DNA from: a virus | Virus genome (UHGV): UHGV-1378655 | Strand: one strand, 5' to 3' | Length of the DNA stretch: 42,822 bases | In this document: positions 1 through 42,822 of the stretch, one piece after another | How positions within the stretch are numbered: position 1 is the first letter of the stretch | How the letters are laid out: each line of letters starts with the position of its first letter | Made by a program: the position numbers and the translations under genes | The notes under the pieces: generated by a model | Databases searched by the model: none | Seen by the model: the letters and a program-made list of their open reading frames with translations, nothing else | What the model was told of the DNA's origin: nothing

Positions 1-15
1 AAAGGAGGTGGTTTT

Positions 16-222
16 ATGAAAAACGTTTATGCTTGTTTACTTGGCGAATGGGTAAATCTATCTGAAACAAATGATGTTGTAATTGATAACGCATATACAG
101 ATGCAAACCTTTGGTATAAAGAACAAATCGATAACTTGTTCAATTTCAACTACATCAACATTAAAATTGATAATGTGAATTACCGAATCCACCCTAGTTT
201 CATTCAAGTTTTAACTAAGTGA
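16..222 (+). CDS. hypothetical small protein (68 aa)
   Basis: ORF with strong RBS AAAGGAGGTG 6 nt upstream of ATG at 16; opposite strand to the surrounding early genes. Confidence 0.5.
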   Translation: MKNVYACLLGEWVNLSETNDVVIDNAYTDANLWYKEQIDNLFNFNYINIKIDNVNYRIHPSFIQVLTK

Positions 223-375
223 TTTTTTAATTACTTCACAGCTATGACTGTCAAGCTCAACCTTGACGGTCTTATGGCTGTAAGCTCTGTTAACTTCTTG
301 CACTAATCTATCCCATTCATATTTAGGAGTGCCGTCTATTATTTTTAGAATTTCATCTAGTTTTTCTTCTTCCAT
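211..375 (-). CDS. hypothetical 54-aa protein, second gene of the cro-like operon (not in the ORF track)
   Basis: ATG at 375 preceded by TAAGGAGGTGAAACAGA; translates MEEEKLDEILKIIDGTPKYEWDRLVQEVNRAYSHKTVKVELDSHSCEVIKKSLS; below the track's length cutoff. Confidence 0.45.
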   Translation of the reverse strand: MEEEKLDEILKIIDGTPKYEWDRLVQEVNRAYSHKTVKVELDSHSCEVIKKSLS

Positions 376-392
376 TCTGTTTCACCTCCTTA

Positions 393-635
393 TTAAGTTG
401 TTTGTGGCTCTCGTTTCATTTTTGAGACATTGTGATTAAAAAAATAATCATCCATACTAATATCTAAAACATCGCAAATCGCACTTGCTTCATCAATAGT
501 AAAATTGCTTTTGTTTTTATTAATCTTTTGACTAAAGCGTGCAGGATTCATACCAATCATGTTAGCGACATCTTTATGAGAATACTTACTCTCATCAATG
601 AAATTTCGTAAATCTTGATATCTCTTTTTATTCAT
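393..635 (-). CDS. XRE-family helix-turn-helix regulator, Cro-like
   Basis: 80-aa protein with an HTH_XRE-type sequence; divergent from the repressor gene; C-terminal KREPQTT. Confidence 0.8.
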   Translation of the reverse strand: MNKKRYQDLRNFIDESKYSHKDVANMIGMNPARFSQKINKNKSNFTIDEASAICDVLDISMDDYFFNHNVSKMKREPQTT

Positions 636-679
636 GTTTTTATCACCTCTTTCGTCTCATTTATGAGATTACACTAATT

Positions 680-710
680 ACTATACAAGGCAACTGTTTC
701 GTTGTCAACG
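680..710 (-). promoter_or_regulatory. leftward early promoter with an overlapping operator palindrome
   Basis: minus strand -35 TTGACA (703-708), 17-bp spacer, -10 TATAGT (680-685); perfect 11-bp palindrome CGTTGTCAACG (700-710) covers the -35. Confidence 0.5.
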
Positions 711-731
711 AATAAATTTCATTTTTGAGAA

Positions 732-786
732 ACAAATTTGTAAAATGTGTTGCAAATATGAGAACAAACTTATATAATAAGTTTGT
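732..786 (+). promoter_or_regulatory. rightward repressor-operon promoter with two ACAAA-type operator palindromes
   Basis: -35 TTGCAA 750-755, 17-bp spacer, -10 TATAAT 773-778; palindrome ACAAATTTGT 732-741; palindrome ACAAACTTAT-ATA-ATAAGTTTGT 764-786 covers the -10. Confidence 0.5.
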
Positions 787-810
787 AAAAAACAAACAAG
801 GAGTAAAAAC

Positions 811-1143
811 ATGACTAATTTCTCAGACAACCTTAGTAAATTAAGAAAATCACGTGACTTATCATTAAAAGAATTGAGTGACAGACTTAATGCAAAATAT
901 GAAGTTAAATTTTCAAAAGCATCAATAGATCGATGGGAAAAAGGTGTTACTAGCCCTTCTATGGAACATGCTAGCGCGTTATCGGATTACTTTAACGTAT
1001 CTTTGGATGAGTTAAGTGGAAGAAAAGAAATGAAAATCGAGGAACCTCAAACACTAGCCGCGCATTTAGAAGGCGAGCTAAAAAAGGAGGATGTGGACTA
1101 TATTTTAAGTTTGATTGATAGATTTAAAAACGAAGATAAATAA
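811..1143 (+). CDS. XRE-family HTH repressor (ImmR/CI-like, no peptidase domain)
   Basis: 110 aa with an N-terminal HTH; immediately followed by an ImmA-type protease gene, as in ImmR-ImmA modules; C-terminal KIEEPQTL. Confidence 0.8.
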   Translation: MTNFSDNLSKLRKSRDLSLKELSDRLNAKYEVKFSKASIDRWEKGVTSPSMEHASALSDYFNVSLDELSGRKEMKIEEPQTLAAHLEGELKKEDVDYILSLIDRFKNEDK

Positions 1144-1148
1144 AGGGA

Positions 1149-1619
1149 TTGATTTTATTGTCACATTACGAAGAATTACTTACTAAGAATGAACACATTA
1201 AAATTAAAGACACACACTCGTTACCTAATGGATATAGTGGTTTTTATAAAGATGGAGTAATACTTATCGATAAAAACCTGTCTGAAAGACGTAAAGCTGA
1301 GGTATTATACGAAGAACTAGCACACCATAAACTTACATATGGAAACATCTTAGACCAATCTAAATTCAACAACCGTAAATTTGAAAACTACGCTAGGCGT
1401 TACGGGTATGAAACCGCTCTACCTTTGCGCATTATTGTGGAAGCGCATAACTATGGTGTTAGTAACTTATATGAATTAGCTGAATATGTTCAATTAAGCG
1501 AAGAATATATATCAGAAATATTGAAACATTACAAAAACAAATATGGCATTGGAACTAACTACGGAGAATACTTAATTACATTTGATCCGTTAAGAGTTTT
1601 TAAATATAAAGAAATATAA
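1149..1619 (+). CDS. ImmA/IrrE-family zinc metallopeptidase (anti-repressor protease)
   Basis: HEXXH motif (EELAHH); gene immediately downstream of the XRE repressor. Confidence 0.8.
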   Translation: MILLSHYEELLTKNEHIKIKDTHSLPNGYSGFYKDGVILIDKNLSERRKAEVLYEELAHHKLTYGNILDQSKFNNRKFENYARRYGYETALPLRIIVEAHNYGVSNLYELAEYVQLSEEYISEILKHYKNKYGIGTNYGEYLITFDPLRVFKYKEI

Positions 1620-1623
1620 AAAA

Positions 1624-1643
1624 AGGAGAAATGTAGAATGAAA
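1624..1643. repeat. 20-bp direct repeat AGGAGAAATGTAGAATGAAA, copy 1
   Basis: identical 20-mer at 2102-2121; serves as RBS and start for the 158-aa ORF. Confidence 0.9.
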
Positions 1644-2114
1644 GAACCGCCGCATAATAGACTTACATTTAAAGAGAGTATGACAGAAGGCAAATATCTG
1701 ACGACAATAACTAAAGAAGATAAAATTCGTTATAAAAAATTATCTGTTGAAGAAAAAAGAAAAGTATTAAATGATTTCAACGCTTCTACACCGCAAAAGG
1801 ACGACAAAGTTAGCTTATTCGATTATATGAAACGCACTATGTTAAAACATGGTTTAGACGAAGTGACTTCTATTACAGAAAATGCTGTTTTAAAAAACGA
1901 ACCAGGCAAACATATCGACAGTTTTATGACGAGATTGAGTAGTTTTTCAACAACAAAAGATGGAACAACTGTTTTCACATATGAGTTAATCAATCAAAAC
2001 TTTGTTGTTATAAAAATATTAGATGAACAACTGAAACAAAACAAAAAAATAATAGAACAAAATAATGAAATCATCAGTTTACTCAAACAAATAGCTAACA
2101 GAGGAGAAATGTAG
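1638..2114 (+). CDS. hypothetical protein (158 aa), accessory cassette gene
   Basis: ORF with RBS GGAGAAATG; exactly bounded by the 20-bp direct repeats. Confidence 0.6.
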   Translation: MKEPPHNRLTFKESMTEGKYLTTITKEDKIRYKKLSVEEKRKVLNDFNASTPQKDDKVSLFDYMKRTMLKHGLDEVTSITENAVLKNEPGKHIDSFMTRLSSFSTTKDGTTVFTYELINQNFVVIKILDEQLKQNKKIIEQNNEIISLLKQIANRGEM

Positions 2115-2121
2115 AATGAAA
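2102..2121. repeat. 20-bp direct repeat AGGAGAAATGTAGAATGAAA, copy 2
   Basis: identical to 1624-1643; contains the stop codon of the 158-aa ORF and the RBS and start of the lipoprotein gene. Confidence 0.9.
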
Positions 2122-2598
2122 AAGGTTCTTTTTTTAATTTTTGCTAGTTTATTAGTATTAGGTGCATGTGGACAAGATGAGGACAAAAACAAAGAAGATG
2201 ATGCTAAAAAGGTTGAAGTTAAAAAGACGAAAGAAAACAAAAAAGATAAACAAAGTCAATCTAAAGAACAAAAACAAGAAAAACCTTATAACAATGATGA
2301 TGAACCAATTTTAAATGATAACAGAAATGCAAACGACAACAATTCAAATCAACGGAACAATAAACAAAATCAAAATGTAGATAAAATTGATAACAATGCG
2401 TACAACCAACAGCAAAACGGTCAAGTAAATCAAAAAGAAAATACAGAAAATGGACTTGACCCAAACTTCGTACGACATAATGACAACATGGTAAAAGAAT
2501 GGCAAAATCAAATGCGAGAACACAACGAAAACTTTAATCCTGAATCTGGTGGAGATTTGTATAACGTCGAAACCGGTAACTACGTTGATGATGAATAA
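2116..2598 (+). CDS. lipoprotein with an N/Q/D-rich low-complexity region (candidate superinfection-exclusion protein)
   Basis: signal peptide plus lipobox LLVLGAC; gene lies between the immunity genes and the integrase. Confidence 0.75.
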   Translation: MKKVLFLIFASLLVLGACGQDEDKNKEDDAKKVEVKKTKENKKDKQSQSKEQKQEKPYNNDDEPILNDNRNANDNNSNQRNNKQNQNVDKIDNNAYNQQQNGQVNQKENTENGLDPNFVRHNDNMVKEWQNQMREHNENFNPESGGDLYNVETGNYVDDE

Positions 2599-2659
2599 AA
2601 TTATGGGGGTAGTCCACCTACCCTTATTATTTTTTTACTTTTTTAAGGGGTGATGAATT

Positions 2660-4029
2660 ATGAACGTAGCTATTTACGTTCGTGTCAGGTCAGTACATTA
2701 GAACAAAAAGAACATGGCTATTCTATTGAAGAACAAGAAAGGAAGCTCAAATCATTTTGTGAGATAAACGATTGGAGTGTATCAGATGTATTTATTGACG
2801 CTGGTTTCTCTGGTGCTAAACGTGAACGACCAGAATTACAACGTATGATGAATGATATTAAACGGTTTGATTTAGTTTTAGTGTATAAGTTAGATAGGCT
2901 TACACGTAATGTACGTGATCTACTTGATTTATTAGAGGTATTCGAACAGAATAACGTAGCGTTTAGAAGTGCGACAGAAGTTTACGATACATCTACAGCT
3001 ATGGGTAGACTATTTGTTACATTAGTTGGCGCTATGGCAGAGTGGGAAAGAGAAACCATTAGAGAGCGTGTTATGATGGGTAAACGCGCAGCGATTAAAC
3101 AAGGCATGATACTTACACCACCACCCTTTTATTATGATCGTGTAGATAACACTTACATTCCTAATGATTATAAAAAAGTAGTTTTATGGGCATACGACGA
3201 AGTGATGAAAGGTAATAGTTCAAAAGCTATAGCTAGAAAATTAAACGATTCAGATATACCACCTCCTAATGGCAAAAGGTGGGAAGATAGAACAATAACG
3301 AGAGCACTAAGAAACCCTATAACAAGAGGTCATTATACTTGGGGAGATGTATTTATAGAAAACTCTCACGAGCCTATTATTACCGAAGAAATGTATCAAC
3401 AAATAAAAGAAAGATTAGAAGAAAGAATCAACACTAAAATAGTAAGTCATGTATCAGTATTCAGAGGTAAATTTATTTGCCCAAGATGTGGTGGCACATT
3501 AACACTGAATACAGTGACAAGAAAGAGAAAGAAAGGTTATGTTACCTATAAAACGTATTATTGCAACACATGTAAAGCTAAAAAGGAGAGTTTCGGTTTT
3601 TCAGAGAATGAAGCGTTGAGAGTGTTTCGTGATTACCTATCTAAACTAGACTTAGAAAAATACGAAGTAAAGAAAAAACAAAAAGACGATGTCGTTACTA
3701 TTGATATAGACAAAGTCATGGAACAACGTAAAAGGTATCATAAATTATATGCTAAAGGGTTAATGCAAGAAGAAGAATTATTTGAATTAATCAAAGAAAC
3801 AGACGAAACAATCGCAGAATATGAAAAACAAAAAGAATTAGTACCCAGAAAATCACTAGATATAGATAAGATAAAAAAATTTAAAAATGCATTATTGGAA
3901 TCGTGGAAAATATTCTCGTTAGAAGATAAAGCGGATTTCATTAAGATGGCTATTAAATCTATAGACATAGAGTATGTAAAAATTAAAAACAGGCATTCTA
4001 TTAAAATAAGCGATATAGAATTTTATTAA
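2660..4029 (+). pseudogene. int: large serine recombinase (integrase), N-terminally frameshifted by a 5-bp tandem duplication
   Basis: RBS GGGGTGA 8 nt before ATG 2660; canonical MNVAIYVRV then stop; duplication GTCAG/GTCAG at 2684-2693; removing one copy restores MNVAIYVRVSTLEQ; the rest of the ORF (resolvase domain, recombinase domain, Cys-rich zinc ribbon) is intact; the track's ORF starts at GTG 2650 in the shifted frame. Confidence 0.6.
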
Positions 4030-4034
4030 CTTAT

Positions 4035-4089
4035 GTACGGAAGTATAGACACTCGATTAATATTTAATGTGTATACTTCCGTATTTTTA
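4035..4089 (+). terminator. putative integrase terminator
   Basis: GTACGGAAGTATA...TATACTTCCGTA(T) stem with a large loop, followed by TTTTTA. Confidence 0.4.
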
Positions 4090-4152
4090 TTTATAGAACC
4101 CGTAGAATTCGTCGAGTTTAGATTATCCGTGTCGAAATCGAGGCGTTTGAAA

Positions 4153-4186
4153 TTAAAAAACAACCACGCCCATTAAGAACGTGGTT
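4153..4186 (-). terminator. rho-independent terminator on the minus strand inside the int-lysin gap
   Basis: AACCACG/CGTGGTT 7-bp stem followed by GTTTTTTAATTT on the minus strand. Confidence 0.45.
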
Positions 4187-4236
4187 TAGAATATAGTATT
4201 AATTTAAAATTGGGAACAAAGATTATTATACAAAAA

Positions 4237-4295
4237 ACACAACCACTACTATATATTATATTCGCGACTATAAAATATAGCTTATACGGTTGTGT
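4237..4295. repeat. 59-bp imperfect palindrome (attP candidate)
   Basis: outer arms ACACAACC/GGTTGTGT; inner arms TATATATTATATTCG/CGACTATAAAATATA match 13/15; centre TCGCGA. Confidence 0.4.
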
Positions 4296-4568
4296 GCCAT
4301 TTTTACGGTTTCTATCCCACCGTCAAAGTCATAGTCGTATTCATCCTTCAGACAAAAAGCGAGTCCGCAATGGCAGGAGAATGTAAATATATTATAACAT
4401 AAAACTTATACATACACTCTATTTTACCACTGTCTAAGTTATAATTTTCATACATTTTATCACTTAGGTTATAGAAAAATCGATATAAAAATAAGGTAAC
4501 CGTCAGTAACAGTTACCTCAAGTACACTCCGCAGATGTGTACCGCAATTTCTATTTAATTATAGCGTA

Positions 4569-4598
4569 TTTGCGAGCGACATACATGTCGGTCGCAAA
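4569..4598. repeat. 30-bp near-perfect palindrome TTTGCGAGCGACATACATGTCGGTCGCAAA (attP or operator candidate)
   Basis: arms match 14/16. Confidence 0.4.
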
Positions 4599-4630
4599 GC
4601 TAGAAAACTACTAGAAATCTACTAGAAAAA
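4599..4630. repeat. tandem direct repeats of CTACTAGAAA with 11-bp period (2.5 copies)
   Basis: gCTAGAAAA, CTACTAGAAAT, CTACTAGAAAAA, directly abutting the 30-bp palindrome. Confidence 0.6.
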
Positions 4631-4775
4631 CCACCCAGTGACATGTGTGGGTAGTTAAAAGTAAACGGTGCAGTCAGCTTCTTACTGCTAAACGCAAGCA
4701 AGTCCTCTGCACATAATAAAACATACCAAATGATAGTATGCCAGTGTCAAACACTGTTTCCTCATTAACATTATA

Positions 4776-4810
4776 ACATAAAAAAACAGGGTAGCCATAG
4801 CGACTACCCT
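4776..4810 (-). terminator. rho-independent terminator of the lysis operon
   Basis: AGGGTAG/CTACCCT stem followed by TTTTTTTATG on the minus strand, about 40 nt after the endolysin stop. Confidence 0.6.
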
Positions 4811-4847
4811 TGTATAATGACGTGGTACCTGTATTGTACCACATAAT

Positions 4848-6572
4848 TTAATATACTTTTGTAATTCTAAGTCTTTCGTGCCATACCCAGTAGTTATCAC
4901 TAGGACCGTGTACACGACACCAACCGTCGATAATCTCGTAAACATAGAATAATTGACCTTTACCATATGTTGTATTAGTCATATTCCATGAATAATTACC
5001 TTTACCGCCATGCCTATTAAGTATAGTTGCGCCAAAGCTATCTGCGCGTGCTGCAAAGTATTTTTTGCGTTGCCAACCTAATTTTTTAGGTGGTATTTGA
5101 CCTATAGAAAGCTTATTTTTAGATTTCTTTGCTATTTTTTTCATTTCTTTTGTTTGCTTACTTGCTTTTTTGCCATCTCTTGTTTCATTGTGTTTATATT
5201 CTTTAGTGATGATCAAACGCTCATGCCATACCCAGTAATTACTACTTTCAGAATAAACACGCGCCCAACCTTCACGTACTTCATATACGTAAAACGGACT
5301 ATAACCTGCTTTGTATACTAGATTAGTTTTCTTCATATATCCGTTTTTAACATCTTTGCAGATAGTGACACCTGCACTGTCTGCTTTTGCAATATAATGA
5401 GGTGTTTTACTCCATACTAAGTTTTTAGGTACTCGTTTACCATTATATTTATTTGTAGCCTTGCGAGTTGTAACTGTTTTGATTTTGTTTACATCATAAT
5501 CTTCATCAACAAATGATGGCACAATGTAATGCGTTGTTCCATAAAAATTATCAACACGTAGTTTTGCAGGTGTATCTGCGTTACCATCAAAGTTTTGTTC
5601 TAATACAGTTTGTGTGTTAGTTCCTCCACTATTATCCCAAACTAAATAGATGTGACCGTATCTTTGGTATATACCATACGTACATACACCAATTGCTCCA
5701 ACTGGTGGTACATAATCCGGTGTATTTTTGACAATCTTCCAACCTTTAGGGAATATATTGAGGATACTATCTTTCGCATTACCCCACATTCTAACTTTAC
5801 CATTAGTTATGTGATATACGTAATCAACTGCTAAGTCCATACATTGATATGCCCAACGATTATCAAAGTCAACAAACTTACCTTTCAAGCTATACATATA
5901 ATTGATTGCACTTTGGTAATCTTTTGTTGATGGCTTAGATTTAGGTTTTTCTTTGTTTTTACCTTTGTTTCCGGCTTTCTTCTTGCTAACTTTGGGAACT
6001 TTAACGCCGTCAATATATTTAGCTACATACCCATCAAAGATACTCGTATTACGACCTAAGCCACAAGCTTCTAATAAGTTTCCAGGATCTTGCTTGTCAT
6101 ACTGTATGTCTTGATGACCTGGCATTTCATTTTTATAGTTAATCTTCCAAAATTTAGTAAGATAAGCCATGATACGCACTGCGTTATCTAACGACTTTAA
6201 GCTGCGTTTCTTATCTGTGAAGTAACATGCTTCTACACCAAATGCCGCATAGTCAGCGTCAGCATTATACCACTGATTATCTATAGTAGTATTCAACATA
6301 ACGTGCCATGCTACCTCTGTAACTGGAATACATATAATTGCTTCTTTGTCATCAACAAAAATATGAGCGCTCGCTACCATACTCCAAGCGATATTATAAG
6401 TATTTTTATAATAATTCACATTATCTTGTGCAGTAGTATTTGGATTCCCAGTATCATGAATAACTGCAAAACTAGGCTTTCCATTTTTAGTGTGTAATGC
6501 TTCTCCACTACGACGTGTTCCAATAGGCAACAAATCGTAACGCACTGGTACTCCATTCCATTTTTCTGCCAT
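4848..6572 (-). CDS. endolysin: N-terminal Amidase_2 (PGRP-type), central CHAP, two C-terminal SH3-like repeats
   Basis: HDTGN and GHQD amidase motifs; K-rich linker; CHAP with AYQCMDL Cys and YGHIYLV His; duplicated approximately 65-aa repeats ending NYWVWHERL. Confidence 0.85.
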   Translation of the reverse strand: MAEKWNGVPVRYDLLPIGTRRSGEALHTKNGKPSFAVIHDTGNPNTTAQDNVNYYKNTYNIAWSMVASAHIFVDDKEAIICIPVTEVAWHVMLNTTIDNQWYNADADYAAFGVEACYFTDKKRSLKSLDNAVRIMAYLTKFWKINYKNEMPGHQDIQYDKQDPGNLLEACGLGRNTSIFDGYVAKYIDGVKVPKVSKKKAGNKGKNKEKPKSKPSTKDYQSAINYMYSLKGKFVDFDNRWAYQCMDLAVDYVYHITNGKVRMWGNAKDSILNIFPKGWKIVKNTPDYVPPVGAIGVCTYGIYQRYGHIYLVWDNSGGTNTQTVLEQNFDGNADTPAKLRVDNFYGTTHYIVPSFVDEDYDVNKIKTVTTRKATNKYNGKRVPKNLVWSKTPHYIAKADSAGVTICKDVKNGYMKKTNLVYKAGYSPFYVYEVREGWARVYSESSNYWVWHERLIITKEYKHNETRDGKKASKQTKEMKKIAKKSKNKLSIGQIPPKKLGWQRKKYFAARADSFGATILNRHGGKGNYSWNMTNTTYGKGQLFYVYEIIDGWCRVHGPSDNYWVWHERLRITKVY

Positions 6573-6584
6573 TTTATAGGCCTC

Positions 6585-6872
6585 CTATTCCTTATTAGGT
6601 TTCTTATATTCTTGAGCCATTAAACTATCGGACAAACCAGCACTTGTACCGTCTACTGCCGACATATATAGACTTACCAACACACCTATTACAGCAATTG
6701 GATTGCTAATAAATTTTAATAAAGCTTCTCCAACAGCACCCCAAGTAGTTAATGAATGCCAATCAATTCCTAAATAAACAAGAATAGGCATAAATGCACC
6801 TACAATTAATTGAATAATAGCTATAGGATTATTAAATCTTACATGCCAATTTATTCCTAAGAAATTTCTCAT
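6585..6872 (-). CDS. holin
   Basis: 95 aa with two hydrophobic segments and a charged C-terminus; immediately upstream of the endolysin. Confidence 0.7.
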   Translation of the reverse strand: MRNFLGINWHVRFNNPIAIIQLIVGAFMPILVYLGIDWHSLTTWGAVGEALLKFISNPIAVIGVLVSLYMSAVDGTSAGLSDSLMAQEYKKPNKE

Positions 6873-6950
6873 ACATATATCTCCTTTTTAAATAAAATAA
6901 AAAGACCTAACCACTATCGATTAGATCTGAAATCAAAATTCACTAATTAT

Positions 6951-9098
6951 TTATCTATATTTATCTCTGATATAATACATACCTTTTAATCCTACTTTTT
7001 TGTACAAACTGTTTATTGTTGTTGCTTGGAAATTACACCATTCGATAGCAGTAGCATATTGCATACGACCTGGATTACTAGGATTCCAACGCATTCTGTA
7101 TAAGGTGTTTTTACCTTTGTTAAAGTATTGTTTCCTAACGAACTTAGCACCACCTATAATACCATTACGTGGACTTGTCCAGCCTTGGCGTTTGGCATAC
7201 GCTATAGAAGCGTTAGGGTTGTTATCATATGCTGCAATACCAAAGTAGTTATAAATTCCATAGCGCCCACTAGCAAAGTTACTACGGCCATATCCACTTT
7301 CTAAGAAAGCGTGAGCAATTAAGTAAATTTCATTTACATTGTACTTCTTACAACCGTCTGCAAAAGCTTTACCTTGTCCAGATAAAGTGCCTTTACCTTT
7401 AAGTATCTTATTCAACTTACTTACTGATATACCTTGATATTTTCCTAAATCTAGCATTTGATAGCGTTGAGTTGAACTATTCCATATAGTGTTAGGATTC
7501 ATATACTTACTTGTTTGTGACCTAGAAGCATTACCCCAACCCCAACTATAAGATTTTTGAGGCATGCCATGAGCCATTTGTGCATTAAGCGCTTGTTGGA
7601 AAGTATATTTACTTTTCTCTACAACTACACGAGGTTTATTTGAAGTTCTGTTTGTCGTTTTTCCTGTCGACTTATCGTTCTGTGAAGGATTGTCGACCGA
7701 AGTTTTAGGTTTAATTTTTATCTTTGTCTTTGTAGTTGTTGTAGTAATTGTTTCTGTAAGTAATTTATCTCTTTTCAAATATAAACCGATAATTTTCTTC
7801 TCGACTTCTTTATATTTACTTTCATCAGGAATACCATTTTTGATTAAGTCGTAATTGATTAAATCTTTCATAGAACGCCATATGTTAGGATCTGCTTTGA
7901 TTGACGATTCAGAAAGTTTCACCTTACTCCAACTTAGCAACCAAACGCCGTAGATTAACGCTCTGATTTGATTGAGCATGAATTGGCGTTTGCTATCCGT
8001 TTGTCCTCCGCAAACTTCCATAACAAGCCAACCTGGATGTTCTGGTGCTTCTTCTGAATCAGGTCTAGGTGTCCATACACGCTCACGGTCTATATATACA
8101 TGAGGGTATTCATCTTCATTCACATATTTATTACGTTGTAAATACAATTCTTCAACAGAACGCATATGTGTACTCTCTTTGATATATATACCTTTTACTT
8201 TCCCTATCAACTTTTGCCCTTCAACCATATAATGATAAATATATTCCAAATCATCGTCTAAATCATATGCGAACGATGTATAGGAAACTTTGGTAACCTC
8301 TTTAGTTATAGGTTTCGTTTGTTCTTTTGTGTTTTTAGGAGTGTTTTCATTAGAGGGTTTGGACGGTGTACTACTTGGTTTCGATGGTTTCTTAGTTTCT
8401 GCGTGGTAGGGAGGTCTGACGAACCCACTTATACCATAGTATGTGTGTTTTTCTAACGAACCGGGAGAACCGGTATAACCGTTTGCATTTCGCCAATTTT
8501 GATCCACACTGGTGAAGTAACTCTTGTTAGATGGACCTACTACAACAGCTGTATGTCCTGTGCCATTATTAAAAGAACCTGTACCCCATACAGCCATATC
8601 TCCGGGTTTCGGAACAAAGTTTCTAGTATTCCTATAGAATTTGAACCCTTTAGGATATCTATACCACGCCATAGCAATCGCATTTCCTGTTGTTTTGAAA
8701 TGCCAATATCTATTGAAAATGTAGTTTGGTAAATCCCACAATTTTGTTACGATGACAATCGCCACTTGTCACCTTCTTCATATTTCTATGAATGTTCAGA
8801 CTATATCATCAACCTATTAGGTTGCTCCCCGTTTCCACTCGCTTGAGTGTACGTCTTTCGACTAGTCGTTGCACGTTCCTATTTATAGGCTTCGCTCATG
8901 ATTGCCTACAACATAACTTGTTTAGGGTTCCCATGAATTAGAGGAGTTTGCTATGATGATTACTCATCAAAGGTGCTAGATTCAACACTGGGCGCCATAA
9001 TAACCATCTACATCAACTCTTCTGCCAATCATTCTTTTTGCCCATGCTGCAACTTCCGAAGCAGTAGGTTTTCTTCTTTTAGGATTAGGTAATCCCAT
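6951..9098 (-). CDS. tail-associated peptidoglycan hydrolase (N-terminal CHAP, C-terminal glucosaminidase), split into two exons (9098-8985 and 8738-6951) by a 246-nt group I-like intron
   Basis: exon 1 reads MGLPNPKRRKPTASEVAAWAKRMIGRRVDVDGYYGAQC with RBS GAGGTGG; exon 2 resumes WDLPNYIFNRYW...; the Cys-His CHAP domain is restored by splicing; C-terminal LIAHAFLESGYG GH73-like motif. Confidence 0.7.
8739..8984 (-). ncRNA. ORF-less group I-like self-splicing intron (246 nt)
   Basis: begins after U of the Cys codon UGU; P1 GUGU paired to GCAC with G.U wobble; GNRA hairpin UGAUGA-GUAA-UCAUCA; P-like AAUUCAUGGGAA; Q-like AAUCAUGAGCGAAG; R GACUA; S GAUAUAGUC; P8 and P9-like hairpins (GAAA loop); terminal G before exon 2 UGG. 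Confidence 0.6.
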
Positions 9099-9236
9099 AT
9101 ATCCACCTCATTTCTGGGATAATAAAAAGCCGACTAAAAAGCCGGCTTAATAATCTAATTATTTACATTTACCAAACCAGAAACATTCCCAAAAACTTGC
9201 GCCTAAAAATAATCCGAACATGGTAACTCACCTCCT

Positions 9237-9569
9237 TTAAAGACCAAATATCATTTTGACAGTCGTTACGATTAAGGTTGAAATAATCGTACCGACAAGT
9301 CCTAACACCCAGAATTTAATCTTTTTGATATCTTCTTTACTTTCTTTTTTGTTTTCTTTTTCTAACTCCCTTTCTCTATTTATCGAATCTAAAGTAAAAT
9401 TCATTTTTTGATTAATCAAATTTTGACTGTGTTGTCCATCTTTAATCTTTTCCAAAGAGTCGAAGATTTTTTCGTCGTTATCTTCCAACCTTTTTATACG
9501 TCGTTCATAATCTCCTCTTTGGCTACTTTCTGTCATATAAACACCTACTTCACTTAAAATAAAAACCAC
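9237..9569 (-). CDS. hypothetical membrane-anchored coiled-coil protein
   Basis: RBS AAAGGAGGTGAG; C-terminal transmembrane segment; true start may be the internal Met (MTESS...). Confidence 0.55.
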   Translation of the reverse strand: MVFILSEVGVYMTESSQRGDYERRIKRLEDNDEKIFDSLEKIKDGQHSQNLINQKMNFTLDSINRERELEKENKKESKEDIKKIKFWVLGLVGTIISTLIVTTVKMIFGL

Positions 9570-9586
9570 AAGCTATTTAACTTGTG
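9565..9586 (-). terminator. hairpin terminator after the XkdX-like gene
   Basis: CCACAAG/CTTGTGG stem, then TTTTTATTTT on the minus strand. Confidence 0.45.
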
Positions 9587-9713
9587 GTTCGTAATCTTTA
9601 CCTGTAGTTTCTTTGAATTGCTCCGGAGTAATCCAACCAACTCTAACAAACTTTTTGAAAGTTTCGTCAGTGTATAATTTTTTCTTATATAAATCGATTA
9701 CTACTTTATCCAT
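9573..9713 (-). CDS. XkdX-family small phage protein (46 aa, not in the ORF track)
   Basis: MDKVVIDLYKKKLYTDETFKKFVRVGWITPEQFKETTGKDYEPQVK; start overlaps the upstream stop (TAATATG). Confidence 0.6.
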   Translation of the reverse strand: MDKVVIDLYKKKLYTDETFKKFVRVGWITPEQFKETTGKDYEPQVK

Positions 9714-9714
9714 A

Positions 9715-10074
9715 TTATGCTTCCTCCAATTTTTGATTTGCTTGTTCTTCAGTTATTAGTGCGATGTTCTGCTTCAAACTCATAACCTCTTCTTGTAAAT
9801 CGACAACTAAGCTCGTTAATTTAGCTATAGCAATATCTTTGTCATCAACAGGAATTTCTACTTCAGGCAACATCTTTTCTAGCTCATCTTGGGTTTGCCC
9901 AACCCATTTTTTACCGTCATAATAGCAAGGTAAGATGATACCTTGAGGAGGTTGGTTCTCTGTCCATTTTTCATCAGGATAAACATATTCATCTTCTTCG
10001 TTTTTGTGAACAATAATTGCTTGTCCATTTTTCCATAAATAAACTACTTTCATTTCATCACTCCGTCCATTCAT
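9715..10074 (-). CDS. hypothetical tail-accessory protein
   Basis: ORF in the baseplate gene block. Confidence 0.5.
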   Translation of the reverse strand: MNGRSDEMKVVYLWKNGQAIIVHKNEEDEYVYPDEKWTENQPPQGIILPCYYDGKKWVGQTQDELEKMLPEVEIPVDDKDIAIAKLTSLVVDLQEEVMSLKQNIALITEEQANQKLEEA

Positions 10075-11602
10075 ATTGACCGTAAATATAATCTGTATCA
10101 GTCCACGCTGATGGATCTACAGTAGCGTCAAAATTCACTGTTCCTGATGTGTTCAACGAAATACGTCCGTTGTTTTTATTTCTAGGTGTGCTTATTGAGA
10201 AAAACATTAAGTTTTTGACGAATTCTTTAGGTAAAAGTGCAATAGTCTGTCCATGTTTGATAGTTGTAGCATTAATGCGTAACATTTTCTTAGTAATTCC
10301 ATTTTTTGTGATTGTTCTGTATGCACTAGTGAATCCACCTTTAGTAACTAAGTCGTTATGAGACGATGCACTGTTCACTAGTTGTAAATCAATCCAACCA
10401 GTATCTACAACTTTAGGATTTAAAAGTACCCAACCTTTATCTATTCCATTAGTATGAATTGTTTTAGACCACAACTCATTAAGATAGTTTTGATGAAGTA
10501 ATATCTGTTTTCTTCCTTGTTTCCCTTCTGTGACATTGATTTCAGCTATATAAGCTACACCGCTTAAACTTTGAGGAGTATTTGTTATTTTGTAATCACT
10601 AGGAATTGAACATTCGTATAAACCGGGTTCCAAAGTTTCAACCGGTTCAGATAAAATTCCTAGCCATTGTCTTGTGCCATTGTTATCTGTAAATTTGTAT
10701 TTTTGCCAATCTAACTCATTTAATTTATTGTCTACATCACTTGGAGTAGTAAAGCCATCATTCTTAAGTGTTTCATTAAACGAATTAACTTTTTCATCTA
10801 TCGTTGTATTAGCGTTACTAACATTTGTATTAAAAGATTGAACGTTGCTATCATACAATTTTTGGAATGTATCTGAAGCTAAATCATAATCCGTCTTGAT
10901 AGCGTCACGTTTAGCATCTATTTGTCTTAACGCTTCTTCTCTCTCTAACTCGATGCTTTGGTTAGACGACAATAATGCGTCTGTAATGGCAATAAGAGCG
11001 TCTGCTTGAGCCTTGTTTATTTTAATGAGGTATTCTTCAGCTGTTTGCTTAATAGATTCAATCAACGTTTGTGTATCGCCTATATCTTGCTTAAGTTGTT
11101 GCACTTTCTTTTCTAATTCCGAACGCAAATCATCAAACATGCGAATATAAGATACTTTGATATCACTTTCGATTTGATTGATAAGACTATCACGTACTGT
11201 GAATTTAAAGGTACCTAACACAACAGTATCGTCTTTTCCTATATTGTTTACATCGTTAAGCGATAGGTAAATTTCACCCAACACTTCAGAATCGACTACG
11301 TTTTTCAGAAACCATTGAGGTACCGTAACACCTATTAATCCTTTCATTGAATCAATGAATTCTACGTCTAATACACCTGATGTACTAGGTCGTTTTTCTT
11401 CTGTTCCGTTCGCAGCTTTAAAGAAAGCATAACCTTTAACGTTCTTATCGCTGATTAACAAAGGTTTGTTGTCTTTTTGTACTACAAATTGAAATTTAGC
11501 AGTGTTTTTATCGAGATTATAAAAACCGATACCTCTATTAGATATCGGTTGTAAATACGGTTCTTCGTTTAAATCAAGTTTACCTACTTTTTCTAATTCC
11601 AT
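10058..11602 (-). CDS. baseplate upper protein (BppU-like) / tail fibre
   Basis: 514 aa with a central coiled coil; position after the beta-helix fibre gene. Confidence 0.65.
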   Translation of the reverse strand: MELEKVGKLDLNEEPYLQPISNRGIGFYNLDKNTAKFQFVVQKDNKPLLISDKNVKGYAFFKAANGTEEKRPSTSGVLDVEFIDSMKGLIGVTVPQWFLKNVVDSEVLGEIYLSLNDVNNIGKDDTVVLGTFKFTVRDSLINQIESDIKVSYIRMFDDLRSELEKKVQQLKQDIGDTQTLIESIKQTAEEYLIKINKAQADALIAITDALLSSNQSIELEREEALRQIDAKRDAIKTDYDLASDTFQKLYDSNVQSFNTNVSNANTTIDEKVNSFNETLKNDGFTTPSDVDNKLNELDWQKYKFTDNNGTRQWLGILSEPVETLEPGLYECSIPSDYKITNTPQSLSGVAYIAEINVTEGKQGRKQILLHQNYLNELWSKTIHTNGIDKGWVLLNPKVVDTGWIDLQLVNSASSHNDLVTKGGFTSAYRTITKNGITKKMLRINATTIKHGQTIALLPKEFVKNLMFFSISTPRNKNNGRISLNTSGTVNFDATVDPSAWTDTDYIYGQYEWTE

Positions 11603-14268
11603 TATTTAGCACCCCACAATACTAATGCTATTGCACATCCACGTTCTTCAGTGTATTCAGAAGTTATTTTCATGACACGACCTTTACCATTCACATTATC
11701 TTTACATCCTACACCTGCTCTACCGTTGATATAGTCGCCTGGTATAACGTCTTTTTCAATGTTCGTGTAGATTTGACCTAATAATCCGACTACATTCCAT
11801 TCAGGTCGTTCTGAACGTGATTGATAATCGATTTTGTCGTTATATTCAGGGTTTTCTACTGGTATGTCACGCCATTCAAATGAAACGTTGCCCTCATCAT
11901 CTACAAATTCAACTTGTTTTCTATTCGTGATAGTTACACCGTATTCATTTTTAAGAAATCTATCTTTATGGTGGAATGTTTTTTCATTCGCTACCAATGC
12001 AGCAGTTCCAGATATAACACCAATTGGTGTGTCATTAGGTTGTGCTTTTCTTATCTTATCTCCGTCTAATGTAACGATTGTACCTAAATCGATTGCTAAT
12101 CCATTTTGTGACTCAAATAACTCTGCGATATCGGCACTATCTTGTTTAAGTTGACCGGCTAAAGTTAAGTTTCCTGAATAAGTGCTTAAATCAAATTTAA
12201 TGTTAGATGTAGAAGCATTACCACTAGAACCATATCCAGCGACAACATGATAGTTACCAGGTGACTTAACACGATTACTATTCATAATCAGTTGTGTATG
12301 GCCTTTTTTATCAGTTTCAGAATTAAGTGAATTGATAATACCGCTACGTGAACCATAAGATTTGGAGTTAGCACCAGAACCTAATACAAAGCTACGATTA
12401 CTGTATGCTTTCGAACCTCCTGTTGACGCAATAACTGCACTAGCATTAGCTACGCCTGCACTTCCTGTAGACGCTATACTAGCGCCGCCTTTTCCAACTG
12501 TAGGAGGTGTGTCGTATTTTTCGCCGGCTATCCATGCAGGTGTTGAATAATTGTTTGCTGTGATACCACTAATCATAGCGTGGTTATTTGTCAAACGTAA
12601 TCCTATACCTGAACCATTACCGTGTAAATTACAATTAGTTATTTTAGTATCGTATATTTTACTTCCAACACCGATACCGATATTGTTAGATGAATTCCAA
12701 ATATTGATATTGTTTAAAATAACTCTTGAAGGTCTATTATCTCCGCCAAATAATCTGATATCTACTTCTGCGTTTTTAAAGTTACGTACATTAATATTAT
12801 TAAGTGAGATGTTTTCAGACATGAATTGGATGGCTATTGCTGGTTGTTTTTTATCTAGTTTTCCACCTTCTAATTTTCCGAAATCATCATCACCAATTGC
12901 AGTGAAATTATTGACTGATACATTTTTATAAGCACTGATTAATAATGCTCTAGGTGTTGAGCCTGGATACACACCATTGTATTTAGGGTTTAAAGCTAAG
13001 CAATTATTTAGCGCCACGTCATAAGCAGTCAAACTTTTATTGTCTGTTTTAGCTCTATGGTGACCGATGTGTCGAATGTTGTAAGCTCTTGTATCTTCGA
13101 TTGATACGTGACCGTTAACGAACACACCACTTGCAGCGTTTGCGTTACTGTGCGCTTTGATTTCTAAACCGCCGAAGTTACCTTTGGTTCTGTTGTTTGA
13201 TAAGAAAACAAATTGTGAGCCATCATCGATTTCAATTCCATTACTATTGCTACCACCAGTCGGATCATGAGCGTAACAATTAGAAATTGTAATATATCTT
13301 GAATGGTGAGTAGTGATACCGTCATCTCCGCAACCATATACCTCACAATTATCGATAAATATGTGTTTGCTTTCTAATGAATAAGGGACACGATTGCCAT
13401 CGCCCTCGTAGTAATAATTGTCATTTGCATACGTTACATCTATGCAATGTAGTAAAGCGTCATATGACTTAACGTTATAGATATAACCATTAGTCACACC
13501 CGCAAATCTAATGTTAGATGAACGAGAGCCACCGGTAGCTTTAAGTGTTTTATTTTGTCTAAACTTATTCCCGTTGAACGAAAAACTTTCTAATGAAATG
13601 TTTTCAGCTCCACCACTCATTTTTAAGTTAGTGATACCAATATTTTCTGCAGGTGTTTCGTCCATAAACTTAATTGTAGTAATGTCTTTACCTTGTCCTA
13701 CCAAACGAGAGTTGTTAGGCATTTTAATACCTGTTGTAAGGTAAGTACCACCACTCATAGTTACCTGTACATTGCCGTTACCTAATGCGTCCTGAAATGC
13801 CTTTGTACTGTCCTTTTGACCTGTTGGATCTCCTCCGAAATCATCAACGTTAACAATACGTTGTATTTTCTTAGTTAAGTCGGCTCTTAGTTCTTCTCTA
13901 GCGTTACTTTCTCTTAAAAAGTCGTGATATAGACGTTGGTGTAAAGAATCGAAACTTTGAGCGTCCATTGATGTGTGACTAGCTTTTAATTCGTTATTGC
14001 CATCACCGTTATGACCTAACACAAGATGTTCAATAAGTTCATCTTGATAATTTTCATGATTAGATAATACGACATCTTTACCTTTTGTAGTTTTGTGTTT
14101 GATTTGATCAGTTGTATGCGCATTTTTTTGAGTGGTTAAATGCTCGTTAAAAGTATCATCACTTTTATTAGTCCAGTATTTAATTTGTTCAAAGTTATTT
14201 TCTAGTTGACTTACAAACTTTTGACTAAAGTACGAGTGAAGTTTCGTAATTAAGTTATCTAATTTCAA
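11602..14268 (-). CDS. tail fibre / receptor-binding protein with a pectate-lyase-like beta-helix (putative depolymerase)
   Basis: 888 aa with repetitive G/N/S-rich beta-helix sequence (NGxxxN repeats). Confidence 0.65.
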   Translation of the reverse strand: MKLDNLITKLHSYFSQKFVSQLENNFEQIKYWTNKSDDTFNEHLTTQKNAHTTDQIKHKTTKGKDVVLSNHENYQDELIEHLVLGHNGDGNNELKASHTSMDAQSFDSLHQRLYHDFLRESNAREELRADLTKKIQRIVNVDDFGGDPTGQKDSTKAFQDALGNGNVQVTMSGGTYLTTGIKMPNNSRLVGQGKDITTIKFMDETPAENIGITNLKMSGGAENISLESFSFNGNKFRQNKTLKATGGSRSSNIRFAGVTNGYIYNVKSYDALLHCIDVTYANDNYYYEGDGNRVPYSLESKHIFIDNCEVYGCGDDGITTHHSRYITISNCYAHDPTGGSNSNGIEIDDGSQFVFLSNNRTKGNFGGLEIKAHSNANAASGVFVNGHVSIEDTRAYNIRHIGHHRAKTDNKSLTAYDVALNNCLALNPKYNGVYPGSTPRALLISAYKNVSVNNFTAIGDDDFGKLEGGKLDKKQPAIAIQFMSENISLNNINVRNFKNAEVDIRLFGGDNRPSRVILNNINIWNSSNNIGIGVGSKIYDTKITNCNLHGNGSGIGLRLTNNHAMISGITANNYSTPAWIAGEKYDTPPTVGKGGASIASTGSAGVANASAVIASTGGSKAYSNRSFVLGSGANSKSYGSRSGIINSLNSETDKKGHTQLIMNSNRVKSPGNYHVVAGYGSSGNASTSNIKFDLSTYSGNLTLAGQLKQDSADIAELFESQNGLAIDLGTIVTLDGDKIRKAQPNDTPIGVISGTAALVANEKTFHHKDRFLKNEYGVTITNRKQVEFVDDEGNVSFEWRDIPVENPEYNDKIDYQSRSERPEWNVVGLLGQIYTNIEKDVIPGDYINGRAGVGCKDNVNGKGRVMKITSEYTEERGCAIALVLWGAK

Positions 14269-14282
14269 ATTTTTTGACCTCC

Positions 14283-16139
14283 TTAGCCATAAAAACCATA
14301 AAAGTTTTTAATCAATTCATACATAATGACCTCGTGCCCTTTTTCATTAGGGTGTACCCCGTCAGGCATACTCGATTTTCTGTACGAAGGTATATTGGGT
14401 TTGAATTGTGTTGAATGATAAGCGTCATACACAGGTATATCCAGTTCGTTACAAGCGTCTATTTGAACATCTACATAATCAGCTAAAGTGTGACCTAAAT
14501 CGTTCTTAGTAGTGTCTTTTCCTACGGTTTTGCCGTCTTTTATATAACATTGTTTAGTAGGTGTCATAACAATTATTTTAGAGTTAGGGTTATTACTCTT
14601 GATTTTAGTGATAGCACTATAAAAGGCGCCGTAAAACGTTTTAGTATCCGTTTTATCAGTGCCTATATCAATATCATTAGTCCAATCATCATCTGTACCT
14701 TGAACAATGATTAAATCAGCTTTAATTTTGGTTGCTTGATCATAAATGCTATTATCTTTGTTTGTGCTCATTGTCGCACCACTAACAGCTAAGTTAGTTG
14801 ATTTAGCTTTTATCTTCTTAGCTAACATTTGCGTAAAGTTAGTTTTAGCGCCAGTACCTTTAGCTACAGAATCTCCAATAGTACCTATTGTTTTAACTTT
14901 TCTAATCTTAGACTTAGGTGTAAAGTCGTGAACGATAGTACCATTTGCAGTTGTAACACTCTTTGCATGCGCACTTTCTAATCTTCTTTTTATATCATCG
15001 GTTTTCTTCTGCAAATCTTGTGCAGTCTTAGTATTTGCATTATTTTGAGCTTGAATCATCCTTAAATCTTTAGCTGGATCAGATTTGTTAGATTTGATAG
15101 CTTTAACATAATTCGCAGCAGTATTTACTGCTTTCATGTATCTATCTTGTAATCTGAATTCCCCAAGCACTACGTCTTGTTTAATAATCTTGTTGTTAAT
15201 ATCTCGTTGTGTAGTGATTTCGATAATTCTAACAAACTCATTTAACCCTATTAAGTCATCGATTACATTAACAATATCCCCAACTCTAGGTACTGCTTCT
15301 TTAAAATGCTTTTGTAAAGAAATGAAGTCTAGTGTTACAGACGTTTTTAAACTCTCTTGTATAACTAACTCCATAGCTTTTTTAAGTGTATCCCCTTTAG
15401 TTATACGCCCATCTACAACAGGTGGCGCATGACGTTTGCCTACTAAGTCAGCTAAGGGGTGTGTGTACTCATATTGCAAGCTAGCTTCGTTAAAAGTTTG
15501 TTGCTCATCAAAGCCACCATATCCTCTAATGTATGTGTAACACTTAGAAGCATCTTCTTGGACTTTTACATTATTAGCATTGACACCTGCTTTAATGTAA
15601 TAGTTAGCTTTTCTTTGAACAATATCATATAAATGAAACGTCTTTGTTTTGGCGTTATATTCATATTCTAAGTTATATCTTTCCAAACCTTTTTTGAATA
15701 GTTCTAAGTTTGTATCATGATTACCTAGATTCTCAAATTTAGATGATGAAACCTTAGCGTGTAATTCATACTTATAACCGGTATTTCTAAAAACGAGATC
15801 AAAATAATTTTTACCAGTAAAACTACCGTTATATACTTCGTAGACTCGCAAGTTATTTAAATCATCTAATTCAACAGGACGCGCTTTTATCGTTAACTTC
15901 TCTTTCTGACCTATTGTCGTTTTATCTAACATAACAATACGGTACTCATTAACGTCGTTAGCACCACCAACGCCTGTAATCGTCCACATTTTAGTAATAG
16001 CCCCTATAGCGTCAAATGTAGCTTTGTTTTCTACCATTTCTATTTCTAAGGAGCCATCTTCATTTAATTTCTCGTTTAATTTTGTTTCTACAGGTAGGGA
16101 TTGCCCAATGCCCTGTAACGTTTTTAATAATATTGGCAA
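14283..16139 (-). CDS. tail-associated lysin (Tal) with a C-terminal SGNH/GDSL hydrolase domain
   Basis: GDSV block I and DGVHPNEKGH block V at the C-terminus; position after Dit. Confidence 0.7.
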   Translation of the reverse strand: MPILLKTLQGIGQSLPVETKLNEKLNEDGSLEIEMVENKATFDAIGAITKMWTITGVGGANDVNEYRIVMLDKTTIGQKEKLTIKARPVELDDLNNLRVYEVYNGSFTGKNYFDLVFRNTGYKYELHAKVSSSKFENLGNHDTNLELFKKGLERYNLEYEYNAKTKTFHLYDIVQRKANYYIKAGVNANNVKVQEDASKCYTYIRGYGGFDEQQTFNEASLQYEYTHPLADLVGKRHAPPVVDGRITKGDTLKKAMELVIQESLKTSVTLDFISLQKHFKEAVPRVGDIVNVIDDLIGLNEFVRIIEITTQRDINNKIIKQDVVLGEFRLQDRYMKAVNTAANYVKAIKSNKSDPAKDLRMIQAQNNANTKTAQDLQKKTDDIKRRLESAHAKSVTTANGTIVHDFTPKSKIRKVKTIGTIGDSVAKGTGAKTNFTQMLAKKIKAKSTNLAVSGATMSTNKDNSIYDQATKIKADLIIVQGTDDDWTNDIDIGTDKTDTKTFYGAFYSAITKIKSNNPNSKIIVMTPTKQCYIKDGKTVGKDTTKNDLGHTLADYVDVQIDACNELDIPVYDAYHSTQFKPNIPSYRKSSMPDGVHPNEKGHEVIMYELIKNFYGFYG

Positions 16140-16152
16140 TTAAGCAACCTCC

Positions 16153-17091
16153 TTACAAGTAATATCTTTTGTGTTTAAACGTGATTTTTTGAAGTTTCTT
16201 AGTAGTATGGAAAGTGTTCCAACCAGGCATTAATACAGGTTGTTGTTTTGTCTTGTTGTAATCATCAATACGTAAGTTATTACGATATACATGGATACCG
16301 TCAAATTTTATAACATCTCCTGCTTTCAACTCTAAACCACTTATTTTCATAATGTCGCTATGTGTCATGTAGAAGTTGAAACCGTCACTATCTTTTTTGC
16401 TAACGTTTTCTCCTAGAACCATTTCTACAACACTATCTTGGTTAAATTGATTTATTTCAGCTGTACCACCATAGTAAACATCTCCTACTTTAGTGTCATA
16501 GAATGTATATCTACGTTCCTTATGAGATGTGTTGAACGGGTTTTTGTCAGGAATACCCCATTTATTCAAATTACCACTCTCTTTTTCTAAATCTGTACTA
16601 TAGCCAATGCTCTCGAAGTATGGTAATTCAATCGTTTCGAAATCTAGTGTGAATTCACCTGATGTTTTAGTAGTGTCGAATGATACTTCATTAACTAAAC
16701 CGACGAATATTTGCCTACCATCAACATATTCCAATTCGAAAGATTGGTTTTTAGGTTCGAATATATTCTCGAATTTAATTTCACTTTCAGACGCTGCTAA
16801 TTCTCTAAGATAAAATTGTCCTCTTAGCATATTTTGTATGTTCGCTTTTAAATGAGAAGCGTAAGCTATCTTTTCTACATCGTACCTAACCGTCATAGAT
16901 ATACTTTTCTTTTCTTCTTTAGTAGCATTATGAAATCTACCGTTAACACGATCAATTTCATCAAACTTTCGGTCATAGCCTGCACCTTTAACATCGTAAG
17001 AAACAACTCTCAACGCAGTACCAGTAAAGCGATTGTTACTAATACGCAAACGTTCTTTATTTTTGTAAACTTCAACATCATGTAATATCAA
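16153..17091 (-). CDS. distal tail protein (Dit)
   Basis: 312 aa immediately downstream of the tape measure gene. Confidence 0.65.
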   Translation of the reverse strand: MILHDVEVYKNKERLRISNNRFTGTALRVVSYDVKGAGYDRKFDEIDRVNGRFHNATKEEKKSISMTVRYDVEKIAYASHLKANIQNMLRGQFYLRELAASESEIKFENIFEPKNQSFELEYVDGRQIFVGLVNEVSFDTTKTSGEFTLDFETIELPYFESIGYSTDLEKESGNLNKWGIPDKNPFNTSHKERRYTFYDTKVGDVYYGGTAEINQFNQDSVVEMVLGENVSKKDSDGFNFYMTHSDIMKISGLELKAGDVIKFDGIHVYRNNLRIDDYNKTKQQPVLMPGWNTFHTTKKLQKITFKHKRYYL

Positions 17092-17106
17092 TTAACAATC
17101 ACTCCT

Positions 17107-20100
17107 TTAAAATAATCCGAAACTTGCGTCTTTTGAGTTGGAATCTTCAATGTAAGATTTAATAGCCGGTATATCTGACTCATTGCGAACAGTCACGTTA
17201 ACGATAGGCTTATTGTTCTCTTGCATACTATGACGTACGTCTTTGCTCATATGAGCATCGAAAGAGTTTCCTAAACCAGCTAATCCTTCTTCTAAAAAGT
17301 CTGGTTTTAAGTCTGCATTGAAGGCATCCATAACTTTTAATGCCGCTAATTTACTTTCTCTTGCAGCTTTTCCTGCATATTCAGAGATACCCATACCTAA
17401 TCCAGTCATACTATCATTACCTAGTTGTATGAACTTACGAGAAGGAGAATGACTATCTAAAGCGCTTTTCGCAGCGTTCAATGCACCTTTTGCAGCGTTC
17501 CATGCAGCTGCTGCTAAATCTTTAGCTTTTTGAACGATACCTCTTATCATTCCAGCTATCATATCAACGCCTACTTGATAGAAATGACCAATAAAACTGC
17601 GTGCTCGATTTAATGCGTTTCTCATGCCATTTCCAACAGCGCCGACCACTCTGAAGAAACCACTAACTACTGCTTGTAAAAATCTACTCATTGCAGAAAT
17701 GATGCTTGAAACCCATTGCGCACCGCCAGAAATCACACGACTAAGTGCTTGCATCATTTTTTGAGCAACAGTTGAAACTACACGTGAAAACCAACTTGCT
17801 ACAGTGTTCCAAATTCTAATAACAGCACCCGAAATCACAGACCAAATTTGGTTCCAACTTGTAATATTAGTACCGAGTATTCTGTTTAAAACGTTGAATA
17901 TGAAGTTAGAAATCTGGTTCCAAATTGATACTAACGTATTCCAAATCGTAGTCATTACATTAGAAATCGTAGTTTGTAAAGTTAGCCAAGCACCAGAAAA
18001 ATCTCCGGTAAGGAGCTGTATTAATGCAGTAAACAAACCGAAAATCAATTGCGTAGCAGCTTGTAGTATTCCACCTATCGCAGTGAATACTACTGAAATC
18101 ACAGTCCAAAGAGATTGGAAAGCAGTTACTAAACCATTGATAAGGCTGATGAATAAGAAGCCGAGAACTTGGTTTGCAACTTGCCCTAACATTTGTAAGA
18201 TAGGGATAATTGGTTGTAATGTTTGTTCGATAGACGCTCTGAACTGATTGAACCAGTTAATCACTGATTTTACAGCGTTCATTATCGTATCTTTAATTGT
18301 GTTCCAAGCTTCAATACAAGTTTTTCTGAAATTCTCATTTGTTTTCCACAACCAAACAATAATACCTATTAAAGCAACGATAACGCCTATGATAGCCAAT
18401 ACAGGCCATGAAATCGCACCTATAGCTACACCTAACGCTTGGAATGCACCACTTAACATAGGTAAGATACGCATAATTGTACTAATAGGGCTCATGAGAA
18501 GTCTAAATGCGATTTTCACTAGGTTTAACGCGCTTCTAAGTATTTGAGTGTTTCTAGCAAAAGCTAACATTTTACCGATAGCTTGGATTAAACCTACACC
18601 GAACACATTAGATAGCATTGTACTTACTGCGATGATTGGTGCTAGTAAAGCCCACAACATACCACCGAGTATCATACCTATACCAACCATTCGAGCTATA
18701 GCTGGGTGTGTTTCAAACAACTTAGCTATGAAACCAGCTAATGCTGTTACTACTTTTAATATCACACTTGCTATTGGCGCCATTGCAGTGCCGAATGCAA
18801 CCAAAACTCTTACGATATTACCGATTAGATCCATAATGACTGGACCATTCTCTTGTACATACTGAACAAACTTTTTAAATCCTTCAGATTTACCAACTTG
18901 TTCAGACCATTCTCTAAACTTAGCAGTCATTTTAACTAGCCAATCAAAGATATTAGAGCTGTTTTGAGCAAATGCTTTCATCAAGTTACCAATACCCATG
19001 AATACATTGCCAAATATTTGACCTATTTTAGGTAAATTAGTTTTAGTGTATTCAATAAAAGATTTAATAGCATTTTGACCTGCTACACTGTTAGCCCAGT
19101 TTTGGAACTTTTTACCTAGATTATCTAATCCTTTAGCAGTCCATAAGAATAGTGGACCTAATTGAGTGAATACATTAATAAGTCCGTCACCAAAGCGTCC
19201 TGCAGCACTTAATAATGTGTTGAATGTCTTAACACCTGTTGTATTCATCATGTTAAAGAATTTGCTAGCAGTTTGACTGTTTTGAGCCCATTTTAAGACA
19301 CTCTGTGACGCTTGTTCCATTCCTTTAGAGATACCTGCTAAGAATGGTTTCATACGCCCTAAAGCTACGTTAACAGTGTCTAAAGCGTTAGATAACGTAT
19401 TGAAGATTTGTGCTTGGTTTTGTCTGATAATACTTCCCCATGTTGATTGAACTTCTTCTAAAGAAGCCTCATAACGTTTAGTTTGTGCTGTTGCTTCTAA
19501 CGTTCCATCACTCAACATCTTAATTGCACTTACTGCCATAGCACCAAATGCAAACGCACCACCTGCAGCGATACCAAATGCACCAGCTACACCTAATGCA
19601 CCACCAGCAACTACACCTAATGCGTTAGCTACTGCCATGATGGCGGGTACTAAACCAGCTATAATAGGAATAAGACCTTGAAAACTAGCGATTAGCACAC
19701 CTTTGATTTGTTGTCCAAACACAGTACCAAATGTACGAATACGAGTAGCTAATCTATCCATTTTGTCGCCGTATTCATCTAAAGACTGACTTAAAGCTCT
19801 AGTTAATACTTGAGCTCTTGTCATTCCCCTTGTATCAAAGTTAACTTTTACCGTTTTATCATGTAAGGTTGCCAACATAGCCTTAGCACCTAATACTGAA
19901 CGTTTTAAGGGATTGTTATTCCCTTTTATGTCTACTTCTTTATCTCTTAATTGCTGTAATTTCTCTTTAACTACTGCAATTGCTCGTTTGATAGGGTTAT
20001 TGTTACCGTCTATTTCAACGGTGTGTCCACGCCAACGTTGAGCCATTGCTTTTGCAGTGTTTAAGGCTCGTTTAAACTTACTGATATTCGCATCGACTTG

Positions 20101-20211
20101 TGTTTCGATTTCATCGGGTATTTCAGTTTTTGCCATACGTTGAGCTTTTCTGATGTTCCGTTGGAAATCTGTAATGATCGCCGATATACGAGCCATAAAG
20201 TTTTTATTCAT
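17107..20211 (-). CDS. tail tape measure protein
   Basis: 1034 aa, alpha-helical and Gly/Ala-rich with transmembrane-like segments. Confidence 0.9.
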   Translation of the reverse strand: MNKNFMARISAIITDFQRNIRKAQRMAKTEIPDEIETQVDANISKFKRALNTAKAMAQRWRGHTVEIDGNNNPIKRAIAVVKEKLQQLRDKEVDIKGNNNPLKRSVLGAKAMLATLHDKTVKVNFDTRGMTRAQVLTRALSQSLDEYGDKMDRLATRIRTFGTVFGQQIKGVLIASFQGLIPIIAGLVPAIMAVANALGVVAGGALGVAGAFGIAAGGAFAFGAMAVSAIKMLSDGTLEATAQTKRYEASLEEVQSTWGSIIRQNQAQIFNTLSNALDTVNVALGRMKPFLAGISKGMEQASQSVLKWAQNSQTASKFFNMMNTTGVKTFNTLLSAAGRFGDGLINVFTQLGPLFLWTAKGLDNLGKKFQNWANSVAGQNAIKSFIEYTKTNLPKIGQIFGNVFMGIGNLMKAFAQNSSNIFDWLVKMTAKFREWSEQVGKSEGFKKFVQYVQENGPVIMDLIGNIVRVLVAFGTAMAPIASVILKVVTALAGFIAKLFETHPAIARMVGIGMILGGMLWALLAPIIAVSTMLSNVFGVGLIQAIGKMLAFARNTQILRSALNLVKIAFRLLMSPISTIMRILPMLSGAFQALGVAIGAISWPVLAIIGVIVALIGIIVWLWKTNENFRKTCIEAWNTIKDTIMNAVKSVINWFNQFRASIEQTLQPIIPILQMLGQVANQVLGFLFISLINGLVTAFQSLWTVISVVFTAIGGILQAATQLIFGLFTALIQLLTGDFSGAWLTLQTTISNVMTTIWNTLVSIWNQISNFIFNVLNRILGTNITSWNQIWSVISGAVIRIWNTVASWFSRVVSTVAQKMMQALSRVISGGAQWVSSIISAMSRFLQAVVSGFFRVVGAVGNGMRNALNRARSFIGHFYQVGVDMIAGMIRGIVQKAKDLAAAAWNAAKGALNAAKSALDSHSPSRKFIQLGNDSMTGLGMGISEYAGKAARESKLAALKVMDAFNADLKPDFLEEGLAGLGNSFDAHMSKDVRHSMQENNKPIVNVTVRNESDIPAIKSYIEDSNSKDASFGLF

Positions 20212-20213
20212 GG

Positions 20214-21073
20214 CTAACCTCCTTTTTGACTAGTATTGCGTAATGAATTCATAAAGCGTCGTGTACCTTGTTTCTGAACATTTCTAATGCGTTTGTTATA
20301 TGCTAACTTACGTTCTTTCATACGTTCGTATTCTTCTGACTGTCCACGTACTTCGTATCTTGCACGCTCTAACTGCTTCTGTAATCGTTTAAGTGATTTA
20401 CCAGCTTGCACAAGACCGTTAGCTTGAGCACCAAACAATAAATTTTCTTGTTCATCAAGTAACGCCAATCTACGACCTACAACCCAGTCTTTCCATTCAT
20501 TAGGCGTCAAACTCATTAATTCATCATAAGGAAGATAGCCTATGTATTGACTGGTTATCTGCCGTATTTCTGAATAATCTAGTAAGGTAGCTCGCCCATG
20601 ATTTCTTTGTAATTGTTCTTCATGAACTCGATACCGTTCTTCGTAGACTCTTTCTCTTCTTCTTTGACCATAGATGGAGCCGAGTTCATTTGTGTCCAGA
20701 ATAGACGTGATTTCTGCTTGAAAAAACCACTATGATTTAAAACTTGCAATGCACCTTGTAACAATTCGATAGAGTCTTGTTTTTCATCGATAATTTCCAT
20801 TAGTGTTTGTTCGATATCTTCACGTTTAGGTGCATTTTTACCTAAATAAGCCGTTGCACATTCCCAAAAGTCTGCAATTGCGATTGGATCACGTTCTAAA
20901 ATACCGTTATAAATAGCATTAAAACCAGATACTTTAGTAGTTTTACCATTTTCATCTTGCTCGTCTTTAGCGAATTTCTTGGCCGCTTTATCAAATAAGA
21001 AAGTAGCTTTTGCTTCTACTTCTTCTCCGTTGATTTCTAATTCAATAATAGGGTTGATTGTATTTTCAGTCAT
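20214..21073 (-). CDS. tail assembly chaperone G-T fusion, produced by a -1 programmed ribosomal frameshift
   Basis: T frame is open from 20723 to 20214 with no start codon of its own; slippery heptamer at 20720-20726. Confidence 0.6.
20579..21073 (-). CDS. tail assembly chaperone (gpG-like)
   Basis: 164 aa, acidic; located between the major tail and tape measure genes. Confidence 0.7.
   Translation of the reverse strand: MTENTINPIIELEINGEEVEAKATFLFDKAAKKFAKDEQDENGKTTKVSGFNAIYNGILERDPIAIADFWECATAYLGKNAPKREDIEQTLMEIIDEKQDSIELLQGALQVLNHSGFFKQKSRLFWTQMNSAPSMVKEEEKESTKNGIEFMKNNYKEIMGELPY
20720..20726 (-). promoter_or_regulatory. -1 frameshift slippery site U UUU UUC
   Basis: in the G frame at codons 116-118 (G-F-F); the shift gives ...FFQAEITSILDT... 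continuing into the 20214-20516 ORF. Confidence 0.6.
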
Positions 21074-21132
21074 TCTTTAACCTCTTTCTGTTATTTTTAC
21101 AAAAAAATAGAGGGCTTAATGCCCTCGTAAAG

Positions 21133-21672
21133 TTATGCACCAGCACTAGGTGTACGATTTTCATATGAGTCTGTATAAGCTCCCATATCTTCCCATTCAA
21201 CTGTAGGAGCAGCAGCACTAGGGTTGAGCCATTCTGGTGGTAATGAATCAACAGAACCGTCAGCACTGTTAAATTTAACTTTTGCAGTGATTTCGATTTT
21301 GTCATCCTCATCATCAAATGACCATTCGTGCTCTTCTACAATTACATAAGCGAAAGTACCGTGATGTTTACCGTCACGTTTCTTAACTTCCCAAATCCAT
21401 AAACGTAGCTGCTTGAAGTTTTTAACTGACTCTTTTAAAGCTTCTTGACCTTTGTCGCCAGGTACACGGTCAACAGTTAACTTGATTTCTTCTTCTACAG
21501 AGTTACGACCATAGTCTTTTTTGCCACCTGTAATCATTTCAGCTAAATCATTACTGATTGTGTGTCCACCCTCAGCTAAACTAGCTAACAGAATAGCATC
21601 TTCTTCTTTTAACTGACTTGCTAAATCTTTGTCAGCGATTTGTAACGCTGCAATATATTTATTCTGCGCCAT
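21133..21672 (-). CDS. major tail protein
   Basis: 179 aa, position upstream of the chaperone. Confidence 0.65.
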   Translation of the reverse strand: MAQNKYIAALQIADKDLASQLKEEDAILLASLAEGGHTISNDLAEMITGGKKDYGRNSVEEEIKLTVDRVPGDKGQEALKESVKNFKQLRLWIWEVKKRDGKHHGTFAYVIVEEHEWSFDDEDDKIEITAKVKFNSADGSVDSLPPEWLNPSAAAPTVEWEDMGAYTDSYENRTPSAGA

Positions 21673-22096
21673 TCGTTACACTCCTTTGTAAAGTATTGTG
21701 TCTGTATTTAAAAATAAGCCGAATGATACCGTGCTTCGTGTACTGATCAATGTCAGTTATCACTTCTTGTGTATCAATTCGACTTTTTATAAATGAATAG
21801 TTATTTATTTCTATTTCAGAGTTAAGTACAAAACCTAAGTATTGGATGATTTGTGCTGCTTCATCACGATTTCTCGCTTGACTATACACATGTAGGGTTA
21901 CACCTACATCTTCAAACATACTCGTTGTCGTTTCTTTATTAGTGACGTTTGTTTCACCCACAACGATATATGGGTAAACAGCGTCTTTTTGAACGCAATC
22001 AAAAACCCTACCGCCTAATTGTTTACTGACGATAGGGTTGCTTTTTAATTTGTTATATATCTTGTTAAACAGATACCGTTCTACTGATACCCACAT
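21659..22096 (-). CDS. tail completion / tail terminator protein
   Basis: 145 aa; RBS AAGGTGG. Confidence 0.55.
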   Translation of the reverse strand: MWVSVERYLFNKIYNKLKSNPIVSKQLGGRVFDCVQKDAVYPYIVVGETNVTNKETTTSMFEDVGVTLHVYSQARNRDEAAQIIQYLGFVLNSEIEINNYSFIKSRIDTQEVITDIDQYTKHGIIRLIFKYRHNTLQRSVTNGAE

Positions 22097-22108
22097 ATCT
22101 TAACCACC

Positions 22109-23524
22109 TTATGAAAAATACTTATTGAAAAATGCTCTACCTTCGTCAATTGCTGGTTCCCAAAAAGGTTGCGCAGGACTACCGTATGTTGTATGCCATT
22201 CGCCATCATCATCTTTGTAGGACCAAGGTATTTTTTTAGCACGACTGCCACCTGGACCTGTTGCATATCATTTGTTATCGTAAAGGCTTTTTATCCTCTA
22301 CTTCTTACAGTCACCTGTAAGTTCGGCGTACATTTTCAACCAATAAAAAAGACAACCTTTATTGGTTGTCGGACACTCTTGCCAGTATTATATTTATTCA
22401 ACTGGTACGCTCTACGGTACTTAATAACCTTTCGTAATCTATTAAGTTACCTCGGTGTTATCTTTTGTAAAATTGACGTTTCCCTAAAGGTCTTACAACT
22501 GCATAACCTTCATCGCCACGCGAAATTCTAGCGTATATCGTTTTGATTGGTATTTTATATATTTTTTCTAATTCACTAGGAGAATACTTTACACCGTCTA
22601 AATGTACCCATCTATTACTAGTTCTGTTTCTAGCTTGTTCTTTCATAGATATCCATGTGCAATTTGACGGTTCATAATTTCCGTTAATATCAATTCTTTC
22701 AATAGTTAAATTATCCTTATATCCATTATTGTATGCCCACTTATAAAAGTTGCTATAATCATTTTTCCATTCATCACATATAGTAATTCCTCGAGCGCCA
22801 TAATTTTTATATCTGTCAGAATTAGGGCTATAACATCTTTTTTTCATATTTTCCCAAATGTAATAAAGTCTAGAATCTGTATCACCATGAGTTTTTTTAG
22901 CTTTGCTCATAGCTATTTTTTGTAAACATCCACAACTTTTTGAGTAACCTGAAGTTATAGATTTAGAAGATTTTATCGCAGTATTGCCACATTCACATCT
23001 TACTAACCAATACAGATATCTATCCCCTTTAGGTGGTTTATGAATTCTTACTGGTTCAATAACTGTTAACATATTGAATTTTTTACCTGTTAAATCTTTA
23101 AAATTACCTTCGAAAACTTCGCCTTTAGAATTGGTAAGCATAACATCACTCCTTATAGATATTATACTAAACCTTCGGCTAATATACCAGTCAAAAATCT
23201 ACACTAAAGACTTTCACCGATTTTGCCCGATTTTTAACTTACCATTACTGGTAAGTGGGACATATGCTCTATCCCTGTGCCGTACTCAATGTATATAGCG
23301 TAATCTGCGCCTACACTCACCACACCTGTAAGTCCGTCATTCTTGAAAATGAAGTCTATAGACTCTTTTAAATAACCCATATCAACAGGAGCGTTCGCTA
23401 CTGCCATGTTATATATCTTCGTCGTTGTCTTGGCTATTCCTCTTTTAGCCCATCTAATCGTTTCTTTTTCAAACTCCTCAAGCTCCTTAACTAAATCCCA
23501 ATTTCCGTATTTAACCTTAGCCAA
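22109..23524 (-). CDS. HK97 gp10-family head-tail joining protein, split into two exons (23524-23271 and 22268-22109) by a 1002-nt group I-like intron
   Basis: exon 1 ...YAIYIEYGTG; exon 2 (frame with no start codon) YATGPGGSRAKKIPWSYKDDDGEWHTTYGSPAQPFWEPAIDEGRAFFNKYFS carries the gp10-family PF(L/W)xPA end; spliced product is 137 aa. Confidence 0.65.
22340..22370 (-). terminator. terminator-like hairpin downstream of the HNH ORF (may be an intron structural stem)
   Basis: GACAACC-AATAAA-GGTTGTC followed by TTTTTTATT on the minus strand; an alternative overlapping stem CAACCAATAAA/TTTATTGGTTG also exists. Confidence 0.4.
22458..23141 (-). CDS. HNH-family (HNH_3-like) homing endonuclease encoded within the intron
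   Basis: own RBS AAGGAG; Cys-rich zinc motif CECGN...CGC; YKNYGARGITICDEW and IDINGNYEPSNCTWIS motifs. Confidence 0.6.
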   Translation of the reverse strand: MLTNSKGEVFEGNFKDLTGKKFNMLTVIEPVRIHKPPKGDRYLYWLVRCECGNTAIKSSKSITSGYSKSCGCLQKIAMSKAKKTHGDTDSRLYYIWENMKKRCYSPNSDRYKNYGARGITICDEWKNDYSNFYKWAYNNGYKDNLTIERIDINGNYEPSNCTWISMKEQARNRTSNRWVHLDGVKYSPSELEKIYKIPIKTIYARISRGDEGYAVVRPLGKRQFYKR

Positions 23525-23846
23525 TAGGACATTCTCTCAATCTTGTTAAGTTGATTTCTTGTTGCCCGCCTTGGTCGACAGGTTCTCCTACTACTTCGTA
23601 AGTTTTACCGTTGTATTTAAATAAGTTTGTGTTAGTTATTGGCAGGCTGTACGGCGTATATAGGTTTCTGTCGTATGATTGGTTCATTTGATGAAACTTG
23701 AGTTGTTCAGATGAAGTAGGCGTATCCATAAATCCTTGTATTGTTTTTTCGCTCTTAAAGCGCTCTTGTTCACGTGGATACTCTCCTACAACCTCTCTTG
23801 AGCCTAATTCGATTGTATGAGGAAACTCATTTAATGGATTAAACAT
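23517..23846 (-). CDS. head-tail adaptor / head closure protein
   Basis: 109 aa, position in the head-tail joining block. Confidence 0.5.
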   Translation of the reverse strand: MFNPLNEFPHTIELGSREVVGEYPREQERFKSEKTIQGFMDTPTSSEQLKFHQMNQSYDRNLYTPYSLPITNTNLFKYNGKTYEVVGEPVDQGGQQEINLTRLRECPIG

Positions 23847-24153
23847 GATAACCAGTCCAACGTAAGCGTCTAAATGGTTTAAGGTAACCGTATGTTTCCT
23901 TAGGTAGATCAGTAACGAAAGTGTAGCTCACAGTACCCATAGTACGCGAAGAAATATTGCTAGTCGTACCTTGTTTAATACAATTAGCGATGAATTTCTC
24001 TACATTACTAGGTAATGACTGCCTATTGAATGTTTGATTACAATATTCTTCAGCTACATTCAGATACTTTTCGATAAGTAATTCGATTGTTTCGTCATTT
24101 GAAGTATCATCGAGTGAGAGATTGTTTAATAATTTAACGTCTTGTGCGTTCAT
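23839..24153 (-). CDS. gp6-like head-tail connector protein
   Basis: 104 aa, position after the capsid gene block. Confidence 0.5.
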   Translation of the reverse strand: MNAQDVKLLNNLSLDDTSNDETIELLIEKYLNVAEEYCNQTFNRQSLPSNVEKFIANCIKQGTTSNISSRTMGTVSYTFVTDLPKETYGYLKPFRRLRWTGYHV

Positions 24154-24443
24154 TACTCAACACTTCCTAATGCTTCAATGAGTTCATCTTTTTTCATACT
24201 AGAAAAGCCCTCTATTTCACGTTCTTTAGCGAGTTCTCTTAATTCTGATACTTTCATACCTTTTAAGTCTTTGTCGCTCTCTACACGCTCAATAAGGGGC
24301 TTGTTTTGACGGTTCTCTTTTGTGGATAGTTCAGTTAATCGTTCATTACTTACATTTAAACCTTTACGAGGGAACGTATCTCCAACGTTATATTCGTAGT
24401 TGTTATCTTGTAAGTCTGTGAAGTATTCGATTACTTTATACAT
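24153..24443 (-). CDS. Rho-N-domain-containing small protein
   Basis: SELRELAKEREIEGFSSMKKDELIEAL motif. Confidence 0.5.
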   Translation of the reverse strand: MYKVIEYFTDLQDNNYEYNVGDTFPRKGLNVSNERLTELSTKENRQNKPLIERVESDKDLKGMKVSELRELAKEREIEGFSSMKKDELIEALGSVE

Positions 24444-24459
24444 ACGTCACTACCTCCTT

Positions 24460-25290
24460 TTATGCGCCTGAGTCTGTAGTTCCTGCGCCTTTAGTAACCT
24501 TAACTGCTTTAGATTCATCATATAAGTATGCTACATAATGTTTATCACTGTATAAAGCAGTTGTTTTAGTTGAAGGATCACGGTCAGTTTCTAAGAAGAA
24601 ATCACGTTTAGTGATTAATTTAACTGCACCACGTTTAGCTAAAATAGCTTCGCCCTCATCTAATTTCTTAGAACGTACAATGATAGCACCTAACGCTTCG
24701 CCAAATGCACCTTTAACGATAATGTTATCGCCTAATTCAGTAGCGCGAGTGAAGTTATCTGAAGCGCTAGAACGTAATTTACCAGCGTCTTTAGGATTAA
24801 TGAATAATACCATTGGTTCTAAATCTTCATCGTCAAATGTATCAATAGCAGCTTCTAAGCCTGCTAATGTGCCGATGTCTGCACTTACAGTCAATTTAGT
24901 ACCTCGTAAAGCTTCTAATACGTCATTGTCTACTTTGTTAGCAATAGCTAATCCATGTTGACGTACTGCTTCTCCTTGAGGATCACCATAACCAGACAAT
25001 AAAGCTTCATCAGTAATATCAGTACCTTTACCGATTTTATGAATTTTAGCTTCACGTCTGTTAGTTTCGATTTTGTCTACAGGAATTTTTTGCCCTTCAG
25101 GTACTACTGTAGCGTCACCACTGTAAACAAATGCAGGGAAAGTTAAAGTGTCTCCTGGTTGTCCTACTAATGTACTGTCGATGTCCGCAAATTGCGCAAA
25201 TCTTAATTTCTTATCTAATTCTGCTTGCATCATAGGTGCTAATACTTCTGGAACGATTTGTGTACTTTTAGTTGTTGTTCCTTGTGCCAT
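24460..25290 (-). CDS. major capsid protein
   Basis: 276 aa following the scaffold gene. Confidence 0.7.
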   Translation of the reverse strand: MAQGTTTKSTQIVPEVLAPMMQAELDKKLRFAQFADIDSTLVGQPGDTLTFPAFVYSGDATVVPEGQKIPVDKIETNRREAKIHKIGKGTDITDEALLSGYGDPQGEAVRQHGLAIANKVDNDVLEALRGTKLTVSADIGTLAGLEAAIDTFDDEDLEPMVLFINPKDAGKLRSSASDNFTRATELGDNIIVKGAFGEALGAIIVRSKKLDEGEAILAKRGAVKLITKRDFFLETDRDPSTKTTALYSDKHYVAYLYDESKAVKVTKGAGTTDSGA

Positions 25291-25306
25291 GTTTTATACC
25301 TCTTTT

Positions 25307-25903
25307 CTAATTGTTTATTAGAGCGTCATAAGTTTTTCTATCATTAACGAATAGATTAGTTCTCTCTGCGACACTCATATTGTTAAATTCTTCTTGTGTA
25401 ATCCCACCATTTACGTTTTTACCGTCGTCTGGTGTGCGTCCACTTGGTTTACTTTCAGCAAATAAATAAGGCTTAGACTCTTTTAACGATTCAATCGCTT
25501 TATCTAAACCTTTAACATTGCCGTCGTCTTGTAGTTCTAACTCATCTTTGTTGATGAAAGCTAGAATGTCGTCGGCGTCGTTTGCGTCTTTAGCAACCGC
25601 CAACTTAACAGCGTTATTAAGTTTTAACTCCTTCATATCAGCTTTATATTGGGCATTTTCTTTTTCATAGTTTGCTAACTTATCTTTAAGTTCTTGATTA
25701 TCCCCATCTTTAGCCTTTTGAAGGTCAGTGATTTGTTTGTCACGATTATCCAGTTCTTTGTTTGCTTTATCAAGTTGCTCTTGCAATGATTCTGTCTTCT
25801 CAGCTTTATTTTTAAAATCACGCAAAGTGTCATGATGTTCATCTACAATCTTTTGAACTGTTTCCTCTTCTAAACCTAAACCACGTAAAAATTCTCGTTT
25901 CAT
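25307..25903 (-). CDS. capsid scaffolding protein
   Basis: 198 aa, acidic and coiled-coil rich. Confidence 0.7.
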   Translation of the reverse strand: MKREFLRGLGLEEETVQKIVDEHHDTLRDFKNKAEKTESLQEQLDKANKELDNRDKQITDLQKAKDGDNQELKDKLANYEKENAQYKADMKELKLNNAVKLAVAKDANDADDILAFINKDELELQDDGNVKGLDKAIESLKESKPYLFAESKPSGRTPDDGKNVNGGITQEEFNNMSVAERTNLFVNDRKTYDALINN

Positions 25904-26017
25904 TTGTATTACTCCTCACATTTTTTATTACGGTGGTCTTTTCCACCATGAGTTTGCACCTTTTAACGCCTTGAGCATGATTTGGGCATCAAAATTGCTA
26001 ACACATTTAAGTGTTAG

Positions 26018-26224
26018 CTAGAATAAGTTAAAGTTTGCATTTTCAGCATTACTTTTATTAATGTAATTTTTAATTTGTTCTGTGTTAGCTTCGTTGCTTA
26101 TTCCTTCCTTTACAACTGATCTATCGTTCTTTAATCGGTTAATTTCTTCATATAGTTGTTTGATACGCTCTAATTTCTCAATTGCTTCATCAGCGTCAAT
26201 ATTAACCTTTACGTTAAACTCCAT
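26018..26224 (-). CDS. hypothetical small protein
   Basis: 68-aa ORF followed by the hairpin GCTAACAC-TTAAAT-GTGTTAGC. Confidence 0.4.
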   Translation of the reverse strand: MEFNVKVNIDADEAIEKLERIKQLYEEINRLKNDRSVVKEGISNEANTEQIKNYINKSNAENANFNLF

Positions 26225-26331
26225 CTAAACACCTTCTTTGTACTTTCTTCTTTCTTCACTACCGTCTGAGTGAATAACAAGAATGTAATCTTTTAAGAAA
26301 TATAACTTAATTAAATTATCTTCGCTCATAA

Positions 26332-27285
26332 TCAGACACTACCTTTCCGTTTATTCTTCTCCCACTCTCTATAGTTAGTGAAAGGTATCACGCCATCTTC
26401 TTTAGTTCTCATCGTTGTAGGTAATTCATCTTCGTCTATGTAATAAAGAAGCTTACAACGACAATTGATGTTCTCTTTTGCACTAGCTACACCTACAAAC
26501 AACTTAGGTGCAGGACCTACACAACCACTTGAGTGAAAGTTTTCGTCAATGCCTACTGTTTGTCCGTCTAAGTGTCTGTGTGTATCTCTTGTACGTGTAT
26601 CTTTAGTAGCGTACCAACGTTTCTTCATATCAAGTCCGTTATCCTTAGCTACTGTCGCACTATCCAATCCTGCTTGTGATAATGCACGGCCTGTTTCTGT
26701 TCTAGCTACACGAACTGATTGAGCTTTTGACATTCCTAAATCATCTCTTAACGCTTTAGCTATCTTAGAATATCCCTCACCACTCATAATGCCTTGTGTT
26801 ATGTGTGTACGAATACGTTTTAATGTATCATCACGATGTTTCTGCAGTGTAGGAGCTAACTTAATAAACTCAATAGGTTGTTCAATTGCTGTCTGTATTG
26901 TCTGTGCGGTAGGTATATCGAAGTTCATAGATGTTTGGCTTGCTACTTCATACAAAAATAGGCTCATCATGTACTTTTCCATATAGACGTTCTGTTGTGA
27001 CTGTTTAATAGTCTTAGCGACTTCTCTATAGTCTTGAGATAACATCTGACCTATACGGTTAAGTTCTTTGTTGAGCCTGTTGTATTTATTAAATTCAGTC
27101 CATGTGACTTGTGGTTCATCTTTGTCATATTTCTCATACATATTCGCTATAATCTGTTTAATTTCTTTCAAACGTTTAGCAAATAGTATTTCAATTTCTT
27201 TCTCTGCTTGATTAACCAGTTTATCAATGTAGTCATCTATGTCATTCTGGTTGGTTATTTTCGGATTGTCTTTGTTGTTCGTCAT
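26332..27285 (-). CDS. minor head / head morphogenesis protein (SPP1 gp7-like)
   Basis: 317 aa immediately downstream of the portal gene. Confidence 0.7.
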   Translation of the reverse strand: MTNNKDNPKITNQNDIDDYIDKLVNQAEKEIEILFAKRLKEIKQIIANMYEKYDKDEPQVTWTEFNKYNRLNKELNRIGQMLSQDYREVAKTIKQSQQNVYMEKYMMSLFLYEVASQTSMNFDIPTAQTIQTAIEQPIEFIKLAPTLQKHRDDTLKRIRTHITQGIMSGEGYSKIAKALRDDLGMSKAQSVRVARTETGRALSQAGLDSATVAKDNGLDMKKRWYATKDTRTRDTHRHLDGQTVGIDENFHSSGCVGPAPKLFVGVASAKENINCRCKLLYYIDEDELPTTMRTKEDGVIPFTNYREWEKNKRKGSV

Positions 27286-28678
27286 TCAATCCCTCCTCAA
27301 TGTCAGGGAGTTGTTGATTGAGTTCTATGTTTTCTTGCTCTATTCTTTCCATTTCAGCTACAGGATCTTCAACCCAAGCGTGATTAGATAGAATAGTCTC
27401 TTTAGATAATAACCCTGTAGAATTCATAGCAATTTGAGAGTTTTCTAACTCATTAACCATTACATTGAAGTTGAACGTAATCTCGATGTCTTGCACTTTC
27501 ACATCTAATCTGTAGAAGTCGATAATGTACTGCAATAGCTCTTGTAATGCAGTAAGTGTTTTGTTCTTCAATTTATTAGCTTTTAAGTCTAAGTTACTGT
27601 ACATAAATTTAAGTGCAATACCACTTGGGCTATTACCAAACTTATCTTGTTGGAAGTCTACACCTTGTCCAAACTCTATAATGTAATCACGTAACATCTT
27701 CGTGTATTCCTTAACAGAGTCAATAGGCACTTCTACTTTGATAGTATCTACACCGGAGCCACTTTCCCCTGCAACACTAATCGCTTTATAGTATTTAAGG
27801 TTATGCATGAAATCTTTCATATCTTCGCCTTCATAACCTTTTAAGATATAGATTAACTCTACTGATTCGTCAAAAGTGTTTTGTGTATCTGATAATCGCT
27901 TATCTAACGCATCTATGATTGTCTTATACATGAATAAGTCAGATACTTCTTGCGGGTTGTTCTTGAACGGAATAAAAGGAACACGTCCCCAACTCATCAA
28001 TTTATTACCTTGATAATAATGAGGTTGTATATGATCTTCACTACGGTAGAAATCAGGGATAAGTTGTCCTTCTTTCAACTCATAGAATGTCACATCATCT
28101 TTAGTCCAATACTCAACGCGTTCTGCTCCGTCTAATTCATATACACGGATAAACGCTTGCAGTTCATCTCTTTCTTTATTAGTCCAAATAGGTACAGCTT
28201 GTTCTGCAGGTACACGAAACGTTTTAAACTCTCCCTCTTCATCTACATAAGGTTGAACCCATTCGATACCTTTATTACTTGCAGCAGTTAATATATCCAC
28301 TAATTTGTCATCCCACTTGTGATTAAGTGTATGTTGTATTTGTTTTAATGCTTTGTCATTATCTACACCAAATGTCACAGGATTAGCAACTGCATATGCT
28401 ACTTTCTGGTCTACTAAGTTTTGATGGTAGTTAGTATACATGCGCCAGTCTGGTTTAGTTTCGTCGTAGTCGCCGTTCACATCTCTTTTGAAAGGAGCGT
28501 CTAATATATCTGGGTGATGATTATAATATCTTTCACCCATTGTGATATTGTCTATATTCTCTTTATGTTCTCTAACTAAGCGCAATATCATTTCTTCTTG
28601 CGTTTCATACTTCGGTTTAATCTGTTCTACCACTTGTTCGTGATATGGTTTGTCCCATGGCCAGTTAATGCTAATCAC
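27242..28678 (-). CDS. portal protein
   Basis: 478 aa following the terminase large subunit. Confidence 0.85.
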   Translation of the reverse strand: MISINWPWDKPYHEQVVEQIKPKYETQEEMILRLVREHKENIDNITMGERYYNHHPDILDAPFKRDVNGDYDETKPDWRMYTNYHQNLVDQKVAYAVANPVTFGVDNDKALKQIQHTLNHKWDDKLVDILTAASNKGIEWVQPYVDEEGEFKTFRVPAEQAVPIWTNKERDELQAFIRVYELDGAERVEYWTKDDVTFYELKEGQLIPDFYRSEDHIQPHYYQGNKLMSWGRVPFIPFKNNPQEVSDLFMYKTIIDALDKRLSDTQNTFDESVELIYILKGYEGEDMKDFMHNLKYYKAISVAGESGSGVDTIKVEVPIDSVKEYTKMLRDYIIEFGQGVDFQQDKFGNSPSGIALKFMYSNLDLKANKLKNKTLTALQELLQYIIDFYRLDVKVQDIEITFNFNVMVNELENSQIAMNSTGLLSKETILSNHAWVEDPVAEMERIEQENIELNQQLPDIEEGLNDEQQRQSENNQPE

Positions 28679-28683
28679 CTCGT

Positions 28684-29976
28684 TTACGTTAATATACTAA
28701 TTTTGCTTTGCCTCATATCTCTAGAAAGGGCATACCTACAAGAGTCTATGCTATGATCGTCTTTATCTTCTAATTTAGGAATAATATCCCCATCTTTATC
28801 AGTTTGATAATCTATGTTTTCAAATTCTCTAGCTATATTCGGTGTGCGTTTCGGATCTATTATGATAGCTTCTAAATCAGATAACCATTGTTCGCCATAT
28901 TCTCTACTATCCGGTCCTTTTTTTACACCTTTCACACGTTTTATTCCGTGTTCTTTTTTCAACTCGTCAATACTTTTCGGCTCAGCTGAGTCACAATAGA
29001 TTTCATCGGATTGATAACCACGTTTCCACAACTCTTTCGCAAATTCCCGGTTACTCATTTGTACCCCATATATTTCATCCATAGCGTACAAAATACGTTT
29101 CTTTTTATCATAGTGCCAACGTGTAAACGCTAGAGGGTCAGCAGCATAACCAAAATCTGCACCGTTACGAATATTATCAAAGTTATTGTATAACTCATCT
29201 GGTATCTTCTCTATTTGTAAATTGTTAAACGGCACAACGCCACTACCAATCGCTTCGCCCATATATTCCCAACGATAACGTTGTTCGTTACGTTCTTTCG
29301 CACTCTCTGCCTCTTGTATAAATTGCTTAGAGATAAAAGGATTATCTAAGTACGTTGAATGATGTACGAATGTGTTATCTGGTTGGAATGAGGTTTCATA
29401 TTTTTTATTAACCCACGATTGTTTTCTCTTAGGTGGGTTGTAACTAAAGAAAAACTTGTAGAACAATCCGTCGTCTAGTTCTCCACGTAACATAGAGTTA
29501 GTAATTGTTGTGACTTCATCTTCTGTCTTAAATTCTGCCAACTCCTCTATCCACATGATAGAAAAAGGGAACCGACTATCTTTTAACGACTTTAATCGCT
29601 CAGGGTTCTGCGCCCCTCTAAAGATAATCCGATTCCCTCTAGGAACATACGTGATTTCCATTGGCGACACTTTAACTTTGAACAGGTGTGACACCTTTTG
29701 TTCTTCTATCGCCCACTTAATTTGCTCAAATACTGATGTAGCTAGTGTATTGTCTGTCTTACGTACTACAACTGCATTCATAGGATAGCGCATGATTAAC
29801 TGTGTAATGATGATAGATATATCAGACGACTTACCACTACCACGTCCACCTTTAGCTACTATGTTAAGCTTCTCTCTATCTTTAGTTGCTTTCCATAAGC
29901 TATGGAAGTGTTTAGGTAACAGTTCAGATAGGTTAATCGATATCGTCATTGAACTGTACCGTCGCAGTCGTTTCAA
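28684..29976 (-). CDS. terL: terminase large subunit
   Basis: Walker A AKGGRGSGKS; 430 aa. Confidence 0.9.
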   Translation of the reverse strand: MKRLRRYSSMTISINLSELLPKHFHSLWKATKDREKLNIVAKGGRGSGKSSDISIIITQLIMRYPMNAVVVRKTDNTLATSVFEQIKWAIEEQKVSHLFKVKVSPMEITYVPRGNRIIFRGAQNPERLKSLKDSRFPFSIMWIEELAEFKTEDEVTTITNSMLRGELDDGLFYKFFFSYNPPKRKQSWVNKKYETSFQPDNTFVHHSTYLDNPFISKQFIQEAESAKERNEQRYRWEYMGEAIGSGVVPFNNLQIEKIPDELYNNFDNIRNGADFGYAADPLAFTRWHYDKKKRILYAMDEIYGVQMSNREFAKELWKRGYQSDEIYCDSAEPKSIDELKKEHGIKRVKGVKKGPDSREYGEQWLSDLEAIIIDPKRTPNIAREFENIDYQTDKDGDIIPKLEDKDDHSIDSCRYALSRDMRQSKISILT

Positions 29977-30367
29977 TTTGTTGCTTGTCTGTCCACATCA
30001 TATATCGTTTACCTAATAATTCCGCAGCTTTCGTTCTAGCGTTAGTATCTGATCGTTTTTCCAAAGACTCTACTTCCATTTCACCTTTACCAATTCCAAT
30101 CGGTATGAGTTCTTGATCTGTTACCTCTCCACGTAATACAGAAGTAAGATATTGAAGTATTTCGTCTTGGTCTGCAATTGCATCTTTTTTCAGTTTTTCC
30201 ATTCGTTTGTCTATTTCTGCTTTTATTCCCACATTTTCCAACAATTTATGACTACTTGATTTTGCGTATTTCTCACTATAACCAGCCTTGATTGCCGATT
30301 GATAAGCAGTGCCTGTCTTAATGTACTCATCAACAAATGCTTGTTGTTTAAGGTTCAGTTTCGTCAT
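29933..30367 (-). CDS. terS: terminase small subunit
   Basis: 144 aa with an HTH-like N-terminus; RBS GGTGGTAATATACG-ATG. Confidence 0.8.
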   Translation of the reverse strand: MTKLNLKQQAFVDEYIKTGTAYQSAIKAGYSEKYAKSSSHKLLENVGIKAEIDKRMEKLKKDAIADQDEILQYLTSVLRGEVTDQELIPIGIGKGEMEVESLEKRSDTNARTKAAELLGKRYMMWTDKQQIETTATVQFNDDID

Positions 30368-30415
30368 CGTATATTACCACCTACTCTCACGGTTAAGCAC
30401 CTTTATTTGACGTAT

Positions 30416-30440
30416 AAAAAAAGACACTGCATAAACAGTG
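30416..30440 (-). terminator. rho-independent terminator about 45 nt upstream of terS
   Basis: CACTG-TTTATG-CAGTG stem, then TCTTTTTTTAT on the minus strand. Confidence 0.45.
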
Positions 30441-30482
30441 CCTAATGATTATGTTTTGTTATTTATTTGAGTTTATGTACTC

Positions 30483-30503
30483 ATGTCACACCTCTATGTC
30501 ACA
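30483..30503. repeat. direct repeat ATGTCACA x2 with 13-bp period in the rinA-terS intergenic region
   Basis: copies at 30483-30490 and 30496-30503. Confidence 0.6.
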
Positions 30504-30520
30504 TCAATACATAAAAATAA

Positions 30521-30546
30521 GTTACCCGTGTGTTCTCACGGATAAC
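30521..30546. repeat. 26-bp imperfect palindrome GTTACCCGTG...CACGGATAAC
   Basis: one mismatch between arms; candidate activator-binding site or RNA hairpin. Confidence 0.5.
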
Positions 30547-30821
30547 TAATTAAGGGAGGAGAAAAATTACATGTCAAGTATTCATATCATCGTATCGGAA
30601 GCCGTGTTGTAAGATTCAATAAAACTACCCGCCACTCTGACGGATAGTTAAGCAATCGGATGTGCAACGTCTAATCAAGGACGATAAACACTTGTCCAAT
30701 CACTTCGATATTGAATACCCCACCATAGTGCGAAAGGATAAACACTATGTCTTGTGAGGTAATTCTTACAATATCATAATACACCGATTATAAACGGACT
30801 TACACACTTCAAAAGTCCACC

Positions 30822-31238
30822 TTACACATAACCTATGAATTCTGCTAATCTATTTATCATCGCATCACGTCGTCTTAATATACTCGTCTTACTTGTTCCA
30901 AAGTAGTCAGCTATATCTTCCCACTCACTGCAACCTATCGGACATTCCCAATATCTCAAACGCATTAAGTCTTGTGTATCTTCATCAGATTCATAAATGA
31001 GTTTATCTACACCTTTTACAATATTACGTAAGTTGTTATAACGATTGTCACTTAACTTCTTAATTGATTCTCTCTCGATAGGATTACCTGGTATATTACT
31101 CTTACCTGCTCCTACATTCTCGGGTTCGTGATTTTCTAGTAGTTCATACTCTCTTACTTTTAACTCTCGTCTGTAGCGTTCTATGTTCTTGATATAATCT
31201 TCTAACTTCTTTATATCGTGTCGTTCAATCGTTATCAT
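30822..31238 (-). CDS. rinA: RinA/ArpU-family late-gene transcriptional activator
   Basis: 138 aa upstream of terS; C-terminal SKTSILRRRDAMINRLAEFIG resembles RinA family members. Confidence 0.55.
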   Translation of the reverse strand: MITIERHDIKKLEDYIKNIERYRRELKVREYELLENHEPENVGAGKSNIPGNPIERESIKKLSDNRYNNLRNIVKGVDKLIYESDEDTQDLMRLRYWECPIGCSEWEDIADYFGTSKTSILRRRDAMINRLAEFIGYV

Positions 31239-31368
31239 ACTTACCCTCCATTCTCCAACTTATCTCTTAACACTTCAATTTCATACTCTTTCACTTCTAA
31301 CTGATGTTTTAGATCATTCTGTTCAAGTATAGAGCCAAATAGTAGTAAAACTAATATAATGATTGCTA

Positions 31369-31791
31369 TTACGCCCCACATTGTTTGACCACCTCTAAAT
31401 TAGGTTTGTGTTCTAGTACACGTCCGTTAAAACTACATGCATCTTCTTTAGCTGAATATAAATCGTCGTAAGATAAAGCTTCAAATACATTGTCAGTGAT
31501 TATGCATGTGTTTCCATAACTACCTATATATTTTTTCACTAAATATACTCCTTTTTTTAACTCAACCACGTATTTGCCTATGTTGTTTTTATTATCCTTA
31601 TTTTTCAACCAAGATACCTCTCTTTCTAAATGTAACTTATCTAATTGCAATCCATGTTTATCTTCCTGTAACTCATTAACTCTTTTCTCTGCTTTAATCC
31701 ACTTATATATAGCAAAAATACACAGTACTAACACAATTGTTACCGATAATAAACTTATCCAAATCACTTTAATAACCTCCGTATACGCCAT
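31369..31791 (-). CDS. hypothetical membrane protein (start probably GTG near 31767)
   Basis: N-terminal transmembrane helix; RBS GGAGG 8 nt before an internal GTG. Confidence 0.5.
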   Translation of the reverse strand: MAYTEVIKVIWISLLSVTIVLVLCIFAIYKWIKAEKRVNELQEDKHGLQLDKLHLEREVSWLKNKDNKNNIGKYVVELKKGVYLVKKYIGSYGNTCIITDNVFEALSYDDLYSAKEDACSFNGRVLEHKPNLEVVKQCGA

Positions 31792-31939
31792 TTAAATGAG
31801 CGTGGTCGTGTTCGTCAAAATCCTTAGGTACTTCCACCTCATCATTAGCAGTTAACTTATAATACAACTCTCTGCCTAAAAACTTACCGATTTCATACAT
31901 CGCCAATGTGAATATTAGTTTCGAAATGTGTTTGATCAT
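31769..31939 (-). CDS. rinB: RinB-family transcriptional activator (56 aa, not in the ORF track)
   Basis: MIKHISKLIFTLAMYEIGKFLGRELYYKLTANDEVEVPKDFDEH... closely matches the RinB pattern; RBS GGAGGAGAAGA; ATGA start/stop overlap with the upstream gene. Confidence 0.7.
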   Translation of the reverse strand: MIKHISKLIFTLAMYEIGKFLGRELYYKLTANDEVEVPKDFDEHDHAHLNGVYGGY

Positions 31940-32187
31940 TCTTCTCCTCCTTGAAAATCAGATACAACTAAATAACCGCAGTCTAAGCATCGTTTAGTAT
32001 TATTAAATGCAATTTTTTCAACAAATAAATTATCAACCTCTACATTTAAACTTTTGCATTTAGGACATTGAAAGAAAGTTTTATGCTTAAGGAAATCATT
32101 ATATTGAATGAATTCATCATTATTATCTTTTCCATCAACTTTATAAATACCGTTCATCATTAACACTCTTGTTTTATCTAATGGCAT
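31936..32187 (-). CDS. small zinc-ribbon protein
   Basis: CPKC...CLDCGY four-Cys motif. Confidence 0.5.
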   Translation of the reverse strand: MPLDKTRVLMMNGIYKVDGKDNNDEFIQYNDFLKHKTFFQCPKCKSLNVEVDNLFVEKIAFNNTKRCLDCGYLVVSDFQGGEE

Positions 32188-32196
32188 TTTATGGTA

Positions 32197-32430
32197 TCAC
32201 TCCTTATTAATCACATGTTTTTTTATAATCGATAAGAATAATGCAAGTATCATAACAGTTGCTGTCAATGAGTTATCGGAATGATGTCCGATTAGTAATA
32301 CCACGACAATCAAAAACACCCCTGCGAGTTCACTAATTGCATTTAAAAATTTGGTCTTAAATTTACATTCAATAAACCAACCTAGAAGCACTGTCAAAAA
32401 ACCGATTGCAATTAAACTTAATAATTTCAC
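32197..32430 (-). CDS. small two-transmembrane-helix protein
   Basis: 77 aa with two hydrophobic helices. Confidence 0.45.
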   Translation of the reverse strand: MKLLSLIAIGFLTVLLGWFIECKFKTKFLNAISELAGVFLIVVVLLIGHHSDNSLTATVMILALFLSIIKKHVINKE

Positions 32431-32466
32431 TTTCCCAGCACCTCTTTTACTTTTTCTAATATATCT

Positions 32467-32892
32467 TTATTCTCCTGTGCTTCCATATGCACCTCTGTCA
32501 CTTTCATTTTCAAACCAATCAACCTGTTTGGGTGTAGGATATACAACTGGTGCTACAACTAACTGTGCTAGTCTTTCGCCTTTTTCTACTGTAATATCTT
32601 CATCACCTATATTGTCTGTGATGATACCGATTTCTTTATTGTAGGTTTGGTCTATTGTTCCTAGTGCTACACGCAATTTAGTTTTAAGTGATTTACCTGA
32701 TCTTGGTCTCACTTGTGCTTCATATCCGTTAGGTAAATTAATAGCCACGTCAGTTTTAACTGCTTTTGTTTCTCCGGCTTTGATTATTGTTGTTTCTGAT
32801 ACATACAAATCTAATCCGCTATCTGTAGAATTTGCTCTCTTAGGCATAGTCGCGTTTTCTGATAATAATTTAATTTCTAGTTCTTTAGTCAT
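32467..32892 (-). CDS. dut: trimeric dUTP diphosphatase
   Basis: 141 aa; RPRSGKS, GTIDQTY and GAYGSTG motifs. Confidence 0.85.
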   Translation of the reverse strand: MTKELEIKLLSENATMPKRANSTDSGLDLYVSETTIIKAGETKAVKTDVAINLPNGYEAQVRPRSGKSLKTKLRVALGTIDQTYNKEIGIITDNIGDEDITVEKGERLAQLVVAPVVYPTPKQVDWFENESDRGAYGSTGE

Positions 32893-33082
32893 TTATTGTT
32901 CCTCCATTTTCTACTAAACTCTTTGAATTATTTTCCACTATTTTGTCGTACAACTCTGCCTTGCGATATACTTCGTTAAGCTCTTTGATTAGTAAACACC
33001 CATCGTGTCCTGTAAAAGCTGTAGATGATACTATGCAGCGTTGGATAAACTCTCTATTGTCCATTGCAAGCCTCCAAATCAC
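32885..33082 (-). CDS. hypothetical protein
   Basis: 65-aa ORF, translationally coupled. Confidence 0.4.
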   Translation of the reverse strand: MIWRLAMDNREFIQRCIVSSTAFTGHDGCLLIKELNEVYRKAELYDKIVENNSKSLVENGGTIND

Positions 33083-33326
33083 TTAATAAATTTTGAAACT
33101 CATGCGTTCCGTCTAGTTCGTCCATGTATTTTAAATCTCGATTTAATTCGTTTTTAATTACCATTGCGTTAGCTATTTGAAATAAATGATACTGATTGTT
33201 AGGTTTTATAATTTGATTTACTGAGCGATGTACTTTCATATATTCTTGTAACTTCTTTCCTTTCAACTCTAGCCATGCACGTTTATATTCTTTATCCTTC
33301 ACGTTTGGTCTCCTTGTAATTATCAA
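33054..33326 (-). CDS. hypothetical protein
   Basis: 90-aa ORF. Confidence 0.4.
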   Translation of the reverse strand: MIITRRPNVKDKEYKRAWLELKGKKLQEYMKVHRSVNQIIKPNNQYHLFQIANAMVIKNELNRDLKYMDELDGTHEFQNLLSDLEACNGQ

Positions 33327-33576
33327 TTATTTGAAATACATAAGCTGTGAACTCTTTTGCCCAACAGTCTTCCTCTGCCGTTTCCAATATCTCATCAAAA
33401 GCCTCTGCTTTCCTTTTCGTTTCTGCCATATCATTGATGAGTTCATCACGTTGCTTACGTAAACTGTCACGTTCATTTCTAAACTTCCACCAATCACTAC
33501 GTGGATAGCTTTCGTCTAAATCTAACTCATTGTTTCTAATGAATTCTAATAATTGTTCCTTAGTTACTTCTGCCAT
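33292..33576 (-). CDS. hypothetical protein
   Basis: 94-aa acidic ORF. Confidence 0.4.
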   Translation of the reverse strand: MAEVTKEQLLEFIRNNELDLDESYPRSDWWKFRNERDSLRKQRDELINDMAETKRKAEAFDEILETAEEDCWAKEFTAYVFQIIDNYKETKREG

Positions 33577-33790
33577 TCCTCATACACTCCCTATTCTTTC
33601 TTATATTTTCTTTCTCAACTTTCATCGTCACTCTGTTTCCTGCTACCTTAACCACAAAGCCTTTAACACCCATCTGTCTTAGTTCACGCTGTACTTCTGT
33701 AGGTGTCTTGCCTTGTGTGTTGTATTTGTATCGTTGGTTGATTGTGTCGGATAGTATCATGCGTTCATCTTCTCGTATTCGTCTGCCCAC
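33560..33790 (-). CDS. hypothetical basic protein
   Basis: 76-aa ORF. Confidence 0.4.
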   Translation of the reverse strand: MGRRIREDERMILSDTINQRYKYNTQGKTPTEVQRELRQMGVKGFVVKVAGNRVTMKVEKENIRKNRECMRNGRSN

Positions 33791-34452
33791 ATGTACATCA
33801 ATCCGTCACTTACATGTTTACGATTGCACTTTCTAGCAATGTTGCGTCTGTCTATGAATAATAATTTTTGAGCTTCTACTGTACTTGCGAATTCTTCAAC
33901 AATCCGGTTGTTGTTATCAACAAGATATACTGGCTTAGATATGCCTTTATTTCTGCGATACACTCTATATTTTTGCAATGTAGATTGGAATAGGTTATCT
34001 GCCATAAGATTGTTGTACCTACTGTCTTTAGGGTAAGCGTGATACCCTGTTCTCAAATTACCGATAAATGTTTCATATACAATATCTGCTGCACGATACT
34101 TCTTATTCTTATAAATGACTGTGGAAATACCGTTACATCCATTCGCAAACTTGTATTTTCCATCAGGTCTTTTCATTCTGCCTAAGTTACTTACGTATAG
34201 GTCGTACTTCTCGCTGTACTTCCAAATTTCATCTTTTGCTACAACTCTTTCGTTAAACACCTGTTTCTTATTCACTCTAGGCATCGTGTCTGTAAAGAAG
34301 CACTTCAACTTATCGTTATATGTGCCACGTTCTTTTTGGTACCACAGTGTGTTGAGTGGAATACCTGTAATGTTGTGCAAATGAGTTAAGTCTGTCTTAG
34401 TCACTGTGTGAGTAAATGGTTCATACATGTAAATCACATTTAACCCTCCCAC
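33757..34452 (-). CDS. free-standing HNH endonuclease with a NUMOD4 motif
   Basis: YSEKYDLYVSNLGRMKR (NUMOD4-like); HAYPKDSRYNNLMADNL (HNH_3-like). Confidence 0.6.
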   Translation of the reverse strand: MGGLNVIYMYEPFTHTVTKTDLTHLHNITGIPLNTLWYQKERGTYNDKLKCFFTDTMPRVNKKQVFNERVVAKDEIWKYSEKYDLYVSNLGRMKRPDGKYKFANGCNGISTVIYKNKKYRAADIVYETFIGNLRTGYHAYPKDSRYNNLMADNLFQSTLQKYRVYRRNKGISKPVYLVDNNNRIVEEFASTVEAQKLLFIDRRNIARKCNRKHVSDGLMYMWADEYEKMNA

Positions 34453-34883
34453 TTTTCAAATGCACGATTTAAATACCAACGCGCTTTGTCTAAATCTTCT
34501 TTACCGTTCTTACGATTAGCTCGACTTATATATTTAATTGCATTACCAATTGCAAATGCTAACTCTGGTTTGTAATCTTTAGTGACTTGCTCTATAAAAT
34601 CCATTATTTCTATTTCTCCATACGTGTAATGTGACGGGTGGTTAACCTTGTCATCTAATGTCTTTTTAGTTCCTTCATTTCCATTAGGTAATGAGTAAAA
34701 ATCATAACAATCATCAATAGTCCAAGTTCTCCCGTCAATCGCTTCTACATCAGCAACCCATTTATCTATATCAAGACTTGACTGAACTAAACGATAAACA
34801 TTTTTTATTTGCACTGTAATTTCAACACCGTTAACTTCTTGGATTCTGATTCTATCGCCTATAATCAAATCTTTAATGCTCAT
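34440..34883 (-). CDS. hypothetical protein (DUF3310-like)
   Basis: 147-aa ORF; SHYTYGEIEIMDFIEQ motif. Confidence 0.4.
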   Translation of the reverse strand: MSIKDLIIGDRIRIQEVNGVEITVQIKNVYRLVQSSLDIDKWVADVEAIDGRTWTIDDCYDFYSLPNGNEGTKKTLDDKVNHPSHYTYGEIEIMDFIEQVTKDYKPELAFAIGNAIKYISRANRKNGKEDLDKARWYLNRAFEKWEG

Positions 34884-35239
34884 GATCTAACCACCTTTCT
34901 AGGGAATATGTCATTCTCCATAAGATGCTTGCACCATTTACCACGAGGGTGTTTTTGAGGCACTGTGAATAAATGTGGTTTCTTACGTTTCAACTCTTGT
35001 AATCTACGTTGTGCCATTCTCTCTTTATAACTAGCGATTCCGTCCTCTTTAGGTTTTAAACTATCCCATTCACTACGTCTTACTCCCAAAGGAGCTTCTA
35101 TTGCATCTTCAAAATTCCAACCAGAAGCTAATCTTTGTCTTAAGATATCGAGATTGATATCTGCTTCTTTCATTTTCTCTACTACATCTGGTGTAATAGA
35201 GAAGTATTTATTTTTAACTCTCATTTTTGTCGATTCCAT
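34880..35239 (-). CDS. hypothetical protein
   Basis: 119-aa ORF. Confidence 0.4.
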   Translation of the reverse strand: MESTKMRVKNKYFSITPDVVEKMKEADINLDILRQRLASGWNFEDAIEAPLGVRRSEWDSLKPKEDGIASYKERMAQRRLQELKRKKPHLFTVPQKHPRGKWCKHLMENDIFPRKVVRS

Positions 35240-35431
35240 TTACTCCACCTCTATTAATTCAACTAGTTCAAAATCTTCATTCATCAACTCTTTGTCAGGA
35301 TTGTTACTGATTAAATCTAAAATGCGTTCCTTTTCATCACTTGCAGTAATTTGATTGTTTACCCAAACTGGATACTTACATCTAACTTTCATTGTTGCTT
35401 CGACTGTGACTGTTTCTTCTCTATTAGCCAT
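35240..35431 (-). CDS. hypothetical protein
   Basis: 63-aa ORF, coupled to the upstream gene. Confidence 0.4.
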   Translation of the reverse strand: MANREETVTVEATMKVRCKYPVWVNNQITASDEKERILDLISNNPDKELMNEDFELVELIEVE

Positions 35432-35805
35432 TACTCATCACCGACCAATTCGCCATATTTCCAGATGAGTGTCATTGTATTTCCGTCTTTTAACCAGAAT
35501 TCTCTACTAAAGTCGTCTTTTACTTGTTCAATAGAATTCCCGAACCATTGCGTTGCATCATTATCTTGAAATATCTCAAGCATTTCTGGAATTTTTGTAT
35601 TTTCAGTAATCTCTTCTCCAATTTCTACTGTGAAAGTTTCATCTTTATCAACTTCATGCTCTATAAAAACTCTTTCGGCCATATCAAAATGCACATAATG
35701 ACCATCAATATTGCTATAAAACATTTCACTTTTAATTCCATTCTTCCATGCCCATGTAATCAACTCTGGTAATGTCATTTCTACTTTACGTTTAACCTTT
35801 ACCAT
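35431..35805 (-). CDS. hypothetical protein
   Basis: 124-aa ORF. Confidence 0.4.
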   Translation of the reverse strand: MVKVKRKVEMTLPELITWAWKNGIKSEMFYSNIDGHYVHFDMAERVFIEHEVDKDETFTVEIGEEITENTKIPEMLEIFQDNDATQWFGNSIEQVKDDFSREFWLKDGNTMTLIWKYGELVGDE

Positions 35806-36208
35806 CCTTCATCTTCTCCTTCTTACGCTTTCTGCGTGCCTTAGTTAGTTCTTCATACGTTATCCATTCAAGCCCTGTGTATTTAGGTGCTTTGCATATC
35901 CATGTGAGTGGTACTTCTCTGTTTTGATATCTGAATATCTTCGCTTTCAACTTCGCTACTTCTGTTGGCATACCTTTGACGTCTATCACTTCAAGCAGCT
36001 TGTTATCTTTCCATAATGCAAAGTCAGCTATATATTCTGTTTTGCGTTGGTTATCGAACTTAGGTATCAGTTCATATCTAGGTTGTAATTCGATATGATC
36101 ATATCCCTTACCTAAGTTACGTTCTAAATGTTGGTAATAGTCGCATTCAATTTTGCTATCGAACACAAAACCTTTATATTCAACTTTTTTAGAATTGTAT
36201 TTACTCAA
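35792..36208 (-). CDS. DUF1064-family phage protein
   Basis: MSKYNSKKVEYKGFVFDSKIECDYY... N-terminal pattern. Confidence 0.6.
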   Translation of the reverse strand: MSKYNSKKVEYKGFVFDSKIECDYYQHLERNLGKGYDHIELQPRYELIPKFDNQRKTEYIADFALWKDNKLLEVIDVKGMPTEVAKLKAKIFRYQNREVPLTWICKAPKYTGLEWITYEELTKARRKRKKEKMKDGKG

Positions 36209-36217
36209 AGTTCCACC

Positions 36218-36487
36218 TCAAAATAATAATTCGTTAATTGTCATTTGCTGTTGCAGTTCTTCTTTTCTGAACAACTTGTGTTTGCGTTTCAGTTTTTCTA
36301 GCTCATCTTTCGTTACTATTCCTGAAAATGTGTTTCTAAAGTGTATGCCTGCATAGTTACCTAGTTTGAATGTATCTTCTCCTAACGGCGTTACACTACA
36401 CATCTCCCAACCATCAATTTGATACAACATGTATTGCTTTTTAAGTCCGTCGATAAGTCCCATCTGGTTGCCTCCATTTTGTTTCAT
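36218..36487 (-). CDS. hypothetical protein
   Basis: 89-aa ORF. Confidence 0.4.
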   Translation of the reverse strand: MKQNGGNQMGLIDGLKKQYMLYQIDGWEMCSVTPLGEDTFKLGNYAGIHFRNTFSGIVTKDELEKLKRKHKLFRKEELQQQMTINELLF

Positions 36488-36662
36488 TCATGATTAACTC
36501 TTTCACTTCTTCGTAATCGTCGAAAGGTTTAATGATTCCGGCGTCAAGCAGTCTATTAATCGCCCATCCAGACTCAATTAATATTTTGGCTATGATTGGA
36601 TCTTCTTTATAATCCTCTCGATACAAAACGCCTAACAGTTTCTGATACTCATAAACTTTCAT
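36441..36662 (-). CDS. hypothetical protein
   Basis: 73-aa ORF. Confidence 0.4.
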   Translation of the reverse strand: MKVYEYQKLLGVLYREDYKEDPIIAKILIESGWAINRLLDAGIIKPFDDYEEVKELIMNETKWRQPDGTYRRT

Positions 36663-37909
36663 CCATAAAACCTCTGCGTTTTCTTGTAGAAATCGAGGTG
36701 TGCCACCCCTGTTTCTCCGTCTTTATTTTTAGAAATAATGAATTCAATTTCCGACTTACCTGTAATGTTGTCTTGTTGGTCTTGGTCGTAATAATCGTCA
36801 CGGTATAAGAAGAAAATCATATTCGCGTCTTGCTCAATTCCTCCTGCTTCTCTTAAATCTGACATCATCGGACGTTTATCACTACGACTTTCTACACCTC
36901 TACTTAATTGAGATAGCGCGATAATGATACAACCTGTTTCTTTAGCTATAATTTTTAAATCACGAGAAATTTTTTCAACTTCTAATCGTCTATCACGTTG
37001 AGGAACATCTGATTGCATGAGTGTAAGATAATCAATAAATATAACGTGAGGTTTGTCTGTTTTTTGAGATGCGACTTCTCTAACGTCTTGTGGTGTCATT
37101 TGAGCTTGATCCTCAATCTTTAAAGAATTACATTTTTTAATTTGATCTATAGCAGACATTACCGATGAAACTTCATCGTCATTCAATCCGTTTCCTTGCT
37201 TGATTTTAGATAGTGGAATATTTGTTATTGTTGCAACTAATCTCTCAACGATATTGTTACCTCCAGTTTCTAAACTAAAGAACGTTGTAGGATATCCACG
37301 CTGCGCGATATTCCACATCATTGTTAATGCAAGAGAAGTTTTACCTAACGAAGGTCTTGCACCCAATACATTCAACTGACCTGGTTCAAAACCAATGATT
37401 TTGTTATCTATAGAAGCAATACCAGTTTTAATAAATTGTTTTGGTTCATCAGATAGAATATTTTCTACAACTTCAGCTAGAAAACTATCAGTAGCGTCTG
37501 CTTTTTTTATTGTCATACCTTTTAATTTCTCTAATTCCTCTACCAAATAATTAAAATTTTCTTTACTCGGCATTGATTGATACTCTGTGAGCTTCTCACG
37601 AGCTTGTGACAAAACATATTCTTGTAATAGGTTCAATTGGTCGTCCATAAAAAACGCCTTGTCAGTGCCATCTGAGTTGTATAAACGACCTAATCGGTCA
37701 GTAGATATAAATTCATCATCATCACGACTTTTAAAGTAGATCTGGTTTACATCGACCTTCCCTTGCTCTAGTGCATACTCAATGAACACTCTTAATTTTT
37801 CATCAGTAAACATTTCAGGTTTCAATCTGAATTTACTTAGTAACTCTGGGTTACGCATGAGGTTAGATATAATAGATTCTTCGGTACTCAACACATCAAT
37901 ACTCATCAT
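36659..37909 (-). CDS. DnaB-like replicative helicase
   Basis: Walker A GARPSLGKTSLAL; DnaB C-terminal-type motifs. Confidence 0.85.
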   Translation of the reverse strand: MMSIDVLSTEESIISNLMRNPELLSKFRLKPEMFTDEKLRVFIEYALEQGKVDVNQIYFKSRDDDEFISTDRLGRLYNSDGTDKAFFMDDQLNLLQEYVLSQAREKLTEYQSMPSKENFNYLVEELEKLKGMTIKKADATDSFLAEVVENILSDEPKQFIKTGIASIDNKIIGFEPGQLNVLGARPSLGKTSLALTMMWNIAQRGYPTTFFSLETGGNNIVERLVATITNIPLSKIKQGNGLNDDEVSSVMSAIDQIKKCNSLKIEDQAQMTPQDVREVASQKTDKPHVIFIDYLTLMQSDVPQRDRRLEVEKISRDLKIIAKETGCIIIALSQLSRGVESRSDKRPMMSDLREAGGIEQDANMIFFLYRDDYYDQDQQDNITGKSEIEFIISKNKDGETGVAHLDFYKKTQRFYG

Positions 37910-38249
37910 CTAACCCCCAATCCTCTTTCATCTTTTGCCATTGTTTTCTTAATTGTTGCCTTCTCTCTCTAAACTCTTTATCGTGTTGCATTCTATATTT
38001 ATCAGTTTGTTCTTCTGGTATCACTGCGCTTTTCATTTCTGGTGGTTTGCGATCAATAATTTGTGCAATCGTAGGTTTATAACGACTTTCTCTAACATAT
38101 TTCTTTGTTTTGTGTAGTGTTCTGTCGAAATCCCCATATTGTGTGAGTTGTTCTACCCAAAGATTGTACTTAATTTTATTGAATTTCATATCGTAGACAT
38201 TATTTATTAACTCTAAGATTTCAATTGCCTCTAGTTCAGTCATTGACAT
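37896..38249 (-). CDS. hypothetical protein
   Basis: 117-aa ORF between the organiser and helicase genes. Confidence 0.4.
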   Translation of the reverse strand: MSMTELEAIEILELINNVYDMKFNKIKYNLWVEQLTQYGDFDRTLHKTKKYVRESRYKPTIAQIIDRKPPEMKSAVIPEEQTDKYRMQHDKEFRERRQQLRKQWQKMKEDWGLDDEY

Positions 38250-38254
38250 AATGT

Positions 38255-38956
38255 CTAACCTCCTAATAGTTCCTGTTTCTTCTTAGCTAGGTAATCATCT
38301 TCTTTATTGTTTCTAGGTTTAACTTTAGATATTGCTTTCTCTTTAGTATCGACACCGTCTTTACTCCAGTTTTCTAATACTTTGATAAGGTAGTTAACAC
38401 CTTTGCTATTTTCTTTGCAGTAATCAGTAGCTACAGTAACGATCTCTAGTTTGTTATCTTTAAAATCCTTTATAGCTTCTTCTAGTTGTTGTGCTTTTAA
38501 TGGACTTTGTATGATTTCTAAGTTATTACTAATATATTGAAATGATTTTGATGTCTCGTCACTGTCTCTATTTATTCTTGTATTATTAATTCTTGTATTA
38601 TTCTCTTCCGTCTTTTTATGGATAGGGTCTCCACTTTTTTGTGGATACCCCTCTCCATGATTTGACGGATAGGGTGCTGTAATATAAATTCTTCGTTCGG
38701 TTACAGTCATGTTTTCATCTCTAATAACCACTGTGTCGATATATCCTTTTTCTTTTAAGTTGCTTATCCAAGTAGATACAGTTTTTTTATGAACGTTATA
38801 TAGTTCTGCAAAGTAGTTATTACTAGCATATGAATATCCGTATTTATTGGACAAAGCAGTTAATTCGCCATACATAATAACTTCCATTGGTTTTAACTCT
38901 TTATCATATCTAACGTGTGCTGGAATGATTGAGTAATAGTTAGGTTGTTCTTTCAA
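38255..38956 (-). CDS. DnaD-like replisome organiser / replication initiation protein
   Basis: N-terminal HTH-like YSYASNNYFAELYNVHKKTVSTWISNLKEKGYID; position upstream of the helicase. Confidence 0.65.
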   Translation of the reverse strand: MKEQPNYYSIIPAHVRYDKELKPMEVIMYGELTALSNKYGYSYASNNYFAELYNVHKKTVSTWISNLKEKGYIDTVVIRDENMTVTERRIYITAPYPSNHGEGYPQKSGDPIHKKTEENNTRINNTRINRDSDETSKSFQYISNNLEIIQSPLKAQQLEEAIKDFKDNKLEIVTVATDYCKENSKGVNYLIKVLENWSKDGVDTKEKAISKVKPRNNKEDDYLAKKKQELLGG

Positions 38957-39627
38957 TCATCTCTCACTCCTTTCAGCATTTTGTTTAGTCGTTCATCCAC
39001 AGACACCCAACTGTCTGTTAAGTGATATTTGTTATTAAATGCGTCCATGCCTATTTGATGCTGTTCGTTGTGATGAGATCTACATAGAGCTAACACTTGA
39101 TTTCCGAAATGATTAATCTTCGTTCTATCTCTGCCACGTCCTACCGCAAATCTATGTGCTAAGTCGGAATGTGGTTTACCACAGATAACACAGTTACGAT
39201 TGACTGTTGACCAATATAGAAATGCTTTATCATTTTTGAGTAAGTCACTCGTCTTATAATTAAGTGGTATATCGTTGTGAAACACCCAGTCGAGAATAAC
39301 TTCTATAACTTGTTTAGCTTGTTCTCTTGTGCAATCACTCAATGAGAGACGTTTTTCATAGCCATAGAGAACTTCTACGTAATCCATGAACAAATACCTC
39401 ATATAGTCGCGTGGTTGTCCTGTGTAAGCTTCTATGTCGTTACAGAGAGCAAATACTTTTCTACGCTGCTTATCTGTAATCTTGAATGGATCTACAACTC
39501 TTACATCTGCTTCTACTTCGTAACCGTTGTCTAAAAGCAATGATGTTTTGTTATCTAGTTCTACTCCTTTGATGACTACAGTCGTTGTACCGTCATCTTC
39601 TGTAATGTAGTTTTTTATTACTACCAT
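38953..39627 (-). CDS. hypothetical protein with a CxxC/His-rich (HNH-like) motif
   Basis: NCVICGKPHSDLAHRF...LCRSHHNEQH. Confidence 0.45.
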   Translation of the reverse strand: MVVIKNYITEDDGTTTVVIKGVELDNKTSLLLDNGYEVEADVRVVDPFKITDKQRRKVFALCNDIEAYTGQPRDYMRYLFMDYVEVLYGYEKRLSLSDCTREQAKQVIEVILDWVFHNDIPLNYKTSDLLKNDKAFLYWSTVNRNCVICGKPHSDLAHRFAVGRGRDRTKINHFGNQVLALCRSHHNEQHQIGMDAFNNKYHLTDSWVSVDERLNKMLKGVRDD

Positions 39628-39640
39628 CTAATCAGTCCAA

Positions 39641-40054
39641 TCAGAACGGTAATTCTGAATTATCTATGTCTGTGCCGTTAGAAAACGGGTTATTGCCTGC
39701 TGGTGCTTGTCCTCTTTGTTGTTGAGATTGACTATTTTGTTGATTACTACCTTTGCTATCTAAAAATTCAATTCTGTTAGCAATTACTCGTACTACTGAA
39801 CGATTGTTACCTTCTTTATCTTGGAAACGGTCTTGCTTCAAGTTGCCTTCGATTAAAACTTTGCTTCCCTTACCGCAATAGTCGTTTAATAGTTGGGCAG
39901 TTTTGCCAAACGCTACGATGTCAAAGAATGATGTGTCATCTTTTTTGAATGGATTGTCCACTGCCATAGAGAAGTTAGTTACTTGTGTTTGTCCCGCTTG
40001 TTTAAGTTCTAAATCTTTAGTGATACGTCCTGTCAAAATTGTTAAGTTAGTCAT
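39641..40054 (-). CDS. ssb: single-stranded DNA-binding protein
   Basis: OB-fold pattern; C-terminal acidic tail DIDNSELPF. Confidence 0.9.
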   Translation of the reverse strand: MTNLTILTGRITKDLELKQAGQTQVTNFSMAVDNPFKKDDTSFFDIVAFGKTAQLLNDYCGKGSKVLIEGNLKQDRFQDKEGNNRSVVRVIANRIEFLDSKGSNQQNSQSQQQRGQAPAGNNPFSNGTDIDNSELPF

Positions 40055-40740
40055 TATTTCGCCTCCGTATATTTTTTAGCCATTGTTTGAATTTTGTTGA
40101 TTGTATTGATTGCTTGTTGTTCTGACATTGACGAATAGTTTTGTATGCCAAAAGTTTGTTCTGCTTGTTGTTGAGATACTTCTTTTCCTAACGATTTCAT
40201 CAAGTCGACAAATTTAAGTATTTCTTCTTTTAGAACGCCGACTGTTTGACTACTTACTTTGTTGTACTTTTCTTGCTTTTGTTTTGCGTCTGCGTCATCT
40301 TCATCAGTTGGGATATTGAAGAATTTCATTAAGAAATAACGTTCTGCGTACGTTAATGCCGTACCATGTGCTTTCGATACATCATCTTGTTGACCTACAG
40401 AATAAAAGTTCACTTCAAGTTGTTCTTCTGGTTTATCTGCATTGATCCATAAATAAGTTAATTTCATCTCAACAACAAACTCTGATGTTGTAACTTCTCG
40501 AGACGCTTTTTTGTTAAATCTAGTAACCTCGATTTGCTTGTAGTTTTCATCTGATGTTTTTGGTACGAGTAATAGATTATGTTCAATCATCTTGTTTCTA
40601 ATTCTGTGTAATACTTGAGATCCACTTACGTAACTGTAGTTGTAGCCTTTAGTGTCTTTCGTAAACCCTTCGATATTAGCTTTAACGTCAGCTATTTTTT
40701 GATATAAATTAAGTTGTTCAGTCATACTCAACCTCCTCAT
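40054..40740 (-). CDS. ERF-family single-strand annealing protein (putative)
   Basis: GYNYSYVSGSQVLHRIRNKMIEHNL motif; position beside ssb. Confidence 0.5.
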   Translation of the reverse strand: MRRLSMTEQLNLYQKIADVKANIEGFTKDTKGYNYSYVSGSQVLHRIRNKMIEHNLLLVPKTSDENYKQIEVTRFNKKASREVTTSEFVVEMKLTYLWINADKPEEQLEVNFYSVGQQDDVSKAHGTALTYAERYFLMKFFNIPTDEDDADAKQKQEKYNKVSSQTVGVLKEEILKFVDLMKSLGKEVSQQQAEQTFGIQNYSSMSEQQAINTINKIQTMAKKYTEAK

Positions 40741-40945
40741 ATTCAGTTGTTTCTGTTACTTTCTTTTTAATTGCTCTGTGCTTAGTCATGTCGATACTCA
40801 CATCTTCTAGTCCTGCAAATTCTCTTGCTCTCCGTCTATCTCTTGAATAAGAAGTATCTTCTTCGTTGTTAGGTTTATTAGTGATATACAGGTCGAAAGG
40901 AGCGTCTTTCAGTTTAATTAGATATGTCACTGTTTCTTTCATCAA
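40718..40945 (-). CDS. hypothetical protein
   Basis: 75-aa ORF. Confidence 0.4.
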   Translation of the reverse strand: MMKETVTYLIKLKDAPFDLYITNKPNNEEDTSYSRDRRRAREFAGLEDVSIDMTKHRAIKKKVTETTEYEEVEYD

Positions 40946-41186
40946 TCAAACACTCCCCTGCAATGACTTCTTTTGCTAGTTCAAATTTTTGTTGTAATTC
41001 TTCATCTGTGAAAAATTCGTAGAAATTCAGATGATTACAATTACTTTCATATTTTTGAGAATAGTGCCAAAAGGTAATACCAACTTCTCCATTATCAAAA
41101 GTATGAAATTCTGCTTTCACTTTTTCATCACTATGCAAAATCAATTTATTTAAATCATTGGCCGTTTTTAATAATTTGTGTCTCAA
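40914..41186 (-). CDS. hypothetical protein (TTG start)
   Basis: RBS GGAGGTAGTCAAG before TTG. Confidence 0.45.
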   Translation of the reverse strand: MRHKLLKTANDLNKLILHSDEKVKAEFHTFDNGEVGITFWHYSQKYESNCNHLNFYEFFTDEELQQKFELAKEVIAGECLIDERNSDISN

Positions 41187-41200
41187 CTTGACTACCTCCG

Positions 41201-41236
41201 TATATTTTGATTAAATTAAGTTGTATATTTTGATTA
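41201..41236. repeat. direct repeat TATATTTTGATTA x2 (23-bp spacing) upstream of the 40914-41186 gene
   Basis: copies at 41201-41213 and 41224-41236. Confidence 0.6.
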
Positions 41237-41247
41237 GATTCTGACTG

Positions 41248-41424
41248 TTACTTGTTGGCGCAAGTTTCAGTCTTTTTTGTTATCTCAAGCCACTTTTCCC
41301 AGAAGAAACTGCTGAAAATAAGGGTTAACATTGAAAATGCTATTACCGTAAAGAAACCACCTCCTAAAAGTAATGTGATGATCATTGCGATAAACATCGT
41401 CATGTAACTTAATAGATATTTCAT
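41248..41424 (-). CDS. 58-aa hydrophobic small membrane protein (not in the ORF track)
   Basis: MKYLLSYMTMFIAMIITLLLGGGFFTVIAFSMLTLIFSSFFWEKWLEITKKTETCANK; ATGA overlap with the upstream stop. Confidence 0.45.
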   Translation of the reverse strand: MKYLLSYMTMFIAMIITLLLGGGFFTVIAFSMLTLIFSSFFWEKWLEITKKTETCANK

Positions 41425-41636
41425 TTATCATCCTCTTCTTTCTCTTCTTTCATTTTTAAAAGTTTTTCGATATATCCTCTTTCTAATGCGAAATCAAATA
41501 ACATTTGTTGGATATGTTCAGGCATAAAAACCATTCCTTTCGTGTATAATGTTGTTGTCGCTACTGCGTTGGATTGGGGGTGAATCAATAATGCGTAAAT
41601 CAAATAAACATGTAATCCATAACAGCGATGGCTCAT
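41421..41636 (-). CDS. hypothetical small protein (real start probably the internal Met)
   Basis: 5' part of the ORF overlaps the + strand DUF2188 gene; conserved-looking part is MPEHIQQMLFDFALERGYIEKLLKMKEEKEEDDK. Confidence 0.35.
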   Translation of the reverse strand: MSHRCYGLHVYLIYALLIHPQSNAVATTTLYTKGMVFMPEHIQQMLFDFALERGYIEKLLKMKEEKEEDDK

Positions 41637-41818
41637 GGGGAGTTAAAACCGAAGGGTCCTCAAAAAATTCTAAAAACTTCTCTACTCAGCGCGATGCAAT
41701 TAATTGGGGAACTGAAGCTGCCAAGAAAAGTAAATCAGAGTTATTCATTCATGGTAGAGACGGTAGAATACGAGAACGCAATAGTTACGGTAATGATCCT
41801 TATCCACCTAAGGGCTAA
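41591..41818 (+). CDS. DUF2188-family protein (75 aa)
   Basis: MRKSNKHVIHNSDGSWGVKTEGSSKNS...LFIHGRDGRIRERNSYGNDPYPPKG matches the DUF2188 pattern; RBS GGGGGTGA; the track's ORFs 41549 and 41628 are wrong starts. Confidence 0.65.
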   Translation: MRKSNKHVIHNSDGSWGVKTEGSSKNSKNFSTQRDAINWGTEAAKKSKSELFIHGRDGRIRERNSYGNDPYPPKG

Positions 41819-42018
41819 TTAGGTATCAGCGACACTTTATAATTATCATTGATATTTATTGGTGTCTCAGTATTATCAATTGTTACAACTGGTTTATTTT
41901 TTGCATTATAAACAGTAATTTGGTTGTAATAAGAAGATAAAATTGTTTTCTTCTTAGCACTTCTAATCTCCTCCGCCAAGATGACGATTAGGAGTGCTAT
42001 TTTTAGTTTCTTTAGCAT
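41815..42018 (-). CDS. hypothetical small secreted/membrane protein
   Basis: N-terminal hydrophobic segment. Confidence 0.4.
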   Translation of the reverse strand: MLKKLKIALLIVILAEEIRSAKKKTILSSYYNQITVYNAKNKPVVTIDNTETPININDNYKVSLIPN

Positions 42019-42020
42019 TG

Positions 42021-42788
42021 CTAAGCCTCCTTTTCTATTACTGGTAAAATGTCATGTTCTTTCAGTAACTCGTAGATGAATAAACGGCCTTTTTGCGTCC
42101 ACTTGGTATTCATTCTTACTGATGTACTCCCATCTTTATGCTCGATTTCTGTAGTTGATGAATGTGTGTAACCTTTAGCGTGTAGGTTAGAATATAATAA
42201 CCACTGTTCAGATTGTTTATATTGAACTTTCAGTTCATGCAGTAACTTGTTTAACGCTTGAGCCGACATTCCGTAATCTTTAGCAATCTGACCCACTGTA
42301 ACTAAACTTTTATTGTTTAAAATTGTGTCTAGATAAGATGCTTTAGGTTCGTATTCGGCAATCTTTTGTTTTTGCATACTGTTTTCTAGTTGTAACTGTT
42401 GTTTCTCTTTTTGTTCCTCTATCCAAAGTTCAGCACGTTTGACTGGATCCTCAATCATGTAACTTGCGATTGGATGAGAAATTTGGCGTTCCATTTCGTT
42501 AAATTTATTGATATACGCCATCTTGAAATCGTTATGACCTTGAATATTGAACATGTATAAAGTGAAACCGTCTTTAGTTAGTAAGTATTCTTTTTGTTTT
42601 CGACCTCTTGAATCTTTATATTCACTAGGGATAATTAATGCGTCCACATTTGGACTCATTAAAAGTTTTTCTAAATCTCTTTTTACATGTTGATGTTGTT
42701 TTTCTAATTCGCTCGCTACTACTCGACTAGAAACTACTGCCCCTAATTCCGAGTTGTTTTCAATTTGTATTTTTTGTAATGCTTGCAT
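42021..42788 (-). CDS. phage antirepressor (ORF6N/Bro-N plus KilA-C-type)
   Basis: 255 aa; typical position after the immunity region. Confidence 0.7.
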   Translation of the reverse strand: MQALQKIQIENNSELGAVVSSRVVASELEKQHQHVKRDLEKLLMSPNVDALIIPSEYKDSRGRKQKEYLLTKDGFTLYMFNIQGHNDFKMAYINKFNEMERQISHPIASYMIEDPVKRAELWIEEQKEKQQLQLENSMQKQKIAEYEPKASYLDTILNNKSLVTVGQIAKDYGMSAQALNKLLHELKVQYKQSEQWLLYSNLHAKGYTHSSTTEIEHKDGSTSVRMNTKWTQKGRLFIYELLKEHDILPVIEKEA

Positions 42789-42805
42789 ATTGTTTATGCT
42801 CCTTT

Positions 42806-42822
42806 CTGCTATAATCCTTGAT
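42806..42822 (+). promoter_or_regulatory. extended -10 element TGcTATAAT at the window end, spaced correctly for the RBS and ATG at 1-18 if the sequence is circular
   Basis: TATAAT 42810-42815 preceded by TG at 42807-42808; the window start AAAGGAGGTGGTTTTATG follows 7 nt later across the junction. Confidence 0.35.

Follow-up and report, generated by a model that had tools for sequence, protein, structure and literature searches.

In phage T4 gene 60, ribosomes cross a 50-nt gap with an efficiency of about 50%, aided by a stop codon after the take-off site, take-off and 5' stem-loops and a nascent-peptide signal. Frame breaks are also tolerated or exploited elsewhere, with few ribosomes restoring the frame. 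The G-run of herpes simplex thymidine kinase shows a 'savior' indel with low-level frameshifting, and in the IS3 and IS1 transposases programmed -1 frameshifting limits the amount of a DNA recombinase. Much shorter hops are known from Escherichia coli, including the '+5 and +6' hops of Weiss et al. 1987, the hungry-codon bypassing of Gallant and Lindsley, and a sense-codon hop in bovine placental lactogen (PMC5009743). Experiments have established that ribosomes can hop a short distance between matched codons across a slow codon in the A site (reviewed in PMC5009743), while natural, utilised short hops have been awaited for decades and almost never found (PMC5009743).

Here we describe a candidate for such a hop in the serine integrase gene (int) of a Staphylococcus epidermidis phage. 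The sequence analysed is the 42,822-nt phage genome UHGV-1378655, hereafter the window, in which the start of int is interrupted by a tandem duplication of GTCAG. We propose, by elimination among the alternatives weighed below and from sequence comparison, that active integrase is produced from the duplicated gene via a 5-nt translational hop, and we put the probability of this reading at roughly one half. The argument draws on the following features:

2604 to 2644, + strand: conserved region upstream of int, a GGGTAG/CTACCC hairpin and then a T-rich tract, conserved among relatives.
2646 to 2654, + strand: extended Shine-Dalgarno (SD) sequence AGGGGTGAT, read from the sequence.
2653 to 2655, + strand: ATG, the annotated int start, frame B (MNYERSYLRSCQVST...), inside the SD duplex and 2 nt from the SD core.
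2659 to 2684, + strand: predicted RNA hairpin of 11 bp with loop CUAU, in which AUG 2660 is buried and which ends on the first base of the take-off codon.
2660 to 2662, + strand: AUG, probably the true start of translation, in frame A (MNVAIYVRV...) and spaced 9 nt from the SD core.
2684 to 2693, + strand: GTCAG GTCAG duplication, comprising GUC 2684-2686 (proposed take-off), AGG 2687-2689 and GUC 2689-2691 (proposed landing).
2692 to 4029, + strand: serine integrase body in frame B, opening with AGT 2692-2694 for the catalytic Ser and closing with TAA 4027-4029.
2699 to 2701, + strand: TAG that ends the 13-codon zero-frame peptide MNVAIYVRVRSVH absent recoding, present in all 45 unique contexts of the duplication.
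4037 to 4082, unstranded: attP, an imperfect inverted repeat (ACGGAAGTATAGACAC ... GTGTATACTTCCGT) flanking the overlap ATTAATAT at 4056-4063.

The proposed event would resemble the E. coli short hops in having matched take-off and landing codons a few nucleotides apart with a putatively slow A-site codon next, and in yielding one amino acid from more than 3 nt without an elaborate RNA signal. Those hops, however, come from synthetic constructs or are artefacts of starvation or of over-expression in a foreign host, whereas the int hop would be naturally selected, conserved and obligatory for the synthesis of an essential phage enzyme, at codon 9 and in a Gram-positive host. With gene 60 it would share a phage gene, matched codons (GGA/GGA there, GUC/GUC here) and a peptidyl-tRNA whose re-pairing restores the protein; unlike in gene 60, the gap would span only 5 nt, a sense codon occupies the A site, structure prediction shows nothing on the 3' side and the nascent chain would be 9 residues long. 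The parallel with thymidine kinase and the insertion sequences lies in the few ribosomes that would restore the frame. In those cases the ribosome slips at a homopolymer or slippery heptamer to an overlapping codon, whereas int has no such run and the re-pairing would be non-overlapping.

The two GTCAG copies lie at 2684-2688 and 2689-2693, as reported in the preliminary description of this DNA, which had also read the remainder of the layout correctly. Downstream of the SD-like GGGGTGA at 2647-2653, the properly spaced ATG 2660 opens the frame ATG AAC GTA GCT ATT TAC GTT CGT GTC AGG TCA GTA CAT TAG, so that its product stops after 13 codons at 2699-2701. Removal of one GTCAG regains the canonical MNVAIYVRVSTLEQ..., continuous and in frame with the rest of the ORF, for a total of 454 aa. 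The sole uninterrupted frame begins inside the ribosome-binding site, at GTG 2650 or ATG 2653, and runs to TAA 4027-4029, and its N-terminus replaces β-strand 1. A tandem 5-mer alone is unremarkable (28 in the window versus about 40 expected from shuffles), and the repeat is notable only for its position and for the picture in relatives.

Judged from its domain matches, the long ORF is a large serine recombinase. The Pfam Resolvase model (PF00239) matches the annotated ORF at 3.7e-41 and the repaired, single-GTCAG protein at 8e-45; the latter gains 11.8 bits and aligns from profile position 1 rather than 7. Recombinase (PF07508) follows at 7e-22, and Zn_ribbon_recom (PF13408) scores 23.5 bits, slightly below its cut-off of 25.3, with the CPRC...CNTC cysteines in place. 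The closest solved structure is the catalytic domain of TP901-1 integrase (3BVP, 2e-38), and the C-terminal domain of A118 integrase (4KIS) matches at 2.3e-8. Behind its recombinase domain the protein thus carries the C-terminal zinc ribbon and coiled coil expected of a serine integrase. The phiMR11 int gene is about 75% identical at the DNA level, and phiMR11-like proteins are about 73-74% identical. The domain architecture, the position of attP directly 3' of int and the insertion into a host gene are all as for phiMR11 Int and TP901-1 Int. In these two genes the catalytic motif and the body share one frame, whereas in the window's int codons 1 to 9 are read in one frame and all later codons in another.

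The contiguous Y-x-R-x-S-T-x-x-Q motif, which contains the equivalents of Tyr6, Arg8 and Ser10, occurs in no single frame of the window's int. The open frame reads SCQVSTLEQ, and hence keeps the Ser and lacks both the Arg at -2, a loss already pointed out in the preliminary description, and the Tyr at -4. The full motif arises only if YVRV of frame A and STLEQ of frame B are linked over the 5-nt repeat. The product of such a hop aligns with TP901-1 integrase (KVAIYTRVST) from residue 2, and with the full Resolvase profile, to which the first 13 frame-B residues show no match. In Tn3 resolvase, the substitutions R8A, R8K and Y6F leave cleavage at no more than 0.0002 of the reference rate (PMC2794168).

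The duplication is shared widely. We found it in 129 fetched loci representing 45 unique contexts, and it is identical in phages PH15, CNPx, phiIPLA7, CNPH82, E72, 27, 48, 456, 459 and IME1348_01 as well as in prophages integrated in S. epidermidis chromosomes. The exact frame-B protein, as annotated, is present on 166 contigs and belongs to a 90% cluster of 1065 sequences, of whose 15 listed members 14 begin with MNYERSYLRSCQVST or its S-to-R variant MNYERRYLRSCQVST. A second integrase lineage (L134-L138), with a body 69% identical, a different att site and another staphylococcal species as host, shares a 5' patch of about 50 nt that includes the duplication, and occurs both integrated and in the attP form. 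Among other integrase homologues we found no independent frame breaks, all 128 flagged sequences having the same insertion. StB20 and three further loci (L094, L095 and L097) match the window exactly at the 5' end but contain GTCAG only once, from which it follows that the ancestral gene had one copy and the second was inserted.

The genes that carry this insertion are under strong constraint. Across 34 unique duplicated alleles dN/dS is 0.062 at a mean dS of 0.29, with 191 polymorphic codons that vary only synonymously versus 75 that change the amino acid, and the second lineage gives values of about 0.03-0.04. Each of the 51 duplicated alleles examined has an open, untruncated body, and with the dN/dS of 0.062 this led us to reject a pseudogene. 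The preliminary description had favoured either a sequencing error or a private inactivating mutation, the latter producing an integration-defective, effectively virulent phage. In favour of this view, the canonical N-terminus is frame-disrupted and the window represents the excised attP form. Neither version holds, since many phages and prophages sequenced independently of one another share the identical duplication, with an integrase dN/dS of 0.06, and carriers both form lysogens under laboratory conditions and occur naturally as integrated prophages; the cI/M78 lysogeny module of the window is itself intact. The preliminary description had counted functional close homologues with the same N-terminus as a refutation of its view; such homologues exist, and we give an error or private lesion next to no weight.

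The evidence for integration comes from the att site and from the carriers. The attP of the window fits the attL sequence and overlap ATATTAAT reported in PMC8125051, and its phage half is fused to host DNA in an integrated prophage (L170). The exact window allele occurs in integrated prophages with attL/attR junctions in an oxidoreductase gene and with differing replication modules. Phages 27, 48, 456, 459 and E72 all have the duplication, and laboratory lysogens of these five were shown by sequencing to have integrated site-specifically (PMC8125051); phiIPLA7 was reported as temperate (PMC3505474). Together, the attP, the attL/attR hybrids with identical int and the lysogenised relatives form a strong, if indirect, case that the integrase catalyses attP x attB recombination. 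The duplicated allele is real and widespread, evolves under purifying selection and supports integration: it is an old insertion, stably inherited in a fully functional integrase gene that is shared by hundreds of temperate Staphylococcus phages and prophages.

One way to reconcile a broken frame with integration is at the DNA level, if a minority of genomes drop one GTCAG by slippage and only those integrate. Slipped-strand mispairing can contract tandem repeats, and single-copy alleles that share the att site occur in nature. The integrated prophages themselves have the duplication, however, and the repaired counterpart of the exact annotated product was found on no contig of the collection, versus 166 for the duplicated form. 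Moreover, there are always exactly two copies in the 129 loci, and the single-copy alleles form one separate clade in the tree rather than being interspersed with duplicated ones. A phase-variable contingency locus was rejected on these grounds, and we regard reversion in a minority of genomes as very improbable. With the duplication conserved in phages that integrate, the cell must make the active enzyme in an unusual way, for which a ribosome hop appears the most likely candidate.

The choice of start codon bears directly on this proposal. The region at 2604-2644 appears, by homology, to be the counterpart of a conserved 40-bp region upstream of staphylococcal int genes that is reported to contain a sigma-H-dependent int promoter and has CNPH82 and PH15 among its carriers (PMC2869324), and may serve as a promoter here too. 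The AGGGGT that follows conforms to 'AGGNGT', the motif by which the extended SD of S. aureus was defined (PMC13009471), and GTGAT is invariant in the 45 unique contexts. Staphylococcal ribosomes favour long spacers and, of two competing starts, the downstream one (PMC13009471). These SD spacing rules make AUG 2660 the likely start codon, and it is the only possible one in the single-copy StB20, L094, L095 and L097. AUG 2660 is predicted to be buried in the hairpin at 2659-2684 (ΔG -9.9 kcal/mol; probability of the AUG being unpaired about 0; z = -2.9 for 2625-2705), which is specific to the window-type 5' patch, is found in single-copy and duplicated alleles, and probably acts as a translation attenuator.

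The main rival to the hop dispenses with AUG 2660. Translation would begin at ATG 2653 (or GTG 2650), perhaps on a near-leaderless sigma-H transcript, and the resulting MNYERSYLRSCQVST... protein would be active enough without the equivalents of Tyr6 and Arg8. It could draw on the sequestration of AUG 2660 in the -9.9 kcal/mol hairpin and on the advantage that a very short leader, if there is one, might give ATG 2653. Yet the single-copy alleles must start at AUG 2660 despite an identical hairpin, and ATG 2653 lies within the SD duplex, 2 nt from its core, where staphylococcal ribosomes take the longer-spaced downstream start. ATG 2653 is kept in all 129 loci, with frame B open from it in every one, and is the start in every database annotation, among them those of PH15, CNPx, phiIPLA7, CNPH82 and E72. 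The encoded peptide is nevertheless an out-of-frame reading of the ancestral N-terminus that shows no adaptive change at a dS of about 0.3, and the few 5' variants cause only mild changes in frame A (A4G, N2D), whereas those they cause in frame B (S to R, E to G) are radical. Its first 13 residues do not fit the Resolvase profile, and substitutions of R8 or Y6 lower cleavage by Tn3 resolvase at least 5000-fold (PMC2794168). We consider initiation in frame B unlikely.

If translation starts at AUG 2660, passage from frame A to frame B requires a shift of +2, +5, -1 or -4. Only the +5 shift lets the P-site tRNA re-pair with a cognate codon and recreates YVRVS, and it is the sole single recoding event that does so. 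Programmed -1 or +1 frameshifting was rejected: there is neither a slippery heptamer nor a CUU_AGG-type site, and +1 enters the wrong frame. Re-initiation after the 13-codon ORF was likewise rejected, as frame B has no start codon from 2656 to the Ser codon and a re-initiation product would lack the catalytic N-terminus.

Other recoding at the repeat would insert one or two extra residues between Arg8 and the Ser, a +2 shift giving ...YVRVVST... and a -1 shift ...YVRVQVST.... Both would leave the P-site tRNA facing CAG or UGU instead of GUC, with no cognate codon, and the site has no slippery X XXY YYZ heptamer. Both do enter frame B ahead of the zero-frame stop with Tyr6 and Arg8 retained, and a slow A-site AGG would favour any P-site realignment. 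The R-x-S spacing that they would alter is nonetheless the same in TP901-1 integrase (KVAIYTRVST) and Tn3 resolvase (R8/S10), and to our knowledge it is invariant throughout the serine recombinase family. We regard these shifts as distinctly improbable.

The +5 hop would proceed as follows. Ribosomes would initiate at AUG 2660, correctly spaced from the extended SD and partly masked by the hairpin, and translate MNVAIYVRV, which would place peptidyl-tRNA-Val on GUC 2684-2686 in the P site and the rare Arg codon AGG in the A site. The majority would decode AGG and release the 13-codon peptide at the stop. On the few remaining ribosomes the peptidyl-tRNA would unpair and then re-pair with the identical GUC 2689-2691, 5 nt downstream, after which decoding would restart at AGT, the Ser10 nucleophile, to yield the canonical MNVAIYVRV-STLEQ... 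integrase. The efficiency is probably low, and the repeat would serve the gene as its own translational attenuator, holding down the output of integrase.

Several properties of the site are consistent with this mechanism. It offers matched take-off and landing codons for one peptidyl-tRNA, as bypassing requires, and the joined product restores a conserved protein in an arrangement kept in two integrase lineages at dN/dS 0.03-0.06. The take-off GTC and the AGG are invariant in the 129 loci, and the landing codon is GTC, rarely GTT or GTG, and hence always a Val codon; the take-off codon, which does not vary in these loci, offers no changes with which the landing codon could covary. From -10 to +36 there is one singleton polymorphism, compared with a gene-wide median of 13 per 54 nt, although constraints from the hairpin and initiation alone could explain this 5' conservation. 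Of the Arg codons, AGG is used least in the sampled host flank (0.9 per 1000 in 3324 host codons); it stands at 2.55 per 1000 phage codons and occurs five times in the int body, and is thus rare but not avoided. As the hop would hinge on slow decoding of AGG, it may respond to host tRNA or amino-acid status.

No stimulatory structure is predicted 3' of the take-off site (z = +1.25 for 2684-2750), and the only strong hairpin, that at 2659-2684, sits 5' of it and is also present in single-copy alleles. With a nascent chain of only 9 residues, a nascent-peptide signal of the gene 60 type is impossible. Rfam returned no RNA family at the site, its three weak sub-threshold matches all lying elsewhere, and the window contains no tRNA genes, including any for AGG. 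We found no report in the literature of recoding in this or any other phage integrase.

The proposed reading also bears on annotation. More than 1000 database entries appear to carry the spurious integrase N-terminus MNYERSYLRSCQ..., because an upstream out-of-frame ATG keeps the frame open and leaves gene finders blind to the break. An integrase cloned from the annotated ORF is probably inactive, and deletion of one GTCAG should yield the canonical protein. Should frame-B initiation prove correct, these phages would possess a serine recombinase that works although Arg8 and Tyr6, both supposed to be essential, are missing, a result that enzymologists would not expect.

The locus presents a widespread candidate hop that can be tested in a system with existing lysogenisation assays. 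More tentatively than the hop itself, we suggest that the dominant temperate phages of S. epidermidis, and a second integrase lineage that acquired the cassette of about 50 nt, obtain active integrase solely through an obligatory, naturally selected 5-nt hop from GUC to GUC over AGG at codon 9. The cassette would then be a portable attenuator, and may couple integration and excision to the supply of charged tRNA-Arg for AGG and, through it, to host nutrition. If the hop is real, a frame break within the first ten codons would represent a new throttle on integrase synthesis, with consequences for how stable prophages are in a major skin commensal that is also an opportunistic pathogen.

The frame disruption at the 5' end of the integrase gene (int), as set out in the preliminary description, was reproduced in all its details on reading the window sequence. 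ATG 2660, placed 9 nt after AGGGGTGAT, opens a frame (frame A) that encodes MNVAIYVRVRSVH and stops at TAG 2699-2701, and GTCAG occurs twice in tandem at 2684-2693. Without one of the copies the frame reads MNVAIYVRVSTLEQ... and continues into the other 445 codons; for the repaired protein the Resolvase match starts at profile position 1 and is 11.8 bits better. The sole uninterrupted frame (frame B) starts at GTG 2650 or ATG 2653. The encoded protein is a large serine recombinase in which Resolvase and Recombinase domains are recognised and Zn_ribbon_recom scores below threshold; it is an ordinary member of the TP901-1/phiMR11-type serine integrases, except that its own catalytic motif is split across two frames. 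Tandem 5-mers are common by chance (28 in the window versus approximately 40 in shuffles), and the repeat is thus meaningful only through its position and comparative data.

Features of the int region in the window:
2116-2598, + strand: 160-aa ORF between the lysogeny module and int, starting MKKVLFLIFASLLVLGAC, with a lipoprotein signal peptide and lipobox
2604-2644: GGGTAG/CTACCC hairpin followed by a T-run, directly 3' of the stop of the 160-aa ORF
2659-2684: predicted hairpin burying AUG 2660, the likely int start (11 bp, loop CUAU, -9.9 kcal/mol)
4037-4082: attP, with overlap ATTAATAT; the window is in attP form
4160-4295, - strand: weak Rfam match to the staphylococcal sRNA RsaA (26 bits versus a gathering score of 50), in the intergenic stretch that separates attP from the lysin gene

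The window represents a temperate siphovirus of S. epidermidis and belongs to the PH15/CNPH82/E72/phiIPLA group, with which it shares approximately 93-95% identity. The int 5' region, including GTCAGGTCAG, does not differ between the window and PH15, CNPx, phiIPLA7 and CNPH82, and is also identical in E72, 459, 456, 48, 27 and IME1348_01. The duplicated site turned up at 129 loci, in 45 unique sequence contexts, when viral, genome and metagenome collections were scanned. This disposes of the earlier suggestion of a sequencing error or private mutation. Records of the PH15/E72 group annotate int from the ATG equivalent to 2653, giving MNYERSYLRSCQVST..., and the resulting 458-aa frame B protein is named 'recombinase family protein [Staphylococcus epidermidis]' at NCBI. 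The exact protein of the window is found on 166 contigs and its 90% cluster holds 1065 sequences; among the cluster members listed, 14 of 15 have the frame-broken N-terminus. The S. capitis phage StB20 and three further loci (L094, L095 and L097) share the 5' end with a single GTCAG, so the second copy is an insertion. The single-copy alleles fall into one clade in the tree. Duplicated int shows no sign of reversion: the copy number is two at all 129 duplicated loci, and the repaired form of the window's exact allele is absent from a collection of 15 billion proteins. One Staphylococcus prophage integrase lies in a gammaproteobacterial assembly, on a 79.7-kb contig of 'Rheinheimera tilapiae KCTC 23315' (NZ_JBHLXP010000009.1); 6 kb of its flank match the S. 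epidermidis chromosome at 99.8% identity, and the contig is almost certainly Staphylococcus contamination.

S. epidermidis chromosomes contain integrated prophages with an identical int; in one case the contig is 2.28 Mb long. These prophages differ in their replication modules, and directly 3' of int lies a truncated pyridine-nucleotide oxidoreductase gene followed by the mevalonate operon. At one prophage locus (L170) the junction 3' of int joins a phage half-site to a host half-site, and both this junction and the window attP match the published attL and overlap (Fišarová et al., PMC8125051). In that study strains were lysogenised with phages 27, 48, 456, 459 and E72, every one integrating at this site, and E72 was obtained by spontaneous induction from a clinical strain (PMC8125051). 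All five phages carry the duplication and have 'induced prophage' in the GenBank source field, and phiIPLA7 has been reported to be temperate (PMC3505474). A complete open body was found in 51 of 51 duplicated alleles examined (39 unique), and 34 unique duplicated alleles gave a dN/dS of 0.062 (mean dS 0.294, mean dN 0.018). The preliminary description had proposed an integration-defective, effectively virulent phage; functional carriers of the same N-terminus refute that proposal. int is conserved, under selection and competent for integration, with its first nine codons in a different frame from all that follow. One duplicated int persists in a prophage remnant (ERZ505619 NODE_10, locus 1-11377), where it adjoins an att junction and is left with the lysogeny module, the remaining phage part having been replaced by host genes (chorismate-binding, UbiA, acetyltransferases).

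The duplication also occurs in a second integrase lineage (L134-L138), the body of which is only 69% identical to that of the window. Comparison of int 5' ends with L133, L146 and L142 revealed a mosaic, in which a StB12-like upstream region and body flank a window-like patch of approximately 50 nt that spans the SD-proximal spacer, the hairpin and the duplication, indicating that recombination or gene conversion exchanged a very short tract within int. The att core of this lineage differs, and its target is the orthologous gene in another staphylococcal species (host flank approximately 67% identical). Integrated and attP forms both occur, with a dN/dS of approximately 0.03-0.04 and dS up to 0.37. 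L133, an intact allele, and L138, a duplicated one, share a host species, as their flanks are 99.8% identical.

The int upstream sequence AGGGGT fits 'AGGNGT', an extended-SD motif described in S. aureus; compared with those of E. coli, staphylococcal ribosomes favor spacers from SD to start that are longer by 2-3 nt, and where two starts compete they use the downstream one (PMC13009471). The SD core and AUG 2660 are 9 nt apart, and ATG 2653 sits within the SD duplex. Single-copy relatives have the same AUG, SD and hairpin, and no other start is possible there. The 2659-2684 hairpin is limited to this type of 5' patch, and StB12-like and phiMR11-like alleles do not have it; within that type it is found in single-copy and duplicated alleles alike, and it moved with the duplication into the second lineage. 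It probably attenuates initiation or translation in its own right.

Initiation in frame B, yielding an unexpectedly active protein, is an unlikely source of integrase. The sigma-H-dependent int transcript of phi11 begins after the conserved upstream region but ahead of the start codon (PMC2869324), so the window int leader may be short, which would favor such a start. Besides the placement of ATG 2653, the frame B product (...RSCQVST) lacks Arg8 and Tyr6, and the equivalent Tn3 resolvase mutants R8A, R8K, Y6A and Y6F cleave at ≤0.0002 of the reference rate, with no in vivo resolution (PMC2794168). Upstream, the 2604-2644 hairpin and T-run look like an intrinsic terminator; they overlap the conserved int-upstream region assigned to a sigma-H-dependent promoter by Tao et al. 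2010. The 160-aa ORF before them has no Pfam match, its position is occupied by a DUF5067 protein in some relatives, and it may be a gene for lysogenic conversion (a moron). On the other side of int, the RsaA match is probably due to chance. Gene content 3' of attP (window 4848-6572, - strand) varies, with an endonuclease in some relatives and a membrane-associated protein or short hypothetical proteins in others, which makes the int-attP-lysis junction a mosaicism hotspot.

We put the probability that active integrase is made through a 5-nt hop at about one half. Ribosomes would initiate at AUG 2660 in frame A, and the body needs frame B; the switch must precede TAG 2699 and amount to -1, +2, -4 or +5. 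Because the repeat period is 5, only +5 allows the P-site tRNA to re-pair with a cognate codon. Peptidyl-tRNA-Val would shift from GUC 2684-2686 to GUC 2689-2691 with AGG in the A site at take-off, and decoding would resume at AGT. The product, MNVAIYVRV-STLEQ, is the exact family motif and aligns from residue 2 with TP901-1 integrase (KVAIYTRVSTTNQ). Some other recoding event at the repeat is improbable: shifts of -1 and +2 give YVRVQVST and YVRVVST, both of non-canonical geometry. Each remaining explanation is very improbable.

AGG is the rarest Arg codon in a host sample (0.9 per 1000; 2.55 per 1000 in the phage). The take-off GTC and AGG are invariant across the 129 loci, and the landing codon varies in its third base alone (C, rarely T or G), so that it remains a Val codon. 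The segment from -10 to +36 holds one singleton polymorphism, whereas over the whole gene the median is 13 per 54 nt; the 2659-2684 hairpin may explain part of this conservation. Given the near-inactivity of R8 and Y6 mutants of Tn3 resolvase, a hop of 0.1-1% efficiency would outdo the activity of the frame B protein. An obligatory 5-nt hop that would act as an attenuator appears to be the most likely mechanism.

For short hops between matched codons over a slow A-site codon there is good documentation, both from E. coli constructs and from heterologous expression, and natural, utilised ones are very scarce (PMC5009743). None of the papers retrieved mentions recoding or a frame break for this integrase or for that of another phage. 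In mechanism, the proposed hop is akin to hungry-codon bypassing and to the '+5 hop' of Weiss et al. As in T4 gene 60, the take-off and landing codons match, but int has neither the 50-nt gap and stop codon nor the take-off stem-loop and nascent-peptide signal of that gene. Functionally, the frame break resembles compensated 'savior' indels, and also IS elements, in which recoding caps recombinase levels; it is of high interest whether the hop or frame B initiation proves to be the explanation.

Follow-up and report, generated by a model that had tools for sequence, protein, structure and literature searches.

A 246-nt ORF-less group I intron of the Twort orf142 type at the catalytic cysteine codon of a phage tail-associated hydrolase gene

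Organization of the hydrolase locus

The window (the whole stretch of DNA that was analyzed, 42,822 nt, from virus genome UHGV-1378655) derives from a Rockefellervirus-like phage of S. epidermidis. As shown in Table 1, it carries a gene for a tail-associated hydrolase that is split into two exons. Exon 1 terminates with GGC GCC CAG TGT (…GYYGAQC), the last codon of which (UGU) specifies the catalytic Cys38, and is followed immediately by an in-frame TGA. The initial annotation had proposed a 38-codon upstream exon, ending GYYGAQC at this UGA and preceded by a ribosome binding site; its coordinates were exact, and the GAGGTGG motif was found. Exon 2 encodes the remainder of the CHAP domain and the C-terminal glucosaminidase domain. 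The hairpin upstream of the gene is the sole terminator-like site in the region 8600–9400; it lies outside the intron and is treated here as context.

Table 1. Coordinates of the exons, the intron and the predicted structural elements, listed 5′ to 3′ along the minus strand.
Feature	Position	Strand	Description and basis
Terminator-like hairpin	9127..9148	(-)	AAGCCGGCTT-TTTA-GTCGGCTT + T run; ends 28 nt upstream of exon 1 ATG
Shine-Dalgarno sequence, hydrolase gene	9103..9109	(-)	GAGGTGG, 4 bases 5′ of ATG; read from sequence
Exon 1, tail-associated hydrolase	8985..9098	(-)	38 codons, MGLPNPKRRKPTASEVAAWAKRMIGRRVDVDGYYGAQC
Group I intron, 246 nt, ORF-less, subgroup IA2-like (Twort orf142 type)	8739..8984	(-)	Rfam, exact indel, covariation
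P1	8973..8988	(-)	exon GUGU + intron UG (8988..8983) : internal guide UAGCAC (8978..8973)
P10 partner UCUA, possible	8977..8980	(-)	pairs with UGGG, first four bases of exon 2 (8738..8735); sequence reading
P2 hairpin	8954..8969	(-)	UGAUGA-GUAA-UCAUCA; 3/6 pairs compensatory, 100% of cells paired
P3 5′ strand	8941..8946	(-)	CUCCUC, pairs with GGGGAG; 4/6 compensatory, 100% paired
P4-P5-P5a domain	8896..8936	(-)	P4 UCAUGG/UCAUGA (P, Q elements), P5 CCUA/UAGG, P5a AACA/UGUU
P6 + P6a	8873..8895	(-)	GCG/CGU + CCUA-UAAA-UAGG; structure mapping + covariation
P7 5′ strand (R element)	8863..8867	(-)	GACUA, pairs with UAGUC 8803..8799
P7.1 + P7.2	8836..8862	(-)	GUC-GAAA-GAC + CACUC-AAGC-GAGUG; insertion between P7 5′ strand and P3 3′ strand
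P3 3′ strand	8825..8830	(-)	GGGGAG; structure mapping + covariation
P8	8810..8824	(-)	CAACCU-AAU-AGGUUG; 3/6 pairs compensatory
P7 3′ strand	8799..8803	(-)	UAGUC, in S element GAUAUAGUC; Rfam match + mapping
P9 hairpin	8777..8792	(-)	UUCAUA-GAAA-UAUGAA; 4/6 pairs compensatory
P9.1	8752..8772	(-)	GUGACAA-GUGGCGA-UUGUCAU; 5/7 pairs compensatory
Exon 2	6951..8738	(-)	595 codons + stop, starts WDLPNYIF...

In a mechanical ORF list the gene appears as a 604-aa ORF starting from GTG 8765, a position inside the intron. As had been stated earlier, this GTG-started hydrolase has a CHAP domain without its cysteine: the match to Pfam PF05257 covers profile positions 16–81 of 81 in the unspliced ORF, compared with positions 4–81 in the spliced protein. 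The latter comprises 633 aa, with CHAP at residues 31–119 and Glucosaminidase at residues 495–616 (Pfam). In an alignment with the LysK CHAP chain 4csh_A, its Cys38 falls on residue 54, and Cys54 was identified by mutagenesis as the catalytic cysteine of the CHAPK/LysK CHAP domain (PMC4126393). The predicted spliced product would regain a complete CHAP domain, including the catalytic Cys.

Identification of the intron and its splice sites

A search of Rfam yielded a single match in the window, to RF00028 (93.8 bits vs. a gathering score of 50, E value 5e-23), over 8995..8776 (-). This match is full-length (model positions 1–253 of 253), and with such a score chance can hardly account for the resemblance to P, Q, R and S. 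In the Rfam search, which the initial annotation had proposed as a check, the intron thus scored well above the family threshold. Its central claim, a 246-nt ORF-less group I-like intron directly after the catalytic Cys codon, is upheld by the RF00028 match, by the LysK Cys54 alignment and by the indel in phage CNPH82 described below.

The intron starts with UGA, an in-frame stop codon, and ends with ...AAAUUG, i.e. with a terminal G. The junction UGU/UGA...UUG/UGG (slashes mark the splice sites), located between the Cys38 and Trp39 codons, is the only one obeying both the U-before and the G-last rule. According to the ORF list, there is no same-strand ORF within the intron. Its sole ORF is antisense (49 codons, 8792..8941 (+)); this frame, a hypothetical protein in BE21, lies wholly within the ribozyme core and is regarded as an artefact.

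Predicted structure of the ribozyme

The core elements of the intron are P (AAUUCAUGGGAA), Q (AAUCAUGAGCGAAG), R (GACUA) and S (GAUAUAGUC). These elements, as well as the GNRA hairpin UGAUGA-GUAA-UCAUCA (identified as P2) and the GAAA-capped P9, had been recognized previously and were confirmed. One label required correction: the hairpin CACUC-AAGC-GAGUG, originally taken for P8, is really P7.2, placed between the P7 5′ strand and the P3 3′ strand, and P8 corresponds to 8824..8810. An extra hairpin pair, P7.1 and P7.2, is typical of subgroup IA. The presence of P7.1/P7.2, combined with the fact that the intron can be aligned with a recognized IA2 representative, Twort orf142-I2, points to subgroup IA2 features in the predicted fold.

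The proposal of a P1 helix GUGU:GCAC with a wobble pair, in an intron starting after U and ending in G, agreed with structure mapping. The U.G wobble, formed by U8985 (the last exon base) and G8976, is invariant in 10/10 homologues, and three of the six P1 pairs covary with the differing exons of Twort-like introns. The possible P10 partner UCUA is kept in 4/5 other hydrolase-type variants (HOB: UUCA) and is absent in IME1323_01.

Covariation was examined in 10 homologues aligned with MAFFT in a structure-blind manner. In this set, 96.2% of cells pair, vs. 33–46% with the partners slid. Compensatory changes (on both sides) occur in 38 of the 71 proposed pairs, and the observed values were reached by 0/500 shuffles. 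Among the helices not scored in Table 1, compensatory pairs were found in P6a (4/4), P7.1 (3/3) and P7.2 (4/5), and the inner pair of P6 varies between G-C, C-G and U-A. All five P7 pairs are invariant in the 10 sequences and thus covariation-neutral; GACUA and UAGUC are able to pair, and P3 covaries. The P7 pairing would create a putative P3/P7 pseudoknot holding the guanosine site. A single-sequence MFE fold recovered all helices except the pseudoknot (z = -3.3). The loop of P9.1 contains the spurious GTG 8765 start of the 604-aa ORF.

Intron-less alleles and distribution of the intron

Alignment with gene cn25 of phage CNPH82 revealed that exactly these 246 nt are missing from the latter, to the base. 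Two public contigs (L043 and L044) also contain the gene without the intron; over 1902 nt of exon sequence they show 0 and 1 differences from the window, respectively. Intron-less homologues have one uninterrupted ORF that includes the first 38 codons with the Cys. The initial annotation had predicted in-frame rejoining at WDLPNYIF and had named intron-less hydrolases as a suitable comparison; one continuous ORF is indeed what these alleles contain, N-terminal 38 codons and Cys included. L043 and L044 could be assembled spliced RNA instead of DNA alleles. They confirm the junction whichever they are, but if they are RNA, the polymorphism argument rests on the phage genome records only.

Among the phage records, the intron is present in 7 phages and absent from 10, and an HNH intron occurs in 2. 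Copies with 100% identity occur in E72, E72m5, BE01, phiIPLA5 and BE21, and the PH15 copy is 98.4% identical over 246 nt. The same insertion site is used in StB12, IME1323_01, IME1318_01 and HOB 14.1.R1, and in 29/29 further loci; in all 26 of the latter whose 3′ end could be read, the last intron base is G, followed by TGGGA. The intron is 86–91% identical where the flanking exons are only 65–69% identical.

Alternative interpretations of the locus

The region might be read as two separate genes with a non-functional spacer, one for a peptide of 38 aa and the other for a hydrolase that lacks the Cys and is translated on its own, from a start located within or downstream of the 246 nt (GTG 8765 in the window, an internal ATG in BE21). 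Split or truncated genes have been deposited in this manner for BE21, StB12, IME1323_01, IME1318_01 and BE01, the protein cluster holds many gene calls of 572–604 aa, and an SD-like AAGGUGA is located 3 nt before GTG 8765. However, the supposed spacer has the score of a full group I ribozyme, compensatory changes in it are extensive, and GTG 8765 is peculiar to the window variant, the corresponding triplet being GTA in PH15, StB12, IME1323_01, IME1318_01 and HOB. The AGAAGG motif is also conserved in the Twort-like tail-tube introns, and therefore belongs to the ribozyme. Moreover, the intron-less alleles consist of one ORF, and the truncated product would be devoid of the CHAP nucleophile. 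We thus consider the existence of two genes highly improbable. A genuine second isoform, i.e. the Cys-less 604-aa ORF translated from GTG 8765, was also rejected, since this GTG is unique and the purine-rich motif belongs to a conserved portion of the ribozyme, also present in the tail-tube introns.

The absence of an endonuclease gene, a trait shared by many degenerating introns, would fit a decayed element that no longer splices; the hydrolase would then be a pseudogene, or would function only through its glucosaminidase half. Such decay is hardly credible: the core helices are all intact, and the variation among the copies is compensatory, which shows selection on the fold. In addition, five phages whose complete genomes have been deposited, with named hosts, share the intron at 100% identity, both exons are still open and conserved, and the window copy has one P8 pair more than the PH15 copy, which is reported to splice.

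The region 8984..8739 (-) is almost certainly a group I intron, self-splicing and of the phage IA2/Twort orf142 type, that resides in the hydrolase gene. The present analysis shows the sequence, the structure with its covariation, the precise splice junction and the restoration of the catalytic domain; splicing in vivo is taken from the literature on the 98%-identical PH15 copy.

Proposed splicing mechanism

From the established chemistry of group I introns we infer the following steps, including the role of the stop codon. The pre-mRNA would fold into P1–P9.1, with the guide UAGCAC pairing with the end of exon 1 and the last exon U engaged in the U.G wobble. P7 would hold a free guanosine that attacks after the wobble U; in the second step, the 3′ OH of exon 1 would attack behind the intron's terminal G, aided by a short P10 (UGGG:UCUA). 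Ligation of ...GAQC to WDLPNY... would produce the 633-aa virion hydrolase with its CHAP and glucosaminidase domains. On unspliced RNA, the UGA at intron bases 1–3 would halt ribosomes at the splice site.

Possible mobility of the intron

No intron-encoded homing endonuclease was found, the intron strand being without an ORF. The 231-aa ORF 33757..34452 of the window, considered as a candidate free-standing HNH endonuclease, gave zero Pfam matches. Two hallmarks of a mobile intron, presence or absence at a fixed site and discordance between the intron and its host gene, were both observed. The patchy presence among near-identical phages, together with an intron far more conserved than its exons when phages from several species of staphylococci are compared, indicates that the element may have been spread or lost by recombination between intron-plus and intron-less alleles, or by means of an endonuclease supplied in trans; this route we infer from the sequence comparisons.

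Phages BE28 and PG-2021_93 contain an HNH-AP2 intron in the same gene and within the same catalytic motif. It is likewise group I-like: the U that precedes it takes part in a U.G pair of P1, its first three bases are an in-frame UAA and its last base is G, and its excision restores a 633-aa ORF. In contrast to the intron of the window, it is inserted 6 nt upstream (GCU/CAA, Ala36/Gln37), is 983 nt long and contains an ORF of 206 aa, for which the annotation gives an HNH endonuclease and an AP2 domain; its ribozyme scores 39 bits in Rfam, which is under the threshold. It is conceivable, albeit rather unlikely, that the ORF-less and the BE28-type introns are competitors for one catalytic-Cys motif, the short one being trans-mobilised or allele-protecting. 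The mobilising endonuclease could then be the BE28-type HNH-AP2 enzyme or a free-standing one, and the short intron could persist by splitting the endonuclease target and thereby shielding the allele. Consistent with such competition are the location of the two intron types 6 nt apart, the five substitutions clustered around the BE28 site, and the existence of intron-plus and intron-less alleles sharing identical exons. Competition between intron endonucleases has been described for SPO1/SP82; if true, the present case would be its counterpart in temperate staphylococcal phages.

Significance for annotation

That group I introns interrupt phage genes at codons for catalytic residues is textbook knowledge. 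The element itself offers little that is scientifically new, as an identical or 98%-identical intron at the same junction has already been deposited and is in print. The practical value lies in annotation: automatic gene callers, among them the one behind the present GTG start, drop the first 38 codons, including that of the catalytic cysteine, and truncated 572–604-aa calls in the protein cluster occur on 77, 47 and 41 contigs. Virion hydrolases of this kind, if cloned as enzybiotics on the basis of the annotated ORF, would have a CHAP domain devoid of its nucleophile.

Comparison with known introns

The intron was already known, being annotated in PH15 and in print for E72. The ph24 gene of PH15 is deposited as a two-piece join, and PH15 spliced at the present junction gives ABI21813.1/YP_950686.1, residue for residue. 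This ph24 intron was reportedly described by Daniel, Bonnen and Fischetti (2007, J Bacteriol 189:2086). A later article reports that it splices in vivo (PMC7235722, citing Daniel et al. 2007), and a noncoding, predicted intron has been noted in hyd of phage E72 (PMC8125051). The element, gene and junction are the same in PH15, E72 and the window, and the intron is ORF-less in all of them; the window genome is a different mosaic phage, about 94–95% identical. PH15, unlike the window, has a second intron, with a SegB-like endonuclease, in the large terminase gene. A counterpart of this terL intron in the window was rejected, given the single Rfam match and the terL gene (28684..29976), which is one ORF with complete terminase domains.

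A putative 349-bp intron has been reported in the gene encoding the tail hydrolase of S. aureus phage DW2 (PMC4124061). Compared by description only, DW2 resembles the window in that an ORF-less group I-like insert, with an in-frame stop near its start, interrupts the 5′ part of the gene, which codes for CHAP, but differs in the site (the downstream ORF retains the Cys), in the size and in its resemblance to Twort nrdE-I2. A location of the well-known intron of the phage K endolysin gene lysK at the equivalent Cys codon was considered and dismissed, as the LysK CHAP coding region is uninterrupted in nearly all Kayvirus records sampled (tblastn with LysK residues 39–163, including Cys54; one record, P108, is split).

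The Twort orf142 introns I2 and I3 were reportedly described by Landthaler and Shub in 1999, and the structure of the orf142-I2 ribozyme has been solved. This ribozyme was used in a co-crystal with CYT-18 (PMC4275181), and I2/I3 are assigned to subgroup IA2 (PMC10136302). Twort orf142-I2 (accession no. AF132670) is 74% identical to the intron of the window over 218 nt, and the identity of the latter to the tail-tube introns of Kayvirus and Silviavirus is 75–77%. The orf142-type introns and that of the window share helices P1–P9.1 with P7.1/P7.2, the P9 with its GAAA cap and a conserved 3′ tail (CGUAACA...UUG), and all are short and ORF-less. They differ in the host gene, which encodes the tail tube in Twort-type myoviruses of the Herelleviridae and the tail hydrolase in temperate siphoviruses, and in the internal guide, which in each case matches its own exon, as reflected in the covariation of P1.

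Splice sites and the restored catalytic cysteine

In the ORF list of the window, the tail-associated hydrolase (CHAP and glucosaminidase domains) appears as a 604-aa ORF extending from GTG 8765 to 6951, with the N-terminus MAIVIVTKLWDLPNY…. Further upstream, ATG 9098 (minus strand; GAGGTGG four bases upstream) opens a 38-codon frame, exon 1, whose 3′ end reads GGC GCC CAG TGT (…GYYGAQC) and is directly followed by TGA. Between the preceding 110-aa ORF (9569..9237) and exon 1, a hairpin and T run resemble a terminator (9127-9148, minus strand), ending 28 nt before ATG 9098.

Alignment with cn25, the uninterrupted hydrolase gene (1902 nt) of the related phage CNPH82, revealed a single insertion in the window, of exactly 246 nt. 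With TG repeated at both ends, three placements of the intron are formally possible. Only one of them, …CAG UGU / UGAAUC…AAAAUUG / UGG GAU…, has U before the intron and G as its last nucleotide, and the boundaries were therefore set as listed in the table.

The joined exons encode a 633-aa protein. CHAP occupies residues 31-119 of this protein (Pfam profile positions 4-81), and the glucosaminidase domain residues 495-616; the CHAP match of the unspliced 604-aa ORF begins only at profile position 16. Among solved structures, residues 39-163 of the LysK CHAP chain 4csh_A align with residues 23-149 of the spliced protein. Cys38 falls on residue 54 of this chain, and the sister-chain alignment is gap-free before the Cys. 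In CHAPK, Cys54 acts as the catalytic nucleophile, and activity is abolished by its mutation (PMC4126393). The intron thus directly follows the codon of the catalytic Cys, as the initial annotation had proposed.

In the GenBank record of phage PH15, the hydrolase gene ph24 was deposited as a two-piece join, and PH15 DNA spliced at the deduced junction encodes ABI21813.1/YP_950686.1, residue for residue. In vivo splicing of this intron is reported in a passage of PMC7235722 that cites Daniel et al. 2007, and a non-coding intron was predicted in hyd of phage E72 by Fišarová et al. 2021 (PMC8125051). The copies in E72, E72m5, BE01, phiIPLA5 and BE21 match the window intron at 100% identity, and the PH15 copy at 98.4%; the element has been deposited and published before and is not new.

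Exons, intron and ribozyme helices of the hydrolase gene (slash in P1, 5′ splice site)
Feature	Position	Strand	Sequence or remark
Exon 1	9098..8985	minus	38 codons
Intron	8984..8739	minus	246 nt; cn25 alignment and splice-site rule
Exon 2	8738..6951	minus	remainder of hydrolase
P1	8988..8973	minus	GUGU/UG : UAGCAC
P2	8969..8954	minus	UGAUGA-GUAA-UCAUCA
P3	8946..8941 with 8830..8825	minus	CUCCUC : GGGGAG
P4	within 8936..8896	minus	UCAUGG : UCAUGA
P5/P5a	within 8936..8896	minus	CCUA : UAGG and AACA : UGUU
P6/P6a	8895..8873	minus	GCG : CGU and CCUA-UAAA-UAGG
P7	8867..8863 with 8803..8799	minus	GACUA : UAGUC
P7.1	within 8862..8836	minus	GUC-GAAA-GAC
P7.2	within 8862..8836	minus	CACUC-AAGC-GAGUG
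P8	8824..8810	minus	CAACCU-AAU-AGGUUG
P9	8792..8777	minus	UUCAUA-GAAA-UAUGAA
P9.1	8772..8752	minus	GUGACAA-GUGGCGA-UUGUCAU

Ribozyme identity and structure

An Rfam scan of the whole window yielded a single match at the gathering threshold, RF00028 (group I catalytic intron; 8995..8776, minus strand, model positions 1-253). Since it scores 93.8 bits (threshold 50; E 5e-23), the group I-like intron first noticed from the sequence is real and far beyond chance. The hairpin CACUC-AAGC-GAGUG, originally labeled P8, is in fact P7.2, because it is located between the P7 5′ strand and the P3 3′ strand; apart from this label, both the initial observation and its interpretation were right. A P7.1/P7.2 pair is a hallmark of subgroup IA. 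A single-sequence minimum free energy fold recovered all helices but the pseudoknot (z = -3.3). A P10 candidate would join the first four bases of exon 2 (UGGG) to UCUA at 8980..8977; this pairing is kept in four of the five other hydrolase-type variants (UUCA in HOB), IME1323_01 being the one without it. Intron orf142-I2 of phage Twort (AF132670) shares 74% identity with the window intron over 218 nt, and Twort orf142 introns 2 and 3 have been placed in subgroup IA2 (PMC10136302). The element is a group I intron without an ORF, of the phage IA2, or Twort, type.

Ten homologues were aligned with MAFFT, blind to structure, and base pairs were counted on this alignment. The set comprised the introns of the window and PH15, the hydrolase copies of StB12 (S. 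hominis), IME1323_01 (S. caprae), IME1318_01 (S. haemolyticus) and HOB 14.1.R1, and four Twort-like introns from Herelleviridae tail-tube genes. Standard pairs occupy 96.2% of cells; in controls with the 3′ partner strands offset by 1-3 columns, the value drops to 33-46%. Both-sided changes occur in 38 of the 71 pairs, against 0-8 in these offset controls, and no observed measure was reached by any of 500 shuffles. The 5′ splice-site U.G is present in all ten sequences, and the adjacent P1 pairs covary with the differing exons. The P7 pairs are invariant, hence uninformative for covariation.

Alternative readings

The GTG at 8765, with an SD-like motif nearby, could be taken as the start of a second gene or of a Cys-less isoform. 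This reading does not hold: the GTG lacks conservation, with GTA at this position elsewhere, the SD-like motif is part of the conserved ribozyme, and the intron-less alleles form a single ORF. That the element is a dead intron relic is contradicted by the compensatory pattern among intron copies, by the intact exons and by the identical copies in five phages whose genomes were deposited as complete and come from named hosts.

Within the 90%-identity hydrolase protein cluster, members of 572-604 aa occur on 77, 47, 41 and 6 contigs, beside members of 633-636 aa. Such short lengths would result if intron-containing alleles were called from internal starts, and this suggests wide loss of the catalytic Cys in annotation. 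The chief practical outcome of the intron is that automatic calling strips this Cys from the hydrolase in many public records. The cluster representative, P0003 (633 aa), is labeled Streptomyces xiamenensis on a 2.8-kb contig, an implausible host that probably reflects assembly contamination. A 49-codon antisense ORF (8792-8941, plus strand), whose counterpart in phage BE21 is the hypothetical protein BE21_0067, lies wholly within the ribozyme core and is almost certainly a gene-calling artefact.

Distribution and mobility

The segment 9098..6951 (2148 nt) was compared with Staphylococcus epidermidis siphoviruses of the genus Rockefellervirus. Full-length matches were found in nine records representing seven phages (BE21, E72, E72m5, PH15, PG-2021_89, BE01 and phiIPLA5), and two-piece matches (89% coverage) in ten phages: CNPH82, phiIPLA7, IME1348_01, CNPx, 27, 48, 456, 459, PG-2021_90 and PG-2021_91. 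Hits to a 23-nt intron signature came from 28 IMG/VR contigs and, among GTDB species-representative genomes, from one, that of S. petrasii. All 29 signature-bearing loci have the 5′ junction …CAG TGT / T(A/G)A…, and in each of the 26 with a readable 3′ end the last intron base, G, precedes TGG GA. The whole window is approximately 94-95% identical to E72, PH15 and CNPH82 over about three quarters of its length and is a mosaic Rockefellervirus-like genome.

The intron is 86-91% identical to those of StB12, IME1323_01, IME1318_01 and HOB, whereas identity to these phages is only 65-69% in exon 1 and in the 400 nt that open exon 2; the corresponding values for PH15 are 98% (intron) and 88-90% (exons). 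This discordance, with presence or absence among close relatives, fits horizontal spread or loss, and part of the identity gap could reflect constraint on the ribozyme. The exact spliced protein is encoded in two public assemblies, Logan SRR17780811 and ENA ERZ505665, in both of which the gene (3001-4902) lacks the intron, its exons show 0 and 1 differences, respectively, to the window over 1902 positions, and its immediate flanks are identical. These sequences are either DNA (intron-less alleles, indicating very recent gain or loss) or RNA (spliced transcripts), and in both cases confirm the junction.

With no ORF on its own strand in the ORF list, the window intron lacks what defines an autonomous homing intron, an endonuclease of its own; its route of movement is an inference. 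PH15 has another group I intron, carrying a SegB-like homing endonuclease, in its large terminase gene, whose orthologue in the window (terL, 28684-29976, minus strand) is uninterrupted; intron content differs gene by gene among these phages.

Other introns and candidate introns in hydrolase genes

Phages BE28 and PG-2021_93 carry a different, unrelated-looking 983-nt insert (positions 1609-2591 of the BE28 locus), placed 6 nt upstream of the ORF-less intron site, between the Ala36 and Gln37 codons (GCU/CAA). It follows U.G in a 9-bp P1, and has an in-frame UAA at its start and G at its end; its 206-aa ORF carries an annotation as HNH endonuclease with AP2 domain. Removal of the insert restores a 633-aa ORF. 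Since the ribozyme of this insert scores 39 bits in Rfam, below threshold, it is only a probable group I intron. Five nucleotide substitutions cluster round the insertion point.

The StB12 hydrolase gene contains a second group I intron (309 nt, positions 2970-3278 of the locus, 94.8 bits in Rfam) inside the Val codon of FTSV/DQNW. This motif aligns with the CHAPK EQNW motif holding Glu134 and Asn136, and adjoins the CHAP acidic catalytic residue. Removal of both StB12 introns yields a 645-aa ORF. GenBank splits the region into three separate "peptidoglycan hydrolase" genes. Evidently, introns have repeatedly targeted the CHAP-coding 5′ portion of these phage hydrolase genes; in the tail hydrolase of S. 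aureus phage DW2, a putative 349-bp intron occupies yet another site (PMC4124061).

Follow-up and report, generated by a model that had tools for sequence, protein, structure and literature searches.

Results

Organization of the locus

The DNA analysed, referred to here as the window, is a 42,822-nt stretch of the virus genome UHGV-1378655, a Staphylococcus phage. Between its head-closure and tail-terminator genes, in the order ph10-ph11-ph12 of phage PH15, lies a gene that sequence comparison indicates is that of an HK97-gp10-family head-tail (tail-completion) protein, found in all relatives. The gene is interrupted by an insertion of 1002 nt (23270 to 22269, checked on the minus strand), and its parts are assigned as follows:

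23271–23524, minus strand: exon 1 of the gp10-family head-tail gene, with a TTG start at 23524; PF04883 match, colinear with PH15 ph11
22269–23270, minus strand: predicted intron, 1002 nt; missing to the base in 23 listed intron-less records, and its removal restores the 137-aa reading frame
22269, minus strand: terminal G of the predicted intron (omega G); G stands at the assigned 3' end in each family member examined
22109–22268, minus strand: exon 2; base 22268 completes Ile85, followed by 52 codons from 22267 and a TAA stop

Exon 1 comprises 84 codons and two bases of the Ile85 codon, reads ...YAIYIEYGTG at its end and matches Pfam PF04883 (HK97-gp10_like) over residues 11–82 with E = 5.7e-10. 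The Pfam domain (78 positions) falls wholly inside exon 1, so a truncated product is conceivable; unspliced, the exon 1 frame would run 12 codons into the insert to a UAA at 23236–23234, giving a 96-aa read-through product that ends in ...GTGIEHMSHLPVMVS. Exon 2, whose protein end is ...GSPAQPFWEPAIDEGRAFFNKYFS before the stop codon, contains no in-frame ATG, GTG or TTG, and its frame is closed on the upstream side by a UGA at 22270–22268. The end of exon 1, the start-less 52-codon exon 2 and the upstream UGA had all been described in an earlier, sequence-only reading of this DNA, and all were verified on the minus strand, as were the insertion borders with their flanking U and terminal G.

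Removal of the 1002 nt joins exon 1 (23524 to 23271) to exon 2 (22268 to 22109) in a frame of 414 nt. The resulting 137-aa product aligns without gaps to PH15 ph11 (137 aa, annotated 'HK97 gp10 family protein'), in agreement with the single spliced product proposed from the sequence. The predicted junction of the spliced protein reads ...YGTG-I-YATGPGG... (junction peptide YGTGIYATGPGGSR), and the corresponding target in intron-less PH15 is ...TACGGTACAGGGATATACGCAGTC.... Intron-less homologues, which the earlier reading had suggested looking for, do exist: in 23 records among the matches listed, a 1651-nt query covers 649 nt, exactly 1002 nt less. The base preceding the insert is T (23271) and its final base is G (22269); moving both borders by +1 leaves the product identical, and only with the borders given here does U precede the 5' splice site and G end the insert. 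The 1002-nt insertion is thus confirmed as a real observation.

The dN/dS of exon 2 is 0.08–0.14 against other phages, including between two intron-bearing phages, and the window copy has diverged from its relatives mainly at synonymous sites. These values indicate that the start-less exon 2 is under strong purifying selection.

Covariation of a group I fold around the ORF

We analysed the RNA fold of the insert in a covariation alignment of 16 family members, which come from seven kinds of host gene. In this alignment 93.2% of cells are paired, as against 34–42% when the partners are slid, and changes on both sides (compensatory changes) are seen in 46 of 63 pairs. Covariation scores 0.561, with controls no higher than 0.117, and none of 500 shuffles reaches the observed values. 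When the ORF is deleted, the intron's minimum-free-energy fold contains P1, P2, P3, P4, P5, P6, P7.1, P8, P9 and P9.1 (z = −8.0). The helices follow the group I order P3-P4-P5-P6-P7-P7.1-P3'-P8-P7'-P9-P9.1, with a P3/P7 pseudoknot, and the window sequence keeps all of the core helices intact. The assigned elements, all on the minus strand, are:

23271–23275, minus strand: P1 exon strand GGGAU; sequence, pairing table and minimum-free-energy fold of the ORF-deleted intron
23257–23267, minus strand: internal guide sequence GCAUAU-GUCCC; 23267–23262 pair with exon 2 (P10) and 23261–23257 with exon 1 (P1)
23237–23256, minus strand: P2 hairpin ACUUACC-AGUAAU-GGUAAGU, in the sequence and the minimum-free-energy fold; the read-through UAA follows directly
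23225–23230, minus strand: P3 5' strand UCGGGC; 97.9% of cells paired, 5 of 6 pairs changed on both sides
23215–23220, minus strand: P4 5' strand UCGGUG, followed by A-rich J4/5 (AAA); 99% paired, 3 of 6 compensatory
23206–23211, minus strand: P5 5' strand GUCUUU; the ORF insertion lies between the two strands of P5
22460–22465, minus strand: P5 3' strand AAAGAU, overlapping the last ORF codons and the stop
22452–22457, minus strand: P4 3' strand CACCGA, immediately following the stop codon of the ORF
22416–22451, minus strand: P6 hairpin GGUA(A)CUUAAUA...UAUUAAGUACC; 90% paired, 9 of 11 compensatory
22406–22410, minus strand: P7 5' strand GCGUA, after conserved J6/7 GUAGA; 100% of cells paired
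22382–22405, minus strand: P7.1 hairpin CCAGU...ACUGG with conserved loop UGAAUAAAUAUAAU; 100% paired, 5 of 5 compensatory
22369–22374, minus strand: P3 3' strand GUCCGA, from the alignment; P3 is pseudoknotted with P7
22337–22368, minus strand: P8 hairpin CAACCAAUAAA...UUUAUUGGUUG; 9 of 11 pairs compensatory
22326–22330, minus strand: P7 3' strand UACGC, after J8/7 GAAAAUG; aligns to J8/7-P7 of the RF00028-positive intron of Streptococcus phage 2972
22304–22321, minus strand: P9 hairpin CUUACAG-GUGA-CUGUAAG; 100% paired, 5 of 7 compensatory
22280–22301, minus strand: P9.1 hairpin GUAGAGG-AUAAAAAG-CCUUUAC; 96% paired, 5 of 7 compensatory

P5 is weaker across the family, with 71% of cells paired, and P7 changes from G-C to A-U by compensation in 7 of the 16 sequences. 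The joining segments J6/7 (GUAGA), J8/7 (GAAAAUG) and A-rich J4/5 vary little or not at all across the alignment and align with their counterparts in the 2972 intron. A placement of the ORF in P6, with GCCGA as the P4 3' strand, was rejected: relatives lacking an ORF show that this strand is CACCGA, just after the ORF stop, which places the ORF in P5. A terminator-like hairpin with a U-run lies at 22370–22351 (minus strand), overlaps the P3 3' strand and P8, and is an alternative to P8; it recurs in other Staphylococcus copies, spread over several phage lineages.

In the scheme of Michel and Westhof, subgroup IA is marked by one or more additional helices (P7.1/P7.2) separating P7 from the P3 3' strand. 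One hairpin (P7.1) stands there and a second is absent in the window copy, and we tentatively regard the predicted intron as IA-like. Relatives of the introns of Staphylococcus phage ROSA and similar phages have been placed in IA1/IA2 (PMC2504315).

A guide that tracks the insertion site

The U of the 5' splice site (U23271) forms a U.G wobble with G23261 within GGGAU/GUCCC, and such a wobble is also found in all eight relatives with inferable borders. Exon 2 AUAUGC pairs with guide GCAUAU over 6 bp (P10), adjoining the P1 part of the guide. Pairing of one guide with both exon ends had been predicted and holds; P10, however, is one base pair longer than claimed. Two insertion sites, A and B, occur in the gp10-like gene, and the ends of the exons and the guides compare as follows:

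Site B, window: exon 1 end GGGAU, exon 2 start AUAUGC, guide GCAUAU-GUCCC
Site B, PG-2021_90: GGGGU, AUACGC, guide GUGUAU-GUCCC
Site A, BE28 and ROSA: GCGAU, AUACGU, guide ACGUAU-GUCGC
Site A, Lysinibacillus prophage: GCGGU, GUACGU, guide ACGUAU-GCCGC
Tape-measure gene, TPWB06: UGGGU, AAUAAC, guide GUUAUU-GCCCA

On these alignments, the guide is seen to co-vary with the exon sequence at the insertion site (PG-2021_90, BE28, ROSA, TPWB06 and the Lysinibacillus prophage).

Related introns in phage genomes

The 3' 189 nt of the intron have blastn relatives in 134 phage records, many of them in genes that are visibly interrupted (terminase, polymerase, helicase, tape measure); the terminase gene of Lactobacillus phage JCL1032 is one. 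Phages or prophages of S. aureus, Lysinibacillus, C. difficile and C. perfringens carry the same arrangement of intron and ORF in their gp10-like genes, and the sampled ORFs nearest to that of the window (six loci; Staphylococcus, Lysinibacillus, Clostridioides and Clostridium) all lie in a short conserved stretch, EYA.Y.E.GTG, of gp10-type head-tail genes.

The site-B copies (Staphylococcus phages PG-2021_90 and BE20, and S. aureus prophages, L023) share the insertion site and the P1 guide, and their ORFs are 75–85% identical to that of the window, whereas nucleotide identity is 84–88%; no intron is annotated in any of these records. The introns of Staphylococcus ROSA, Rosita, IME1365_01, BE28 and PG-2021_93 lie in the same gp10-like gene, carry an ORF of the same family in P5 and have a 3' ribozyme half 93–96% identical to the window's. 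They differ in their insertion point (site A, 27 nt upstream), in 3 positions of the guide, and in an ORF protein just 40–42% identical to that of the window. ROSA was listed in 2008 with a homologue of group I catalytic RNA (PMC2504315, table 3).

The terminase intron of Lactobacillus delbrueckii phage JCL1032 aligns in P3, P4, P6, P7, P7.1, P8, P9 and P9.1 with compensatory changes, and it resembles the intron of the window in the sequences of J6/7, J8/7, L7.1 and L9.1 and in a 3' end of the form ...GAUAAC...UG. It has no ORF, its P5 being a short hairpin, and its guide differs because the host gene differs. Judging from a paper's title and the joined CDS, this is reportedly one of two proven introns. 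The terminase intron of Streptococcus phage 2972 has P9-P9.1 and the 3' tail in common with the window copy and aligns to a covariance model of the family over the whole core.

The absence of an RF00028 match

We scanned Rfam RF00028 against the whole window at the gathering threshold, against the locus at E ≤ 10 and against 19 related loci at E ≤ 1. It gave no match at 22000–23600, even at E ≤ 10, none at the 11 related loci L002–L012, and none on any member of the subfamily among the 19. The model did score other introns among the loci scanned later, and within the window it recognises an intron in the lysin gene at 8776–8995. RF00028 also misses the JCL1032 terminase intron, a member of this RNA family in a gene whose CDS is annotated as a join. 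Conversely, the family covariance model, R1, scores the 2972 terminase intron at 71.7 bits (E ~1e-20), and that intron lies outside the training set of R1 and is itself an RF00028 match at 53.3 bits. Since a joined-CDS intron is missed and R1 bridges to an RF00028-positive one, the miss points to a limit of the model. RF00028-recognised phage introns (2972 and the lysin-gene intron, for example) have the same architecture and splice-site rules, but the consensus differs in P7 (GACUA/UAGUC, against GCGUA/UACGC here) and the P4-P6 region has diverged, which would account for the blank result across the subfamily. RF00028 has been described as incomplete for phage introns (PMC11878797).

The sequence-only reading had proposed scanning 22269–23270 with RF00028, which gives no match there, and had treated the lack of a covariance-model hit as counting against an intron. 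That outcome did occur, but the test is invalid here since every close relative, JCL1032 included, is missed too. We explain the absence as a blind spot of the model; by the same token, the curated model lends this exact sequence no independent confirmation.

The ORF within the insert

The ORF looped out of P5 and its upstream signals are:

22458–23141, minus strand: ORF of 227 aa, putative homing endonuclease, ATG at 23141; looped from P5
23149–23154, minus strand: ribosome-binding site AAGGAG of the ORF, 7 nt before the ATG
23161–23166, minus strand: TATAAT box, candidate -10 element; TATAAT occurs at the same place in relatives

The AAGGAG agrees with the ribosome-binding site proposed for the ORF, which would be translated separately. 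A strict promoter scan returned no sigma-70-type promoter for the ORF and no matching -35 element; the TATAAT box could serve as the -10 element of a promoter inside the intron.

At its N terminus the predicted protein has a CxC..CxC zinc ribbon; a Cys-rich domain with the motif E-R-I-D..N..NC..W..Q..N lies at its centre, and its C-terminal part is HTH-like. The family comprises at least 2775 homologues, with three extra invariant Cys around the motif. Pfam and NCBIfam gave no match to the 227-aa ORF, and Pfam HNH models matched none of 31 family members; the sole support for HNH by label is PHROG 374/3377 ('HNH endonuclease'). In searches of the PDB, the best match of the family profile was I-HmuI (PDB 1U3E), at a non-significant E = 0.18. 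I-HmuI, deposited as an HNH homing endonuclease, is encoded in a group I intron of Bacillus phage SPO1. The likeness lies in the beta-beta-alpha-metal motif region, DH.DGN..NN...NL.W in I-HmuI against (E/D)R.D.NGNY.P.NC.W, but the His of its 'DH' is an invariant Arg in the intron ORF family: R149, invariant in the 31 sequences, aligns with that position, so that in this weak alignment 'dR' stands opposite 'DH' and the catalytic His at the end of the motif's first strand is absent.

In the label of HNH and zinc-finger nuclease given to this ORF, the HNH part, without a Pfam match and with Arg in place of His, is weakly supported. We infer nuclease activity, directed at a specific site, for the product of this ORF. 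More tentatively, the ORF could represent a large, Pfam-less branch of HNH-derived homing endonucleases in which an invariant Arg has replaced the catalytic His and three Cys have been added, with the two gp10 sites reflecting recent retargeting or recombination and not simple vertical descent; we consider this possible and somewhat doubtful.

Discussion

Colinearity with intron-less genes, a covarying fold, a guide matched to both exons, relatedness to an intron that RF00028 recognises and purifying selection on exon 2 together support the reading of this locus as a gp10-family gene split by a group I intron with an endonuclease-like ORF; the dismissal of the 61-aa and 120-aa ORFs here as artefacts belongs to that core reading and is supported with it. 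From these comparisons we conclude that 23270 to 22269 is very probably a self-splicing, subgroup-IA-like group I intron with a homing ORF, and we infer that splicing occurs in this phage.

Descent from a group I intron might also have left a splicing-defective relic in this phage, the gene being inactive or rescued in trans. The terminator-like hairpin and U-run over the P3 3' strand and P8 could compete with the core fold, as such a relic would have it. Yet the same hairpin is present in Staphylococcus copies of several lineages, all core helices are intact, the splice-site U, terminal G, P1 and P10 are in place, and exon 2 of the window has diverged mainly at synonymous sites in a gene for a conserved head-tail protein present in all relatives. 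We judge a relic improbable.

Less probable still, and by our estimate very unlikely, is that a homing-endonuclease cassette split the gene where no RNA splicing takes place, the 96-aa read-through product sufficing and exon 2 decaying as a remnant. The Pfam gp10 domain is complete in exon 1, public annotations of BE28, ROSA and phiCP39-O show separate genes, and RF00028 is blank at the locus, all of which would fit a cassette. However, exon 2 is intact, in frame and constrained (dN/dS 0.08–0.14) although it lacks a start codon, the non-coding sequences on either side of the ORF make up a conserved, covarying RNA fold, and the guide fits the ends of both exons and follows the insertion site; none of this is expected of a plain cassette, which argues against it. 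Another kind of intervening sequence is barely credible, as nothing beyond an insertion with an ORF speaks for one and the fold is that of group I P1-P10: an intein is ruled out by the in-frame stops and the insert's own ribosome-binding site, a group II intron by the lack of a reverse transcriptase and of an RF00029 match, and an IStron-like element by an ORF that is not a transposase.

For a group I intron that splices itself, we propose the following course of events. In the late transcript, guide GCAUAU-GUCCC would pair with the exon 1 end GGGAU to form P1, placing the U.G at the cleavage site, and the core P3-P9.1 would fold around P1, leaving the endonuclease ORF as a loop on P5. Attack by an external guanosine would take place after U23271; the guide would then align exon 2 AUAUGC (P10), the terminal G22269 would enter the G site and the exons would be ligated, yielding an mRNA for one 137-aa protein. 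Ribosomes on unspliced RNA would halt at the UAA by P2, before reaching the core, and the 227-aa protein would be made separately from its own AAGGAG and ATG. Most likely, this protein would cut the intron-less allele in co-infecting relatives, and repair would copy the intron in (homing).

Phages of Staphylococcus and other Bacillota are well-known carriers of group I introns with homing endonucleases, and for that reason the biology is not new. The reading corrects the annotation: the gp10-family gene would be intact, in place of two fragments and spurious small ORFs, and the same annotation error would extend to public records such as BE28, ROSA and phiCP39-O. The endonuclease-like family is large, has no curated profile and carries an unusual active-site motif. 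Beyond this locus, the 134 phage records point to a sizeable phage group I subfamily that went undetected by RF00028 in the dozen-plus members scanned, so that intron surveys based on RF00028 would under-count.

A gp10-family gene split by an exact insertion

The gp10-like locus of the window is arranged as follows.

23271-23524 (-): exon 1, an ORF from TTG 23524 reading ...YAIYIEYGTG; read-through stop UAA at 23236-23234
22269-23270 (-): intron, 1002 nt
23141 (-): ATG start of the intron ORF, with AAGGAG (23154-23149) and a TATAAT box (23166-23161) upstream
22109-22267 (-): exon 2 frame, 52 codons ending in the family-typical ...AQPFWEPAIDEGRAFFNKYFS*; UGA 22270-22268 at its upstream boundary
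22081-22266 (-): 61-aa ORF from an out-of-frame ATG within exon 2, continuing into the next gene
22169-22531 (+): 120-aa ORF, antisense to the ribozyme core

The exon 1 product matches Pfam HK97-gp10_like (E = 5.7e-10), and the exon 2 frame lacks ATG, GTG or TTG. With 23271 joined to 22268, a 414-nt frame results whose 137 aa align without gaps through the junction with PH15 ph11 (137 aa, 'HK97 gp10 family protein'). A megablast search of phage records with 22000-23650 (1651 nt) matched 44 records; in the 23 listed intron-less relatives, which include PH15, CNPH82, phiIPLA5/7, CNPx, IME1348_01 and the vB_SepS series, the query covers 649 nt, exactly 1002 nt fewer. The insertion is therefore genuine and its borders are known to the base. 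Moving the borders by +1 leaves the product identical, and only those proposed in the sequence-only reading have a U just before the 5' splice site and end the intron in G. That reading had also dismissed the 61-aa and 120-aa ORFs, which are indeed best read as artefacts. The BE28 record lists a counterpart of the 61-aa ORF as 'hypothetical protein'.

A guide that follows its target

The guide 5'-GCAUAU-GUCCC-3' (23267-23257, -) is complementary to exon 1 GGGAU, with U.G at the splice site, and also to exon 2 AUAUGC, one base pair more than had been proposed. Among the relatives the guide shifts in step with its target.

Exon ends and guides of related introns
PG-2021_90 (the window's site): GGGGU / AUACGC; GUGUAU-GUCCC
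BE28, ROSA: GCGAU / AUACGU; ACGUAU-GUCGC
Lysinibacillus prophage: GCGGU / GUACGU; ACGUAU-GCCGC
TPWB06 (tape-measure gene): UGGGU / AAUAAC; GUUAUU-GCCCA

Such co-variation with both exon ends is a requirement of the group I mechanism. In the intron of C. difficile phage phiCDKH02 (L009, 565-1683) the P2 hairpin is absent and P1 is long (AUAUGCCU/GGGCAUAU); with borders placed by frame and pairing, its junction would read EYA-S-YVEFG.

A conserved ribozyme fold

Comparison with ORF-less relatives identifies the partner of P4 UCGGUG as CACCGA, directly 3' of the ORF stop, so that the ORF lies in the P5 loop and not in P6. We aligned 16 intron cores, with the P5 insert removed where present, and scored P3, P4, P5, P6, P7 (pseudoknotted with P3), P7.1, P8, P9 and P9.1. 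Standard pairs fill 93.2% of 950 cells, against 34-42% in controls with 3' partners slid by 1-3 columns; two-sided changes occur in 46 of the 63 pairs, and the covariation score reaches 0.561, while no slid control exceeds 0.117. In 500 shuffles the observed values were never reached. Pairing is complete (100%) in P7.1, P7 and P9 and weakest in P5 (71%). An energy-only fold of the ORF-deleted window intron (-86.6 kcal/mol, z = -8.0) contains P1, P2, P3, P4, P5, P6, P7.1, P8, P9 and P9.1.

At 22351-22370 (-) there is a terminator-like hairpin (GACAACC..GGUUGUC, then UUUUUU) that shares bases with the P3' strand and with P8 in its 5' half. It is an alternative to P8, and the other gp10 introns of Staphylococcus and Lysinibacillus have it too. 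Transcription of the endonuclease gene might stop there, or the hairpin might rival the ribozyme fold.

An intron family with varied ORFs

By blastn, 134 phage records contain relatives of the 189 nt 3' of the ORF, many of them within visibly split genes.

Split genes carrying relatives of the intron
Terminase large subunit: JCL1032 (CDS annotated as a join), S-CoN_Ph1, SA2, 2972, cr7_1
DNA polymerase: Lbo-JY46
Helicase: cr118_1, PJN02
Polymerase/primase: Dulem virus 41
Tape measure protein: TPWB06

This intron-plus-ORF combination also occupies gp10-like genes of S. aureus prophages, at the window's own site, and of the Lysinibacillus prophage, phiCDKH02 and C. perfringens phage phiCP39-O. 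This gene has two insertion sites 27 nt apart, A (EYA|(I/V/S/P)Y..) and B (GTGI|YA..). The introns of BE28 (L002, 663-1625), ROSA (L004, 1035-1998) and the Lysinibacillus prophage (L021) lie at site A, 27 nt upstream of the window's at site B. Site-A guides differ from the window's at 3 positions; the 3' ribozyme half is 93-96% identical, whereas the ORF proteins share only 40-42% (96% and 40% for BE28). By sequence, these introns are mosaics of a conserved ribozyme and a putatively diverged or swapped endonuclease gene. Elsewhere in the family P5 holds a GIY-YIG-like protein (..GKKYIGIT..; PT1-1, L007 943-1665; S-CoN_Ph1, L014 500-1222), a LAGLIDADG protein (Leptolyngbya phage Lbo-JY46, L015 538-1299) or no ORF. 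Retargeting and endonuclease gene swapping have been described for related phage introns (PMC2504315).

Two records, OR842880 (Xanthomonas phage SU1) and PQ358086 (Arcanobacterium phage TPWB06), are 85-94% identical to Staphylococcus phage sequence, SU1 over exon 2 and the tail-terminator region; TPWB06 is close to Sextaecvirus phage PG-2021_67. Both host labels look doubtful.

The intron ORF

The intron ORF has its own ribosome-binding site, as claimed; the TATAAT box recurs at the equivalent place in relatives, and a promoter scan found no -35 element. Its 227-aa product had been called an HNH/Zn-finger nuclease. It matches PHROG 374 'HNH endonuclease' (E = 8e-74); Pfam and NCBIfam gave no match. 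C49, C51, C70 and C72, a zinc ribbon, are invariant, as are R102, C103, C122, R149, N160 and C161, and nearly all of the 2775 homologues lack Pfam domains. The putative endonuclease is plausibly HNH-derived, with an invariant Arg in place of the usual catalytic His.

A family missed by RF00028

The general group I model RF00028, with which the sequence-only reading had proposed to check the intron, does not match the gp10 locus even at E<=10. None of the dozen-plus subfamily members scanned (L002-L012 among them) was detected either: neither BE28, PG-2021_90, ROSA, Rosita, TPWB06 and PT1-1, close relatives, nor JCL1032, phiCDKH02, PJN02, cr7_1 and phiCP39-O. ORF-less copies of 210-240 nt (JCL1032, TPWB06, cr7_1, PJN02) are likewise missed. 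Since close relatives go undetected, the JCL1032 terminase is annotated as joined, a 2008 listing credits ROSA with a homologue of a group I catalytic RNA from a Bacillus cereus prophage (PMC2504315, table 3), and a 2025 survey describes the RF00028 seed as incomplete and matches as fragmented by nuclease loops (PMC11878797), the miss is a false negative of the model and no refutation. The main divergence sits in P7 (GCGUA/UACGC against GACUA/UAGUC in the Rfam consensus) and P4-P6.

R1, the covariance model built from our alignment, recovers the window copy and several copies outside the alignment. It matches the terminase intron of Streptococcus phage 2972 over the full model length (71.7 bits); RF00028 scores the same intron at 53.3 bits, a link between this family and curated group I introns. 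Two distinct group I introns apparently lie in each of two split genes, the SA2 terminase large subunit gene (L019, 1260-1471 and 2142-2392) and the Dulem virus 41 polymerase/primase gene (L017, 1251-1483 and 1974-2202), one of the R1 family and the other of RF00028 type.

RF00028 does match a second, unrelated group I intron in the window:

8776-8995 (-): RF00028 93.8 bits, no R1 match

A holin-like ORF (9237-9569, -) precedes it, and a 604-aa lysin ORF (6951-8765, -) that begins at an internal GTG follows directly; the endolysin gene thus appears to be interrupted too, in line with a report on the PH15 lysin (PMC2504315, table 3).

Splicing and significance

For exon 2, comparisons of the window with PG-2021_90, PH15 and BE28 give dN/dS of 0.08-0.14; PG-2021_90 against BE28, both intron-bearing, gives 0.08. 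These low values despite the missing start codon argue that exon 2 is translated, which needs exon ligation. We infer splicing of the window intron, and likewise endonuclease activity of its product. The interpretation as a group I intron with an ORF in a gp10-family gene is supported and the finding is real; the element is a further example of an already known type. Phage-intron surveys relying on RF00028 will under-count this subfamily.
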